A stretch of 64,000 nucleotides of DNA from Spirochaetia bacterium (GTDB lineage: Bacteria; Spirochaetota; Spirochaetia; DSM-16054; Sediminispirochaetaceae): positions 64,001 to 128,000 of the forward strand of contig JAXHMY010000001.1 in the NCBI GenBank assembly GCA_034520965.1. The letters are read 5' to 3'. Position numbers and translations under genes: made by a program. Below the pieces are notes generated by a model. That model saw nothing but the letters and a program-made list of their open reading frames with translations. It did no database searches and was not told where the DNA came from. This document shows positions 1-64,000 of this stretch, in pieces. The stretch's first letter is position 1; each line of letters begins with the position of its first letter.

Positions 1-196
1 AGTTGTAGGCAAGAAGAGTTAACTGCTTAACCATTTTGAATTTATACACAAGAACATCTGAAAGCTCACCGGTTTTAGCCTGACCACTATCGGGATCTTT
101 TATAATGGCCTTTATCGCCTTATCAAGTTCTGCTTTTTGATTGGCATGCAGTCTTTTATACACCTTTTTAAATGATGGTTTTTGTAAAACGCGCAT
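1..196 (-). CDS. RelE/ParE-like type II toxin (3' end runs off window)
   Basis: Reads MRVLQKPSFKKVYKRLHANQKAELDKAIK...KTGELSDVLVYKF; near-identical to ORF 41520..41768; directly downstream of a ParD-like antitoxin. Confidence 0.8.
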   Translation of the reverse strand, partial: MRVLQKPSFKKVYKRLHANQKAELDKAIKAIIKDPDSGQAKTGELSDVLVYKFKMVKQLTLLAYN

Positions 197-199
197 GGT

Positions 200-412
200 T
201 TACTCTTGTGAAAAATTGAACGGCTCGGACTCTTCCTGCTGGGATAGAAGAATCTGCTGGATAAAGCTGTAGGGCAGATCCGGGTTTTCTTCTGCAATTT
301 TGCCGATACGTGACCAGTATTCAATTTGTTTGGGAATTGAACGACTATAAACTGCGGCATAACGTTTCGCCTCGTTAATTAAATCGTCTGAAAGTTTAAT
401 TGTCATAGACAC
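200..412 (-). CDS. ParD-like antitoxin
   Basis: IKLSDDLINEAKRYAAVYSRSIPKQIEYWSRIGKIAEENPDLP; GGAGG-type RBS just upstream of GTG at 412. Confidence 0.8.
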   Translation of the reverse strand: MSMTIKLSDDLINEAKRYAAVYSRSIPKQIEYWSRIGKIAEENPDLPYSFIQQILLSQQEESEPFNFSQE

Positions 413-496
413 GAACTTATCCTCCTTCATTAAGTCTATGGTAATATTATAGGTAATAAGAGGTAAAAATACAACTTTATCATGCAAAAAGCTTCG

Positions 497-741
497 CTAA
501 AAACGGGGGCTAAGCCCCCGACCGACAATTTCTACCTGCTCATCGATCAGGGAGAAAACCGAATCACGAAACAATGTGTTCGGCGGAATCTGTTTCTTGA
601 TGAAAATATGGGAGAGGCCGTGCACCTGAGACCAGACAAGCAGGGCCAAAGCCTCGGCGGGTTGCTGACTGACGATTGTCCCCCCCTTCAAGGCCCCGTT
701 GAAATACACCCCTTATCTGGGAAAGGCATCCAGATCCTCCG
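497..741 (-). pseudogene. C-terminal fragment of a TetR-family (WHG-type) regulator
   Basis: LVWSQVHGLSHI resembles the W-x3-HG motif of TetR C-terminal domains; no HTH N-terminus present. Confidence 0.45.
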
Positions 742-806
742 GACAGATTGCCCAGTAACCGCCTTCCGGAGCTTTCTCACTAATTGCCGTAAGCTCACCT
801 TTCATG
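740..806 (-). pseudogene. N-terminal fragment of HicB-family antitoxin
   Basis: MKGELTAISEKAPEGGYWAICPE is a HicB-like N-terminus that runs into unrelated sequence. Confidence 0.55.
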
Positions 807-905
807 ATTTTCATCCACCCATAGTATAGTATTGGGTCGTTTTGCTCGATTGGAAAACAATACTTTGAGTGAGGCCGCAAATCGGGTAAAAGCTGAACAT
901 CACAC

Positions 906-1196
906 CTATGAAACCTGCTCCAGATCATGTAAAAGAAGCCTGGGATATTTTGCTATAAGCCTAAAAGGTGCTTTCGCAGGCCCATCAGGATGTCGTCTCC
1001 CCTGTTCCCAGTTTTGGAGAGTGTTGATACTAATACCTATTCGCAGGGCAAATTGTTTCTGGGAGAAGCCCAGGTATTTTCTCAATGTTGCGAGGTCACC
1101 GGTTTTCCACTCTCCCGATATGAGTCGCAGACGCTGCTCCCTGGTAATAGCACGTTCAAAATCCTTCGACGTCAATTCCTGAATTTCATCAGTCAT
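906..1196 (-). CDS. XRE-family HTH antitoxin-like regulator (orphan)
   Basis: LRKYLGFSQKQFALRIGISINTLQNWEQGRRHPDGPA is a typical HigA-like XRE HTH; no toxin gene upstream. Confidence 0.75.
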   Translation of the reverse strand: MTDEIQELTSKDFERAITREQRLRLISGEWKTGDLATLRKYLGFSQKQFALRIGISINTLQNWEQGRRHPDGPAKAPFRLIAKYPRLLLHDLEQVS

Positions 1197-1263
1197 ATAA
1201 TTCCAAAATCAGATTATACGGAAGTTTAAAAAGCTTGGATAGACAATGCTAAAAGGACAACAG

Positions 1264-1515
1264 CTACTTCCTATAAAAAATCGGAGTGAACAGGATCAGG
1301 ACAGTGTATATTTCCAGCCGGCCCAAGATCATAACGGCCGCGAGCCATAGCTTCACATAGTTCGGAAAAAAGGCGAAGTTAGAAGTCGGGCCTACCCCAC
1401 CGAAGCCGGGGCCGATATTTCCGATACATGATAGGGAGGCTGTCAGTGCAGTGGTAAAGACGCCGCGCGGATAGACGAGGGTGCACAATTGTTTGGCAGC
1501 GGTTTTTATCATCAC
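1264..1515 (-). pseudogene. trkH: TrkH potassium uptake permease C-terminal fragment with internal deletion
   Basis: SCIGNIGPGFG...MILGRLEIYTVL is the TrkH C-terminus; only 83 aa remain. Confidence 0.75.
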
Positions 1516-1589
1516 CGAAATTGGGGTCGGTTACCGGCTGTTGGATGAGTAACTGGGTTCGGCAGTCTGGAATACATTCTCCTCATTGA

Positions 1590-3137
1590 TCAAAAAATCA
1601 AAGTCTCGATTTCGTTGGAACCCTCACAGGATAGAGCTTTGGAAAGAAGAGCCTTTTCTCGCTCAACTGATGAGTGGCGGATCGACTCTTTTATTAACGG
1701 CACTGCCTGTGGATACATATTTACCTCATCCGGCTCCATGGCCAATAAAAAACGAAGGTACTCCGGATGACTCACAGCCTCTCCGCATATATTCACAGCA
1801 GTACCAGCTCTGCGACAGGTCTGTACCGCCTGTTGAACCGCAATCAATACGGAAGGCTCAACGGGACTATACAGAGCAGAGACCTTCGGGTTGTTGCGAT
1901 CTGCAGCAAGAATGTATTGAGTAAAATCATTTATCCCGATGGTGACGAAATCAATATATTGTAACAACTTTGGAAGAATGAATAGTGCGGAGGGGACTTC
2001 GAGCATAATACCTATCGGTAAACCGGGGTCGTATGATTCACCCCGTTTTTTCAGGGTATTCTTTTCTTCATTTAGAATACTCAAGACCGACTTGATTTCA
2101 TTCACCGTCGTAACAAGGGGGATCAACAGCTTAACCGGCCCGTGTACGGAGCTTTTCAGAATGGCTCTGATCTGAGCCCGAAAGCTGTGTTCGAACCTAA
2201 GAGCAAGGCGAATTGCCCTTTGGCCGAGATAAGGGTTGGAATCTTTCTGCTGTGTACCGAAAAATGAGTGTTTATCACCCCCTGCATCAAATGTTCTTAT
2301 GGTAACCGGTTTCCCCTTCAACAACTCAACTATTTCGGTGTATCTACTTGTCTGTTCTTCCTCTCCAGGAAATTCCCTATCGCCGGAGAAGGTATATTCG
2401 GTTCTCAAGAGTCCTATATGATCGGCACCATACGAATACGCGAGCTTGGTGTCCGACAGGGAGCCCGCGCTTGCACCGACACGAACACTTTTGTTATCCA
2501 AGGTGACGACCTCTTCATTTTTTTCTCTAATAGTTTTTGGAAAACAAAACTCTTTTTGTCCTTGAGTCGCGTATACTGAGAGCGTGAGTCCTGGGTAGGA
2601 TAAACGAGAACGAGCCCTGCGGTCCCGTCAATAATAAGATCATCTCCATCCGCAATGGCCTTCGGTGCTTCAACGCCATTTACAACCATCGGGATTTTCA
2701 GTATTCAGAAGGTGCTGTAATATTCTCCGGCCTATATTTCTAATATCTTTCTTCCGTTCTCTGAGATATGCATCTTCCAGTGAATTAAAATGGGCTATAT
2801 ACTCATCCACCACGCTCTTAAGGGAGAATTCTGCAGAATATCCGTCGCCTGCATACGCGAGTATTTTATCGGTAAAACTCTTATCTAGAAGAAACAACAG
2901 CTGAATCTTGAGAATTGCGTGCTCCTGATCACTGAGTTCGGTCTTTCCTCTGAGGAAACCTTCTATTTCCTTTTCGGCTGCTGCAATCGCTGTTTCTATT
3001 CTGCGGACCTCTTTCTCCACATCGGAGATTTCTCGTTTCTGTATGTGTTCAAAATCCGTGCTTCTGGAAAATAGAAAGGCCGTCCCCTCACCGATACCAT
3101 GGGAAGCAGGGGCTCCGAAAAATCTTTTTTCATTCAT
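1590..3137 (-). pseudogene. ptsI: PTS enzyme I (PEP-protein phosphotransferase), split over three ORFs and lacking the phospho-His segment
   Basis: YLRER..DI, IGLLRTE, TIRTFDAGGDK, NPYLGQRAIR, IGINDFTQY and ICGE motifs; ORFs 2670..3137, 2414..2689 and 1590..2501; no GGxTSH motif. Confidence 0.8.
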
Positions 3138-3780
3138 AAGGGAATCTTATCGTAAAAACCGGATACGGGCTTCTCTTTATATCCAACTGACCCTGTAGTT
3201 GGCCTGCCAGAGTCGAGACAAGCTGCAACCCAAGGGTTTTCGGATTTTCTGTGTCTATGTGCTGGGGAAACGGATTGCCGGTATTCTCGATTATAAGATC
3301 ATAGTAGTGATCTCGGCGCCTGTGTAATCGTACGGTAAACCATGATTCGGTCTCTTCGTTGAAGCCGTGTTGGAGTGCGTTGATCGCCATCTCATTGACA
3401 ATGAGTCCTATGGGAATAGCTTTCCGAACCTTGAGGCTTACGTAGTCAATATCGATCTCTCTCCATACTTCGTTCTCGGTGTACGCCGAGAAGATAGTAG
3501 TAAGGAGGTCTTCTATGTACTCCTTTATCCTCACGTAACCGGCGCCGTCCACTCTGTGTATCTTCTCGTGTACCTGTCTCATCGCATCGATACGAAGCTG
3601 TAGATCGGATAGATCGATCTCATCCCCAACCGATTTATTTTTAAGGCTGATAAGGGAAGAAATCATGGTGAGGTCGTTTTTCATCCTGTGTCTGAGTTCT
3701 TCTAGAAGAATTTCTTTTTCTTCGAGTTGTTGCTCAAGTGCAACCGTCCGATCCTGGGCTTGGTCGACTACAATCTTCAT
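3130..3780 (-). CDS. Soluble histidine kinase, HisKA_2 type
   Basis: ELRHRMKNDL H-box, NEMAINALQH N-box, LGLQLV G-box; no sensor domain. Confidence 0.85.
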   Translation of the reverse strand: MKIVVDQAQDRTVALEQQLEEKEILLEELRHRMKNDLTMISSLISLKNKSVGDEIDLSDLQLRIDAMRQVHEKIHRVDGAGYVRIKEYIEDLLTTIFSAYTENEVWREIDIDYVSLKVRKAIPIGLIVNEMAINALQHGFNEETESWFTVRLHRRRDHYYDLIIENTGNPFPQHIDTENPKTLGLQLVSTLAGQLQGQLDIKRSPYPVFTIRFPYE

Positions 3781-3926
3781 TTAGCTTTCCCTCCTTGTTC
3801 CGCTGCATTGTTTTCAAAAATGCCCCGGGCAATCTGCAGTATCGACTTAGTGTTACTGTCTTGGAGGCTACCCGGAACCTACAAATCAAATCCCATGCAT
3901 TTATTAATATTTATACAGGAGTAAGA

Positions 3927-3963
3927 TTACAGGAAGGTTTCAATAATGTTACACCTGCGACAT
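3927..3963. promoter_or_regulatory. Phased TTACA operator (copy 1), upstream of kinase/ptsI genes
   Basis: TTACA 3927, TTTCA 3938, TTACA 3949 (11-bp period), then degenerate inverted half-site CGACAT. Confidence 0.55.
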
Positions 3964-3977
3964 TTTACAGATCGGCT

Positions 3978-4859
3978 CTACTGCGACATCTCCCGGGTCA
4001 ACCAGAAACCGGAGGCCAACAAGAGCCCGCCTCCATATAGCATACTCGCAGCCGGAACCTCGCCGAAAATCAGGTAGCCGAGAAAAGCGGCGACGATCGG
4101 GGAGACGATAATGTCTACGAGGGAATAGACATTCGCATTGATCCTTTTCAAGACAAGGGAAATGCCGAAATAGGCAAAACCGGTTGATATTACACCCAGG
4201 GCAAATGCCCACAGGGCTACGGGCAGGGACAGGCCGAGTGCGGGGTAAAAGACCATAGCGGTTACCTTTCCGGGTCCGAAAATCAACAGGGCCGGTGAGA
4301 GAATAACGGCTCCCACCAGCATCGACCAGGCAATATCGTTGTCGGTCTCGGTTTTGCCCTCATGCCGCATGTAGGTAACCATTGCCGCATATATTGCCCC
4401 GTCACCAAGAGCAATCAGATTACCGAGCAGGGTATCTCCCTTCAAGGGCTTGGCGAGAATGATACCGGTAATGGCAACGGAAAAGATAAATATGTAACTC
4501 CACTTCGCCTTTTCCCCCAGAAACACCGCCGAAAAGATGAAAGTAAAAAAGGGAGCAACACTCCAGAAGATCACTACATTGGCGATAGGGGCCAAGGTCA
4601 TGGCAAGGTTGAACACACTGATCTGCGTGGCGATGAGGATGCCGATAAGTATGGTGTCTTTCAGGTTATCCCGCGGAAACTCAGGTCTGTCCTTTGCAAA
4701 CAGGGGCAAGGCAATCATAAGAAAGATTGTGGAAAAGGCGAGCGCGTAGAAATTGAGCGTATAAATCGGAATCAGTCCATCGGTTAGCTTAACAAACACA
4801 CCGATAGTTGCTTCCGAGAGCGTGATCATGAACAAGAGCAAAATTGTTTTTATTTTCAT
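3978..4859 (-). CDS. DMT/EamA family transporter
   Basis: 293 aa, about ten hydrophobic segments in two EamA-like halves (SAVFLGEK, GYLIFGE). Confidence 0.85.
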   Translation of the reverse strand: MKIKTILLLFMITLSEATIGVFVKLTDGLIPIYTLNFYALAFSTIFLMIALPLFAKDRPEFPRDNLKDTILIGILIATQISVFNLAMTLAPIANVVIFWSVAPFFTFIFSAVFLGEKAKWSYIFIFSVAITGIILAKPLKGDTLLGNLIALGDGAIYAAMVTYMRHEGKTETDNDIAWSMLVGAVILSPALLIFGPGKVTAMVFYPALGLSLPVALWAFALGVISTGFAYFGISLVLKRINANVYSLVDIIVSPIVAAFLGYLIFGEVPAASMLYGGGLLLASGFWLTREMSQ

Positions 4860-4881
4860 ATCTTCACCTCAAATGTTAATT

Positions 4882-7122
4882 TTAATCTCGACTATTCCCG
4901 TGGTGATACGCCGCCAAAATCTTCGTATAAATGTTGGCAACATTTTCGGCGAAGCTTTCAATTGAGTAACTGCGGGCGTATTCTTGTGCCTGTGAGGCGA
5001 GCTTGTGGCGTAAGGGCTCGTCTTCCAACAACAGCTTAACGTGGTGTGTCCACTTCTGCAAATCCGCCGGAGTTTTGTAACCGTTCACTTCGTTTTGTAC
5101 TACATCTTCGATCCCGCTGGACCGTACGGCGACTACCGGCATATGCGCCGCCATAGCCTCAAGCACCACCATACCCTGCGTCTCCGACCTTGAGGCAAAC
5201 AGAAACATATCTCCCAGCTGATAGAACTCAACCATTTTCTCAGGAGCCACCGATCCAAGCAGATACACTACTTCGGCCAAGCCAAGCGCTTGTATGCGCC
5301 GCTGCAATCTCTCCCGTTCCAAACCATCGCCGATAATAAGGCACTTGAAGGGGACTTTGCTATATTCCTTCAGACGGCCTACTCCCTCTATCAGAAAATC
5401 AATGTTCTTTTCTTTACTCAAGCGGGACACGCTGATCAAGATTGTTTCCGACTCGATTGAATACTGTGCACGCAGTTCGTGAAGGTTCACTTTATTCTGA
5501 AAGCGCGCATACTCTATTCCGGTCGGCTGTATATAGATATCGCTGCTTACGCCGATTAGCCGTAAGTACTCTTCAGCGGATTGAGTCGGTACAATTACCC
5601 CGTGGCAGCGATTGGCATATCTTCTTACTATGCTGTGCGCAATAAGGTTCCGGAAAATCGGTCCGGGTAAAGGCACAAAGTGGGAGTAGTGTTCCAGTCG
5701 GGTATGGTAGGTATACACTAAGGGCACCTTCAAACGCCGGGCCTGCAGCAAGGCCGCCTTACCCATCCAGAACGGATGATGGCTATGGATCAGGTCGGGT
5801 CCAAATCTGCGTACGGCCCGACCTATGCGTGGAGAGAAAATATTGGTCATCCGGAACTCACGGTTTTTGCCCCAAGGCAGGAGAGTCGGTATTCGTTCGA
5901 CGTTTTTCTCCTCGGGATCCTTGTTCGGGTAATCCGGTGCCGCAATCAAAACTGAATGCGAACTATTCAGCAATCCGCGTCTCAGTCGATCGATTGATAT
6001 GGGAACCCCGCCTATGAACGGTAAATAGTTATTCGTGAGCATGGCAATTTTCAACCGCCGCCCCTTAAAGGGAGTCGGATCGACATCATAGTTCGGGTAA
6101 TAATCATGCTCGACGAATACCGTGGTATACAGTTTTATGGCCAGGGCAATCAGTATCAGGAGTATCAAAATGAAGTTGAACCAGCCCACATAAAACAGCG
6201 AGTGGATGAAAAACCATAATCGTTCGAGGGTTTCCCTTACCTCATTGCGACCGATGTCGAGCTGCTCCTTTGAGATGCTGATTCCCTTGTTATCAACCTG
6301 AACTTCGGCAAAATGATAGTTGCTCTCCTCTCGGTTCAAAACTAAGCCCCCCGCCCCGCCTGTAACCACATAATGGATTCCATCTTTGACCTGATGGCTG
6401 TAAATCGGAAGATGGGCGGAAAAAACGGCATTTACGCCATAACTGGCGAACAACTCGAGTAGAGCATCTCTGAACCGTGGGTCCTTCACATATATTGTCT
6501 CGCCTCGCAGAGCGCTCTCTATCTTGCGCTCGAGCTTCGCCACCGGATAGCTTATGAATACAAAGCGGTGGTCCGGACGCGGGTCTTGAAGCTGCCGCTC
6601 CAGCCAGTGGAGCTGAAAAGTGAATGCATCCGGATCGGTTCCATCCAAAAAAATAAACTGAGCAGGTCCGGCAATAAATGAATAAAAGTATGGGCCGAAA
6701 TGCTCGTAGAAGTGGTAAGGGCCGAAGGTGCTGCTCTCATGCTCGCCGACCGTGAGAAGGTAAGGTATGGATAGGTGGTTGAGGCTGCGATAGATCGCCT
6801 GATACTTATATTCACCACCGCCGCTGACTGCATTACCGGCGGATATCAAGAACTCTGCATCTGATCTATTGATAATTGGAATCAGCTGACGTTCGAATAT
6901 TCCAATCGAGTTATTGATATTCCCCACAACCCCGAATTTGAAACTACTACTCTCCGAGAGTTCGCTTTTTATTTGTTCAATCTGTTCTGCATGCACACCG
7001 GAAAAATCGTTTTCAATAAAGGCGACATATATGCGATAACCGGTTAATACAATAATCGCACAGAGAGTCGAATAAAACACTATTTTCAATCTGCCCGGGG
7101 TGAGCACCTTACGTGCTTTCAT
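4882..7122 (-). CDS. Metallophosphoesterase-like domain fused via a TM helix to a GT4 glycosyltransferase (diacylglycerol glycosyltransferase-like)
   Basis: NNYLPFIGGVPISI, TYHTRLEHY and ETQGMVVLEAMAA GT4 motifs; N-terminal calcineurin-like fold with TGGAGG. Confidence 0.85.
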   Translation of the reverse strand: MKARKVLTPGRLKIVFYSTLCAIIVLTGYRIYVAFIENDFSGVHAEQIEQIKSELSESSSFKFGVVGNINNSIGIFERQLIPIINRSDAEFLISAGNAVSGGGEYKYQAIYRSLNHLSIPYLLTVGEHESSTFGPYHFYEHFGPYFYSFIAGPAQFIFLDGTDPDAFTFQLHWLERQLQDPRPDHRFVFISYPVAKLERKIESALRGETIYVKDPRFRDALLELFASYGVNAVFSAHLPIYSHQVKDGIHYVVTGGAGGLVLNREESNYHFAEVQVDNKGISISKEQLDIGRNEVRETLERLWFFIHSLFYVGWFNFILILLILIALAIKLYTTVFVEHDYYPNYDVDPTPFKGRRLKIAMLTNNYLPFIGGVPISIDRLRRGLLNSSHSVLIAAPDYPNKDPEEKNVERIPTLLPWGKNREFRMTNIFSPRIGRAVRRFGPDLIHSHHPFWMGKAALLQARRLKVPLVYTYHTRLEHYSHFVPLPGPIFRNLIAHSIVRRYANRCHGVIVPTQSAEEYLRLIGVSSDIYIQPTGIEYARFQNKVNLHELRAQYSIESETILISVSRLSKEKNIDFLIEGVGRLKEYSKVPFKCLIIGDGLERERLQRRIQALGLAEVVYLLGSVAPEKMVEFYQLGDMFLFASRSETQGMVVLEAMAAHMPVVAVRSSGIEDVVQNEVNGYKTPADLQKWTHHVKLLLEDEPLRHKLASQAQEYARSYSIESFAENVANIYTKILAAYHHGNSRD

Positions 7123-8182
7123 GACTTATCTCCCGATGCATAATAAATATTCCAATCCCCATGCCCAGATAAATTGTTACAGCCCGCCAGAGTACCGTAA
7201 CCAATACCAGATGTCCGGCAGTCAGAATATCAGAGAACAAATAGCCGAACACCCCCTCGGCAATCCCGGACGCACCCGGTGTCGGCGAAAAATACATCAC
7301 AAAGGTGGTAATCAATAACCTTCCAATTACCAGCCAGTACTGCAGATCATACCCTAAAGCGGCCGTAATGAGAGCTGGAAAAGAAAACAGACTAAGCAGG
7401 AATCCAGCAGTTGCAAGAATGGAGGCTAAAATATACCGAGGTTTTCCTTTTAAGAAGGTTCGAAATCCTACAGCGAATCGATGCATTTCTCTCACTATGT
7501 TTCGTTTCCAGCGACTATAACGGCCCGGATTAAGCACGTGCAGCCAGCGGAGCATTAACAATGTACCTACCAGGATTTGTATTAAGACCTTGGTTCGCAG
7601 AATTAGCACCACAAAGAACCCGATATAAAGGGTAGCAAATACCGCCAAAGTACGAAAAACCGGTGTATAGCGGCTTATGGTCTGCGCATCAGTGAGTTTT
7701 AGCAACATAACCGGTCCGGCACTGAAAATAAACAGTACCGCCAGGACAGTTCTAATTGTGGTTGCCGTCATCGCGGTTCCCACCGGTACCCCCCGCCTCT
7801 GCAGATACCACACTTGCGCTACTCCACCGCCGGTAGCTAGAGGGGTCACATTAGAGACAAACAGATTTATGAATACCAACCGTATCATAGCACGCAGAGC
7901 AATCCGCTGATTAAGAGCCCGCAGCACGAACCACAATCTAAGTCCGTCGAGGCAATAATATATACTTAATAATCCGGCTGTAGAAATGAAAAACTGAACT
8001 GAAAAGAGGCGGGAGTCCCAGGTCACTTTGTCGGTAGGAACTTGGGAATATACTGCATAGAAGCCTAGGGAACTGAGAAAAATAAACAGAAGCGAAAACC
8101 GCAGTAAGCGTCCGGCACTCAGTGCGCTGCTTTTTGCCGGTTTACTCTTACCATCAGCGTTGTCAACAGATTTCTTTTTCAT
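7109..8182 (-). CDS. Lysylphosphatidylglycerol synthase TM-domain / flippase-like membrane protein
   Basis: NVTPLATGG, SPTPGASGIAE and LWRAVTIY motifs; overlaps the GT4 gene start. Confidence 0.85.
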   Translation of the reverse strand: MKKKSVDNADGKSKPAKSSALSAGRLLRFSLLFIFLSSLGFYAVYSQVPTDKVTWDSRLFSVQFFISTAGLLSIYYCLDGLRLWFVLRALNQRIALRAMIRLVFINLFVSNVTPLATGGGVAQVWYLQRRGVPVGTAMTATTIRTVLAVLFIFSAGPVMLLKLTDAQTISRYTPVFRTLAVFATLYIGFFVVLILRTKVLIQILVGTLLMLRWLHVLNPGRYSRWKRNIVREMHRFAVGFRTFLKGKPRYILASILATAGFLLSLFSFPALITAALGYDLQYWLVIGRLLITTFVMYFSPTPGASGIAEGVFGYLFSDILTAGHLVLVTVLWRAVTIYLGMGIGIFIMHREISHEST

Positions 8183-8210
8183 ATAATTCTAAGGCTATGG
8201 TAAAAATAGA

Positions 8211-8243
8211 AGAAAGGCAATATCGCCGTGATATTGCCTTTCT
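8211..8243. terminator. Hairpin downstream of htrA
   Basis: AGAAAGGCAATATC-gccgt-GATATTGCCTTTCT, perfect 14-bp stem. Confidence 0.65.
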
Positions 8244-8305
8244 CTGGGTAACACAACTCCGGTCATGTACTGGGAGGTTTTCCCGGAGCGGTTGTTTTTA
8301 AAGAT

Positions 8306-9856
8306 TTATTTGTTGATTCCGACAAAATACTGGTTGCCTTCTCGAATAAATCCTATCTTAAATTCGTTGGTCGAGCTTGCGTTAACAGCTTTGTAGAAAT
8401 CTATTATTGAGGTAATTTTTTGGCCATTGATCTCTGTGATTACGTCATACGGGCGCAATCCGCCAATAAATGCCTTTGATTGTTTTTCTACATTTGCCAC
8501 CAGCACTCCCTCGGTAGAGGAGTTAAGGTTGAGCTCCTGTGTGGCCTGTTCGTTGAGCGGTACTACTATCATCCCCGGCCATAATTTGTTCTGCTGCTTC
8601 TGAATGGTCTCTGCATCGGCCCGTTCTCCGATTTCAACCGTAACAGAACGCTCTTCACCATAACGGAATAGGGTAAACTCAACCTGTTTTCCGGCCCGAA
8701 GCTGCCCGACAGCCCGAACAAGCTCTTCCCGGTTCTCAATTTTCCGGCCGTCCACTTCGGTAATGAAATCGCCCGGCATTAGGCCGCCCTTTGCAGCCGG
8801 TGAATCCAAATACACATTGTGGACAAAGGCACCTTTCTGAGTCGGCAGGTTCATCTTTTCGGCCAGGCTTTCGGTCATTCCGGCAATCGAAACGCCCAGC
8901 CAGCCGTACTCGACCTTACCGGTACTAATCAGCTGTTCTATAGTCTGTTTGGCGGTATTAATTGGAACAGCGAAACCGAGCCCTACGCTGCCGCCTGAAG
9001 GTGCGGCTATCCACGTGTTTATGCCGATCACCTCGCCCTGCATATTCACTAAGGCACCGCCGGAGTTGCCCCGATTGATAGCTGCATCAGTTTGAATGAA
9101 TTCGCTAATATTATTGGCAGGTCCGGAACGACCCTTGGCACTCACAATACCGGCCGTCACACTGGAAACAAATCCGAAGGGGCTGCCGACCGCCAGGACC
9201 CAGTTTCCAACCTTCACTCTGTCGCTGTTTCCGAGCTGCGCAACCGGGAGGCTGTCTTCGGTTTGAACTTTTACCAAAGCGAGGTCTTTTCGGGGGTCTT
9301 TACCGACAATAGTGGCCTTATACTGTTTTCCTGAAGTCAGTATTACGTTTATCTCATCCGCCTTACCGACTACATGATTATTCGTAAGAACGTAGTAGTT
9401 GTTACTACGCTTTTCTACTATCACCCCCGATCCGAGGCCGCGGCGCTTGAACTCCCTCTGCTGATCCTCGTTCGACTGATTATCCCCTGATTGTCCTTCC
9501 GGCATCATGAAATTCCAGGGGAATCCCAGTTGTTGCGGAACCTGCTGTTCTACAACGTCAATTACCCTTAACTCAACCACCGAAGGCAGAGCTTTTTCTG
9601 CTACTTCATTGAATGAGTTTGGAACACTTGCACTGCCGGAAACCTGCGGTGCCGGCTGGCTGCTTTGTTCGGTTGTCTGCCCCCCGGTTCCACTGCTTCC
9701 TTCACTACTTCCCTGTGCATGTGCAGCTTCGCCTACACCAGCAGAGCCGATATTACTAAATGCAAAGAACGAGAGTACAAAACCGATCAGTATCCCGACT
9801 AAGACAAGATTAAATAAAAAGAACCTTTTTGAATAAAATAGTTTTTTCGTGTTCAT
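8306..9856 (-). CDS. htrA: Do/DegP-family serine endoprotease with two PDZ domains
   Basis: LTNNHVV, DLAL and QTDAAINRGNSGGALV catalytic motifs; N-terminal TM; RBS before ATG 9856. Confidence 0.95.
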   Translation of the reverse strand: MNTKKLFYSKRFFLFNLVLVGILIGFVLSFFAFSNIGSAGVGEAAHAQGSSEGSSGTGGQTTEQSSQPAPQVSGSASVPNSFNEVAEKALPSVVELRVIDVVEQQVPQQLGFPWNFMMPEGQSGDNQSNEDQQREFKRRGLGSGVIVEKRSNNYYVLTNNHVVGKADEINVILTSGKQYKATIVGKDPRKDLALVKVQTEDSLPVAQLGNSDRVKVGNWVLAVGSPFGFVSSVTAGIVSAKGRSGPANNISEFIQTDAAINRGNSGGALVNMQGEVIGINTWIAAPSGGSVGLGFAVPINTAKQTIEQLISTGKVEYGWLGVSIAGMTESLAEKMNLPTQKGAFVHNVYLDSPAAKGGLMPGDFITEVDGRKIENREELVRAVGQLRAGKQVEFTLFRYGEERSVTVEIGERADAETIQKQQNKLWPGMIVVPLNEQATQELNLNSSTEGVLVANVEKQSKAFIGGLRPYDVITEINGQKITSIIDFYKAVNASSTNEFKIGFIREGNQYFVGINK

Positions 9857-9903
9857 AACAATCTCCTTCTCCTTACTACAGCCCAAATATAGTGGTTGCG
9901 AGA

Positions 9904-9940
9904 TTTCAGGAGGATTGCATAGAGATTACAAGTGTGTAAT
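9904..9940. promoter_or_regulatory. Phased TTACA operator (copy 2), htrA upstream region
   Basis: TTTCA 9904, TTGCA 9915, then ATTACA-AGTG-TGTAAT 9925-9940. Confidence 0.7.
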
Positions 9941-9945
9941 CTTTT

Positions 9946-11358
9946 TTAACTAACTATCTGCTCTGCCGGTAAAGAGAAGGTGAATTCAGCCCCCTTGGTT
10001 GAACGGTTTTTTACTGAGACTGAACCGTTGTGCGCGTCCGCAACAGCTTTGACAATTGTTAACCCGAGACCATAGCCGGCACTTTTTTCTGTCCGTGGCA
10101 AACGATAACGCGGTGCCCAGATATCATCGATTTCATTTTCACTGATGCCGGGGCCTTGATCTCTGATAATAAGATGAACCATCTCACTCGTGGAGGTTAC
10201 TTCTAATTCAACTGAGGTTCCTTGACCGGTATATTTCACCGCATTATCAAGTAAATTTCCGATAGCCTGTTGTAGTCGGGACGGGTCTGCACGAATAATC
10301 AGCTTATCGGGGCATTTCAGATACAGTTCAACCGATTTTTCTTCGGCTACATACTGATAAACTTCAACCGCTTCCCGGCATATGGCGATCAAATCAAACT
10401 CCCGGGCATCGATTTTTACTATACCCGATTCCGCTTCAGCTGCATCAAGAATCAGACGCAACAGAGAATTTATTGTCTCGCCCTCATTCACAATAGTGCG
10501 CAATGTAGCACGCATCTCCTCCGGGTCATCCTGCTGCTGCAGAGCCACCTCTGCTCTGGTTCTAATTCGCGTCATCGGTGTCCTGAGGTCGTGCGCAACA
10601 TTCTCGAGTGTTCCCTTTAAATTAGTAATAAGGGTATTCAATTTTGAGAACATTTTATTGATAAGTCGAACTAACTCGTCAAATTCTTTCGAGTTCCGTT
10701 TGACGGGAATCTGTTGATCATAATTTCCTGTGTGAATGACTTTTTGAACGGCATTGACTACACTTGAAATTGGTTTAAGCATTGAAGAGGAGAGAATCCA
10801 TACCAACAGCAGTACCAAAATGGTGAAAGGAATCATTACAGTAAGAAAGATGCTTATGCTGGAAGCGATCACGTGTTCGCGCATTTTGTTGCTCGAACCG
10901 ACCTGCAGTATATAATCACCGGAAAGCCTGTGAGTTACAATTTCAATGGCGTAGTCTATATTTGGCTGCCGCAACACTATGAATTGATCAGGGTTCTGTA
11001 CGCTTCGATCATCCAATCCTGCAAAATTGAACCCCAACCAGCTCTTGGGGATAGAGGAAAATATAGTTGAGTTACTCTCACGATCGCTCACACGTATAAA
11101 ATAGGGTCGATCAAAATGCATTGTATTATCTATCTCAACCGCTTTAATAACCGCTTCTAGTCCTCCGTATTCATATTCCAACCGCAGTTCCGCCGCTTTA
11201 TCCGCAATTTCGGAGCGGTTCGATTCCTTGAGCGATTCAAACGTAAATACCAGGGTGAGAATGAGGGGGATAGTTGTTGAAAGCAGGAACATAATTCCGA
11301 AGACAAAGGTAAACTTAGTCCGGATCGAAAGACTGTTTTTTGTCGTCCCTGACAACAT
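9946..11358 (-). CDS. Membrane sensor histidine kinase (HAMP-HisKA-HATPase)
   Basis: Two TMs, VAHDLRTPMT H-box, NLLDNAVKY, DQGPGI, GYGLGL. Confidence 0.95.
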   Translation of the reverse strand: MLSGTTKNSLSIRTKFTFVFGIMFLLSTTIPLILTLVFTFESLKESNRSEIADKAAELRLEYEYGGLEAVIKAVEIDNTMHFDRPYFIRVSDRESNSTIFSSIPKSWLGFNFAGLDDRSVQNPDQFIVLRQPNIDYAIEIVTHRLSGDYILQVGSSNKMREHVIASSISIFLTVMIPFTILVLLLVWILSSSMLKPISSVVNAVQKVIHTGNYDQQIPVKRNSKEFDELVRLINKMFSKLNTLITNLKGTLENVAHDLRTPMTRIRTRAEVALQQQDDPEEMRATLRTIVNEGETINSLLRLILDAAEAESGIVKIDAREFDLIAICREAVEVYQYVAEEKSVELYLKCPDKLIIRADPSRLQQAIGNLLDNAVKYTGQGTSVELEVTSTSEMVHLIIRDQGPGISENEIDDIWAPRYRLPRTEKSAGYGLGLTIVKAVADAHNGSVSVKNRSTKGAEFTFSLPAEQIVS

Positions 11359-12013
11359 ATCCGACTCCCCTGACCGTATGGATTAGTTTTTGTTCGTACG
11401 GATCATCAATCTTCTTCCGCAATCTATGAATCAGCACATCCAATACATTGGTCTGCGGATCAAAATAAAAATCCCAGATGTGTTCAAGAATCATCGCCTT
11501 CGGCATAACCTGCCCCTTATTCTCCACAAGGTACTCCAGTAAGGCGTACTCTCTGGGACGCAGCTCAATACTGTCCTGCCCTCTGTGTACTTGGCGCCGC
11601 TTTCGATTTAATACAAGGTTTCCCACAGTCAGTCTGTCATCCATTCCGATATTCTTAGATCTTCTGAGCAGTGCGTCGATCCGTGCCACTAACTCAGTAA
11701 AGGAAAATGGCTTGGTTAAGTAATCGTCCGCTCCTAGTTGCAGTCCATTTACCCGTTCGTTCACCTCTCGTTTGGCACTCAAAATGATAATCGGGAGCTT
11801 ATTCCCGTTGGTCCGTATCTGTTCGATGAGCTGCTCACCGGACATCTCGGGCAGCATAAGATCGATAATTGCAAGATCATAAGAGGAAATGCGCAGTGCA
11901 GACAAAGCTTCCTCCGCATTGCCCATGGAATCGACTGCATACCCGACCTGTTTCAAACCTTTACTCAGGTAGTCGCTTATGCCTTTATCATCTTCTACAA
12001 TCAATATCCGCAT
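11315..12013 (-). CDS. OmpR-family response regulator (CusR/CopR-like)
   Basis: MRILIVEDD, DLMLP, GADDYLTKPF, DPQTNVLDVLIHRLRKKID, HTVRGVGY. Confidence 0.95.
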   Translation of the reverse strand: MRILIVEDDKGISDYLSKGLKQVGYAVDSMGNAEEALSALRISSYDLAIIDLMLPEMSGEQLIEQIRTNGNKLPIIILSAKREVNERVNGLQLGADDYLTKPFSFTELVARIDALLRRSKNIGMDDRLTVGNLVLNRKRRQVHRGQDSIELRPREYALLEYLVENKGQVMPKAMILEHIWDFYFDPQTNVLDVLIHRLRKKIDDPYEQKLIHTVRGVGYVVRDDKKQSFDPD

Positions 12014-12056
12014 ATATCTATAATACCTGTAAGAATGAGCTTTGTCCAATAAACAG

Positions 12057-12116
12057 AAAAAAGGCTCCGAGCACTTTAGTCATTGAACCATTTCCAATAT
12101 CGATTTGCTCGGAGCC
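12057..12116 (-). terminator. Possible terminator between hypothetical gene and response regulator
   Basis: GGCTCCGAGCA (12063-73) / TGCTCGGAGCC (12106-16) stem with a long loop and an adjacent A-run (U-tract on minus strand). Confidence 0.45.
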
Positions 12117-12126
12117 AAAATACTGA

Positions 12127-12723
12127 CTATAGGCTTTTATTATAACCTTTTCCGTAATAGGTGGCTGAAGAGTCGTCGGCCTCTATCTTTACTGATGAGA
12201 TAAGCTCAGTATAGTTTTCATTCCATTCAGTCAAGTTATCTGGAATCTCGTTTTTATTCAGACCGATAAACAGGTAAGTAGGCTCTTCCGGAGTAATCTC
12301 TTCTACACTCACAATCGAATTAGTCGGATTTTCTCCCGCTTCTATTGTTACTTCATTATCCCATCCGCTGGCGGTAACCAGAATTTTGTCAGCCGGAACC
12401 GTATTATTCATGGTAATATCAACATCGGTAGCAGTTCCGGAACTCGTATTTTTTATGATAAATGTAGCCCATACAAATTTATCAGTATTCAGTTTTTCAG
12501 TATCCGCGTTGTCTATTGAGTCAAACGCATCTGCCAGCCGTTCCGGGCCGCCAAGTACAAATGACATCTGATAATCGGGTGTATTTATGTGCTGCTCATT
12601 TTCCTGAGCCAAACCCTTCGCTTTATTTGCTGTGCTGATTGCCCATATAAACAGTAAAAACACAACCAGCCCCAGTACAAACCGTTTAGCCTTTACCTTC
12701 CAATCTTTTTCTTGCTCACTCAT
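12127..12723 (-). CDS. Hypothetical membrane-anchored protein
   Basis: 198 aa ORF with strong RBS (AGGAGG), N-terminal TM and beta-rich soluble part. Confidence 0.7.
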   Translation of the reverse strand: MSEQEKDWKVKAKRFVLGLVVFLLFIWAISTANKAKGLAQENEQHINTPDYQMSFVLGGPERLADAFDSIDNADTEKLNTDKFVWATFIIKNTSSGTATDVDITMNNTVPADKILVTASGWDNEVTIEAGENPTNSIVSVEEITPEEPTYLFIGLNKNEIPDNLTEWNENYTELISSVKIEADDSSATYYGKGYNKSL

Positions 12724-12767
12724 ATTTTCCTCCTAAGCATTGTTACTGTCATTATACGAACCTGGAA

Positions 12768-12804
12768 TTACAGAACAATTACATTCAACTTACATCTGTG
12801 TCAT
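12768..12804. promoter_or_regulatory. Phased TTACA operator (copy 3)
   Basis: TTACA 12768, 12779 and 12790, then TCTG-TGTCAT; TATAAT on minus strand at 12751-56. Confidence 0.7.
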
Positions 12805-14118
12805 TTTTTCTTGATGAGTAAAAAACATAATAAAAGTTGAGGAGGCCGGAGCTGCCGCAACCTTGTTACGTGTAATGAGCTCATCGGGAATATAAGTCAG
12901 TTGCAAGCCATGATTCTCTCTACGATACAAAAAGCTCACTTCATGCGTACGGTCGGCGTAAGGAAACATCATAGAGAAGGCGCCGGTATAATCTTTTTTT
13001 AGCTGCCCAGACAAAAAGATATTGAAGTTTACCTGTCCATTCTTCTTACTTCCCGCAGGCACCACGCTGGAAGGAACTCTGGCCCGGCCTGTCCATTTAA
13101 TTACGAAATTCTCATCAAACATGAGTTTTCCGTAATAAGAGCTCCGGTACTCTTTTCCGTAAGATAAAAATTGCGCATATCTTTTCTCTCTTCTTTCTTT
13201 TTCCTGCTCGATAGTCTCCTCAACACTCCGGTCCAGCTTTACATACTTCTCCCGAAAAAGGGTTCCCCGATATTCATATTCCACTCTCAATTCATCTTCA
13301 TCTAATACTGCAACAACCAAATCGCCACTCGAAAAGCTTAGTTTATTCGGTGGTAAAGTGTTCGATTCTTCGGTTGAAAAAATTAATGAAGATTTGCTGG
13401 TAGTAATTTTTATTTGTTGTTTTTCTTCATTTGGAAACAGACCGATTTGAGGATCGAACCGTTCTAAGTCGATACTATGCTGCCGGATCATTTCTTGCAT
13501 ATACTCGGGGCGCCACGGCCCAGAAAATAAGTTCTCTTTTAGTTGGGTGTACAGAGACGACGAAGCAACCGAAGATAATTCCTCCTGTTCAGATCTCAAC
13601 CGCAAGTATTTTCCATAACTGTAGCCCTCGTAGCCGTCGGAAGTGACAACTCGGTACCATATTCCCTTAAAAGGCTCGGAGGTATCATCGATCTTTATTT
13701 TATTGACTACTTTCACCTCGCTGCCCTTGCGGAGTCGGTAGACAGAATCACCTTTTATTCCGGCCTTATCCCGTACACGCAATCCATTCACCATAACGAG
13801 AGCAAAAGAATCCAGGTAAGGAGTATATGTTTTGATAAACTCCCGCGCTTTTTTCCTTGATTTGAACTTAGCAATTATTCCCTTTTTCACTGTATACTGC
13901 ACATCATCCTGCAGAGTCGATATATTGTAAGTGTGGTCAAAGCTGTTCTGCTGGTGGATTTCAACTAAGGTACCGGGCTTCAAAGATAGTGAGGTTCCGC
14001 CCCACAGCACAACCCCGTAGCCGATTCGTGATAGGGCTCCACAGGAGCTAAACAGAAACAATATTAGTACGATCGTGAGAGTAGCTCGGGCGCCGCCTTT
14101 ATTAATCATTCTCCACAA
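12790..14118 (-). CDS. SH3-domain lipoprotein
   Basis: Lipobox FSSC; GLRVRDKAG...WYRVVTSDGYEGYSYGKYL bacterial SH3 motif. Confidence 0.8.
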   Translation of the reverse strand: MWRMINKGGARATLTIVLILFLFSSCGALSRIGYGVVLWGGTSLSLKPGTLVEIHQQNSFDHTYNISTLQDDVQYTVKKGIIAKFKSRKKAREFIKTYTPYLDSFALVMVNGLRVRDKAGIKGDSVYRLRKGSEVKVVNKIKIDDTSEPFKGIWYRVVTSDGYEGYSYGKYLRLRSEQEELSSVASSSLYTQLKENLFSGPWRPEYMQEMIRQHSIDLERFDPQIGLFPNEEKQQIKITTSKSSLIFSTEESNTLPPNKLSFSSGDLVVAVLDEDELRVEYEYRGTLFREKYVKLDRSVEETIEQEKERREKRYAQFLSYGKEYRSSYYGKLMFDENFVIKWTGRARVPSSVVPAGSKKNGQVNFNIFLSGQLKKDYTGAFSMMFPYADRTHEVSFLYRRENHGLQLTYIPDELITRNKVAAAPASSTFIMFFTHQEKMTQM

Positions 14119-14135
14119 AATACCACTCCTGAATT

Positions 14136-14294
14136 TTAATTATAGAGTTCCGGATTATCCGTTCCGAGCTCCACCCCGCCGAAACAGATTCGCAAGCTGA
14201 TTTCCTGCAACTCGTGGTCCAAAGTTGCATCCACATATTCGGCATATGAATTGTTGGTTTCCGTTTGCACTAGATTCTTAGCCTGCAGCCACAT
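14136..14294 (-). CDS. Small 52-aa acidic protein (below ORF-track cutoff)
   Basis: MWLQAKNLVQTETNNSYAEYVDATLDHELQEISLRICFGGVELGTDNPELYN*; RBS AGGAGGGTG upstream; stop lies at the RBS region of the next gene. Confidence 0.6.
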   Translation of the reverse strand: MWLQAKNLVQTETNNSYAEYVDATLDHELQEISLRICFGGVELGTDNPELYN

Positions 14295-14344
14295 AATAAC
14301 CACCCTCCTGCTACAACGTCATGAATCATAGTACCAGCTAAATA

Positions 14345-14381
14345 CTGCAGCTCTCTTACCGTAACATTACATTCGTGTAAT
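14345..14381. promoter_or_regulatory. Phased TTACA operator (copy 4)
   Basis: CTGCA 14345, TTACC 14356, ATTACA-TTCG-TGTAAT 14366-14381; TATGAT on minus strand at 14325-30. Confidence 0.7.
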
Positions 14382-14454
14382 TTTTAGTCACAAAAAAAAG
14401 CTTGATACGAATCCTCGACTCATATCAAGCATCTGTTTTATTAACCGGTCAGGC

Positions 14455-15402
14455 TTAAGCTCGTATTTCCATTCGTTGGAAGCGAACATAAGCAAGGGTA
14501 AAAATGAGTATAAGCCCGGCCGCCATACCGGTAAAATGCGGCCAAATAAGCAGGAGACTCTGGGCGAACGGCAGAGGGGTTCCCATTACCGCACCCTGCA
14601 GTTGGGTAAATACCACCGGTCCGAGTGTACGAGTAGATGGGTTCAGAATAGCTAAGGTAGCTTCACCATACAGAGTATTGGGCGATAACCGGGCTAATCC
14701 CTGTTGGATATGAGCCAGTGTGAGCGGGTGCACACTCCCCTTCATTCCCTGCACTATCAAACCGCTTATCATCGGCCAAAATACGGTGAACAACAGCCAT
14801 AAAGCAATTGCAACCAGCGCCGAGGTTGCCGGCTGGCGAAAAAGAACCGAAAAAAGCATCGCCAGAATAAACCATATTCCGCCGTACAGCACGGTGGTAA
14901 GATAAAACACAATTGCACGCGCAACTTGCTCGCCCGAAGGGGGTACTCCCAGAAACAGAATTGCACTTCCAATTACCAGCAGCCATAAGGCCAGCAATAC
15001 GATTGCCAGAGCAGCCACCGCCCCCAAAACCTTGCCGAACAGTAGAGCATCTCGATAAATCGGCTGCGATAAGATGCGCCCCAGCGTGCGGTTCTGAAAC
15101 TCTCGGTTGACAACATCGAACCCTAGGGCTATTCCTACCAAAGGTACGAAAAAACCGAGAAATGAGGAAAACGAAGGGACAGGATCTTTAGCTACCGTAA
15201 ATAAACTCAGAAGTAAAAAAGGGTCTTCACCAACGGCGCTGCGGAGGGTTTGAGCCGCGTTGTATACACTCGCCATGGCGGTTAGGAGTATCAGCCCGAT
15301 CAGAATTAACATTTTTACACTGCCGGTATAATCCTGCAACTCTTTGACGAACACGACCTTAAGACCGGTCAGAGCCGATCCTTCACGCTGATGTATCTGC
15401 AT
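14455..15402 (-). CDS. ABC-2 type transporter permease
   Basis: LGFDVVNREFQNRTLGRILSQPIYR motif; multiple TMs. Confidence 0.9.
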   Translation of the reverse strand: MQIHQREGSALTGLKVVFVKELQDYTGSVKMLILIGLILLTAMASVYNAAQTLRSAVGEDPFLLLSLFTVAKDPVPSFSSFLGFFVPLVGIALGFDVVNREFQNRTLGRILSQPIYRDALLFGKVLGAVAALAIVLLALWLLVIGSAILFLGVPPSGEQVARAIVFYLTTVLYGGIWFILAMLFSVLFRQPATSALVAIALWLLFTVFWPMISGLIVQGMKGSVHPLTLAHIQQGLARLSPNTLYGEATLAILNPSTRTLGPVVFTQLQGAVMGTPLPFAQSLLLIWPHFTGMAAGLILIFTLAYVRFQRMEIRA

Positions 15403-16339
15403 TGGCCGCCTCCTTAAAATAAGTCTTGTATATGCTGTCAAGGCTGTGCTGCTGCATCGATAATTCGAACAATTGCCCGCCCGATGCAGTAATCGCCGCC
15501 GCAAGCGGAGCCCTTACATCGGATTCACACTCTATCCGGTAGGTCCAGTCCTCCGCCTGCTCAACTGACTGTACCCCTTCGATTCCACTCAGTATGTCCC
15601 TAAGACCTGAGCCTGCGGCAATTACACTGACTGTATATTGACCTCCGATTATCTGCCGGGATAATTCGTCCACCGAGCCGCTGATCAGCATCTTACCGTT
15701 TGAAAACAGTCCTACCCGATCACATACCGCTTGAACCTGGTTCAGAAGGTGTGAGGACAACAGAATTGTCAAATTCTCATCCCGATTCAGTGTAGAAATC
15801 AATTCAAGGAATTCGGCAGCCGACTCGGGATCGAGCCCCTGTGTCGGTTCGTCCAGAATGGCAATTTCCGGCTGTTTGACCAACACTTCTGCCAAACCCA
15901 GCCTGCGGCGCATGCCATGCGAATAGGTGCGGACCTTTTCGTGCATGCTCTTCGTCAACCGCATCTTTTCTAGGCTCTCTTGCATGCGACGGGTCCGTTC
16001 TTCGGCAGAGAAGTCCATGAAACGGGCAGTATAATCTATATTCTCATAACCCGATAATTCGTCGTAGAAACCGACTGTATCGGGCATATAGCCCACTTTT
16101 CGTTTAATCTCTAACGGAGAGCGCAGCGGATCCAGGCCGAGGATAGAGGCTCTGCCTCCGCTCGGCTCGGTAAGACCGAGCAACATAAGGATCGTGGTGG
16201 TCTTTCCGGAACCGTTCGGGCCCAGTACGCCGAACACTTCGCCTCGTTTGATGTTCAATGACAAGGAGTCCACCGCCAGCTTGCCGTTCGGATACTGCTT
16301 ACTCAGTTCAGTTATCTCAATAACATTTTCCGCATCCAT
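15383..16339 (-). CDS. ABC transporter ATP-binding protein
   Basis: GPNGSGKTT, YSHGM, ILDEPT. Confidence 0.95.
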   Translation of the reverse strand: MDAENVIEITELSKQYPNGKLAVDSLSLNIKRGEVFGVLGPNGSGKTTTILMLLGLTEPSGGRASILGLDPLRSPLEIKRKVGYMPDTVGFYDELSGYENIDYTARFMDFSAEERTRRMQESLEKMRLTKSMHEKVRTYSHGMRRRLGLAEVLVKQPEIAILDEPTQGLDPESAAEFLELISTLNRDENLTILLSSHLLNQVQAVCDRVGLFSNGKMLISGSVDELSRQIIGGQYTVSVIAAGSGLRDILSGIEGVQSVEQAEDWTYRIECESDVRAPLAAAITASGGQLFELSMQQHSLDSIYKTYFKEAANADTSA

Positions 16340-16358
16340 ATCAACCTCCACTGGAGAT

Positions 16359-17504
16359 CTACCGGCGCCCGAAGCGTCGGACTGCAAATACCAGCACCAC
16401 AGCTGCCGCGGCTATAATCAGTATTGCGACAATGCCCCATAAACTCGATGTCCGCACGGTAATTCTGAATTTCTCCGAAGTATTTCCCATATCGGAACGG
16501 GCGCCAAAGGTTACATTGTAATCACCGGTGATAGCTTCGGAGGAAGGAGTAACAGTGGCTTTCACTTCTTCCGTCTTACCAGCCGGCAGCGAATCAATTT
16601 TCTGAGGTGAAAACTCTACATTCCAATTCCGCGGACTGCTCGAATTCATTGAAATGTTTTTGGCCTCAGCCGTACCGGAATTTTCCAGAGTGAGCGTAAA
16701 GGTCTTCTCCCGTCCGGCTACTGCGGAACCGCTCAACCTTCCTCCGGGGCCGGCCAGCGCAAGTTCCGGCTGTCCTTCGATGTCCATGGTGAGAACCGTG
16801 CTGGCACTAGTACCGGAGGACTTAGCCGCTACTTCTACTTTGTAGGTGCCTTGCGAGACCCCCTGCGGAGGGTCCACGTTTACTTTGACTTCCTTACTGG
16901 CACCGGCATCTACGGGAAGAGTGGAAATCTCTTTGTTTCCATATCCCTGCTTAAAGGTAACCTGAAAACCTTGAGGAGCCTGGGCATCCAGATTCACCAG
17001 TACTTCCGAGGCGCTGTTGTTCTGAAGAGAGACATTGTAAGTAAAATCCGAGTCGGGAGTACCGCGCACCGACGGCAGCTCAGGATCCAGCGAAAGCTTC
17101 TGCGGTAGATTCTCACCGGTTTTCACCGTAAGCGGCAGGGAGAAGGTATCCTCACTGCCCTGGGCTCGTACCACAATAGAGTATGCACCGGCTGATAGAT
17201 CCTCAGGCGGATCAACCCACAGCTGCACATTCGCGGCTTGATCAGTTTCGGCAAACACAGCTTCAACCACGCCGCCCCCGCCGACGAACACATGCTCCCA
17301 TCCATTCGGCACACTGGTTACCGATAGATTCACTCGCTGCGGTGAAAGTCCGTAATTGCGCACCTTAAGATCAAAGGTAATCATGCCGGTTTCAGAGGTA
17401 TAAATAGAGGGGAAATCAGTCGATACCGACAAGCCGGTATAAGCCATTAGCGGCATTGCTCCAAACACCAAAATGCACAGAATCGCAACTACCTGTTTTT
17501 TCAT
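16359..17504 (-). CDS. NEW3 / NPCBM-associated Ig-like repeat protein with C-terminal TM (ABC accessory)
   Basis: Signal peptide, three Ig-like repeats, LENSGTAEAKNI...GDYNVTF, C-terminal TM then RRFGRR. Confidence 0.8.
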   Translation of the reverse strand: MKKQVVAILCILVFGAMPLMAYTGLSVSTDFPSIYTSETGMITFDLKVRNYGLSPQRVNLSVTSVPNGWEHVFVGGGGVVEAVFAETDQAANVQLWVDPPEDLSAGAYSIVVRAQGSEDTFSLPLTVKTGENLPQKLSLDPELPSVRGTPDSDFTYNVSLQNNSASEVLVNLDAQAPQGFQVTFKQGYGNKEISTLPVDAGASKEVKVNVDPPQGVSQGTYKVEVAAKSSGTSASTVLTMDIEGQPELALAGPGGRLSGSAVAGREKTFTLTLENSGTAEAKNISMNSSSPRNWNVEFSPQKIDSLPAGKTEEVKATVTPSSEAITGDYNVTFGARSDMGNTSEKFRITVRTSSLWGIVAILIIAAAAVVLVFAVRRFGRR

Positions 17505-17565
17505 TTTTTTCTCCTTTCCATGTACGTCTTAACTCTTTTATTTCCATATTTTGACAGGAGAAAAC

Positions 17566-17602
17566 TTACCAAAAGATTTCACGAATATTACAATTTTGTA
17601 AG
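17566..17602. promoter_or_regulatory. Phased TTACA operator (copy 5)
   Basis: TTACC 17566, TTTCA 17577, ATTACA-ATTT-TGTAAG 17587-17602. Confidence 0.7.
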
Positions 17603-17667
17603 GTTGTTTGGCCTGCCTGTAGCTATTCCTCTATGTGTAGAAAAAAATGTAGTGGGTCGCTTCAGAC

Positions 17668-18093
17668 TCAATATTTGCCGAAAGGAGCGGTAAAACCGAG
17701 GGCATACGCACAGCGGTTCATACCGGTATCGAAACTGAAGAGGAGCACGGTCTGTCCCGAACTTGTATCCGCATACACGAGGGCGGATGCGAGATGCAGC
17801 GCATCGAGTGTTTTTACGTGTACGGGAAAAGCCCCCATAGCACGCCGCTTTACCGCGGAGGAGAGAGCAAGCAGAGAAATTCCGGACAAAACTGCATTCA
17901 ATCTCGTATTCGCCTGGATAAAGCCCTCGTCGTCAATTTCTCCGTCGATGCGGTACCGATGGATTACCCGCCTCGATTCGATTTCGAGTAATTCACTCGA
18001 TATAATGCGCTCGCACGCCAGAACGTGCTTGATAGAAGAGTCGCCGAGTAATATATGGCGGAGGAGTACGGAGGTATCCACATAAGCTACCAT
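17668..18093 (-). CDS. vapC: VapC/PIN toxin
   Basis: AYVDTSVLL, KTLDALHLASA, SFD. Confidence 0.9.
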   Translation of the reverse strand: MVAYVDTSVLLRHILLGDSSIKHVLACERIISSELLEIESRRVIHRYRIDGEIDDEGFIQANTRLNAVLSGISLLALSSAVKRRAMGAFPVHVKTLDALHLASALVYADTSSGQTVLLFSFDTGMNRCAYALGFTAPFGKY

Positions 18094-18329
18094 CGGTCCG
18101 ACCGCTCCTCCTCCATTTTATCAAGGAGATCGACAGTAGTGAGGGGTTCCAGTTCCTTGTACGAATAGGACTTCTGCACCTCTCGTACAAAGAGCGGTTC
18201 TTCCTCGTAGGGACCGAGTATCGCAACAGGGTGTCTATGATCGAGGACGATAATGCGGGAGCCCTTCTTTACCTCTTTTAGTTCTGCGCTCAAATGAGCT
18301 TTTAGTTTGGAAACAGAAATAGTCTTCAT
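18087..18329 (-). CDS. Phd/YefM antitoxin
   Basis: SVSKLKAHLSAELKEVKKGSRIIV...HPVAIL; overlaps vapC start. Confidence 0.9.
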   Translation of the reverse strand: MKTISVSKLKAHLSAELKEVKKGSRIIVLDHRHPVAILGPYEEEPLFVREVQKSYSYKELEPLTTVDLLDKMEEERSDRW

Positions 18330-18477
18330 ATGACTAGTATATGACTATAAAAAGTGATAAGTCAATATTCAATTAAGATTTTATTCGATTAGTGGTAAGC
18401 TACTTTTTCGTTATAGACGATTACAAAGAGTCGAATATTCGGGTTTTGGAACCAAAAGAGTTGTCATATAAGGAAGG

Positions 18478-18741
18478 TCAACACTTTATCGGACAATTTT
18501 TAAGCGACATTCGATAGCTGGTTCCTCTCCCATTTCTTAGGTACTCAAGAGGTCTCACATAACCCAATCGTTTCTGTGCGCGTTGCCGATTATAAAACAT
18601 CTCGAGATATTCATAGACCGCCTGTCGTGCTTCTTCACGAGTTGCATAATACCGCCAGTGGATAATTTCCTTCTTAGAAGGTGATAACCTTACGATCTTC
18701 CTTGAGATAATTGCTGAGCGGCTCGCCCATGAGTTTAACAT
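18478..18741 (-). mobile_element. IS3-family transposase 3' remnant
   Basis: KKEIIH...TREEARQAVYEYLEMFYNRQR..LGY integrase C-terminus; ends in TGTCCGATAAAGTGTTGAC, resembling an IS3 right end. Confidence 0.75.
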
Positions 18742-18823
18742 CGATGCCCAGATCTTTCAGTTTCTCCACCACCCCAGTTGCAATTTGACACTATAAAGGG
18801 CGGCAACTATCCTTCACAGCACT

Positions 18824-20242
18824 ATGGATGAAAAAATACTCAAGGATGCATGGAAAGTTCTCGACGAGTCGATCGTCGAATACCGGGGAAAACCCATTGG
18901 AACTCTGGCGGCACGGGATCCGACCAGTGAATCGCTCAACTATAACCAAGTTTTTACGCGCGATTTTGTCGTTTCGGCAATTGCCTATCTTCTCGAAGGA
19001 AAAAGCCGAATTGTTCGAAACTTCCTGCTTCAGACCATGGAATTGCAGAGCCGAGAAAAACATTTCGACTGTTTTCGCGCGGCCCGCGGGCTTATGCCGG
19101 CGAGTTTCGAGGTACGGAACATCGAAGGCGAAGAGACGATAGTACCGGATTTCGGTGAAAAAGCAATCGCAAAGGTAGCTCCGGTTGACGCGCCCTTCTG
19201 GTGGATCTACCTGCTAAGGCTTTACGTAAAAGCAACCGGAGAACAACTGCATAAGAACAAAGATGTACAGCACAGCCTAAGACTAATCCTCGAACTGGCG
19301 CTTTCGCCGCGTTTCGACATGTTTCCCACACTGCTGGTTCCCGACGGCTCGTTCATGATAGATCGTCGCATGGGTGTCTACGGCCACCCCCTCGACATAC
19401 AGGCGCTCTTCTACACCGCTTTGCGCGCCTCTTATGAGCTGCTCGAAGATACCGAGGAGAACGCCCCCTATATTCACGGGACAAGAGAGCGTCTCGGACA
19501 TCTGACCTACCACATTCGCTATTATTACTGGCTGGACCTCGGAAATCTTAATAAACTCTACCGGTCCAAGGTGGAGCAGTACGGAGAAGCCACGCTCAAC
19601 AGGTTTAACATCTATCCCGACACGATACCCGAATGGCTTCAGCAGTATATTCCGTCTGATGGTGGGTACTTTATCGGGAATATCGGTCCGGCACGAATGG
19701 ATTTTCGCTTTTTCACTGCGGGTAACCTCATGGCGATTCTCGCTTCCCTGGCCGATAAAGGGCAGGCCAAAGCGGTAACAGCACTCTTACATCACAACAG
19801 TGAAACATTGATAGGCGATATGCCGATCAAAGTGTGCTACCCCGCCCTCGAAGGTGAGCGGTGGAGTACACTGACGGGAAAGGATCCGAAGAATACGGCA
19901 TGGTCATATCAAAACGCCGGCGGTTGGCCCTTCCTGCTCTGGCTCCTGACTGCCGCCGCAGTAAAGACGGGTCAAAAGGATCTCGCTAAAAGAGCGATAG
20001 AGACTGCTGAGCATAGAATATCCGGCGACAAATGGCCCGAGTACTATGACGGTCCTTTCAACCGGCTTATAGGCAAGGAATCGAAGCTCTATCAGACATG
20101 GTCGGCCGCCGGATACATCATCGCGACCCAGTTGCTAAAGAAACCCGAGCTGATCGACATCATAGGGTTCGAAGAGAGCAAAGACATTATTGCCTGCAGC
20201 ACTCGCATAGCCCGGGATTTTAAAAAGGAGGACCAAAAATGA
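18824..20242 (+). CDS. Alkaline/neutral invertase, glycoside hydrolase family 100
   Basis: LNYNQVFTRDF, GLMPASF, APVD..FWW, MIDRRMGVYGHPL, WPEYYDG, QTWS. Confidence 0.95.
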   Translation: MDEKILKDAWKVLDESIVEYRGKPIGTLAARDPTSESLNYNQVFTRDFVVSAIAYLLEGKSRIVRNFLLQTMELQSREKHFDCFRAARGLMPASFEVRNIEGEETIVPDFGEKAIAKVAPVDAPFWWIYLLRLYVKATGEQLHKNKDVQHSLRLILELALSPRFDMFPTLLVPDGSFMIDRRMGVYGHPLDIQALFYTALRASYELLEDTEENAPYIHGTRERLGHLTYHIRYYYWLDLGNLNKLYRSKVEQYGEATLNRFNIYPDTIPEWLQQYIPSDGGYFIGNIGPARMDFRFFTAGNLMAILASLADKGQAKAVTALLHHNSETLIGDMPIKVCYPALEGERWSTLTGKDPKNTAWSYQNAGGWPFLLWLLTAAAVKTGQKDLAKRAIETAEHRISGDKWPEYYDGPFNRLIGKESKLYQTWSAAGYIIATQLLKKPELIDIIGFEESKDIIACSTRIARDFKKEDQK

Positions 20243-21048
20243 GTGGCTTGAAGGGTAAAAACGTTCTTATAACCGGCGGCACATCCGGTATTGGCCAGGC
20301 TATTGCTGTCCGCTTTGCAGAGATGGGAGCCAATGTGGCAATAAACTACCGCAAGCGCCCTGAGGATGCCGCCGAAACGGTAAAACAGGTAGAGGCCTGC
20401 AGAAACAAAGTACAGCAGTTCGGAGTAACAAATGTATTAGTTCAGGGAGATGTTTCGAAAGAGGATGAGGTCGTTTCCATGTTCACAGAGACAATCGAAA
20501 AACTCGGTGGGGTCGATATACTTATCAACAATGCCGGTATTCAGAAATCGGGCGAATCACACCAGGTAGCTGTTGATGAGGTAGAGGCCGTGCTCGCCGT
20601 CAACTTGAAGGGAGCATTTACCTGTGCCCAGCAGGCACTCCGGCACTTCATAGATGCCAATAAGTCAGGGGTAATTACCAACATATCGAGCGTCCATCAG
20701 ATCATCCCCAAACCGCGCTTTATCGGCTATTCCATGAGTAAGGGTGGTATGCAGAATATGACTCGCACCTTAGCCCTCGAGTATGCCGGACGGGGAATAC
20801 GAGTAAATGCGGTAGCCCCTGGCGCTACAATCACCCCGATAAACCGCGAGTGGGCCGATGACCCCGAAAAGCGTGCCGAGGTAGAGCAACACATTCCGTT
20901 AGGCAGGCCAGCAGAGGCCGATGAGGTTGCGGGAATAGCCGTTTTCCTCTCCTCCGATGAGGCCGCTTACATGACCGGCCAGACCCTTTTCGTCGACGGA
21001 GGATTGACCCTCTATCCAGATTTCCGCACGGCCTGGTCTTCAGAATAG
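20239..21048 (+). CDS. Glucose 1-dehydrogenase-type SDR
   Basis: TGGTSGIG, NNAG, ISSVHQIIPKP, YSMSK; ATGA overlap with invertase stop. Confidence 0.85.
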   Translation: MSGLKGKNVLITGGTSGIGQAIAVRFAEMGANVAINYRKRPEDAAETVKQVEACRNKVQQFGVTNVLVQGDVSKEDEVVSMFTETIEKLGGVDILINNAGIQKSGESHQVAVDEVEAVLAVNLKGAFTCAQQALRHFIDANKSGVITNISSVHQIIPKPRFIGYSMSKGGMQNMTRTLALEYAGRGIRVNAVAPGATITPINREWADDPEKRAEVEQHIPLGRPAEADEVAGIAVFLSSDEAAYMTGQTLFVDGGLTLYPDFRTAWSSE

Positions 21049-21155
21049 CGAGATGTTTGGAAATATAGCCGATTCTACACGAAGCTTGATTTGAGTTCAG
21101 GTACCTATTCAGGTGCACATACAGATACATGCTGAAATATTGTTCTGTGTAGTGC

Positions 21156-21470
21156 TTGTTTTTCATTTCTATATTATGGATGAGGGTCTGCGCAGTCATC
21201 GCCGGTGGATGCGCTTCCGGCACACTTATGCGGGTTGGCGAAGGATTCATGATGCAGTGGCTTTCCATCATTTTTTTCATCATCGGTTCGGTAATTGGAG
21301 TGGCCATTTATCCTCTCTGGAAGCCTCTGTTGCAGTCCGGTTCGGCAGTGTACCTACCCCGGGTTCTGGGAGGTTGGTTGCCGGCATTGATTCTGCAGTT
21401 CGCCCTGCTGCTGGGCTTATACATCCTGGCAGACTGGTGGAAAACAAAAAAGCCTCAGAAGGCTAATAGG
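21156..21470 (+). pseudogene. YeeE/YedE sulfur-transporter-family fragment
   Basis: AGGCASGTLMRVGEG motif; remainder of the protein absent. Confidence 0.65.
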
Positions 21471-21632
21471 CACAAACCAATAACAAACAGTAACAACAGC
21501 GACGGGATGCACCATTCCGTCGCTGTTTGCAGTTGTGAAATATCCGCTTTCTTCATTACAAGGCAATCGTCTCAATACTACAGTACCTTTGCGTAGCAAT
21601 GCAGTTATATTGTCAATAGATTTTTCCATCGT

Positions 21633-21727
21633 TTCAGACTCAATATGTACCGAAAAAAGCGGTTCATACCGGTATCGAAACTGAAGATGAGCACGTTCCG
21701 CCCCGGACTTGTATCTGCATACACGAG
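21633..21727 (-). pseudogene. Remnant of a paralogous vapC 3' end
   Basis: Aligns to 17661-17780 (TTCAGACTCAATAT...GCGGTTCATACCGGTATCGAAACTGAAG...ACACGAG) with a short deletion. Confidence 0.7.
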
Positions 21728-21887
21728 AAGTTCTATTTTCATACCAACGGTTCACATAGACCCGCAGCAACCACTTTCACTCTCAAAAATGTATAGGTCC
21801 TTAACTGACTGCGTGTTGTTCGAATCATTACAGCACAGCACCAGCTGGGAAGGAGTATAAAGGACCTTTAGTGAAAGATCGCTTCTG

Positions 21888-22313
21888 CTACTGAAATGAG
21901 AGCAGTTTTTCAGATTCAGGGTCGTAATAATTCATGAAGTCGCTGGAGAAGTTAATCCATACCTTCTCGTCCATCTTGAGTGAGGAGAAACCGTTCACGA
22001 GCACCGTGAAGTCGACACCCTGACTTTGTGCCTTAATGATCGTCTCGGACCCTGCCGGCAGGACCGAGTAGACACTCGCCTCTAACCAGCCTTCTGCATG
22101 CTCATGCGAAAGAAAGGTTTTACCGTCTATGATGGTTTTTCCCTCATCCGCATCCTCGAGTCCCGCGATCACTCTCAGAGTGGTAGACTTTCCACAACCC
22201 GACGGCCCGAGGAGAGTCAGAAACTCTCCCTCCGCCAGACTGAAATCAACATTTCGTACAGCGGGAACCCCGCTGTACGATTTTTTTATTCTTTCAACTA
22301 CGATTTTAGACAA
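21888..22313 (-). pseudogene. Sugar ABC ATPase with large internal deletion
   Basis: Walker A GPSGCGKST joined to a TOBE-like C-terminus; no signature motif or Walker B. Confidence 0.8.
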
Positions 22314-22599
22314 AGTTGTTCCTCAAACATTCTAGTTCGAAGTCTCGCGTGTCCAAAAAGCTAACACTCTCGGACCCTCATTCCACATAATATTGAAAGG
22401 AGGAGGATTAGTAAAAATTCCTTCCAATATTTTCCAGTGCTTTTTTATTCACGGTTTTCTGGTACCACTAAACGGTACTACAGTCAATATGAAAATTGAG
22501 CCCTATCGTTGTCGTCGGCGGTTATAGCTCCGGCGGATTTGCTGATTAGCCTAAAGCACATACCTCGTTTTAAGCCTGTACAAAGACGCGTATACTCAT

Positions 22600-23504
22600 A
22601 TCCGCAGCACACCTGCGGATAAATCAACTATCTCCGCATGAGCTTTGCAGATATGACGTCTTATTACGATCTACTCAGGGCGGAGACCTTTCTGAAACTC
22701 TCGATGCGGCCTCAAGCATTGAGGGAAGAGCTGGAGGAAGTCGTTTCCCGTCGAGCCTTGAGAGGGCCGGTCATTATTGATGAAGTTCACTCTATAATAG
22801 AGGATTTGCAGCTTCAATTCATCCTCACCGGCTCGAGTGCAAGAAAAATCAAACGGCGAGGAACCAACCTCCTTGGGGGACGGGCATGGACAAGAAGACT
22901 TCATCCCCTTTGCTCAGCCGAAATCGGTGACTACAATGTGCAGAGAATATTTCACTATGGTTCCATTCCGGTGATGTATGATTCGGAATACCCGGAGGAA
23001 GATTTAAAAGCCTATTGTGGAACCTACCTGCAGCAGGAAATTGCGGAAGAGGGGGCGGCGGAAAAATTGATGCTTTCAGCCGTTTTCTCAGGACCGCCGC
23101 CCTCTACAACGGAGAGCAGGTAAACTATGAAGCCTGGGCATCCGATGCGGCAGTTCCGGCCCGCACCATCAGAGAGTATTTTTCCGTATTGGAGGATACC
23201 CTCCTTGGGGAAATGCTGAATCCCTGGACCCGCGGGAAAAAACGAAAAGCCGTCAGTGCGGGCAAGTTTTTTTTCTTCGACCTTGGGGTACGCAATTATT
23301 GGTGATGATACGGCAATTGAGGTAAAGGCGTCGTCAAACCCCTCGGAGCGGCATATAAAAAACCTCCTGGAGCTGAAAAACGAAGGGCAATTCAGGCATC
23401 TCCTGCTGGTCTGTTCCGTCGATACTCCAAGAAAGCTCAAGGAAGTGGAGATCTTGCCTCTGAAGGTCTTTCTTCAGCGCCTCTGGGAGGGGGAATACTC
23501 CTAG
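22600..23504 (+). pseudogene. AAA_14/DUF4143 ATPase, frameshifted and internally deleted
   Basis: IIDEV, FILTGSSARK, NLLGGRA, FFFFDLG and AIEVKAS spread over three frames. Confidence 0.8.
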
Positions 23505-23651
23505 ACCGCCGGTTTTTCCTCATGATTTTGCGCGTCAAGGGCCATGGGAACAGGCCTAATTGGGTTTCTACGTTTGGACATCAAAGAGATCATCACGTAC
23601 ATTTCGAGCTGCAACGAGTAAGTTCTTGACCCGGTAACGAGTGCAGCGTAT

Positions 23652-23676
23652 AATTATAGTCATCTTGACTATAATT
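23652..23676. promoter_or_regulatory. Inverted-repeat operator of Phd/VapC module
   Basis: AATTATAGTCA-TCT-TGACTATAATT just upstream of the antitoxin ATG. Confidence 0.7.
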
Positions 23677-23687
23677 TTGGAGTTTGC

Positions 23688-23963
23688 ATGACAGATATAT
23701 TTGTTTCTATAGCGGAATTCAAGGCGAAACTCTCCCAATATCTTTCGAGAGGAAAGGAAACTGGACACCGGATCATTGTTACAAAGAGAAGACAGCCGAT
23801 TGCTTCCGTTATTCCCTATGGCGAAACGAACGGAAAAATAACGCCAATGGAAGGCCTTGCATCAATTGCCGGTCGGTGGTCATCCCTGGAGGATATTTCC
23901 CCCTTTATTGACGAGGCAATCGAGACACGAAAAGACGAGGGATATCGTGAAATACCTTTTTGA
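23688..23963 (+). CDS. Phd/YefM antitoxin
   Basis: SIAEFKAKLSQYL...IIVTKRRQPIA. Confidence 0.9.
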   Translation: MTDIFVSIAEFKAKLSQYLSRGKETGHRIIVTKRRQPIASVIPYGETNGKITPMEGLASIAGRWSSLEDISPFIDEAIETRKDEGYREIPF

Positions 23964-24357
23964 CACCGATACGGTAACCACCCTCCTGAAACCGAACCCG
24001 CCTTCATATCTTTTGGAAAGGATGCACACAGTCGAAGCTCACGAACAACATGTTTCCACCATCACGGTTCTCGAAATAAGTTATGGAGCCTACAGGAGTT
24101 CCAGTCCACAAAAATATTTGGACTTCCTGGAAACAGAAATACTTCCGCGGGTACAGATGCTCTCATTCGACGATACAGCAGCCTATATGGCTGGACGCAT
24201 TCGGGCTGAACGGGAGTCTCTCGGCAAACCAATAGCCCCACTGGATCTGCAAATTGCCGCCATAGCCTGGGCAAACGGCTGCACGCTCGTAACCGGGAAC
24301 ACTCGTCATTTCGAATCCATACCGCAAATAGAGGTACAAAACTGGATACGCCTGTAG
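23947..24357 (+). CDS. vapC: VapC/PIN toxin
   Basis: YLFDTD, DLQIAAIA, LVTGNTRHF; GTG start overlapping antitoxin. Confidence 0.9.
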   Translation: MKYLFDTDTVTTLLKPNPPSYLLERMHTVEAHEQHVSTITVLEISYGAYRSSSPQKYLDFLETEILPRVQMLSFDDTAAYMAGRIRAERESLGKPIAPLDLQIAAIAWANGCTLVTGNTRHFESIPQIEVQNWIRL

Positions 24358-24606
24358 CTATGTCCTGGCACAGGAGCCCGGAGGCGAAGGACTAATGCGT
24401 CCTCCTCAGGGAAGGGAGAGTTCGTGACAGCCGACTTCCTGGTCACCAGTTATTTGAGACATTTCCCGGATGAATCCCTCATTATTACACCGAGAGTTTT
24501 TACAGAGAGGGAATTGGGCCTGTGATGGAGAACTAATGTCTCTATGCACTGTAGTGTCCGTTCGTCGGTGAACAGTCGGTATAGACTGTACTATCTGTTA
24601 CAATGT

Positions 24607-24650
24607 ATTCCCAAAAAAAATGTGAATTCTTCCTATTGCTTTAGGGAAAA
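24607..24650 (+). promoter_or_regulatory. 44-bp conserved upstream element (copy A)
   Basis: ATTCCCAAAAAAAATGTGAATTCTTCCTATTGCTTTAGGGAAAA; 42/44 identical to reverse complement of 34473-34516. Confidence 0.8.
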
Positions 24651-24815
24651 GCCTTCTGTTAATCTTACTATTGCGTGCAGCATGGAGCAATTGGATTTTT
24701 TTCTGTTATAGATTTAATTTTATTATAAGAAAAAAATAGAGCTTCTTGATGTGTGACTATTTTTCAATACGGCTAGGTTTTGATGACAATGACAGACGCA
24801 ACAGAAGAGGGCATC

Positions 24816-26573
24816 ATGCGGAAGAGCATACTACTACTGTCCTCTGTCTTTATGATCTTACTCCCTTCCGTCCTCTACGGCCAAACAGAAGCCCTTGAAA
24901 GACTGGAAGACGAGCCCCCTGAGCATGAAAGCATTACCATCGTGTACACTTCCGATCTCCAGCAGCGACTTATCGAAAGCATCGAGGGAGACTTCGGCCT
25001 CGTAGAACTCTCTGCAGCGGTCAAATATGCCCGGCAGCAGTACAACCTCATCCTCCTCGATGCCGGAGGATCGAGGAAGTCTGACACACGGTCGGCAATG
25101 GAAGTACAGAGGTATGACGAGGGTCGCCAACTCTATGCAAAGATTCTCGATGAAACGGGCTATGACGCGCAGATACCAGGCAGCGCAGAATTTGCCTGGG
25201 GAATCCATTCTCTGCGTGAGCTCGACCAATCGACCTCGTTTCCCATACTTTGTGCAAATATAGAAACAGAGATAGATTCTTCCGAAGTCGATGAGCCCGA
25301 AGGCACAGCCTCAGGTGCAAGCAATCCTTTCGAAGGATATCAGGTATTCACATTCGAAGGGATCAAGGTGGGAGTATTCGGTATCACCTCACCGAAATCG
25401 ATAGGGCTACTCGAGGGAGAACATGCAACACCCACTTTCCACATAACCGATCCGATTGCCGCGGCAGAGCAGGCTTTGGCTAAGCTCAAAGCTGCAGGTG
25501 CAGAAGTAATAATCGCTGTTACACATATTGGATTGTTCGATCTGTATGAACGAGGGTATTTTGACAATGAGGATATTAAACGGGCCGAACAGCGGCTATC
25601 AGGCCGCGTAGACCTCATCATAGACGGCGGCAACAGCTCCCGTGAGAACCCCGATGTGTACCAACTTGGAAAGACGGTAATTGCTCGCACCGGCGGGGCC
25701 AGTTCCATAGGGGATGCCGAGATCTCTGTTAAGAATAGAGAGGTGACGGGTATCGACATCCGCATGATCGACAAGAAGACTATCGAAGAGGCTGGGTTCG
25801 AGCCTATGCCGGAAGTTGTGTCGCTGATCGATCGTCTCTCGGTGGCGATGGATACCAAGACGCAGACGAAGACGGCGGAAAAGCCAGAAGAGGAGCCTGC
25901 CGAGCAGATTGAACCTAAAAAAGAGCAGGAGCCTCAGGAGGTGGAGAAGGACTCCTCTGAAGAGCTTGATCCCGCATCTCCTCCCGAAGAGGAAAAAGGG
26001 CAGGAAGGAAGTGAGGCTCAGAGCAGGGATAGGGAAGTAGACGAAACTGACGAGGAAGGCTTCGTTATGCCGCAGCTCGAGTTATTTTTTATACCCGGAC
26101 TCACCCTTTACAGCGGTGCCACCGGCTACGGATTAACCATTGGGGCTATGAGCGATCTGGAAGAGCTCTTCGGTCTTTCCTCTCCAGCTGGGAATGTGAT
26201 GCTGGGCCTACTCCTCCGTTATGACGGTTTGAGTATGTCCGCAGAAAATCTGAACCTCAACTCACTCGGGCCGGCACTTATCGCCGGCTACATCTTAGAT
26301 CCTTCAGCTTACCTGGCCGAGATTACCTTTCTCGAAGGCATGCGGGTTATGCCACGGCTCACTCTTGGAGGAATGAGCCTGGACGTCTCGAAAGATGGGC
26401 GCAGCGCCCACTCGGGATTCAGTGCATACCTCGCACCTGGCGTGCTTATAGATAAAAAACTACCCTTCGAGATCGACCTGCGAGCGGGGCTGTCGGCCGA
26501 ATATAACATTACTTTTGGGAACACCGTGTGGAGAAGCTTCCACACGGGAGCCTTCGTGTCCTGGACTTATTAG
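24816..26573 (+). CDS. Degenerate 5'-nucleotidase-type phosphoesterase domain + acidic linker + predicted outer-membrane beta-barrel (paralog A)
   Basis: Signal peptide; TSDLQ, LDAGG, PGSAEF, FPILCANI, KVGVFGITSP; E/K/P-rich linker; amphipathic strands ending FVSWTY. Confidence 0.75.
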   Translation: MRKSILLLSSVFMILLPSVLYGQTEALERLEDEPPEHESITIVYTSDLQQRLIESIEGDFGLVELSAAVKYARQQYNLILLDAGGSRKSDTRSAMEVQRYDEGRQLYAKILDETGYDAQIPGSAEFAWGIHSLRELDQSTSFPILCANIETEIDSSEVDEPEGTASGASNPFEGYQVFTFEGIKVGVFGITSPKSIGLLEGEHATPTFHITDPIAAAEQALAKLKAAGAEVIIAVTHIGLFDLYERGYFDNEDIKRAEQRLSGRVDLIIDGGNSSRENPDVYQLGKTVIARTGGASSIGDAEISVKNREVTGIDIRMIDKKTIEEAGFEPMPEVVSLIDRLSVAMDTKTQTKTAEKPEEEPAEQIEPKKEQEPQEVEKDSSEELDPASPPEEEKGQEGSEAQSRDREVDETDEEGFVMPQLELFFIPGLTLYSGATGYGLTIGAMSDLEELFGLSSPAGNVMLGLLLRYDGLSMSAENLNLNSLGPALIAGYILDPSAYLAEITFLEGMRVMPRLTLGGMSLDVSKDGRSAHSGFSAYLAPGVLIDKKLPFEIDLRAGLSAEYNITFGNTVWRSFHTGAFVSWTY

Positions 26574-26608
26574 GTCTGTTCGAAGGTTAAAATCGGGAGG
26601 TTAATTTC

Positions 26609-29600
26609 ATGAATTCAAGATACATGCGGAACATACTCCGAATCGGATCGGTGGTAACTCTGACTCTGCTTGTGGCAGCGGCGCTTAGTTGTTCAAACCC
26701 ATTGTCGGAGTCAGAACAGATCAAGGAAGAGTTCCTCGAAGAGGACACCGCCGACATTACGATTGAATTCAGTGATGGCGAGAACGCCTCGGCGGTTACG
26801 AAGGACTTGCACCTCCCGAACAAGATAAATGGTACCTCCGTTACATGGTCCTCAAGCAACCCGAGCGTCATACAGAACAACGGCACAGTGCACCGACCGG
26901 CCTTCGATGCAGAAGATAAAACGGTCACACTCACAGCAATACTCGACTACGACGGAACCACGAAAACAAAGAGTTTTGAGGTGAGGGTGGAAAGATTATA
27001 TAAGGTCACTTATGAAACCTATCATTCTCAGATCAACGGGGATCTTCCAGTTCCGCAAGGTGCTGACTCGTACAACATCATTACGCTCAATGATGTAAGC
27101 AGTCTGATCAGCAGAGATGGGTTCAACTATGTTGGGTGGACAACTGTCCCAGAGTCCAGTAGCCCAGAATTCAATCCTGCCGAAGAAATTGTGTTGAGCG
27201 GAGACCTGACATTGTATCCATGCTGGTCAGAGGGTTCTTACAACGTGGTATATGACGGTAATGACGGAGAATATGTTGGTACGGCAACGGATGTGCCCGC
27301 TTCGTCGACTGAAGAATACAATTCTGAGATAACCGTTGCCTCGCAAGGCAGTATGGCGCGCCCCGGTTACACATTTGCAGGCTGGAATACTAAAGAAGAC
27401 GGCACCGGTGACCACTATGATCCTGAGGATTCTCAAGGCAATGCATTTACAATTCCGGCCCAAAACACCACACTGTATGCCCAGTGGACGCCCATTGAGT
27501 ACAGCATTGCCTACGAATTGAACGGGGGCTCCAATGTGGCGGGTAATCCTAACAGCTACACAATCGAGAATTTACCGATAATGCTGGAAGATGCGTCGAA
27601 AACAGACTTCCTTTTCGATGGCTGGGTCGATGGGGAAGATATTCCGACGAATAAAATCCCCATCGGATCGACTATGAATGTTGTTCTGAAGGCGCAATGG
27701 TCTCAAGAGTCAGTTACTTTTGAGAGTGTTGTACAAACAGGCGGAACGTCGGGTACAAGCAATTCGACAGGCTTGATACTAACCTTTGATGTAGATCCAG
27801 CCACATTGGTTGCAGATGATATTACGGTAACCGGAGCGAGCAAGGGAGCATTAACGGGAAGTGGAACCACTAGAAGCCTTGCTATTTCCGATATTGGCGT
27901 TGGAGATGGAGAAATGGTATCAGTTGCCATAACAAACCCATCGGGATACTTGGTTAGCGGCTCACCGAAGTCAGCGGTGGTATATAAAGATACAAGGGAA
28001 GCAGTTACTTTTGAGAGTGTCGTTCAAACAGGAGGAATTTCGGGAACAAAAGACTCAACAGCTTTAACACTAACCTTTGATGTTGACCCGACCACATTGG
28101 TAGCAAATAATATTACGGTAACCGGAGCGACTAATGTTGCATTAAGTGTAAACGGAACAACAAGAACGCTACTTATTTCTGGAATAACCGTGGCGAATGG
28201 TGAAATGGTTTCAGTGGCGATAGCAGACCCCTCAGGATACTCGATAAGCGGCTCACCGAGGTCAGCGGTGGTATATAAAGATACAAGAGAAGCAGTTACT
28301 TTTGAGAGTGCTGTTCAAATCGGGGGAACATCGGGTATAGTCGATACGACGGGGTTAGAGCTGTCTTTTGATGTAGATCCGTCCACATTAACGGCAGATG
28401 ATATTACGGTAAACGGAGCGACCAAGGGCGCATTATCCGACAATGGCGCGACACGAAGCCTTGCTATTTCTGATATTACTGTTGGAGATGGAGAAACAGT
28501 ATCGGTTGCGATAACAAACCCCTCGGGATACTCGATAAGTGGCTCACCGAAGTCAGCGGTGGTATATAAAGATACAAGAGAAGCAGTTACTTTTGAGAGT
28601 GCAGTTCAAATTGGGGGAACATCGGGTACAAGCGATACGACGGGGTTAGAGCTTTCTTTTGATGTAGATCCGGCCACATTGGCCGCAGATGATATTGTGG
28701 TAACCGGAGCAACCGAGGGTGGACTGACGGGAAGCGGAACGAATAGGAATCTTGCTATTTCTGATATTACTGTTGGAGATGGAGAAACAGTATCGGTTGC
28801 GATAACAAATCCTTCGGGATACGTGATAAACGGCTCACCGAGGTCAGCGGTGGTATACAAGGATACAAGAACCGCTGTTACTTTTGAGAATGCTGTTCAG
28901 ACAGGCGGAACGTCGGATATAAGCGATTCGACAGGTTTGACACTGAGCTTTAATATAGATCCGAGCACATTGGCCGCAGATAACATTACGGTAACAGGAG
29001 CGACCAAGGGTGCGCTGACGGGAAGCGGAACGACTAGAAACCTTGCTATTTCTGACATTACAGTTGCTAATGGAAAAACGGTAACGGTTGCCATAACAAA
29101 CCCATCGGGATACCTGATAAGTGGCTCTCCGCAGACAGCGGTGGTGTATAAAACTCCAATACCTGTCACTTTCCAAAGCGCCGTTCAGACAGGCGGAACG
29201 TCGGATATAAGCGATTCGACAGGTTTGACACTGAGCTTTAATATAGATCCGAGCACATTGGCCGCAGATAACATTACGGTAACAGGAGCGACCAGGGGTG
29301 CGCTGACGGGAAGCGGAACGACTAGAAACCTTGCTATTTCTGACATTACAGTTGCTAATGGAGAAACAGTATCAGTTGCCATAACAAACCCATTGGGATA
29401 CCTGATAAGTGGCTCTCCGCAGACAGCGGTGGTGTATAAAGCTCCAATACCTGTCACTTTCCAAAGCGCCGTTCAGACAGGCGGAACGTCGGATATAAGC
29501 GATTCGACAGGTTTGACACTGAGCTTTGATGCAGAACCGAGCACATTGGCCGCAGATAACATTACGGTAACAGGAGCGACCAAGGGTGCGCTGACGGGAA

Positions 29601-30803
29601 GCGGAACTACTTAGAAGCCTTGCTATCTCTGAGATCACAGTTGCTAATGAAGAAACGGTATCGGTTGAGATATCAGACCCAGAGGGATATTCGATAAGCG
29701 GCTCTCCGCAGACAGCGGTGGTGTATAAAGCTTCAATACCTGTCATATTTAATTGGGCAGGCCAAAGGAACGGATCATCTGGTACAGAAACAACAACAGC
29801 GTTACAGCTAAGTTTTAGTAGTGACCCAACCACGTTAACGGCAGATAACATTACGCTAACAGGAGCGTCCAAGGGTACACTGACGGGAAGCGGACTTTAT
29901 AGATATCTTACTATTTCTAACATTACAGTCGCTAATGGAGAGACGATATCGGTTGCGATATCAGATCCAGAGGGATACTCGATAAGCGGTTCACCACAGT
30001 CAGTGGAGGTCTACAAAGATACAAGAACCACTGTTACTTTTGAGGGTGCATATAAAAATAACGGTTCTTCTGGAACAGAACCAACAACAGAGTTATATCT
30101 AAGTTTTAGTAGTGACCCAACCACGTTAACGGCAGATAACATTACGGTAACCGGAGCGACCAAGGGTACACTGACGGGAAGCGGATATTCTAGATATCTT
30201 ACAATTTCGGACCTTACAGTTGCTAATGGAGAAACGGTATCAGTTGCCATAACAGACCCATCGGGATACTTGATAAGCGGCTCTCCGCAGACAGCGATGG
30301 TGTATAATGTAGTAATTGGCACGGAATACCAAGGTGGTAAAATTGCTTATGTTTTTCAACCGGGCGATCCGGGCTATGTAGCAGGTGAAACCCATGGAAT
30401 TATTGCATCATCATACGATATGACTGCTTCAGGAATCTATTACGATGGAATAGAGTGGTCCGAAAACCATATATCCACGGGAGCAACAGGGATTGCACTG
30501 GGTACAGGACAGTCAAATACAACAAAAATAGTAAACACCTCGGGAATAGGAAGCTATTCAGCGGCGAAACTTTGCGCTGATTATACAAATGATGGTTATT
30601 CTGACTGGTATTTGCCTTCATTAGATGAGCTTCAAAAACTTAATGCTAATGCGGATGAAATAGGTAACTTTACCTCTGAACGTTATTGGTCGTCGACAGA
30701 GTACGAAGATGTTCAGGCGTATCAAGTATCATTCAACTTTGGCGCTGATACTCCGTATCATAAGTCCTATCGTTTCCAGGTTCGAGCTGTGCGAAATTTT
30801 TAA
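26609..30803 (+). CDS. Large surface lipoprotein: Ig-like domain, InlB B-repeats, nine 96-97-aa repeats, C-terminal DUF1566/Lcl C-type-lectin-like domain (one +1 frameshift near 29611)
   Basis: Lipobox ALSC-SNP; GYTFAGWN..TLYAQW repeats; repeat spacing 291/288 nt except one of 289; DWYLPSLDEL, YWSSTE, VRAVRNF. Confidence 0.85.
27713..30310 (+). repeat. Nine tandem intragenic repeats of 288-291 bp
   Basis: Unit starts at 27713, 28004, 28295, 28586, 28877, 29165, 29453, 29742 and 30033. Confidence 0.9.
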
Positions 30804-30823
30804 CAACTAATTATTTTAACTAT

Positions 30824-30849
30824 TGGGGGCTGTAAGGAAGATGGCCCCC
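30824..30849 (+). terminator. GC-rich hairpin downstream of lipoprotein gene
   Basis: GGGGGCTGT-AAGGAAG-ATGGCCCCC. Confidence 0.55.
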
Positions 30850-30967
30850 TTAGTTAAAAAAATTGAAATAGTATTATTTTATCCCACATTCCTCACCACT
30901 AAATCTAAAAAATATGTTTCTTCAGAGGGTGTGGAGGTAATAATTAATCTTTAGCTGGTCGTTAATC

Positions 30968-31245
30968 TCGCGAAAGCCTACCAGGCCAAGCAAGTGAGAA
31001 AACTCATCCTGAAGTATAAATTGGAGATATAGAATGTACAAATACGAAATTATCCTCTACTGGAGTGAGGACGACAATTCATACATAGCGGAAGTCCCCA
31101 AATGCCTGGTTGTATGTCTGACGGCCAATCGTATAGGGAGGTGTTGAGTAACGCAGAAGTCATTATAGAAATGTGAATAGAGACTGCAAAATCTCTTGAT
31201 AGACCTATACCGGAACCGAAGAAAGATAAGTTGGAATACGCATAA
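30968..31245 (+). pseudogene. Decayed HicAB toxin-antitoxin pair
   Basis: AKAYQAKQVRKLILKYKL (HicA C-terminus), then MYKYEIILYWSEDDNSYIAEVP...RPIPEP (HicB) with frameshift and internal TGA. Confidence 0.75.
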
Positions 31246-31367
31246 AAGGTTTTGTAGTTAGCATAGCCTTTCGAAAATTCCCTAAATGGTAGGTTTCGTT
31301 TCCCGATGACTCGAATTTGAAGGAGATTTAGTAACAGCCCACTACTGCTTCATAAAAATAGCGGGAG

Positions 31368-31565
31368 ATGATGACCACCTACGGCTCATCGATACCTGTG
31401 TGGCTCGAGGCATTAAGCGGCAATGCCAACGACAAGGTCACCTTTCGCAAGAGCATCGGTAAGTACCGCCGGCAGTCCAAGTCAAAGGAACTTCCCTACT
31501 TCGTGGCCGACAGCGCCCTCTACACGAAAGAGAGCCTGAAAGAGCTCGAAGGAGTGAAGTGGGTC
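31368..31565 (+). mobile_element. IS1634-family transposase fragment
   Basis: IPVWLEALSGNANDKVTF...YFVADSALYT...KW. Confidence 0.7.
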
Positions 31566-31599
31566 ATCCTCCTCATATAAATTTGACAGTATCCCTTAC

Positions 31600-32792
31600 T
31601 TACTTCGTGCCTACATTTTTTATTATCCAATCAGAAGGTCTATTACCATCCTGTATTCCTTCAGCTAATTCGGGTTTTGTGGTGCTCATAGTACCAAGAT
31701 TTATGGCATCACTAAGCTCATTATTAGTCCATAACCCTTTATTTACCGCATTCGTGAGTACACCAAGAGGATTAGCATTTCTCCGATGACAGCCAATAAT
31801 TACTAGTATTATCATCTGTCGTAAAGGGTACAACTTCAATTACAGTACCATCATCCAATTTAATGAAAAGTAACCCATAGGAGTCACCCTCCCAATCAAA
31901 AGTGGTAGTTGATTTACAATCCCAAATATTATCATTTCCAAAACTATCTTGAGCTTTGGTAGTTGTATCCATTGTTCCTACTGTATTGTTAGAATGAACT
32001 CTGATTACATCATTATTTTGTAAAGAGAACTCTGAAAAATCTGAAGCTGTTATTATTTCATTTATATACTTATAAGTCCCACACTTCAATCTCCAATCAC
32101 CTGTTACTTGTGTAACATCATTTATTACAATATCAACCCAAGAATGCCCTCCCTGTAATTCAGCATTTATACCGTTGGAATCATTAATAAAAGATCTTAT
32201 ATTTGCCGCAGCAATGTATTTTGCGTAAAGAGTTATATCAGTTGTTACTGTATCGCTAAAAATCCGACGCTGTGGTCAAGCTGACTTCTTTGAACCAACC
32301 TGTAAACCTGAAACCTTCTTTACTAGGTTCAGATGGCGCAGTAATTGTACTTCCTTCCGTCACCCCGGTAATATCTGCAACCGAAGTGCCCCCGTTCGAG
32401 TTAAAAGAAACTGTGTATTCTGTAGGCAAACTCCATTTCGCATACAGCGTTAGATCTGTCGTCACCGTGTCATTGCTGAAGTCCCATGCAGTAGTCAAAC
32501 CACTGTCTTTATACCAGCCATCAAACACATACCCTGATTTCATCGGCTCAGACGGCGCAGTAATTGTACTGCTTTCCGTCACCCCGGTAATATCTGCAAC
32601 AGAAGAACCCCCATTTGACTCGAAATTAACCGTATATTTCGAAGTAGTCTCAGTTTCAGTAGTGGTTTCCTCGGCAAGCTCTGCAATATTGTTCGGATTC
32701 GAGCATCCAAAAAATATAAGCGCTGCAAGACCAACTATACTTATGAGCACATAAAATTGACTTGATATTTTCATCATCCTATTCTCCCCCAA
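31600..32792 (-). CDS. InlB B-repeat surface lipoprotein (two apparent frameshifts)
   Basis: Lipobox FFGC-SNP; two YTVxFxSNGG...GW repeats; continues through ORFs 31772..32089 and 31600..31839. Confidence 0.7.
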
Positions 32793-32796
32793 TTAT

Positions 32797-34398
32797 TCAA
32801 TAAGTCCACGAAGCAAACGCCCCAATATGAAAGTTGCTCAGAACCTTTTCTGCAAATGTCATTCTATATTCGGCAGTTATGCCTGCCCGTAAGCCCTCGA
32901 AAAGGGGCATTGCCTTGTCTACTACTACCCCCGGCGCGATGTGCATGGAAAAATCAGAATAGTCGGAATTTCCGTCACGCTCAATGCTGAGGCTCAGACC
33001 CCCTACAGTCAGCCGGGGAATTACCCTCACATCCCCTATAAAAGGGGTGTCCGGGAAAAAGTCGCCCAGAACGAAACGATAGCCCCCGAACAGCGCAGGC
33101 CCCCATGCATTGAGCTTCAAATCAGGCGATGAAGTACTAAGACCCTCGTAGCGTAACAGCAGGCCCAGCATGACATTACTAAGAGGCGAGCCAAGGTCGA
33201 ATAGCTCCTCGAAACTGCTCATAACACCGAGCGATGCGCCGTAGCCGACGGCACCGCTGTACAGCGACAGGCCCGGTTCAATCAAAAACTCGAGCTGCGG
33301 CAGTCGTCTCTGCGCTTTGGCGGGTTGCTCCTCCTCGGGCTCTTTTTCCTCAGGCTTAGGTTTCTTCTTCTCACCCTCATCGGTCTCAGTAGCCTGTGCG
33401 GTTTTCTCTGTATCCTCTTGCGCCATAGCAACAGAAAGTTGCTCCAGGAGACTCACCACCTTTGGCATAGGCTCGAGGTTCGCCTCCGCAACTGCATCGG
33501 GGCCGATCATTCTCGTGCGGATATCTGCAACATTATCCCCCTGAACGACAATTTCCACTGCGCCAATGTGGCCGCTTCCTCCTGTTCCGGTAAACACGGT
33601 GCCGCCGAGGCGGGATGGCTTCTCATGGAACTGTGCGGCAGAACCCTCTATTACCACATCGATCTGCCCGGAAAGCGTGGTGGCGATTCTCTCCAGTTCT
33701 TTATCGCTGAAATAACCGCTCTCATACAGATCAACGAGGGGTATGTCGGTCACTGCAATTATTAGCTCTGCACCGCTTTGCTCGAGCTTTTTTACCTCAC
33801 GCGCAGCCGTGTGCAGTACATTTTGTAGCTCCAGCCCTGCTTCATTCTTGGAGTTTTGTGAACTCCCGCTGAGTGTCTCTACGACCTCCGGGCTCACCAC
33901 TGCACACACGCCCACTTCGACACCGTTTATTTCAAAGACGGTAGAACTTTGGAATGGTTTTCTGTCGTTATCCATGATATTCGCGCAGATGAATGGGAAA
34001 TTAGTCTTCTCATTGAGCTCGACAAGCGGTTCGATACCATCGGCAAAGTCGTGCACTCCGGGCACGAAAGCATCATACCCTATCTCTTCGAGCAACTGCA
34101 CATAGAGCCCAGCATAATCGCTTCCCAGATCCACTCCTGGCGGGAGCGGCTCGAAGCTACCGGTACCCAGCACCAGCGGAGTACCTTCCCGGTCCACGTA
34201 GTCCACCACCGCAGAGATATCGGCAATACCGAAACCACCTTCGATTTCATCAAGAATCTGCCGTTGCAGGTCGGAGGTGTGTATAACAGCAATAGACTTA
34301 TCGTTCGGCTGCTCTTCTGTTGCTTTAGTTTGCGCATACAGAACGGGCGCGAAGAATACGCTCAAGAATACAACTATGACCAATGATTTTTTTAACAT
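32797..34398 (-). CDS. Degenerate 5'-nucleotidase-type domain + acidic linker + predicted beta-barrel (paralog B)
   Basis: HTSDLQ, PGVHDF, FPFICANI, EPMPKVVSL, PQLEF, C-terminal FASWTY; clearly paralogous to 24816..26573. Confidence 0.75.
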   Translation of the reverse strand: MLKKSLVIVVFLSVFFAPVLYAQTKATEEQPNDKSIAVIHTSDLQRQILDEIEGGFGIADISAVVDYVDREGTPLVLGTGSFEPLPPGVDLGSDYAGLYVQLLEEIGYDAFVPGVHDFADGIEPLVELNEKTNFPFICANIMDNDRKPFQSSTVFEINGVEVGVCAVVSPEVVETLSGSSQNSKNEAGLELQNVLHTAAREVKKLEQSGAELIIAVTDIPLVDLYESGYFSDKELERIATTLSGQIDVVIEGSAAQFHEKPSRLGGTVFTGTGGSGHIGAVEIVVQGDNVADIRTRMIGPDAVAEANLEPMPKVVSLLEQLSVAMAQEDTEKTAQATETDEGEKKKPKPEEKEPEEEQPAKAQRRLPQLEFLIEPGLSLYSGAVGYGASLGVMSSFEELFDLGSPLSNVMLGLLLRYEGLSTSSPDLKLNAWGPALFGGYRFVLGDFFPDTPFIGDVRVIPRLTVGGLSLSIERDGNSDYSDFSMHIAPGVVVDKAMPLFEGLRAGITAEYRMTFAEKVLSNFHIGAFASWTY

Positions 34399-34472
34399 AC
34401 ATCCTCGGGGTTTGCGATAAAATTTAGAAATCAAACTAATATCCATTAACTTTATTAACTTTAACAAATACA

Positions 34473-34516
34473 TTTTCCCAAAAGCAATAGGAAGAATTCA
34501 CTTTTTTTTTGGGAAT
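34473..34516 (-). promoter_or_regulatory. 44-bp conserved upstream element (copy B)
   Basis: Reverse complement reads ATTCCCAAAAAAAAAGTGAATTCTTCCTATTGCTTTTGGGAAAA. Confidence 0.8.
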
Positions 34517-34552
34517 GTTTCCGGCAAAAAACGCAAAACCATCAAAGCATTT

Positions 34553-35161
34553 TTAACTGAAAGCCTCGTCGTCGCTCTTTTTCCTCCAACACCATCTATA
34601 CAGGAGAAACGCGATCAGGACGGCGATACCCTTGTCTATCAGGTTGACGGGAATGCGCGCCCAGAAGGCGGCGGAGAAGAGGCCGCGGCCGATGGAGATG
34701 AAACCGGTCATCATGTAGTCCACCGGATGGTCGGTTATTCCCGAGAAGAAGAACACCGCCACCGCCGAACCGACTAGGGCGTTGACCAGTGAGACAACCA
34801 CCGTCACCAGAAGCACATAAAGGACCCTAAGAAATCTCCCCGTGCGGATGAAAAGCCAGAGCGTAATGGCCGAGGCAAAATTGCAGAACACCCAGAACAT
34901 GTAATCGTCGGCCATAAAAGGAAAAAGATCGGGGGTGAGGTGGGTAACCAAAGCAGTAATGAGGCCCGGGATCAAACCGAACAGGGAAACGGAGACCAGA
35001 GTCCCGATGGTGTCGAGGAAGAGAGGTAGGTGGAAGACGTGGGCGTTCGCGTATCCGAGAAAAGCGTTGAAAACCCCGAGCAGGACGGCAGCGAGTACAA
35101 TTACCACGTAGTAGAGAGGAGATTCGATCCTCCTGCGGCAAAAACCGAACAAGTACCTCAT
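34553..35161 (-). CDS. ECF S-component-like integral membrane protein
   Basis: LPLFLDTIGT...FGLIPG and NLIDKGI motifs; about six TMs. Confidence 0.7.
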   Translation of the reverse strand: MRYLFGFCRRRIESPLYYVVIVLAAVLLGVFNAFLGYANAHVFHLPLFLDTIGTLVSVSLFGLIPGLITALVTHLTPDLFPFMADDYMFWVFCNFASAITLWLFIRTGRFLRVLYVLLVTVVVSLVNALVGSAVAVFFFSGITDHPVDYMMTGFISIGRGLFSAAFWARIPVNLIDKGIAVLIAFLLYRWCWRKKSDDEAFS

Positions 35162-35198
35162 TCACTCCTCTTATAACAGCATTTCTTATCTTTTGCGC

Positions 35199-35900
35199 TT
35201 ATATAATGCCCATTTCTTCTGCAAAAGCCTTGAGCTCAAACACACTCTCAAGCTCTAAGCTTTGCAAAATCGCCTTTCGATAGTTGAGCACTGTTTTCCT
35301 GCTTATGTAGAGCTCCCGCGATATTTGCGGAACATCTTTCCCCACCGCAAATAAAAGAAAAACTTCTTTCTCCCTTTCCGACAGGCAGTTGTAAGCGTCG
35401 TTTTGCACGAGCCCCCGGGCGTTCGGTACCGAACGCACCCACTCAACCAGGGCATCCGTTGCCAATGGCCCAAAATAGTGATGCCCACGGCAGACAGTCC
35501 GCGCGGCCTGCCGAATTATCTCAGCCGAGGAGTCTTTTGCCACGTAGCCCATAGCCCCCAGGCTCACCGCCTTTACAATATAATTCGGCTTCAGAAACAT
35601 GCTCACAAAGAGCACCGCCGGCCGCTCTCTATTCAATTCATTTTCCTCCCGCGTGGTAGGCACACAAGCAAATACATCGAAACCGCTGCTTTCTGGGAGA
35701 TTTACGTCCATCAGGATCAACTGGGGCAGCTGTTTTTCCACAAGTTTACGGAGCTCGGCTACCGTTTCAGCTTCACCTGCGCAATAAAACTCTTCCGCCG
35801 CTTCCAAAACGGTGCGAAGCCCTGTACGCATCGAGGGGTGATCATCGACAACAATAAAAGGAATCTTCTTTTCGTCACTCACTTTTTCTCTCCAGTACAA
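35199..35900 (-). CDS. NarL/FixJ-family response regulator
   Basis: VVDDHP, MDVNLP, LSEREKEV...ISRKTV LuxR HTH. Confidence 0.9.
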   Translation of the reverse strand: MYWREKVSDEKKIPFIVVDDHPSMRTGLRTVLEAAEEFYCAGEAETVAELRKLVEKQLPQLILMDVNLPESSGFDVFACVPTTREENELNRERPAVLFVSMFLKPNYIVKAVSLGAMGYVAKDSSAEIIRQAARTVCRGHHYFGPLATDALVEWVRSVPNARGLVQNDAYNCLSEREKEVFLLFAVGKDVPQISRELYISRKTVLNYRKAILQSLELESVFELKAFAEEMGII

Positions 35901-37128
35901 CAGTAATTCGGGTGCCTTTACCAGATCCGCTTTCTATGTGAAGGCTCGCCCCAATACTCCGCGCTCTCTCTTCCATCCCCAACAAGCCGAGGTGTCTCCC
36001 ATCAAGTTCTTTCGATCGGTGGGGCTGAAACCCCACCCCGTCATCCTCCACAATCAGCCTGAACTGTGGGCGAGCCCATAGCGCCTTTACCTTTACGTGT
36101 GAGGCCTCGGCATATTTCGCCGTATTGTAAAGAGCTTCTTGCAATATGGAAAGCAGCTGCTCCATCTCTCGAAGAGAAAGCGCCGCCCGCGCGACCCCTA
36201 TAACAGAAACGTGTAGTCGGGCTTCCATCATAGCCGCTAATTTGTTGCACAGCATAAGGACATTGTCCTCGAAACTAAGAGATGACGTATCCCACACCGG
36301 TAATCCATCAAGAATACTCCGCAGATTTCGGATCCCCTCGGCAAGGGTCCGTTCCACCTCTTCCAAATTGTTTTGATCACGGCCTTCGCGTAGAAGTTTT
36401 CTTCCCATTTCGAGGTCCTGCAGCACGTGGTCATGGATCACATAGCTTATCTCTTTACGCGCCTCTTCGTACTCGCTAAGCGTCCTCCTGTTGAGAATCC
36501 GCAGGCTCTCTTTTATGGCCGACTCTCTCCTGCGCCTCGTCTCTATATACAACAAGGCCGCCGATAAGAGGAGAATCACCATAATGATAAATATATTGCT
36601 CATCTGAAGAGTAAAGATCTGATGCTGTCCATGCTCATATAGGTAGCTCTCTATTTGGTGTAGATTTGCGACAAGAGTGAGCACCTCATTTGCACTCTCC
36701 TTTCGACTATTGGACCGGTATGTGAGGGGGAGCTCCTGTGTGTTACCGGTTTCAAGACCGTACTTCGCAAGCCTCGCGGTGGTCTGGTTGACCATGGCGC
36801 GAAACTCGGCGTCAGTCTTACACATCTGGGTAATTAGCGGATTGTTCTGGAAGTCATGCAGGAGCTCTACAATTCTTGTATTCTCAGATGAGCTGCCGGG
36901 AGCACTCAGCTGCCCGCCGTTCCCCTCCGAGGTCTCCCCAACCAGAGTCGAGTATTCGAGCAGGAGGATCTCCCTCTCGAGCTCGTGCAACTCCCACTGG
37001 TTATCGAATGCACGCTCTATCATACTGGGGGTAGAGAAGAGAAAGACCAATAACAACACTATAATAAATAATACGAGAAACAAAAGCAGTAGACTATCAT
37101 TTTTTTTCCCTTCACCCTTTTTTGACAT
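35875..37128 (-). CDS. Membrane sensor kinase, HisKA_3 (NarX-like)
   Basis: IHDHVLQ, QEALYNTAKY, EDDGVGF, LGLLGMEER. Confidence 0.9.
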   Translation of the reverse strand: MSKKGEGKKNDSLLLLFLVLFIIVLLLVFLFSTPSMIERAFDNQWELHELEREILLLEYSTLVGETSEGNGGQLSAPGSSSENTRIVELLHDFQNNPLITQMCKTDAEFRAMVNQTTARLAKYGLETGNTQELPLTYRSNSRKESANEVLTLVANLHQIESYLYEHGQHQIFTLQMSNIFIIMVILLLSAALLYIETRRRRESAIKESLRILNRRTLSEYEEARKEISYVIHDHVLQDLEMGRKLLREGRDQNNLEEVERTLAEGIRNLRSILDGLPVWDTSSLSFEDNVLMLCNKLAAMMEARLHVSVIGVARAALSLREMEQLLSILQEALYNTAKYAEASHVKVKALWARPQFRLIVEDDGVGFQPHRSKELDGRHLGLLGMEERARSIGASLHIESGSGKGTRITVVLERKSE

Positions 37129-37197
37129 ACAACATAATCATAATGAAACTTGTCATAGTCCGCAACGGCAAGATTGGCGGGGGTAATTACACAGCAG

Positions 37198-38400
37198 CTA
37201 AGCTTGAAGGGGAATAGATACGCGAAAAAGGCTGCCCCGGTTTTCTTCACTTTCCACTTCGATTGTACCGCGATGGCCCTCTACAATCCGCTTGGTGATG
37301 GCCAGTCCGAGACCGGTACTCTTTTCGCCCGCAGTGGTTTCTACACTGCTTCGAAAGAAAGGTTCAAAGATTCCGGACAGCTCTGCCGCGGGAATTCCCT
37401 GGCCCTCATCCGCAACCTCCATGTATACGCGCAAGCCCCGAATGTAGACCCTCAGGGTGACAGTAGTATCCTGCTGAGAGTACTTCACCGCATTAGACAG
37501 AAGATTGTCTATCACCTGAGTAATTTTCAACCTGTCTATCTTCAGTAGTAAGGATTCAATTTCAATGTCTGTCTGAATATCTATTCGCTTTTTCTTGGCA
37601 TATGGCACATTCATGGCAAGGCTGCGGTTCACAATTTCGAGCAGATCAACCTCCTCCAAATTCAGCTGGAGGGTACTGGACTGATATTTGGACAAGTCGA
37701 GTACATCGGAAACGAGTTCCAACATATGTTCTGATGAATCCTTAATTATCTGTATGAACTCCTGCTGTTCTTTGTTCAGCTCACCAAAATCGCCGCCAAG
37801 CAGCAAAGATGAAAAACTAAAAATCCCCGAGAGCGGGTTGCGCAGGTCGTGGGTGGCCATACCTAAGTACCGATTACGCTCCTCAAGGGTTTCCTTAAGC
37901 CTATGATTTTTCTTGTGCAGGTCCCGCTGCAGATTGGCCAGCTCATTGTTCAAACGCGTAAAATCTTCGAAGAGTTCGGTCTGCGTGACCTTTGGCTCGG
38001 CTGGTTGATCTGCCTGTTCTTTCATTGCACTGCGGATGAGGTTGGTTTGCTCGTTGTTCACCCGCACTACCTCTTCGAAGTAGCTCGCGGCAACTTTCTG
38101 AGACGTGGAAGCCACAATCACAATCTCGTCCTTGTGCATTCCCCCCACAAAAAAGAGCTCTATAACTTCGTTCTTCCCGCGAACGTTGATGCTCCAGTCG
38201 TAGAGTGCCTTCTCTTCGCGGAGCCGGTACATAAACGTAAAAAACTTCTGCAGGCTGCTCTCATCAACAATTGCACTAAGTGAATTATTTACTGGTATTT
38301 CAAGCGCCCCGGTAAGATCGTTGCGCAACACTTGACGTATACGGCCGTGAGGGTCACAGGCGACCGCAAATCCGTTAAAAGCTGACTCTCTACTCTTCAC
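37198..38400 (-). CDS. Cytoplasmic sensor histidine kinase
   Basis: THDLRNPL, NLLSNAVKY, DEGQGI, TGLGL. Confidence 0.9.
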   Translation of the reverse strand: MKSRESAFNGFAVACDPHGRIRQVLRNDLTGALEIPVNNSLSAIVDESSLQKFFTFMYRLREEKALYDWSINVRGKNEVIELFFVGGMHKDEIVIVASTSQKVAASYFEEVVRVNNEQTNLIRSAMKEQADQPAEPKVTQTELFEDFTRLNNELANLQRDLHKKNHRLKETLEERNRYLGMATHDLRNPLSGIFSFSSLLLGGDFGELNKEQQEFIQIIKDSSEHMLELVSDVLDLSKYQSSTLQLNLEEVDLLEIVNRSLAMNVPYAKKKRIDIQTDIEIESLLLKIDRLKITQVIDNLLSNAVKYSQQDTTVTLRVYIRGLRVYMEVADEGQGIPAAELSGIFEPFFRSSVETTAGEKSTGLGLAITKRIVEGHRGTIEVESEENRGSLFRVSIPLQA

Positions 38401-38408
38401 CTCTACTG

Positions 38409-39494
38409 TTACCTACGTTTCCCTTCGTTGACGAGGATCCGGGCTGTTTCGATGGCCCCCTGGGCGCTCCGCGCGCTTCCGTCCGCCCCAACCTTCTTCC
38501 ACAGTTCATGATCGAGGTTGAAGGGATACCCACCAACCAGAACCTTTGTCTCTGAGAGTTCAGGACGAGATTTCACCGCTGCAATAATCCTTTTCGCTTC
38601 GTTGATGTGATAAGTAATGGTTACAGAGATGCCCACCACATGTGCTTTCTCTTGCATAGCTGTCTCTATGATAGATTCCAGTGGAGTGTTCGCTCCGAGA
38701 AAGTAGGTGTCCCACCCATCCAACTCGAAAAAGTCGGCTATCATGCGGATTCCGAGTTCGTGGAGCTCATCCCCAACACTCGTACCGACAAATACGAGCC
38801 CATTCTTCTTGTGATTAAAAATATACGGATAAAGCCTGCTCATTACCAGTTGCGTCACCGCTGTACAGTAATGCTCTTGGGCGACATTCACCTCGTTTTG
38901 CTGCCAAAGCCGTCCGATTTCCCATTGGGTCACCTGAAACACATGTTCGTAGATTTCGCGTACATCGGTGCCATTTTCCACCGCATCGAGGACAGTTTTC
39001 ATCGCCCTATCGCGCTCTCGTGCAAGCAAGGCATCGAGATAAGTTCGAGCCAGCTGACCCAACGGCGCTTCGGGAGAAATGTAGGAACGGTTCACATTTG
39101 CAAGGCTTTCGAAGGATTCAACACTTTTTTTTAAAAGTGTGTCAGCTCTTTCGAATTGATTTTTTCCGAAGGTTAATGTGAGTTCGGCGATTGCTTCGCG
39201 CATCGCAATTAGACTGTTGAGAAAGGATTCATTCGAAACCCCAATGGATGCAAACAGATCTTTCACCCACTTTATGTAGGAAAAAAAAAGCTCCTGAGAT
39301 TCCGCTCCCACCGCATCGGCCAGGTACAAGAGATGGTACTCCACATCCTGCCGGCACTTCTGTTTACCCGCTTCCCCCAAGATCTCAGTATAATGGGGAA
39401 ACCGTGTCCAGAGAATGTTGATAACTTTTTCGGCTATATCAGATTGATGTTCGAGTAAAACATCTCTCGCGAGAGTGGCACTGCTATTTTTCAC
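38409..39494 (-). CDS. Cobalamin-binding sensor protein with N-terminal globin/phycobiliprotein-like domain
   Basis: W-x9-EH (WQQNEVNVAQEH), ELHELG, SVT, VGG; N-terminal KCRQDVEYHL; start codon uncertain. Confidence 0.85.
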   Translation of the reverse strand: MKNSSATLARDVLLEHQSDIAEKVINILWTRFPHYTEILGEAGKQKCRQDVEYHLLYLADAVGAESQELFFSYIKWVKDLFASIGVSNESFLNSLIAMREAIAELTLTFGKNQFERADTLLKKSVESFESLANVNRSYISPEAPLGQLARTYLDALLARERDRAMKTVLDAVENGTDVREIYEHVFQVTQWEIGRLWQQNEVNVAQEHYCTAVTQLVMSRLYPYIFNHKKNGLVFVGTSVGDELHELGIRMIADFFELDGWDTYFLGANTPLESIIETAMQEKAHVVGISVTITYHINEAKRIIAAVKSRPELSETKVLVGGYPFNLDHELWKKVGADGSARSAQGAIETARILVNEGKRR

Positions 39495-39547
39495 ATTAAT
39501 AATATAAATAGGCGGTTCAATGTGTGTCAAGCAGATCATAAATGCCT

Positions 39548-39689
39548 CAGCGATTCTCAATTTGGAAGTCTTCTGACTTCCAAATTGAGAATTCGCATCA
39601 AATTCTTTGCAAATTTTTATATATCTTAACTTTTGGAGGCATTCTCAATTTGGATAGTGTAATTACACTATCCAAATTGAGAATTGCTG
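39548..39689. mobile_element. 142-bp MITE, copy 1
   Basis: 19-bp TIRs CAGC(G/A)ATTCTCAATTTGGA; 9-bp direct repeat TAAATGCCT at 39539-47 and 39690-98. Confidence 0.9.
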
Positions 39690-39777
39690 TAAATGCCTAT
39701 GAAAGCTTACGATGAGTATAGCACAGCATTGAAAACCGCCTATTCCTACTAAAGGCATTTTTTGTTACAATTGTGTT

Positions 39778-40530
39778 ATGAATACAACATTAACAGATAC
39801 AGCATCAAGAGCAGAGCGAAATAAGGCCTGGGCAGTGCACCTATTTACCGCCGCGGGTGCAATTGCAGGATTAAATGCTCTTATTCATATTTTGCAAGGA
39901 GATGTAACGGGAGTACTCATATGGCTTGTGATTGCCCTCATAATTGACGCTGCAGATGGGCCTCTCGCGCGCCGGTACCGGGTTGATAAAGTTCTGCCCA
40001 ATGTGGACGGCGTAGTCCTCGATCATGTGATCGACTACAGCACCTACGCATTGATTCCTGCAATCTTTCTCTACGAATTCAAGCTGGTACCGCCCGGCTG
40101 GGAGCTGGCGGCCGCAGCAGTGGTAGTGGTAAGCTCGTTGTACTGTTTTGCCAACAAAGGGCTAAAAGCCGAGGACAACTTTTTTACCGGCTTTCCCGCC
40201 GCCTGGAATCTGGTTGTATTAGGTTTTTATCTTCTTGAAACATCCCCTGTGCTAAATCTCGTACTTGTACCGATTATTGCAGCCCTAACCTTTACACCCA
40301 TTAAGGTGATACACCCCTTCCGGGTGCGCGCCTATCGCCCGCTTACAATAACTTTAACCTTCCTGTGGACGGCTTTGGCTGTTTACCTGGTAATCGAGAG
40401 AAAATCCAGTGGAAATCTATTTGAGTATGATCCTCTATTCTTGTGGGCTTTTATCCTGATCTCTGCCTATTTTATCATCATAAGCTTGATCCGCACTTTT
40501 CGGGAAGGCTCTGATAAGTACAGTAATTAG
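39778..40530 (+). CDS. pcs: Phosphatidylcholine synthase
   Basis: AVHLFTA, DAADGPLAR...DGVVLDHVIDY, DNFFTGFPAAWN, IHPFRV. Confidence 0.9.
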   Translation: MNTTLTDTASRAERNKAWAVHLFTAAGAIAGLNALIHILQGDVTGVLIWLVIALIIDAADGPLARRYRVDKVLPNVDGVVLDHVIDYSTYALIPAIFLYEFKLVPPGWELAAAAVVVVSSLYCFANKGLKAEDNFFTGFPAAWNLVVLGFYLLETSPVLNLVLVPIIAALTFTPIKVIHPFRVRAYRPLTITLTFLWTALAVYLVIERKSSGNLFEYDPLFLWAFILISAYFIIISLIRTFREGSDKYSN

Positions 40531-40760
40531 GAAAATCGTCTCCACCTACATGTCTGATCCGGTAGACGGCATCGCAGGGCTGGGGATCGCGTTTTCCGAA
40601 AAAATAGCCTTGTGCGCACCTTGCGCCGAGCCGTTAGGCAGTTCTCAGCTCATCTTCACTCTCTATACCTTGCACAAGGACCCTCCCCTCGTGCAAGGAG
40701 CTCGTAGCCGAAAATCTTGACGCCACCATTATTATGGTACATACTTATGGTATGTCGAAT

Positions 40761-41022
40761 ATGAACAGACGGGCGACTTTCGCTCTTGATGAGGAGACAG
40801 TCCACAGAATAAAAAAACTTGCAGGCCTTATGCATATTTCCCAAGCTGAGGTGGTCCTGTCGGGCAGTTGCGCTGGCTGAAGAGAAAGTCGACGAGACAG
40901 AGGCGGAGAAAATAAAGCGGATAGAAGCATACCATCAAAAAGGAGGAATAGCAGCGGAAAAGGCGGAAGAGTATCTCGCTGAAGTGAGAGTTAACCGTTC
41001 TTTTTGGGGTAGAAACTGGTGA
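40761..41022 (+). CDS. RHH/CopG-type antitoxin (frameshift near 40857)
   Basis: MNRRATFALDEETVHRIKKLA...SQAEVV continuing as RAVALAEEK in another frame; GTGA overlap with vapC. Confidence 0.7.
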
Positions 41023-41393
41023 TTCTTCTTGATACAAACTACCTCATCCGCTTCCTTGTCGAAGGAACTTATGAGGCCGAACGGGTAAAAAGCTGGATAC
41101 AACAGAAAAAAGAGCTTTGCACCTCCTCTATCTGTTGGTACGAATTTTCCTGCGGGCCGGTTGACGAGGAAGCTATTAACCTGGCCGCCTCAATCCTGAA
41201 CGAGCAGATTTTCCCTTTCTCCCCCGCCCAGGCTCGGGAAGCTGCCCGTCTCTTCAACCGTTGCGGCCGCACGCGCTCCTTACGGGTGGACGCAATGGTG
41301 GCCGCTGCAGCTATCATCTCCGAATCGGTTCTAGCGACGGAGAACTCGGAAGATTTCGCTCCCTTTGCTTCCTTTGGGCTGAAGCTGATATAA
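41019..41393 (+). CDS. vapC: VapC/PIN toxin
   Basis: ILLDTNYLI, VDAMVAAAA, LATENSEDF. Confidence 0.9.
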   Translation: MILLDTNYLIRFLVEGTYEAERVKSWIQQKKELCTSSICWYEFSCGPVDEEAINLAASILNEQIFPFSPAQAREAARLFNRCGRTRSLRVDAMVAAAAIISESVLATENSEDFAPFASFGLKLI

Positions 41394-41519
41394 AGAAAGA
41401 GGAATGGGAAAAACCACTATACCTCGTCACCAGCCCGATAACTCTTAGCTGGGGCTGAGCCCCCAGCAGAAAACCTCTACCTGTTCCGTCAACATCTAGT
41501 AGAATGTTCACATCTTCGT

Positions 41520-41768
41520 TCAACCGGAGTTCTCAAAAGCCAACAAAGTTAAGGTAATAGTTTGATCTTCATAGGTGTAGGCAAGAAGAGTTAACTGCTT
41601 ATTCATATTGAATTTATAAACAAGAACATCTGAAAGATCCCCGGTTTTAGCCTGACCACTATCGGGATCTTTCATAATGGCCTTTACCGCCTTGTCAAGA
41701 TCTGCTTTTTGATTGGCATGCAGTCTTTTATACACCTTTTTAAATGATGGTTTTTGTAAAACGCGCAT
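41520..41768 (-). CDS. RelE/ParE-like toxin (second copy)
   Basis: Near-identical to 1..196; C-terminus LLAFENSG may be truncated. Confidence 0.8.
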   Translation of the reverse strand: MRVLQKPSFKKVYKRLHANQKADLDKAVKAIMKDPDSGQAKTGDLSDVLVYKFNMNKQLTLLAYTYEDQTITLTLLAFENSG

Positions 41769-41771
41769 GGT

Positions 41772-41984
41772 TTACTCTTGTGAAAAATTGAACGGTTCTG
41801 CCTCTTCCTGCTGTGCAAGAAGAATCTGCTGGATAAAGCTGTAGGGCAGATCCGGGTTTTCTTCTGCAATTTTACCGATACGTGACCAGTATTCAATTTG
41901 TTTGGGAGTTGAGCGGCTATAAACGGCTGCATACCTTTTCGCTTCGTTAATTAAGTCGTCTGAAAGCTTAATTGTCATTGACAC
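41772..41984 (-). CDS. ParD-like antitoxin (second copy)
   Basis: Near-identical to 200..412. Confidence 0.8.
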   Translation of the reverse strand: MSMTIKLSDDLINEAKRYAAVYSRSTPKQIEYWSRIGKIAEENPDLPYSFIQQILLAQQEEAEPFNFSQE

Positions 41985-42289
41985 GGTCTTACCCTCCTGA
42001 ATTAAGTCTATAGTTATAATATAGGTAATAAGAGGTAAAAATACAACTTTATCATGCAAAAAGTTTCGCTAAAATCGGGGGCTTGCTGTTCCCCGAAGAT
42101 CAAATCAAGGGACAAGGTATTCGGCGGGTTGCTAACTGACAATTGCCCCCCCTTCAAGGCCCCGTTGGAAAAACCCCTTTATCTGGGAAAAGGCATCCAG
42201 AACCTCCGTCCCATGAGGGGTTCATCATATTTTTTTTAGACTGAAATTGCAATAAAACTTGACTATTCAACTTAGATTTTCTATCCTAA

Positions 42290-42306
42290 GTAATACTTAG
42301 TATTAC
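42290..42306. promoter_or_regulatory. Palindromic operator, possibly Zur/Fur-type
   Basis: GTAATACT-T-AGTATTAC just downstream of TTGACT(42259)/TATCCT(42282), upstream of znuA. Confidence 0.6.
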
Positions 42307-42371
42307 CAGCTCCTTCTAAGGATAGAATCTACATGGGAGAAGGGCTGAAGTCAATGTAGGAGGAGCAACAT

Positions 42372-43301
42372 ATGTTCAAAGAGAAAAAAAAATTTATCGG
42401 GGTGCTGCTGATAGCAATGGTTTTTCAGCTACTGCCTGTGATAGTTTTCGCCGCAGGCTCCGCTGAGGAGCAGCAGGCCTCCGAGGTTGAAACACTCGAT
42501 GTATACGTGAGTATCATGCCGCAAAAGTACTTTGTTGAGCGCATTGCCGGCGATTTGGCTGAGGTGCATGTGATGGTTCCTCCCGGACGGAGTCCAGCTA
42601 CATACGAACCTACCCCAAAGCAGGTATCGGTCTTGGGCGGGGCGGATGTATTCTTCACCCTTGGGGTGCCCTTCGAACAGAGTTTTCTGCCGAGAATTCG
42701 GGAAAATGTAACGGATCTTTGGATTGTTGATACCTCCGAAGGCATAGAACGCCGAGAAATCCAGTCAACCGTTGAAGATGAGGATCACGAGGATGACCAT
42801 GATCACGGCATGCTGGATCCGCACATCTGGGTATCGCCCCCCCTAGTGGAGAAGCAGGCCGAGAACATGTTGAAGGCATTGGTGGAGTTGGCTCCAAAAC
42901 GGGAGCAAGAATTGCGGGCGAAGTATCGCGAATTTCAGGCAGATCTGCAAGAGCTGCACGAGGATTTGAAGACCATACTCGAACCTGTTGAGGGAAGCCC
43001 CCTCTTCGTCTACCATCCCTCTTTCGGCTATTTCGCCGAAACCTACGGTTTGCATCAACTCCCCATAGAATTGGGCGGAAACGAACCCAGTCCCAAACAA
43101 CTTCAGAGGGTGATCTCCCTAGCCAAGGAGCGCGGCGTACGGGTGATATTCGTTCAACCGGAGTTCTCAAAGACCAGTGCCCAGCGGGTAGCGGAGGCGA
43201 TAAACGGGGCTGTAGTAGAAGTGGCCCCTTTGAAGCTCGATTATCTGCAGAATATGCGACAAATCGCACAGGAGGTTCGTCAAGGTCTGGAAGGCAAATA
43301 A
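42372..43301 (+). CDS. znuA: Zinc ABC transporter substrate-binding protein
   Basis: SPATYEP, His/Asp-rich loop EDEDHEDDHDHG, DPHIW, YHPSFGYFA. Confidence 0.85.
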   Translation: MFKEKKKFIGVLLIAMVFQLLPVIVFAAGSAEEQQASEVETLDVYVSIMPQKYFVERIAGDLAEVHVMVPPGRSPATYEPTPKQVSVLGGADVFFTLGVPFEQSFLPRIRENVTDLWIVDTSEGIERREIQSTVEDEDHEDDHDHGMLDPHIWVSPPLVEKQAENMLKALVELAPKREQELRAKYREFQADLQELHEDLKTILEPVEGSPLFVYHPSFGYFAETYGLHQLPIELGGNEPSPKQLQRVISLAKERGVRVIFVQPEFSKTSAQRVAEAINGAVVEVAPLKLDYLQNMRQIAQEVRQGLEGK

Positions 43302-43401
43302 CTCTTTTACGAAGCCGTGGGTCAATATCTCAGTTCCGATAACCATTTATGACTCTGGAATCGGTCGCCCCCTGCCTATAAAGAAACAGAGGCGTACCGC
43401 A

Positions 43402-43462
43402 GGACCAAAGGTCCGAGGAACGCAGCGAGAATCGGCCGTTAGGTCGGTTCTCGCTGCGTTCC
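43402..43462 (+). repeat. Long hairpin (REP-like or terminator)
   Basis: GGACC-AAA-GGTCC, then a 21-bp stem GGAACGCAGCGAGAATCGGCC-gtta-GGTCGGTTCTCGCTGCGTTCC with two G-U pairs. Confidence 0.6.
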
Positions 43463-43711
43463 CTATCACTGTTTTTCGGCATACAACATTACTATAACGA
43501 ATACTATTCTGGTCCGCAACTTCGAGCCGGACGGCGAATCGAATGGCTTCACCACACGCATCACCCGTATCAATATACGGTGAGTTTTACAAGATAGTCT
43601 TGAAAGAGATCAAAAGAGAGGAGTTCTTGTTGCATAACCGAGGCCGGTTGAAAAACCTTAACGCTATAATTGCGGGAACCGGTACGGTACCCGCAGTTGC
43701 GGCTTCTACTT

Positions 43712-43795
43712 TCATTCTTTTCATTCTTTTCATTCTTTTCAGGTCTTTTCAGGTCTTTTCAGGTCTTTTCAGGTCTTTTCAGGTCTTTTCAGGTC
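43712..43795. repeat. Compound minisatellite (TCATTCTTT)x3 + (AGGTCTTTTC)x5.5
   Basis: Read directly from sequence. Confidence 0.9.
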
Positions 43796-44094
43796 ATATT
43801 TTTCTGTTGCTTTTTTATAAGAAAATACCAGGCGGCGGCCATCCCGATATCCGGTTCTCCGTCTATCACAGCCTGAATATCCTTCATGGAAGCCACTTTC
43901 TTTCCTAAATCATCTTTCACGGTTTTGCCGTCGAAGTCGAGAAGCTTTTTCCCTCTGTTATCCCGGATACTTTTACGATCTATTTGTCCCAACAGAGCGG
44001 CATTCCACCCTCTTACATAAGTGCGGTCGATTTCCCCCATCTTTCTGCCTGAACTGTCCCTCAGCACAGTTCCATCATAGGTATACTCTGCCAT
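43789..44094 (-). CDS. Small hypothetical protein with short beta-rich repeats
   Basis: RBS AGGAGG; repeated 'DG..lrD..GkK' units; C-terminal hydrophobic patch. Confidence 0.7.
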   Translation of the reverse strand: MAEYTYDGTVLRDSSGRKMGEIDRTYVRGWNAALLGQIDRKSIRDNRGKKLLDFDGKTVKDDLGKKVASMKDIQAVIDGEPDIGMAAAWYFLIKKQQKNMT

Positions 44095-44324
44095 ATCCCC
44101 CTCCTGATGATAGATAGTATAGTTCAGAATCAACAGAATTTCCGGTATCCACTACTTAACTTGTCATCCATATTTACGACATTCTTTTCGTGTATTTTGT
44201 ATCGTGAATATCGACACGTATAATTATTATCATTACTATTTGATGTATGTAAAAAGTGAACAGCCCACCGCTTCACAGTTGATCTATCCCTCGATCGCTT
44301 TGGCGTAGGCAAGCAATTCTGCAA

Positions 44325-44681
44325 TTAATCATTCAGTCTTTGCGACTCGAACTTCTGCCGAAGCTCTTCATTGCTCTTCCCCGAGTCGAACTCAGCATAG
44401 AAGACTCCTTCGTCACTTTCGTTTATGAAGAACTCTCTGTATTCTCCTTCGCCGAGTACCATTACATAGCGGTACAGGGATAATGAGGCAGTAAGACTTT
44501 TCGGCTTTGATTCGGGAGGGGCTGCTTCGAATCGATATATACCGATACGCCCTTTCATTATGGCTTCGAGTGTTTTCTCTATTTTTATATACTGCTCTTC
44601 ATCGACCAAGCCATTCCAGATCATTCCGAGAATTAATACACTCTCCAAAGAATCCGGCTTGATCTCTATTTTTGTAATCAT
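44325..44681 (-). CDS. Hypothetical protein
   Basis: RBS AGGAGG before ATG 44681; no recognisable motif. Confidence 0.55.
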   Translation of the reverse strand: MITKIEIKPDSLESVLILGMIWNGLVDEEQYIKIEKTLEAIMKGRIGIYRFEAAPPESKPKSLTASLSLYRYVMVLGEGEYREFFINESDEGVFYAEFDSGKSNEELRQKFESQRLND

Positions 44682-44739
44682 TTTATAGCCTCCTAATCCC
44701 CTTCCCTTTCTAAATTTCAAGATATTATGTTTTTAGACA

Positions 44740-45195
44740 TTGTCAATGAAAATCTATTTGGAATTTTCTTTTGCAATCGGAATTGTATTGAATGTAGGTT
44801 TTATTATTGTTGAAGTAACCTTCGGGCTACTAGTAAACTCCTTGGCCTTGATTGCCGATGCCGGAATTTCGTTTGGAGTTGTCATCGTCGGACTCGTGTT
44901 AACTTTTACAAGTTTTTACTGGCTCGACCCGGTTGTGAGTATCATAATTGCATTGATAATATTTTGGGGCACTTGGAACCTGTTGAAGGATTCTACAAGC
45001 TTAGCGCTTGAAGCTGTTCCGAAAGAAATTGATATAGCAGGGGTTGAAAAGTATCTTACCTCTCTGCAGGAAGTAGAGAGTGTTCACCATCTGCATATTT
45101 GGGCAATGAGTACAACTGAAACTGCTCTTACTATTCATGCTACAATTCAAATAGAAGACCCGGGTGATCCAGACTGCAAGCAGAATCATATTTGA
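44740..45195 (+). pseudogene. CzcD-type cation diffusion facilitator with internal deletions
   Basis: SLALIADAG joined to ISFGVV; WLDPVVS, HHLHIWAMSTTE, HATIQIE; only 151 aa. Confidence 0.8.
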
Positions 45196-45212
45196 GCGCG
45201 CCAGGACTGTCG

Positions 45213-46553
45213 TTAGAAGCCCCCCCTCAGCGTCACTATACTGTGGGCCGGCACCTCACATGCTGACGCTTTGGCCTCTGTTTTTTCTTTTATTAAGACC
45301 CGGAAATCTGTTTCAGACTCGTTCATAACCACAACTACGATTTCATCAGTAGGAGTAAGAAATGCGATATGATGCAATTTTTCAGTGTGCTCAGCTTCAC
45401 TTGAACCGATACGGACCGAGCCGGGAGGCACAAAGCGGCTAAAATGTCCTATGTACCAGTATGAGCTGTTGTAATAAAGCTCTCCGGCGGCGGTGTCGGC
45501 AATAATCGGGGCATCGCAGTAGTTGCCCACATGGTTTGGGCCGCCGCGTTCATCAAGGACAATATTCCAATCAATCCACGCCTCTACCCAGTTGCGCATA
45601 TCCCCAATGATGTTTCTCCCGTAACGCTCACCGGTGAACCACTTCCCTACCTGCGGGCCGCCCTCCTGACAGCCTTCGGTAAAAATAAGATGCGTTTCGG
45701 GGAATGCATTGTGCAGCCGGCCCAGGTTTTCAAACTCCTCGGAGACATACCAGTGATGCCCGACTCCCCATACATAGCCGGCGGCCTCTCTATCGGAGAG
45801 GACATGCCGAGCTCGTTCAAAAACCAAATCGCGGTTATGGTCCCAAATCAGCAGCTTCAGGCCTGAAAAAGCGGATCCGGCAACAGTTGGTCCAAGGTAG
45901 TCTCGCACAAAATCCCGCTCTTCGGCGGCAGTGTACAGGCAGGAATCCCACACTTGCACGGCCGCCGGCTCATTCTGTACGCTTATCGCATCTATACTGA
46001 TTCCCTGTGCAGCCATAGCCTGCAGATAGCGAATGTAATAGTCGGCCCAGACTTGGCGGAATTCCGGTCGCAGGGTGCCCCCGCCGTTCATGTCTCCGTT
46101 GGTTTTCATCCATTCCGGCGGGCTCCAGGGCGAGGCAAGCAGAAAAAGCGGGCGGCCGGCAATAACCTGGGCCTGATGGATAGTCGGAAGTACCCATCGC
46201 CTCTCCCTGGAGATATCGAAGCTCTTGAGCTCGGTATCAAAGCTATCTACATAGCTGTAGTTTTTTAGACTGAAATCGCACGAATTGATGTGTACCCGGC
46301 TCATCGTGTAGGCGTTTCCCCGCCGGGGATCAAAATAGGCCTGCAGCACCTTTTCTCTCATATCCTCCGGTAACCGGCTCAGTGTATAGGCAGCAGCCTC
46401 TGTAATTGCACCGCCAAAACCAAGGACAGTTTGGTATTTCTTTTCAGGCAGAATCTCTATCTCACAATTCGCCCTCTCTGAGTCCGGGACTGCGTATCCA
46501 ATATCTGTTATCCGCTCGCCCTTTTCAAAACTCGTTCGAAACATCTGTAACAA
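45213..46553 (-). CDS. Glycoside hydrolase family 30 (glucosylceramidase / beta-1,6-glucanase-like)
   Basis: GFGGAIT, SCDFS, ASPWSPPEWMKT, QNEP, DHNR, TEGC, HFSRFV. Confidence 0.93.
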   Translation of the reverse strand: MLQMFRTSFEKGERITDIGYAVPDSERANCEIEILPEKKYQTVLGFGGAITEAAAYTLSRLPEDMREKVLQAYFDPRRGNAYTMSRVHINSCDFSLKNYSYVDSFDTELKSFDISRERRWVLPTIHQAQVIAGRPLFLLASPWSPPEWMKTNGDMNGGGTLRPEFRQVWADYYIRYLQAMAAQGISIDAISVQNEPAAVQVWDSCLYTAAEERDFVRDYLGPTVAGSAFSGLKLLIWDHNRDLVFERARHVLSDREAAGYVWGVGHHWYVSEEFENLGRLHNAFPETHLIFTEGCQEGGPQVGKWFTGERYGRNIIGDMRNWVEAWIDWNIVLDERGGPNHVGNYCDAPIIADTAAGELYYNSSYWYIGHFSRFVPPGSVRIGSSEAEHTEKLHHIAFLTPTDEIVVVVMNESETDFRVLIKEKTEAKASACEVPAHSIVTLRGGF

Positions 46554-46681
46554 TTCGGCACCCTCCAATAAATAATTGCCTTTAACCAATTGCCTATAAC
46601 AGAGCCCCGCCGGATTTTTTATCCGGCAGGGCTTCAAGTAGAAAAAACCGTCTTTTGAATCAGAACTAAGTTTACTCCAGC

Positions 46682-47965
46682 TTACTGCGCAGCGGCTAAA
46701 GCCCGTTTCCACGTACGATCGAGGGTTTGAATAATCTCGCCCTTTGTCACTTGTTCCGAGTAGTAGCTCTGCAGCAATTTTGCAGTTTCATCGGTAACTG
46801 CTCCCGGGAGGGACAGATCAAGGTACGCATGCCCTGTTTCTACATACTCCATTGCTTCCTCTACCCAGGGAAACACAGTATAGTCATGGAATTCCGCTAC
46901 CGGATTAAACTTAAGTTCCTCAAACAATGCGGGGGAATGCTTTTTATCCAGGAGGAAATTAAGCAACTCATAGGCGATGTCCTTATTCTCGCTGGTCGGG
47001 GAAACTGCCACAGAAGTTGAGGTAGCCAGGTTTATCATTGCGGCATCCGGGTCGTTACTTACGGGAAGGGGTGCTACTCCAAAGTTCATATCAGGATTCA
47101 CTTTGAGAATAGATTCGGCCATCCACGGTCCCTGTACCCACATTGCAGCCTCTTCATTTGCAAAGGCGGTTGATCCCGCTACACTTCCCACCTCGAAGGG
47201 ACGCTTGGTCCCGTTCGCCATTATAATATCGATTATTTCAAATACCTGGTCCACGTCGGCGTATGATGCATCGCCGGTGTTCATATCTTCAACAAAGCCA
47301 GGATACTCCGAGTTTACTACGCCCCCAAGGGACAAGGCCATCATAAGCTGGGGTATCCACGATTCCTGAAAAGCCAACAAAAAGGGCGCCTCACCAGCTT
47401 TTTGAAGGGCTGCAACTACTTTCTTCATCTCAGCAGTTGTTCTTGGCGGTTTCAGGTTGTGCTCGTTAAACATATCTTTATTGTACAGATACCCCCAGGC
47501 AAGACTCTCCAGGGGAAGTGCCACAACCTTTGAGTCATAGCTAACTGTTTTTCGAACCCCTTCAAAAAGATCGTCTACAAAGGGTTGGTCCGACAAATCC
47601 GAAAGATAGCCGGCTTCATAAAAGGTGGGAATGTCGGCAATTGCATGTAAAGTGTATAAATCCGGTGCGTCATTCGATGCCAGCCGAGTCTTCAGGATTT
47701 GGTCCGCCTGCTCTACATTCGGCATCTCCAGCTTTATGGTTACATCAATGTTGTTTTCTTTTAATTGCTGCCGGCGAAATTCTTCAAAATAATCCTCAAA
47801 CTGTTCCTGAAAACGGGGAAAACTCATAAAAACCTTCAGTTTGACCTCTCTTGGTCCTTCGGCCTGTGCGCCTTGTTCCTTCTCACCCGCTGCAAAGCTG
47901 TGTGCAGCACAGAGGGCGAATAACAAAACCAGTCCTATAAAAAAGTTGCTTCCTCTTTTTCTCAT
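46682..47965 (-). CDS. Sugar ABC transporter substrate-binding protein
   Basis: Signal peptide, PDLY, LYNKDMF, QGPW. Confidence 0.9.
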   Translation of the reverse strand: MRKRGSNFFIGLVLLFALCAAHSFAAGEKEQGAQAEGPREVKLKVFMSFPRFQEQFEDYFEEFRRQQLKENNIDVTIKLEMPNVEQADQILKTRLASNDAPDLYTLHAIADIPTFYEAGYLSDLSDQPFVDDLFEGVRKTVSYDSKVVALPLESLAWGYLYNKDMFNEHNLKPPRTTAEMKKVVAALQKAGEAPFLLAFQESWIPQLMMALSLGGVVNSEYPGFVEDMNTGDASYADVDQVFEIIDIIMANGTKRPFEVGSVAGSTAFANEEAAMWVQGPWMAESILKVNPDMNFGVAPLPVSNDPDAAMINLATSTSVAVSPTSENKDIAYELLNFLLDKKHSPALFEELKFNPVAEFHDYTVFPWVEEAMEYVETGHAYLDLSLPGAVTDETAKLLQSYYSEQVTKGEIIQTLDRTWKRALAAAQ

Positions 47966-48018
47966 GGCAATAGCCTCCTTTCATAATCTGTTTCCTTTAT
48001 AGCTCGCCGCCGGCAGAC

Positions 48019-48062
48019 TGTCTTTTGTCAATATTAACACCCGCTATTGGATATAATTGATA
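48019..48062. promoter_or_regulatory. Shared upstream motif of glycan locus (copy 1)
   Basis: TGTCTTT-N5-ATATTAACA-N15-AATTGATA, same spacing as 54419-54462. Confidence 0.6.
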
Positions 48063-48080
48063 CAGCAAGACCTCATAGCA

Positions 48081-49169
48081 CTATGTACGAAGTTGTCCCG
48101 GTGCGATACCAAAATGCTTTTTGAATACCCGGTAAAAGTACGCAAGGTCCGAATACCCTGAAAGATACGCCGCTTCCTTTATCTCTATCCCTTCGTCTAT
48201 AATTAGATGCCGTGCGGCTTCCATTCGCTTTCGGGTGATGTACTCATTGACGGTTTCCTGCTGAGATTTTCGAAAGGTCCGGCTTAGATGTTCCTTGCTA
48301 ACTAGAAACATTTTGGCAACGGTTTCTAAAGAGATAGGTTCCTGATAATAGTGATCAATATGGTCCTTCACCATATCTGTATCCAGGTAATCTTTGAATC
48401 GTCGTGCCTCTTTGATCAACTCGATTGCCTCAGCAGAAACCGCAGCCAGGGAGTCAAATATTTCTGCATGGCCCAATTGTTCTATTTGGCGATCTCTAAA
48501 AATACCCGGGTCGGGAGTTATCTCGCTTCGTATCACAAACTCTTCCAGAAGTAACAGATAGTCGTGAACAATGCGACTTCGTAAATCAGCATCCGGAAAG
48601 CCTTCACTAAGCGAGGTCAAGTAGTTCTGCAGATCCTGCAGGGTTTCTGCTACACCGGCACTGTCCAGTTTAAGCAGAAAAGCAAATACCCGGCGTCTAT
48701 GCTGCACATATTCATCGAGAACTTCTCGATTTTGAAATATCACTGGGGTCCGCATAGATACCGGCTCGCGGGACCCGGATTCAATTTCCGTCACACACTG
48801 TTGCAGAATATTGTTCAGCTCTACAGGATTGATAGGTTTTATCAAATAATCCAGGGCTTTCGACTTTAAGGCCTGGCGCAGATAGGCGAAATCATCATAC
48901 CCACTCATCACTACTATCTTGACAGCAGGAAAATCATGATGTATCGCTTTCAGCAAATCTATACCGTCGATTCCGGGCATCTTCATATCGGCAATGACAA
49001 TATCCGCGGCAACCGATCGCAGCAGTTCTAATCCGGCATCGCCGTCATCAGCCTCGCCTGCTAGGGTAATCCCCAAACGCTCCCATTCGGTGAGTGTTTT
49101 AACCACTTCCCTGGACCAAGGCTCATCATCGACTATGATCATCCTGACCATCATTGTGTTACTCCTCAT
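48081..49169 (-). CDS. YesN-like response regulator (REC + AraC HTH)
   Basis: IVDDE, DMKMP, DYLIKP, GYSDLAYFYRVFKK. Confidence 0.92.
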   Translation of the reverse strand: MRSNTMMVRMIIVDDEPWSREVVKTLTEWERLGITLAGEADDGDAGLELLRSVAADIVIADMKMPGIDGIDLLKAIHHDFPAVKIVVMSGYDDFAYLRQALKSKALDYLIKPINPVELNNILQQCVTEIESGSREPVSMRTPVIFQNREVLDEYVQHRRRVFAFLLKLDSAGVAETLQDLQNYLTSLSEGFPDADLRSRIVHDYLLLLEEFVIRSEITPDPGIFRDRQIEQLGHAEIFDSLAAVSAEAIELIKEARRFKDYLDTDMVKDHIDHYYQEPISLETVAKMFLVSKEHLSRTFRKSQQETVNEYITRKRMEAARHLIIDEGIEIKEAAYLSGYSDLAYFYRVFKKHFGIAPGQLRT

Positions 49170-50910
49170 CCCGTATTAGCCCCGTCTTTCGGCAGTACAA
49201 CCACCACCCGGGTACCCTTACCGTAGGTACTAAAAACCCTAATTCCATATCTTTGTCCGAACTGAAGCTGCAGACGGGCATTTACATTGCGCAAGCCGAT
49301 ACTTCTGCGCGATTTCACCGTATCTGTATCGTTTCTTAGCTTATCCCTGAGAGCACGCAGCTCCTCCGGCTTCATTCCTACACCGTTATCTTCAATAACA
49401 ATTATGTGTGCCCTTCTCTGCACACAGCCCTTCACGGTTACGCGCCATTCATCTTTTTTACTTTGAAGCCCATGGTCAAATGCATTTTCCACAATCGGCT
49501 GTAAAATGAATTGGGGAATAGGAGTATTCAGTACTTCCGGCTCAACCTCTACCTTGACCTTGCATCTCCCGGAAAACCGGTGCTCCTGGACGAGCAAATA
49601 GTTTTTACTATGCGCAAGTTCTTGGGAGAGAGTAACCAAATCGTGCTGATACCCCACCGTATATCTAAACATATCTCCCACCGCCCGTGCGATGGTGTAC
49701 ACCTCCGGCACACCCTTTGCTAGAGCCATTCCACCCAGAAGGTTCAAAGTGTTGTTGAGAAAGTGGGGGTTTATCTGGGCCTGTAATGCCATCAAATGTG
49801 CATCCTTCAACTCCATCTCCTGTTCATACTCTTTTTGCACCAGCACTTTCATCCGCTTCATTAAAGACTCATACCCTTCCTGTAACATGCGTATTTCATC
49901 CCGGTCCTGTCCCAGTATTTTATCAAAACTCGGGGTAGTGGCCTGCCGCATGCTCTCGGAAAGCTCGACTATAGGCCGGCTGATTCGAAGAGAAAAGACA
50001 ATGGAAAGCACAAGGGAGGCGGCCAGCAGTACGAATCCTGTAATCAACCCGACTGCTGCCGTATCCGATGCACTCCCGTTCACAAGCGAGAGGGGAACAG
50101 TTTTTGCTACCATCAGCCTCCCGCCGTTTACGGGCTGAAAAAATACCAAATGTGAAGAGCTTTTTTTAACCGCCGCACGGTCAACAGCGCCTTCCAGGTC
50201 TGAAAGTTGCTGCATAATCGGTGAGGCTATATCTCTTTCAGGGTGTCCAATCAGCACCTCTAACTCGTCATTCAGCAGATATACTGAAGAATCTTCAGTT
50301 GAACCGAGAATCTCCAGGACCTTTTCTGATATGGATTCATCTACCCGGGCATAAAAGACGCCCTGCAGACGCTGGTCTATGAAGCGGTTTACCGTATGCA
50401 GAACGTACACACGGTCATCTGCCAAACGAAGACTCAGCGGGATAGGATGCTCAAACACACCCTTCCATAAAGGACTCTCTGTCTTCGGAAATGAGATATC
50501 ACCGCTAGTTTTATTGTCGATTGTAATTGCCTGTCCGGAGGTATGGCTGTAATAATTAAGCTGATCAATAAGAGCCGAATAGGAGTAATAAGATGCAGCT
50601 AATAATCGGCGTAACTCAAGTTGTGCAGCCCGGCTTGCCCCTTCCGTACGCTCTTTCAAGATCTTCGTTGATCGTTACAAAGCTCTCGTGTATTTGAAGA
50701 GAGTAGAAGAGATCATCAAACCTTAACAGTACCTCTTCAAGATACTGTACAGCCCAACGGACCCGGGTTACATTCGCATCAATAATTTGAGTTTTTACCG
50801 AGGCCTTGGTGTTTTGCACCGCTATCCATGTAAGGGTAAGCACCGGGACCGTCGTAAGCAGGAGCATGAGCACGAGTAATCTGAACCGTAAGCTATGTCG
50901 GCGGACTATA
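49166..50910 (-). CDS. YesM-like sensor kinase (frameshift near 50650; start uncertain)
   Basis: ALQAQINPHFLNNTL, QPIVENAF, IGLRNV; first TM in ORF 50616..50873. Confidence 0.85.
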
Positions 50911-50938
50911 GAAATACGCTCCCCCTTAATCCGAAACC

Positions 50939-52594
50939 TTAATCACAAATACTAACATGCAAGTACTGCAGCTGCACAGTTTCTTTCATGCTATACACGG
51001 TAACTCGCTGATGCCCCGGGCGGGCTGTAAACTCTACCTGATAATCTAAAAATCCTTCGCTATTTTCAAGGGATAACTCACTATTCTGTTCCGTCCCATC
51101 AATCGATACCCGCACCCTGCCCTCCGCCGGAAGGGCGCGCATTCGCAGGGTTAGCTTATACTCCTGCGGTTCCGCCGAAGGGGGTGCATAAAAGTCATAG
51201 GCCGCCCATGCGCCCGGGTTCAGCTGCACATACATCCACTCTTCAGCTTTCCATGGCTCCCCGCCGTTGTGGGCAAAATGCGGAGTTTCTTGATGTGCCC
51301 CCTCAGTTATGTAACCAAAGGGCATGCCGTCGGCCCGCCTAAAATCTATTGAAGCTGCCGGAGGAGATGCCGGCGGACGTTCCGGGGGTTCATCTTTCAA
51401 CGGCCCCGGTTCAAAGCCCTGCCCCCTGTCCTTGTACGAATAGAAGATAGCGGGGATTCGAACCGGCGGTCTTCGAAACAGAGACCTTACTACTTCAGGG
51501 TGATACGCACAGTTATCGAACTTTACATTCTCCAGATACTCCCACAATATAGTGAGGGCCGTATCCTTATCCAGATGCTCCTCTCCCTTAGCAGCAGCCA
51601 CCAGCCGACTCCAACCTTTGGGCTCGACAATAGAAAGCGGTGAATTGTGGGTATCCAGCTTTTTCCACGTCCAGAAGTTCCAGGATATGTCCAGGTCTTC
51701 GAAAAGCTGGAATGCACCGCTGTACCAGTAGGTATTGTTTTCACCACCCTCTCCCATATAAATGGGCAGATTCCATTTATCTCGGGCCTCTGTATACGAG
51801 GCGATGCTCTCCTTGTCGGGGTTGTTCCAGTATTTATGAAACTGCAGCATTACATTGTCATAAAAGGGTTCATGAAATATTGACCAGTCAGTTGCCCAGT
51901 GAACCCCTTCTAATATAATAAGATGCCGTGAATCGACCCTTCGTATCGCCTCGCTTATCCTGTGATACAAAGGCAAAACTTTCTCATTGTACTCGGAAAA
52001 CCAGCTCGGCAGAGGTTCATTCAACAAATCATAACCGGCTAGGATGGTCTCATTTTTATACCGTGAGGCCAGGGCGTGCCAGATTTCTACAGTTCGGTCC
52101 TCATTTTTTTTATCGATAAATAAATCGGGCCGATCAAACTCTGAATCGTCAATATTTGTCCCGGTTTGTCCCCCCGGAGCACCATGAAGGTCCAGAACTA
52201 TGTACACGTTGTAGTGGGCGCACCACTCTACAAGTGTATCAATACGAGCTATCCGTGATTCAATAATTTCTGAAGAAACATCGGATCCGGTTAAATAGCG
52301 GGCATTGATCGGAAGCCGCAGAGAATTAAACCCCTCCAGGGCCATCTGTTGTATATCCGCCTCGCTAATAAAGTTGTCCCAGTAGGCCTCCCAGAATTCA
52401 GCGGCCCTTTGTGGTCCAACTAGATCAGTTATAAGTTTTTCTATGCGACGGGGTCGGTCAGCCTCGCCGGGCATTTTCCACATATATCCCTCCGGTAAAA
52501 ACCAGCTTCCCAGTCCAACCCCCCGCAGCAGGACTTTATGTCCCTGTCCATCTACAAGTTCCTTTCCTCTAGCAGATATAAAACCGTTTACCAT
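50939..52594 (-). CDS. Glycoside hydrolase family 5 with C-terminal CBM-like domain
   Basis: LDLHGAPGGQ, DLLNEP, QFHKY, MGEGGE, WTWKK. Confidence 0.9.
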   Translation of the reverse strand: MVNGFISARGKELVDGQGHKVLLRGVGLGSWFLPEGYMWKMPGEADRPRRIEKLITDLVGPQRAAEFWEAYWDNFISEADIQQMALEGFNSLRLPINARYLTGSDVSSEIIESRIARIDTLVEWCAHYNVYIVLDLHGAPGGQTGTNIDDSEFDRPDLFIDKKNEDRTVEIWHALASRYKNETILAGYDLLNEPLPSWFSEYNEKVLPLYHRISEAIRRVDSRHLIILEGVHWATDWSIFHEPFYDNVMLQFHKYWNNPDKESIASYTEARDKWNLPIYMGEGGENNTYWYSGAFQLFEDLDISWNFWTWKKLDTHNSPLSIVEPKGWSRLVAAAKGEEHLDKDTALTILWEYLENVKFDNCAYHPEVVRSLFRRPPVRIPAIFYSYKDRGQGFEPGPLKDEPPERPPASPPAASIDFRRADGMPFGYITEGAHQETPHFAHNGGEPWKAEEWMYVQLNPGAWAAYDFYAPPSAEPQEYKLTLRMRALPAEGRVRVSIDGTEQNSELSLENSEGFLDYQVEFTARPGHQRVTVYSMKETVQLQYLHVSICD

Positions 52595-52599
52595 ATACT

Positions 52600-53478
52600 C
52601 TATCCTTTCAAGGCCCCTTCGGTGATGCCCTTCATAATATATTTTTGAAGAAAGAGATAAAGGCTTACCATCGGCAGCATCGCCAACACAAGTGTGGCAA
52701 GAATCGCCGACCAATCGTTGTTGCTGTACTGACCAAATAAAATGTTGGTAGAGAGCATTACAGTGTAGTTGTCGCTGTCGGTGATCATAATGAGGGGCAA
52801 GAGAAAATCATTCCACATCCACAGCGTATTCAGGATTATTACAGTGACCGTAATTGGCGCTACCAGGGGAAAAACAACTGTTGCAAAAAAGCGAAACTCA
52901 CCACAGCCGTCAATAAGAGCAGCTTCATCAAGTTCCCGGGGCACCGATTTTATAAAGCCGTGATACAGAAATATGGCCATCGGCACTCCGAGCCCGATAT
53001 AAATGAGGCCCAGGCCGACTGAAGACCCCTGCACATGCACTACCCGGGCTACTTTGGTCAAGGTAATCATTATTGAGTGAAAGGGTATCAGCATCGACAT
53101 GATAAACATACCAAAGAGAAATCCGCTGAGACGGGAGTGGGTCCTGGAGAGTTTATATCCCGACATAGCGCCAAAAAAAACTATTCCCCCAAGCCCCGTA
53201 CTAATAACTACAATGGTGTTCATCATGCTTCTAAGAAAATGGGTTAATTCAAAGGCCTTTTTATAATTAGAGAATCGCATCACCCCGGGGAAAGCAAGAA
53301 TGTTATTCATTATTTCTCCGTCTGTTTTGAGTGAGTTCAGTATTGCCATGCCTATTGGAAAAAGAGCTACTATTGTAGCAGCGAGAAGAATAAAATAACT
53401 AATTCCCTCAAAAAAAGAATATAAGCTCATACTGTAACGCGAAACCCAGGCCGCGGAGGACTTATTTTTTTCCATCAT
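52600..53478 (-). CDS. Carbohydrate ABC permease
   Basis: ELDEAALIDG, WNDFLLP. Confidence 0.93.
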   Translation of the reverse strand: MMEKNKSSAAWVSRYSMSLYSFFEGISYFILLAATIVALFPIGMAILNSLKTDGEIMNNILAFPGVMRFSNYKKAFELTHFLRSMMNTIVVISTGLGGIVFFGAMSGYKLSRTHSRLSGFLFGMFIMSMLIPFHSIMITLTKVARVVHVQGSSVGLGLIYIGLGVPMAIFLYHGFIKSVPRELDEAALIDGCGEFRFFATVVFPLVAPITVTVIILNTLWMWNDFLLPLIMITDSDNYTVMLSTNILFGQYSNNDWSAILATLVLAMLPMVSLYLFLQKYIMKGITEGALKG

Positions 53479-54363
53479 AGTTCAACCTCCCTCTTTTTCA
53501 TAATTCGTAGTTGTATCAGCGTGATAATAAATACCAGGATAAACAGAAGGGTTGCCTTGGCACTGGCATAGCCGTATCGATTACTCATGTTAAAGGCCTC
53601 TTCAAATATATTCAGCGCGATAACCTGGGTGGCCCTTCCGGGCCCGCCGCCGGTGAGTGCATAGACTACCTCAAATACTTTGAAGGCCATATTTAGTGCC
53701 AGGAACATTCCAATGGTAATTGCCGGGAGGATCATCGGCAGCACAATCGAGGTAAACAAACGCATTCTCGAAGCCCCGTCAATCTCCGCCGCCTCCTTCA
53801 GCTGTGAGGGAACTCCTTGAAGTGCCGCAATATAAATTACCATTAAGTACCCGACACCAACCCATAAAGAGACAATCAGAATTGCATAAAATGACCAGAC
53901 CGGATCTCCAATCCATGATTGATCTAAAAAGGAGAAAATACCTAATCCCGCGATTTCCGGCAGAACCTGGGTAAAAATAAATAACCAGACAAACCCGCCG
54001 ATTACCATACTGATCATGTTGGGCATAAAGAGGGTAGTTCTAAAGAGGACCTTCCCCCGTTTTCTCCCCTCAATGAGCACGGCAAGCAATAATGCCAATG
54101 CATTTTGCAATACCACCATGAAAAAGACGATATTTTAAGGTAAAAAGAACAGAATCAAGAAACACTCTATCCTCAGTAAGGGCCTCTACATAATTGCTGA
54201 GACCTACAAATCTGTAGTTTGGATTCAAGCCGTTCCAGTTGGTCATGCCGTACCACACTCCCCCCGCCGCGGGGATAAGCACAAATACGACGTAAAATAA
54301 CAGCGCCGGCATTACAAAAAAAAGTACATTTTTAATTCCATTCCATCTATGTGTAGTACTCAT
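53475..54363 (-). CDS. Carbohydrate ABC permease (frameshift near 54125)
   Basis: EAAEIDGAS, LTGGGP; N-terminus in ORF 54070..54363. Confidence 0.85.
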
Positions 54364-54418
54364 CTGCCCTCCTTTTCTCCCCTGGTTCAGTTACATTTAT
54401 ATAAGAAGGGCAATGAGT

Positions 54419-54462
54419 TGTCTTTCAAGTATGTTAACAGTTTATTTTGTACAATATTGATA
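54419..54462. promoter_or_regulatory. Shared upstream motif of glycan locus (copy 2)
   Basis: TGTCTTT-N5-ATGTTAACA-N15-TATTGATA. Confidence 0.6.
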
Positions 54463-54566
54463 TAGGATCACAGTAACCGGCAACGCGAAGGACTCCAGCA
54501 CACAATACGTCTTAACAAATATTGAGAACTGCTATGTTTGTGCTTATAATTTATGTAAGGTGTTCT

Positions 54567-56069
54567 ATGGTAAAAAAGATTCTTTTAGTCGAAGATGAAG
54601 CTATTATCGCCATGTCCGAAGCCAAAATGCTCCAGAAACACGGATATGAGGTTATTACCGTCTATAATGGGCAGAAAGCTATAGAGAAAGCAGACACAGC
54701 CCCCAATATCTCTCTCATATTGATGGATATAGACCTTGGTCCAGGAATTGACGGAACTGAAACTGCACAGGAAATACTTAAAAAGCATGACCTTCCAATT
54801 GCTTTTCTCTCCTCCCACACCGAACCTAATGTGGTAGAGAGAACGGAGGGAATTACCTCCTACGGTTATATTGTAAAAAACTCCGGAGAAACGGTACTTC
54901 TTGCGGCAATAAAAATGGCGCTGCGACTCTTTGAAGCCAAAATGAAAGAAAAAGAACACAAAAAGGCTCTACTCCACTCGCATGACTTAATGAGTTACAT
55001 TATCGAACACAACCAGAGTGCTGTTGCTGTTCATGATAAAGAGCTCAATTATATCTATGTAAGTAAACAATATTTAAATCAATTTAATGTAGAAAAAAGA
55101 GATGTTATCGGAAAGCACCACTACGAGGTTTTTCCTGATTTACCTCAAAAGTGGAGGGAGGTCCACCAAAGAGCGCTAGCGGGTGAGGTTTCCCATGGTG
55201 AGGACGACCCCTACGAACGGGATGACGGTACCATAGCATGGACACGATGGGAGTGCAGGCCATGGTACGAAGCGGACAACTCAATAGGCGGCATCATTAT
55301 TTATACAGAAGTACTTTCACAAGAAAAGCAGATGCATTCCGATACTCGGGAGACTGTTAATTATCTGCAATCTATCCTAAGAACCACTCGCGACGGGTTC
55401 TGGGTTTTAGATTCAAGAGGAAACTTTATCGATGTAAATAACGCCTACTGTCGGATGTCCGGGTATAAGCGGGATGAAATTTTACACATGCGAATACCGG
55501 ATATAGATGTTGATGATCAGCCACAGGATGTGGCTGATAGGATAAAGCGCATAACTTCAACCGGAAATGAAATATTCCAGGCCCGCCATCGAAGAAAAGA
55601 TGAGAGCACCTTTGATGTAGAGATTTCCGCATCTTTCCTTGGAGGAAGGCAGGATAAAATTATCTGTTTTTGCCGTGATATCACCCAACGAAAACGAGCA
55701 GAAGAGGCTCTTCAGGAGAGTGAGAAAAAATACAGGAGCCTTTTCAACAATCTTAGAGATGCCGTTATAGTGGTGAACAAAAACCGTGAGATAACGGACT
55801 GCAACCCCGCTTTTACCGACCTGTTTGGATATACCCTAGCTGAAATACAGGGTAAAACCACTGCCATGCTGTTTGCCACAGACGAGCACTATGCACAGTT
55901 GGGGAAAATGATGCAGGAACAGGGGGATAATACAGATTTTATTTACCAGCCCATCTACCGTAAAAAGACAGGGGAGACATTCCGGGGTGAGAAAAAAGTA
56001 CAGTACTTAAAAGATGAAAGCGGTGAACGTAAAGGGTTTATCGGACTTATCAGGGATATCTCCGAGTAA
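54567..56069 (+). CDS. REC + three PAS domain protein without output domain
   Basis: ILLVEDE, MDIDL, GYIVK; three PAS/PAC units, ending IRDISE*. Confidence 0.85.
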   Translation: MVKKILLVEDEAIIAMSEAKMLQKHGYEVITVYNGQKAIEKADTAPNISLILMDIDLGPGIDGTETAQEILKKHDLPIAFLSSHTEPNVVERTEGITSYGYIVKNSGETVLLAAIKMALRLFEAKMKEKEHKKALLHSHDLMSYIIEHNQSAVAVHDKELNYIYVSKQYLNQFNVEKRDVIGKHHYEVFPDLPQKWREVHQRALAGEVSHGEDDPYERDDGTIAWTRWECRPWYEADNSIGGIIIYTEVLSQEKQMHSDTRETVNYLQSILRTTRDGFWVLDSRGNFIDVNNAYCRMSGYKRDEILHMRIPDIDVDDQPQDVADRIKRITSTGNEIFQARHRRKDESTFDVEISASFLGGRQDKIICFCRDITQRKRAEEALQESEKKYRSLFNNLRDAVIVVNKNREITDCNPAFTDLFGYTLAEIQGKTTAMLFATDEHYAQLGKMMQEQGDNTDFIYQPIYRKKTGETFRGEKKVQYLKDESGERKGFIGLIRDISE

Positions 56070-56078
56070 ATAGACTTA

Positions 56079-56414
56079 TCAGCCCACCAACTCATTGAGA
56101 CCTTCTAGGACCCTCACGAGTTCCTTCGGCTCTACAGCGCATATCTTTGTTCCTATTCGCTCTGTCGACAACGTACGTACCTGTCCTATCTTTACCCATG
56201 ATTTCTTTGGCAAATGTGTCGACTCTAGGGCAAAAGAGAGCGGAAACCCGGCTCTTTGCGGGCGACTGGTCAGGGCAAGGGCGATTACAGTCCCGGATTT
56301 TTCGTTGAAGATATTGTGGCTGATCACCAGGACGGGACGGAATCCTGCCTGTTCCGATCCTCTTATCGGATTCAGATCAGCCCAGTACACATCTCCCCTT
56401 AATATTCCGGCCAT
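56079..56414 (-). CDS. mazF: MazF/PemK toxin
   Basis: RGDVYWADLNPIRGSEQAGFRPVLVIS. Confidence 0.92.
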   Translation of the reverse strand: MAGILRGDVYWADLNPIRGSEQAGFRPVLVISHNIFNEKSGTVIALALTSRPQRAGFPLSFALESTHLPKKSWVKIGQVRTLSTERIGTKICAVEPKELVRVLEGLNELVG

Positions 56415-56641
56415 TTCTCGTTCTCCGCAAAAAAGCCCTCTTCGGCAAGTGCTCTCTCCCTCGTCGGCTCGATCTTCTCTAACTCACGGGCTAACCTGCT
56501 CTTTTCGTAACGCTCCACCCGTTCGGCAACCGCTTCCTCAAAGAACCTGCTTCTGCTCTCTGTTTTCTGCTCCTGTACGTATCTGTCGACGGACTCAAGC
56601 AGGCGGCTGTCAATGGTAACAGCTATCTTTGCTTTTCCCAT
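56399..56641 (-). CDS. RHH antitoxin paired with MazF
   Basis: KIAVTID..LL..VD...SRSRFFEEAV; overlaps toxin start. Confidence 0.85.
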   Translation of the reverse strand: MGKAKIAVTIDSRLLESVDRYVQEQKTESRSRFFEEAVAERVERYEKSRLARELEKIEPTRERALAEEGFFAENEKWPEY

Positions 56642-56650
56642 ACGCCCCCC

Positions 56651-56677
56651 TTTGGTATGATATTTTATCATACCAAA
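56651..56677. promoter_or_regulatory. Inverted-repeat operator of mazEF-like module
   Basis: TTTGGTATGATA-TTT-TATCATACCAAA. Confidence 0.75.
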
Positions 56678-56820
56678 CTACACATCACAATAGTTCTTTT
56701 TCGAATGCCTCCACGACTTACATCGTACGTCTTGGTATGAATATGAGCTCTGTAATGATTGATAGGTGCAATATAAGCGCTAATCTGTACCGGTGTACGC
56801 CTTCTTTGCAGGTTTATGAA

Positions 56821-58032
56821 TTATTCGGAAAGATAGTGGCGTATCAGCTCGGGGCCGGAAGAGAAAAAACGGCCGGAGGACTTTCCGGAAGCCTCACTAA
56901 AGCGCTGCGTCCTCTCTTCGCCGGCGTGTCTGCTGTCGTACAGCACATAGGGAACCGGCTCGGCCACATGGGTGCGAAGAGAAATGGGGGTAGGATGATC
57001 CGGAAGAATCAGAATACGGTACTCCTGCCCTGAAGCGGCGAGGGCCGCGTGTATTGGGGCAACCACCTTTTGGTCTATCAGTTCCATGGACCGGATCTTA
57101 TCTTTCAGCGAGCCCTGGTGGCCGCTTTCATCCGGCGCCTCTAGGTGCAGATAGACATAGTCGGTATCCCCGGTCAGGGCCTCTATAGCCGCAGAGGCTT
57201 TTCCGTCAAAGTTGGTATGGATATTACCGGTTGCCCCGTCTACATGAATCGGCTCAAGCCCCGATAGAATACCAATGCCGTAGATTAGATCCACCGCAGA
57301 GATGACCGCCCCTTTGAGCCCATAACGCTGTTGAAAGGAAGAGAGCTGCGGCCGTTTTCCCTCTCCCCATATCCAGATGGAGTTGGCGGGGTTTTCTCCC
57401 CGCTCTTTTCTTTTCAGATTAATTGGGTGAGTCTCGAGCAGCTCAAGAGAGCGGGAGGTCATATCTAAAAAAACCTGCCCATGGGCACCGCCGGGCAGAT
57501 AATCGGCAATACTCTGCCCCAGAATATCGTGGGGCGGGGTAAGCTCGAAACCCCAGGGGCCGTCTTTCCACACCAGCAGGTGCCGGTAACTTACTCCAGG
57601 ATAAAAGCGGAGGCTCTCGCTTCCGAGCTGCTCATTGATCAATTCAATCAGCTCGCGGGCTTCCTCATTACTGACCTCGCCGGCGGAGTGGTCCAGCATG
57701 CGCCTCGATTCCAATGCTCCCTCACCTTCCAGGCTTACCAGATTACATCGAAAGGCAATATCACTTTCGGAGAGCTCAACCCCCATACTCGCCGCTTCAA
57801 GGGGCGAACGGCCGGTGTGGTATACCTCCGGTTCATAGCCCATCAGTGCCAGGTTGGCCACATCCGAGCCTGGAGCCATTCCGTCGGGAACGGTCTTTAC
57901 CATCCCTACCTCGCCTCTGCGTGCCAGGGAATTCGTGGCGGGGATTTCAGCGGCTTCCAGGGGGGTTTTTCCGTCAAGCTCATCAATAGGATAGTCGGCC
58001 ATTCCATCTACAAGAATTGTGATATATTTCAT
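56821..58032 (-). CDS. apgM: Cofactor-independent phosphoglycerate mutase family protein (archaeal ApgM type)
   Basis: DGMAD, PGSDVANL, EAPDESGH, PDHPTP; coupled to thrC. Confidence 0.88.
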   Translation of the reverse strand: MKYITILVDGMADYPIDELDGKTPLEAAEIPATNSLARRGEVGMVKTVPDGMAPGSDVANLALMGYEPEVYHTGRSPLEAASMGVELSESDIAFRCNLVSLEGEGALESRRMLDHSAGEVSNEEARELIELINEQLGSESLRFYPGVSYRHLLVWKDGPWGFELTPPHDILGQSIADYLPGGAHGQVFLDMTSRSLELLETHPINLKRKERGENPANSIWIWGEGKRPQLSSFQQRYGLKGAVISAVDLIYGIGILSGLEPIHVDGATGNIHTNFDGKASAAIEALTGDTDYVYLHLEAPDESGHQGSLKDKIRSMELIDQKVVAPIHAALAASGQEYRILILPDHPTPISLRTHVAEPVPYVLYDSRHAGEERTQRFSEASGKSSGRFFSSGPELIRHYLSE

Positions 58033-59517
58033 TGTAACAAATCCTCCACCACCTGTTTCATCGCATTCTTTTCGCAGGTATCCGGATGCCGTACCGGCCG
58101 GTCTGCAATGCCCCGGATTGGTTCGGGCACCTTCAGCCCGGCGGTCTGAGCAATAAGATCAATCAACTCGAAGTCGCTCCGCCCTTCTGTTTCCACACCC
58201 AGGGCTTCGGCCACACTGCGGCCGAATTTAAAAGGACTTGCGGTAGAGGCTATCAAGGTTGGGCTGTGGTCGCCGCTCTTTTCGACGTATTGGCGATATA
58301 CCCGATAGCCCACCGCGGTATGGGTATCGACCAGATATCCGTATTCACGGAAAAGCTCACCGATAGTCTCCACTGTCTGTGCATCGTCGGCGTAGTCACC
58401 GTAAAAATTATGCATCCCCGCCTTCATTTCCGCGGGTATCTCGTAAAAGCCACGCCCCTTCAACTGCTGCATAAGAGCGACCACTGTTTCCGAATTTCTG
58501 CCCGACAGCTCGTAGAGGAAACGTTCGAGATTACTTGAGATAAGAATGTCCATGGAAGGGCTGATTGTAGCCGAAAAGTTTCCGGTTCAGGTCGTACCGC
58601 CCGGTAGTAATAAAATCGGTAAGTACATTGTTCCGGTTAGAGGCACAGATAAACTTCTTTACCGGCAGACCCATCTGACCGGCGTACCAGGCGGCCAGTA
58701 TGTTGCCGAAATTGCCGGTGGGCACCACCACATTGACCGGCTCACCCGCGGCTATCCCGCCCCGACGCTGCAGTTCAAGGTAGCCGTTGATATAATAGAC
58801 GATCTGCGGCAGAAGCCGGCCCGGGTTAATGGAGTTTGCCGAGGAAAACCGGTAGCCCCTCCCGGATAGCAGCTCACGCAGCTGCTCATCACCAAAAATT
58901 TCCTTTACCCCGTTTTGGGCATCGTCAAAATTTCCGGAGATACCCACTACATGGGTATTTTGCCCCTCCTGGGTGGTCATTTGCCGTTTCTGAACCTCGC
59001 TCACCCCATTTGTGGGATAAAAAACAACAATTTTCACTCCCTCTACATCTGCAAAGCCTTCCAGGGCCGCCTTTCCGGTATCTCCACTGGTGGCGGTGAG
59101 AATAACAATAGTGTCTTCAATGCCGAGCTTTTTCGCAGCTGTAGTCAGGAATTGCGGGAGAATCGAGAGGGCCATATCCTTGAAGGCCAGGGTCTGTCCA
59201 TGGTGCAGTTCGATAAAATGTGCTTCTCCACAGCTGTGGATAGGCGCAATCCCCTGGTCCCGGAACTTATCGTCGTAGGCTCCTTTGACACAAGCCGTCA
59301 GTTCTTCTGCAGTGAAATCCGGAATATACAGCGAGAGTATATGCTCGGCGAGCTGCCGGTAAGAGAGGGCCCTTAGATGAGGGTCGGTTATATCAATTGG
59401 GGGAAACTCGGAGGGGACGTACAAGCCTCCATCCGGAGCAATGCCCCGTACAACCGCCTCCGCGAAGGATACGGGGTCTTTTCCGTCTCTGGTACTGTAG
59501 TATGTTATATCTGCCAT
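58029..59517 (-). CDS. thrC: Threonine synthase (frameshift near 58570)
   Basis: YYSTR, TLAFKDMAL, ATSGDTG, SANSIN, VPTGNFGN, MDILISSNLER. Confidence 0.92.
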
Positions 59518-59580
59518 ACCCCATAATAGATGAAGCGGCGGGGCTGTTCAAGCATTTCGGTACTTCAGGAAAGACTCCCC

Positions 59581-61265
59581 TTAGCCGGCTGGAACATGGG
59601 GAAGGGCTTTACCGTTTTGCAATAATCTTTCGAAATCCTCAACCTTCACCGGTTTACTGAAGTAAAAGCCCTGCATCCTTTTACACCCAATATTCACAAG
59701 CAGCTCAGCCTGTTGCTGGTTTTCCACACCTTCAATGAGGACATCCTTCCCCCGGGCATAGGCCATATGGACTATATGATCGAGAAAATCCCTTTCCTCA
59801 CTGCTGCTATCTATCTCTTTGACAAACTCACGGTCAATTTTCAAAACCCTGGCGGGTAGTTTTTTTAGATACTGCAGGGAAGAATTACCGGTTCCAAAAT
59901 CATCTATAAACACTTCTATCCCAAGCTGTTTCAGTGCAAGAATGCGCTCTATCGATTCATCTATATTTTTAACACTTTCACTTTCGGTAATTTCAAATTT
60001 CAGAAACTTAGAGTCCTCCAATTGAGCACTTTTAAGAGAGGTCTTGGCATTCCCAATGAGGTCGGACGAAGAAAACTCCCGTGATGACAGGTTTAAGGAC
60101 ACATATATACCGTATTGACGACTCCAGTCTGCAAGCCGTTTGCATACCGTAAACATGATCCATTTTCCAATACCGTATATAAGGTCGGACTGCTCGGCTA
60201 TGGGTATAAGCTCGATGGGAGAAATACTTCCTAGCTCCGGATGTTCCCACCGCAGAAGAGCCTCGGCACCTACAATATGATAGTATTGATCCACAATCGG
60301 CTGATAGTACAGCTGAAATTGTTGCTCCTCTAAGGCTCGGTGAGAAGCGCTTTCAATTTCAATTCTCCGTAGGGCTTGTTTATATAGGCTTTGATTGTAA
60401 AGTGTAAAGGTTTTACCATGTCGCAATGTTTCAAGCATTGCGGATGTAGCTTTTTGAATAAGCTCCCCCTTTTCTTCACCATCTGTAGGGTACACTACTG
60501 CCCCAATTGAACATTTTAGAATAATATCATGCCCTTTAAAATTGTAGGGCAATGCGACTGTTTCAAATATTTTCTTGGCAGTTCTGCCTGCATCCAGTTT
60601 ATTATTTACTTTGGAGAGCAGCACCACAAACTGTCTGCCGTCATAACGAAATACGTAGTCGCTGGACCTTAACTGAGAATGAAGCCTTACCCCGGTATTT
60701 TCCAGCAAAAGGTCGCCAATCTCCTGACCATACAGCTCGATTGCCTTTTCAATGTGTTCCACTTGAATAAAAAGTAGTACCCGCAAATCCTCTCCAACGC
60801 TCCTCTGGGCTCTCTCCAGCTCTTTATCCAGGACAATATCCAAAGAGCGGCGGTTGAAAAGACCTGTAAGGGGATCCCGATACTCGTAATGGTTTAGCTT
60901 ACTCTCTAACCTTCCAATATGAGTAATGTCGTGGGAAAACACTATGGCATGGGTAATTTCATCATCTTCATGGTCAGGGGTAGAATGAGTATGTGCATAT
61001 ACTTAAGAAACGGTCCAAAGGAAAACTCTTCTACATAGTTTACATTTTCCCCGGCAAAGCAACGGTCGATATACCCCTTAATGGTGCGTTCAAACTTCTC
61101 CCTGCCCCACACATCCGCTACTGTGTGACCGACAATTTCCTCCTGGCACCTACTGGTATCCTCGCAATAGGTTTCATTAGCCAGTTCATATACATAATCC
61201 CTGTTTATAAGCGTAATTGAGTCTTTTGAGTTATCAATTATGTACTTATACCTTTTCTCTTCCAT
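59581..61265 (-). CDS. PAS-GGDEF(degenerate)-EAL c-di-GMP phosphodiesterase (frameshift near 60980)
   Basis: DPLTGLFNRR; RYDGRQF in place of GGDEF; EALLRW, IDDFGTG, LKID, QGFYFSKP. Confidence 0.88.
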
Positions 61266-61324
61266 TGTCGCTTGTTTTATTATACCCGAAAAAAAAGAGG
61301 AAATAAAGTTTATTTAACATAACG

Positions 61325-61466
61325 CAGCGATTCTAAATTTGGAAGTCTTTTGACTTCCAAATTTAGAATTCGCATCAATTTCTTTGCAAAATTTTATATA
61401 TCTCAACCTTTGGAGGCATTCTCATTTTGGATAGTGTAACTACACTATCCAAAATGAAAATAGCTG
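61325..61466. mobile_element. 142-bp MITE, copy 2
   Basis: Same structure as 39548-39689; 9-bp direct repeat AACATAACG at 61316-24 and 61467-75. Confidence 0.9.
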
Positions 61467-61647
61467 AACATAACGCCCCTTAAATGTACCATCCTGAAGT
61501 ACCACAAATATAAATTTTCCTGCACAACTCCTTTCAGTGATGCTATAATAAAAGCTGATGGAACAAAAGTAACGTTTTTTCTGACAACCTGCTCAGCACA
61601 TTTCAATCGTTTTATATTTGTTACAATCTAAAAAAGGGAGAATCGGT

Positions 61648-63173
61648 ATGAAAAAGAATAAAAAGCTAACTTTTATCAATGGAGCTCCGGTGGCCGACAA
61701 TAACCACTCGCTCACCGCAGGTTCACGAGGTCCAATGGCGATGCAGGATATCTGGTATCTGGAAAAACTTGGACATTTCGATCGTGAGGTAATTCCAGAG
61801 CGTAGGATGCACGCAAAGGGCTCCGGTGCGTTTGGTAAGTTCACCGTAACCCATGATGTGACTAAATACACAAAAGCGAAGGTTTTCTCAGAGGTGGGAA
61901 AGGAAACAGAGACCTTTGTTCGCTTCTCCACGGTTGCCGGAGAACGGGGGGCAGCAGATGCCGAACGGGATATCCGAGGCTTTGCGGTAAAATTTTATAC
62001 CGAAGAAGGAAATTGGGACTTGGTGGGGAATAATACACCTAGTATTTTTCCTTAGAGATCCCTTAAAGTTCCCCGACCTGAATCATGCCGTCAAGAGAGA
62101 CCCTAAAACCAACATGCGGTCAAAGCAGAACAACTGGGACTTCTGGAGCATGCTTCCCGAGGCGCTCCATCAGGTTACTATCGTTATGTCCGACCGGGGC
62201 ATCCCCAGCGGCTATCGACATATGAACGGCTACGGCAGCCATACCTACAGCCTAATCAATGGGCAGAACCGGCGCTATTGGGTGAAATTTCATTTAAAGA
62301 CCCAACAAGGTATTAAAAACTTCACCGATCAGGAGGCCGCTGCAATCGTTGCCGAGGATCGCGAGAGCAGCCAAACCGACCTGTTCGGCGCTATTGAACG
62401 GGGTGAATACCCAAAGTGGACCATGTATTTTCAGATTATGACCGAGGAGCAGGCACGTCAGCATAAGGAGAATCCCTTCGACCTCACAAAGGTTTGGAGC
62501 CATAAGGACTTTCCCGATGATCGAGGTTGGAGAGCTGGAACTCAACCGGAACCCGGAAAACTATTTCCAAGATGTGGAACAGGCGGCTTTTGCACCGACC
62601 AATATTGTGCCGGGTATCGGCTTTTCCCCCGACAAGATGCTCCAGGGGCGGCTTTTCTCATATGCCGATGCCCAGCGCTACCGTTTAGGGGTCAACTACC
62701 ATCAGATTCCCGTGAATAAACCCAAAAACACGAAAAACGCCTACCACAGGGACGGACAAATGCGGGTGGACGGTAATTACGGTGCACGTACCCATTACGA
62801 GCCAAACAGTTATGGAGAATGGGCTGAACAGCCGGAATTTCGCGAACCGTCGTTAGAGCTGGAGGGGGCCCTTTATCATTACGATCCGGCTGATGATCAA
62901 ACCGATGATGTCTTCTATCAACCCGGCAATTTATATAAGCTGATGAGCGAAAAGCAAAAACAGCTCCTTATCGAGAATACCGCGCGGGATATAAGTCCGT
63001 GTACTAAAAATATCAAGGTTCGGCATACGGTGCACTGCTTTTTGGCTCATGAGGACTATGGACGACGTTTAGCCCAGGCCCTAGAGCTGGATATGAGGGA
63101 AATCGAAGAAAAGGCTAAACTAGATAATCAAGAGCTTCTAAAGGCAACCATGGCCGATGTGTATAGCGGCTAA
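61648..63173 (+). CDS. katA: Monofunctional small-subunit heme catalase (two frameshifts)
   Basis: [35 protein letters not shown] over three ORFs. Confidence 0.92.
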
Positions 63174-63274
63174 TACCTCTCAGCTGCCGGCCTAGATAGA
63201 ACCATTAAGATAGAGTTAGAGTAGTTTTTATTTTTATTGGACTAATTGGTCATTGTGTGTTAATCTGAGAATAT

Positions 63275-64000
63275 ATGAAGAAGTTTATACTTATCTTTGC
63301 AGCTCTTATCGGCATTAGCCTGCTTATTCTGCTCGACAGGTACCAAGTCTCCGGATGGCAAGAGAAACGAGACCTGGCCCTTGCCAAGGAAGCCGGTATT
63401 ACCCAGGTCCGCCTGCAAAACGCCCTCACCTCACGCATAAACATAACCCAATATCTCAAAGCACTGGTGTATCTCCATTCTACTATACCTGAATCATCCG
63501 ATACTCATAAAGCCCTAAACGAAGAGGAATTCAAGCAGTTTGCCCAGAGTCTGCTGGAGCACAATCCGGCTCTGCGGGCACTGCAACTAACCGATAAAGA
63601 TACCCAGGTAATATATGTGTACCCGCCAAAAAATAACAAAATTACCATAACCGAGCCGATGCTGCTGATAAAAGACCCCCTGCGGGGTAAGTATGCACGC
63701 AAAGCTATCCGGGAGAAAAGAATGACCCTTCAACCGCCCTTTGAACTGCGGCAAGGGGGCCTGGGCATTGCAGCCCGTAACCCCGTGTTTGTGGACGACT
63801 CGTTTGTCGGATTGGCGATAGCGGTTATCGATGTTTTTGCAGTTATTGATGATACCTTTCCAGATGAAGTAAGTTCCACCTACAAGTTGAGCCTTATAGA
63901 TTCCGAGGGAAACCAATTTTATAACAAAATGGAGGAAGGTATTCCCACTGAGCGGAGAACTGTGTCTTTTGCCGATGCCCGTTGGACATTGCAAATGGCG
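63275..64000 (+). CDS. CHASE-domain membrane sensor (5' part; runs off window, absent from ORF track)
   Basis: MKKFILIFAALIGISLLILLD...YVYPP...PPFELRQGGLGIAARNPVF; reads open to window end. Confidence 0.75.
   Translation, partial: MKKFILIFAALIGISLLILLDRYQVSGWQEKRDLALAKEAGITQVRLQNALTSRINITQYLKALVYLHSTIPESSDTHKALNEEEFKQFAQSLLEHNPALRALQLTDKDTQVIYVYPPKNNKITITEPMLLIKDPLRGKYARKAIREKRMTLQPPFELRQGGLGIAARNPVFVDDSFVGLAIAVIDVFAVIDDTFPDEVSSTYKLSLIDSEGNQFYNKMEEGIPTERRTVSFADARWTLQMA

Follow-up and report, generated by a model that had tools for sequence, protein, structure and literature searches.

A pseudo-nucleotidase–barrel fusion encoded beside a lipoprotein in a Spirochaetia bacterium: a candidate outer-membrane anchor for a surface lipoprotein

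Results

In the 64 000-nucleotide stretch of Spirochaetia DNA analysed here (the window), we identified two copies of a gene pair, in each of which a gene for a fusion protein (signal peptide, 5'-nucleotidase-type domain, acidic linker and β-barrel) is followed by a lipoprotein gene. We infer, with a probability of about 0.5, that the barrel serves as docking site and tether for the surface lipoprotein encoded next to it, in the manner of LptQ and LptR, and that the dead nucleotidase-type domain serves as a periplasmic tether module. The barrel belongs to a family without a name whose members are spread over the whole phylum. Among its strong matches (a barrel score of 60 bits or more; 24 proteins in 12 families), 23 have a lipoprotein gene as neighbour, directly downstream in 22 cases and directly upstream in one, compared with 42 of 1081 arbitrary genes of the own genome under the same adjacency rule. 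Linkage of homologues to lipoprotein genes, which the initial annotation had put forward as a check, is thus tight at the level of the barrel family.

The two fusion genes are convergent paralogues with 39 % identity (232/590). Fusion A (24816..26573, + strand) specifies 585 aa, comprising the pseudo-phosphoesterase domain (24927..25850, aa 38–345), the poorly conserved linker (25851..26066) and a barrel domain of 167 aa (26070..26570), all on the + strand. Fusion B (32797..34398, − strand; 533 aa) has the same layout, with its pseudo-phosphoesterase domain at 33424..34302 and its barrel domain, 54 % identical to that of A, at 32800..33300, both on the − strand. Signal peptides were judged by eye, the linkers contain 27 acidic residues in 73 aa (A) and 13 in 41 aa (B), and both proteins end in FxSWTY. 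The lipoprotein gene begins 35 bp downstream of the fusion gene in A and 4 bp downstream in B. In all of these respects, namely two convergent copies, the domain order of the first gene with its C-terminal motif and a spacing of 4–35 bp, the initial annotation had described the locus correctly. A Pfam search returned no match for either fusion.

Upstream of each fusion gene lies a 44 bp element with an imperfect inverted repeat (24607..24650, + strand, for A; 34473..34516, − strand, for B), the two copies being 95 % identical; their outer ends coincide with the limits of the locus given in the initial annotation. In its full form the element occurs at only these two sites in the whole genome, and it is partly kept upstream of the orthologue in genome G006. 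It is a probable regulator site or part of a promoter; scans for sigma-70 promoters and terminators gave matches at chance level only. Genes for a response regulator and a kinase adjoin the pair in the window, and six relatives have the same arrangement.

For the C-terminal domain of fusion B, AlphaFold2 predicted a closed antiparallel barrel of eight strands (pLDDT 95.9, pTM 0.88), in keeping with the earlier suggestion of an amphipathic β-strand domain that closes into a barrel. The closest structural matches of this model were NspA (Z 17.4, rmsd 2.6 over 145 residues) and OmpA (Z 16.5), and the domain is confidently modelled as an outer-membrane barrel of the OmpA/NspA class. Across the family, column hydrophobicity reveals an alternating hydrophobic face, the terminal residue is Phe, Leu or Tyr, and a BamA gene is encoded in the own genome. 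The longest insertions, which carry short helices, are located on the predicted periplasmic side, and conserved charged residues (E4, R92, D128 and R138) at the predicted periplasmic end of the modelled barrel suggest a closed lumen. At the predicted outer rim, loop 1 carries a Tyr-x-Asp/Gly motif. Neither barrel of the window was matched by Pfam; of 42 family members, two matched OMP_b-brl, with E-values of 0.003 or worse, and no Pfam family was matched at its cut-off. A PDB sequence search with the barrel profile also gave no match. In the Atlas the barrel was nearest to unnamed clusters and to TraO/PagL barrels, at a recognition score under the threshold that makes this a lead only. Among the papers listed in literature searches, none described the family.

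The N-terminal domain of the fusions had YfkN (3gve) as its best PDB match (E-value 2e-8), and the NCBIfam UshA model matched the two fusions with E-values of 3e-18 and 9e-17, at scores far below the curated cut-off. These nucleotidase matches stop by residue ~345, where the linker and barrel follow in place of the 5'-nucleotidase C-terminal (substrate-binding) domain, as the initial annotation had recognized. It had also read four metal motifs (DxH, GD, GNH and GHxH in the enzyme family) correctly as DLQ, AGG, GSA and GNSS in A and as DLQ, TGS, GVH and SAAQ in B; however, it left out a fifth motif, whose His is kept in A; in B, the His of GNH is the one that survives. Two of eight active-site positions are thus retained in each copy, compared with eight of eight in each of four controls, and the proposal that this fold is catalytically dead is supported by sequence. 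Among the fusions compared, no more than two of the eight positions are kept in any of 12 domain copies (8 proteins), with 0 or 1 per copy in the triple-repeat proteins. The retained residues are not the same between copies, the first Asp is present in all six single-domain fusions, and a family-specific insert is found right after the fourth motif. Comparison of domain A with G006 gave a dN of 0.39, well below the dS of 2.58, and on this basis the pseudo-enzyme domain is under purifying selection. A full-length model of fusion B, built from five sequences, reached a pLDDT of 45.5 and was used for strand count only, so that the phosphoesterase fold of the dead domain is assigned by sequence similarity. 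The same genome also has an active nucleotidase, encoded by two separate genes, one catalytic and one substrate-binding, each with a signal peptide.

In a longer and a shorter search with the dead domain, every match listed was annotated as an ordinary nucleotidase, P0073 being the one inspected; the known proteins P0023 and P0028 were missed, which shows these searches to be insensitive. A metagenome scan yielded one locus, an ordinary nucleotidase, and a genome scan yielded the contig of G006 and four nucleotidase loci. The domain contains no recognized wall-binding motif, and a literature search for a metallophosphoesterase domain joined to an outer-membrane barrel found no paper.

Beyond the strong matches, of which L051 is the one without a lipoprotein neighbour, the linkage extends to 6 of 16 weak matches and, within 350 bp, to 10 of 14 further family copies; one family of weak matches has no lipoprotein neighbours, and the link recurs with other small-barrel families. 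The N-terminal parts of these relatives vary from none at all (L028 and L040–L048), through OmpA_C with cadherin-like repeats or a LysM-like domain, to one or three dead nucleotidase domains, the three being in tandem behind a LysM-like domain in P0023 and P0028; for the pseudo-enzyme fusions, gene neighbours are known in three of eight cases. In these sequence comparisons, the barrel and its lipoprotein link are the constant part and the periplasmic part is swappable, so that the dead enzyme does not belong to the core, a point that the initial annotation had missed. Nor is the pseudo-enzyme the defining component, since most barrel relatives have other N-terminal parts or none. The family is patchily distributed, occurring in 10 of 401 class genomes and in one of nine other genomes of the genus. 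Three candidates were set aside: the G377 match is not a barrel, and P0063 and P0065 are short chance matches.

Neither lipoprotein gene of the window is a whole ORF in this assembly, which had also escaped the initial annotation. Lipoprotein A (+ strand) opens with a frame of 1001 aa (26609..29614; lipobox Cys at 26690) that contains aBig_2, List_Bact_rpt and then tandem repeats of ~96 aa, and a one-base shift within a repeat leads to the stop at 29614; the remainder lies in another frame (29595..30803, + strand), where further repeats are followed at the C-terminus by Lcl_C (DUF1566). Lipoprotein B (31600..32792, − strand; lipobox Cys at 32705) carries two List_Bact_rpt repeats and an unrecognized C-terminal domain, and its frame is broken twice, near 32258 and at 31778. 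InlB B-repeats were thus correctly ascribed to both proteins, and the C-terminal domains do differ as had been claimed, but in both genes they lie past the frame breaks. The break at 31778 is probably an assembly error, because the short-read contigs of both runs have one base fewer there; this evidence comes from contigs only, at a depth of about 1–8 and from the same sample. Among the pieces listed, no short-read contig bridges the breaks near 29612 and 32258. Given these two breaks, the window's lipoprotein copies may be decaying. The tip DNA of lipoprotein A has no second copy in the genome, and hence no sign of a diversity-generating template, and the tip of lipoprotein B had no Atlas match.

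Partner lipoproteins across the family have highly variable bodies (aBig_2, List_Bact_rpt, LamG, LRR_5, FGE-sulfatase, Kelch and Lcl_C), and the domain types suggest stalked surface proteins with a lectin- or adhesin-type tip. Some are encoded within alpha-amylase loci. Nevertheless, 18 of 22 partners share, as judged by eye, a start of Cys–Ser/Thr–Asp/Asn/Ser–hydrophobic or Pro. A separate comparison set was drawn from other Spirochaetia. Of its 35 usable aBig_2 lipoproteins, seven have a small barrel-like gene upstream and 28 have no upstream barrel gene; the same pattern, again by eye, was present in four of the seven and in none of the 28. The former count becomes six of seven when the fourth position may also be Phe, a rule changed after those seven had been seen. 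Kinship also bears on this comparison, as 15 of the 28 belong to just two genomes, both of the same genus, and all seven with a barrel come from three genomes. The shared start could also have been inherited passively, since no other part of the lipoprotein gene lies so close to the barrel gene, or be a general sorting signal.

Discussion

The reading that we favour, a barrel that anchors its own lipoprotein, would proceed as follows. The fusion would be exported by Sec and its C-terminal eight-stranded barrel, the part with a modelled fold, inserted by BAM, leaving the linker and dead nucleotidase domain in the periplasm, as the fold class and the wall-binding domains found at the same place in relatives suggest. 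The co-encoded lipoprotein, whose Ig-like and InlB-B repeats putatively form a stalk below a tip of lectin or adhesin type, would reach the surface by the general route of the cell and then be held by the barrel, most likely via the short conserved stretch after the lipid-bearing cysteine. As an interchangeable tether or spacer, the periplasmic part may brace the complex by linking it to the wall or to some other partner in the periplasm. For this purpose, the present lineage would have recruited a nucleotidase domain already without its metal site, as a binding or structural module and not as an enzyme.

The initial annotation had offered translocon and anchor as possible roles; the latter fits, but the former fits poorly for a barrel of eight strands, as opposed to the 14 of Slam, when 28 of 35 aBig_2 lipoproteins have no barrel gene upstream. 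It is most likely that the barrel holds its lipoprotein in the membrane rather than acting as an export channel. A dedicated export factor, in which the barrel escorts the lipid-bearing N-terminus via BAM or the LptD-like route or is folded around it and the periplasmic domain is a holding chaperone, is accordingly rated as unlikely. The near-constant order of barrel then lipoprotein gene does resemble that of Slam and its cargo, which are adjacent in 185 of 353 cases, and Slam shares the layout of periplasmic N-domain and C-terminal barrel (PMC5449769); likewise, some lipoproteins are not exported once LptQ is lost (10.64898/2026.10.03.756453). Eight strands are, however, too few to pass a polypeptide (PMC7553776), the conserved charged residues point to a closed lumen, and the periplasmic part is wholly absent in some relatives. 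Two Pfam models found no match to the BB0838/LptD route in the own genome, which would leave room for such a factor, but this is weak evidence in a genome that is 86 % complete and a phylum whose LptD is divergent.

Less probable than this is a complex of the OmpA–RcsF type, in which the lipoprotein would stay on the periplasmic face of the outer membrane and bind either the periplasmic turns of the barrel or the dead domain, with a role in sensing or in bracing the envelope. RcsF binds the periplasmic domain of OmpA (PMC7553776), and both the long periplasmic insertions and the neighbouring response regulator and kinase genes would suit such a role. Against this, the regulators are just 23 % identical and are not orthologues, the partner link stays while the periplasmic domain varies or is missing, and the partner bodies, which are repeat stalks tipped by lectin, LRR, Kelch or glycan-type domains and in some cases are encoded in alpha-amylase loci, point outward. 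It is about as improbable that an adhesin- or tether-type small barrel and a surface lipoprotein merely share an operon with no contact. The upstream element common to both copies, a patchy spread typical of mobile cassettes and the weak-match family without lipoprotein neighbours would all be expected of mere co-regulation, but the link persists where the barrel has another N-terminal part and where nearly the whole lipoprotein has been replaced, it recurs with other small-barrel families, and the start pattern tracks barrel adjacency. Finally, it is very improbable that the domain still binds a nucleotide or phosphate ester, or is a weak, atypical enzyme, in a periplasmic sensor or scavenging aid that perhaps works with the free substrate-binding domain; purifying selection, the first Asp and the split active nucleotidase speak for it, and the differing retained residues, the near-complete loss in triple-repeat proteins and the insert after the fourth motif against it.

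On a more tentative reading, several families of small eight-stranded barrels might each recognize a short tag that follows the lipid-bearing cysteine of the partner lipoprotein and be needed for that lipoprotein to arrive, or to remain, at the surface. A periplasmic module that can be exchanged, whether a wall-binding domain, a repeat stalk or a reused dead enzyme, would tie the complex to the wall; the window pairs would then be the pseudo-enzyme version of such per-cargo display, a possibility to which we give rather little weight. Sorting and display of surface lipoproteins in spirochaetes are still disputed, and the Borrelia LptD claim has itself been challenged. The gene pair offers a small, testable unit of two genes, in which a candidate recognition tag is combined with the natural exchange of all remaining parts, as well as a metallophosphoesterase domain apparently reused as a structural module, single or three in tandem, on an outer-membrane barrel. 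Should the barrel only anchor, it would be a new family of an understood kind; should it be needed for export, it would represent a new pathway.

Several known systems share parts of this arrangement. The N-terminal metallophosphoesterase domain of 5'-nucleotidase, UshA and CpdB has sequence family and motif positions in common with the fusions, which differ in lacking six of eight active-site positions and the substrate-binding domain, in the fused barrel and, in some relatives, in triplication of the domain. The OmpA/NspA/OmpX class has the same fold, and many barrel relatives have the wall-binding OmpA_C fused to them, but in this family the periplasmic domain is usually N-terminal and there is a fixed link to a lipoprotein gene. 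Type Va autotransporters have a 12-stranded barrel with a surface passenger; an assignment to them was rejected on the eight strands and a far weaker structural match (BrkA, Z 7.9). OmpA and RcsF are encoded by unlinked genes. They provide an eight-stranded barrel protein that binds a lipoprotein, as is proposed here, although OmpA binds through its periplasmic domain (PMC7553776), a part that is dispensable across the spirochaete barrel family. Slam (type 11 secretion, DUF560) resembles the fusions in architecture and in adjoining its lipoprotein gene, but it has 14 strands, an ever-present TPR domain and cargo of TbpB-like fold (PMC5449769), none of which is found in the spirochaete pairs. 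Sufficiency for surface display of the partner in E. coli is a further hallmark of Slam. Membership was rejected for eight-stranded barrels whose N-domain is nucleotidase-like, OmpA_C/cadherin-like, LysM-like or absent and never TPR; a Slam Pfam search matched no control genome and was uninformative. Borrelia BB0838/LptD could be the general spirochaete route that carries these lipoproteins out, but it is an essential single pathway and not a per-cargo gene pair (10.1101/2022.12.21.521298). The nearest parallel, likened by description, is LptQ–LptR of the Bacteroidota LPS translocon, which comprises an eight-stranded barrel that anchors a surface lipoprotein by its outer loops, genes that are always adjacent and a long N-terminal periplasmic tail comparable to the periplasmic part of the fusions (10.64898/2026.10.03.756453). 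LptQ–LptR is one conserved pair within the LptD translocon, whereas the spirochaete barrels have variable partners, occur in patchy and multiple copies, and carry a periplasmic part that appears to be folded and swappable.

Organization of the duplicated gene pairs

The genome under study (3.35 Mb in 9 contigs, 86 % complete) is that of a free-living spirochaete, and the window covers positions 64001–128000 of its contig C1. The window carries two convergent copies of one gene pair, as the initial annotation had claimed, in which a fusion of a signal peptide, a 5'-nucleotidase-type domain, an acidic linker and a predicted β-barrel is followed by a lipoprotein gene. Fusion A is encoded on the forward strand (24816–26573) and fusion B on the reverse strand (34398–32797), with the lipoprotein genes starting 35 and 4 bp downstream, respectively. 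The fusions, which are the sole copies found in the genome, are 39 % identical overall (nucleotidase-type domain 40 %, linker 25 %, barrel 54 %). A 44 bp element lies 5' of both pairs, its copies 95 % identical, and is partially conserved in a same-genus genome (G006). Separating the converging pairs are ∼800 bp (30810–31600) in which a HicB-like remnant and a transposase fragment were read by eye; part of this stretch matches contig C9 (31936–32218) at 67 %. To the left of pair A we found an ABC ATPase gene that has lost a large internal segment (within 21888–24357; one contig diverges at 22378), an AAA-type gene in two frames (22638–23305) and a PIN-domain toxin–antitoxin pair (23688–24357). 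Directly upstream of pair B, on the reverse strand, is a gene resembling an ECF transporter S-component (34553–35161; match below cut-off).

Lipoprotein A contains tandem repeats of ∼96 aa (27720–30300) with no convincing Pfam match, and after a frame break within one of the repeats, at 29614, continues to an Lcl_C tip; the repeat occurs once in the partner from another spirochaete (G110). Lipoprotein B has frame breaks near 32258 and at 31778. As contigs of both read runs are one base short at 31778, and those of one run also show one-base differences at 23339 and 28519, the assembly contains indel errors; the two main breaks, at 29614 and near 32258, may be genuine or errors of this kind. 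The partner lipoprotein of G006, 63–66 % identical to lipoprotein A, is open over the 432 codons available.

The barrel defines the family

AlphaFold2 modelling of the C-terminal domain of fusion B (42 sequences) predicted the closed barrel that had been proposed, with eight strands (pLDDT 95.9, pTM 0.88). The model most closely matched NspA (Z 17.4, rmsd 2.6, 145 aligned; Foldseek concordant), followed by a Legionella T4SS porin (Z 17.3) and OmpA (Z 16.5). Both chain ends lie on the periplasmic side in the NspA/OmpA fold class, and thus the linker and nucleotidase-type domain would be periplasmic.

Searched with a barrel profile, 1.84 billion representatives yielded 62 proteins, of which 41 had E ≤ 1e-10. 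The family, for which PDB sequence comparison gave no match and Pfam none above cut-off (two of 42 members weakly resemble OMP_b-brl, at E 0.003 or worse), and of which we found no description in open-access literature, is present in 10/401 genomes of the class and 30/401 of the phylum (the genome under study counted). Because N-terminal parts vary among relatives, it is the barrel that defines the family and not the dead enzyme: such parts may be absent, or consist of Pro/Glu-rich linkers, OmpA_C plus cadherin-like repeats (both above cut-off in 4 of 53 scanned proteins), LysM (weak matches below cut-off in 3 of the 53) or dead nucleotidase domains. Some relatives have a single dead domain at the N-terminus; two (P0023 and P0028) have a LysM-like head, three tandem dead domains and then the barrel. 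As this triplet, flanked by a wall-binding-type head and the barrel, occupies the place of other members' cadherin-like repeats, the dead domains may act as a spacer or tether.

Behind the OmpA_C/cadherin pair, genes for a LuxR-type response regulator and a sensor kinase occur at six of six loci (L006, L022–L026), which also share a repeated DNA motif upstream of the pair. A regulator and kinase of this kind are also found in the window (35199–37128), not orthologous to these regulators (23 % identity). Four further loci (L049, L052, L072, L073) show barrel–lipoprotein–barrel–lipoprotein alternation, with OmpA_C or another small domain behind the barrel.

Degeneration of the nucleotidase-type domain

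The N-terminal domain matches 5'-nucleotidases (E 2e-8 in PDB, 3e-18 in NCBIfam). Alignment with active controls bore out, at the sequence level, the claim that both copies are catalytically dead, with two of eight active-site positions kept in each: the first Asp in both, joined by the fourth-motif His in fusion A and by the GNH-motif His in fusion B. All 12 such domains in eight barrel fusions keep two or fewer, compared with 8/8 in four controls, and share an insert behind the fourth motif. The fifth sequence chosen as a control was itself dead, being the first domain of a tandem enzyme. Comparison with G006 gave dN 0.39 and a dS of 2.58, a rough value near saturation; the dead domain is therefore not decaying and is under selection. 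Its likely source is spirochaete nucleotidases already bearing a degenerate domain, namely Spirochaetales lipoprotein nucleotidases in which a degenerate catalytic domain precedes an intact one (L009, L010 and L011, from about base 9000–9400) and, at L134, a lipoprotein that combines a degenerate domain with an insert similar to that of the fusions. The active 5'-nucleotidase of the genome under study is split in two adjoining genes (C3:710358–708604, reverse strand), comprising a 306 aa catalytic domain with all motifs intact and a 255 aa substrate-binding domain, each with a signal peptide.

Linkage to lipoprotein genes

The expectation that barrel homologues are linked to lipoprotein genes held in a gene-neighbourhood survey under one fixed rule, which required the same strand, a start between −30 and +120 bases and a loose lipobox. 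Among 24 barrels of ≥ 60 bits, spanning 12 families, 22 have a lipoprotein gene downstream and one more upstream (23/24 vs a base rate of 42/1081 in the genome under study); L051 has none. Six of 16 weaker hits conform, as do five of 14 copies fetched later, for which the lipoprotein is otherwise upstream (two), within 350 bases (three) or absent (four), most misses belonging to one family of weak hits. Each partner is a stalked protein, and the tips differ among them. Ten loci lie directly behind an alpha-amylase-type gene (one confirmed by Pfam). Stand-alone barrels of this family, flanked by such a gene and by a lipoprotein with Ig or CHB_HEX_C repeats, occur at L040, L042–L046, L048, L062–L064 and L066 (truncated by a contig end), and may mark a starch-use locus in other spirochaete classes.

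The converse test drew on 48 rows of aBig_2 genes taken from other Spirochaetia, of which 13 were set aside because they were truncated at the end of a contig or locus, lacked a lipobox or came second in a tandem. A small barrel-like gene, judged from strand patterns, is directly upstream in seven of the 35 kept (three genomes) and absent in 28 (14 genomes); among those of the seven that were compared with the family, one is a remote member (HHalign 92 %) and four others reached ≤ 10 %. Such lipoproteins can thus do without a barrel gene next to them, an argument against a dedicated channel. Together with the size of an eight-stranded barrel, too small to hold a polypeptide (PMC7553776), this opposes a dedicated translocon, one of the three roles initially proposed. 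Other small-barrel families without a Pfam barrel match lie directly upstream of aBig_2 lipoproteins at L123, L124 (with additional FlgD_ig repeats and OmpA_C), L131, L133 and L086. Loci L114–L122, from two genomes of one genus (G101, G190), are rich in aBig_2 repeat lipoproteins that stand alone (24 and 19 domain matches in the two genomes), six in a single 20 kb run and several directly behind a transposase-like gene.

The start of the mature lipoprotein appears to follow barrel adjacency. In raw counts made by eye across related genomes, the pattern Cys, Ser/Thr, Asp/Asn/Ser, hydrophobic or Pro was seen in 18/22 barrel-family partners, 4/7 partners of other barrels (6/7 with Phe allowed, a criterion changed later) and 0/28 barrel-less lipoproteins. 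Within the genome under study, 75 ORFs of ≥ 200 aa have a lipobox, and two of them show the pattern, lipoprotein A being one.

Proposed role

The barrel fold, the lost metal site in a dead domain that is under selection, the linkage of the genes and the swapping of modules form the observed groundwork on which we propose, at a probability of roughly 50 %, that the barrel anchors and tethers its partner lipoprotein. The dead domain would reside in the periplasm and the partner on the cell surface, docking to the barrel via its first mature residues, and the complex would be tethered. That the barrel is required for partner export is unlikely; export defects reported on loss of LptQ, a Bacteroidota barrel, speak for it, but the 28 of 35 aBig_2 lipoproteins without an adjacent barrel count against a dedicated channel. 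A barrel–lipoprotein complex within the periplasm is doubtful, and mere co-regulation of the two genes appears improbable. A ligand-binding role for the dead domain is very improbable indeed.

The closest worked-out case for anchoring is LptQ–LptR of Bacteroidota, in which an eight-stranded barrel anchors a surface lipoprotein encoded by a neighbouring gene; when LptQ is lost, the partner comes free of the complex and some other lipoproteins are no longer exported (10.64898/2026.10.03.756453). This precedent favours anchoring first and would also accommodate a role in export.
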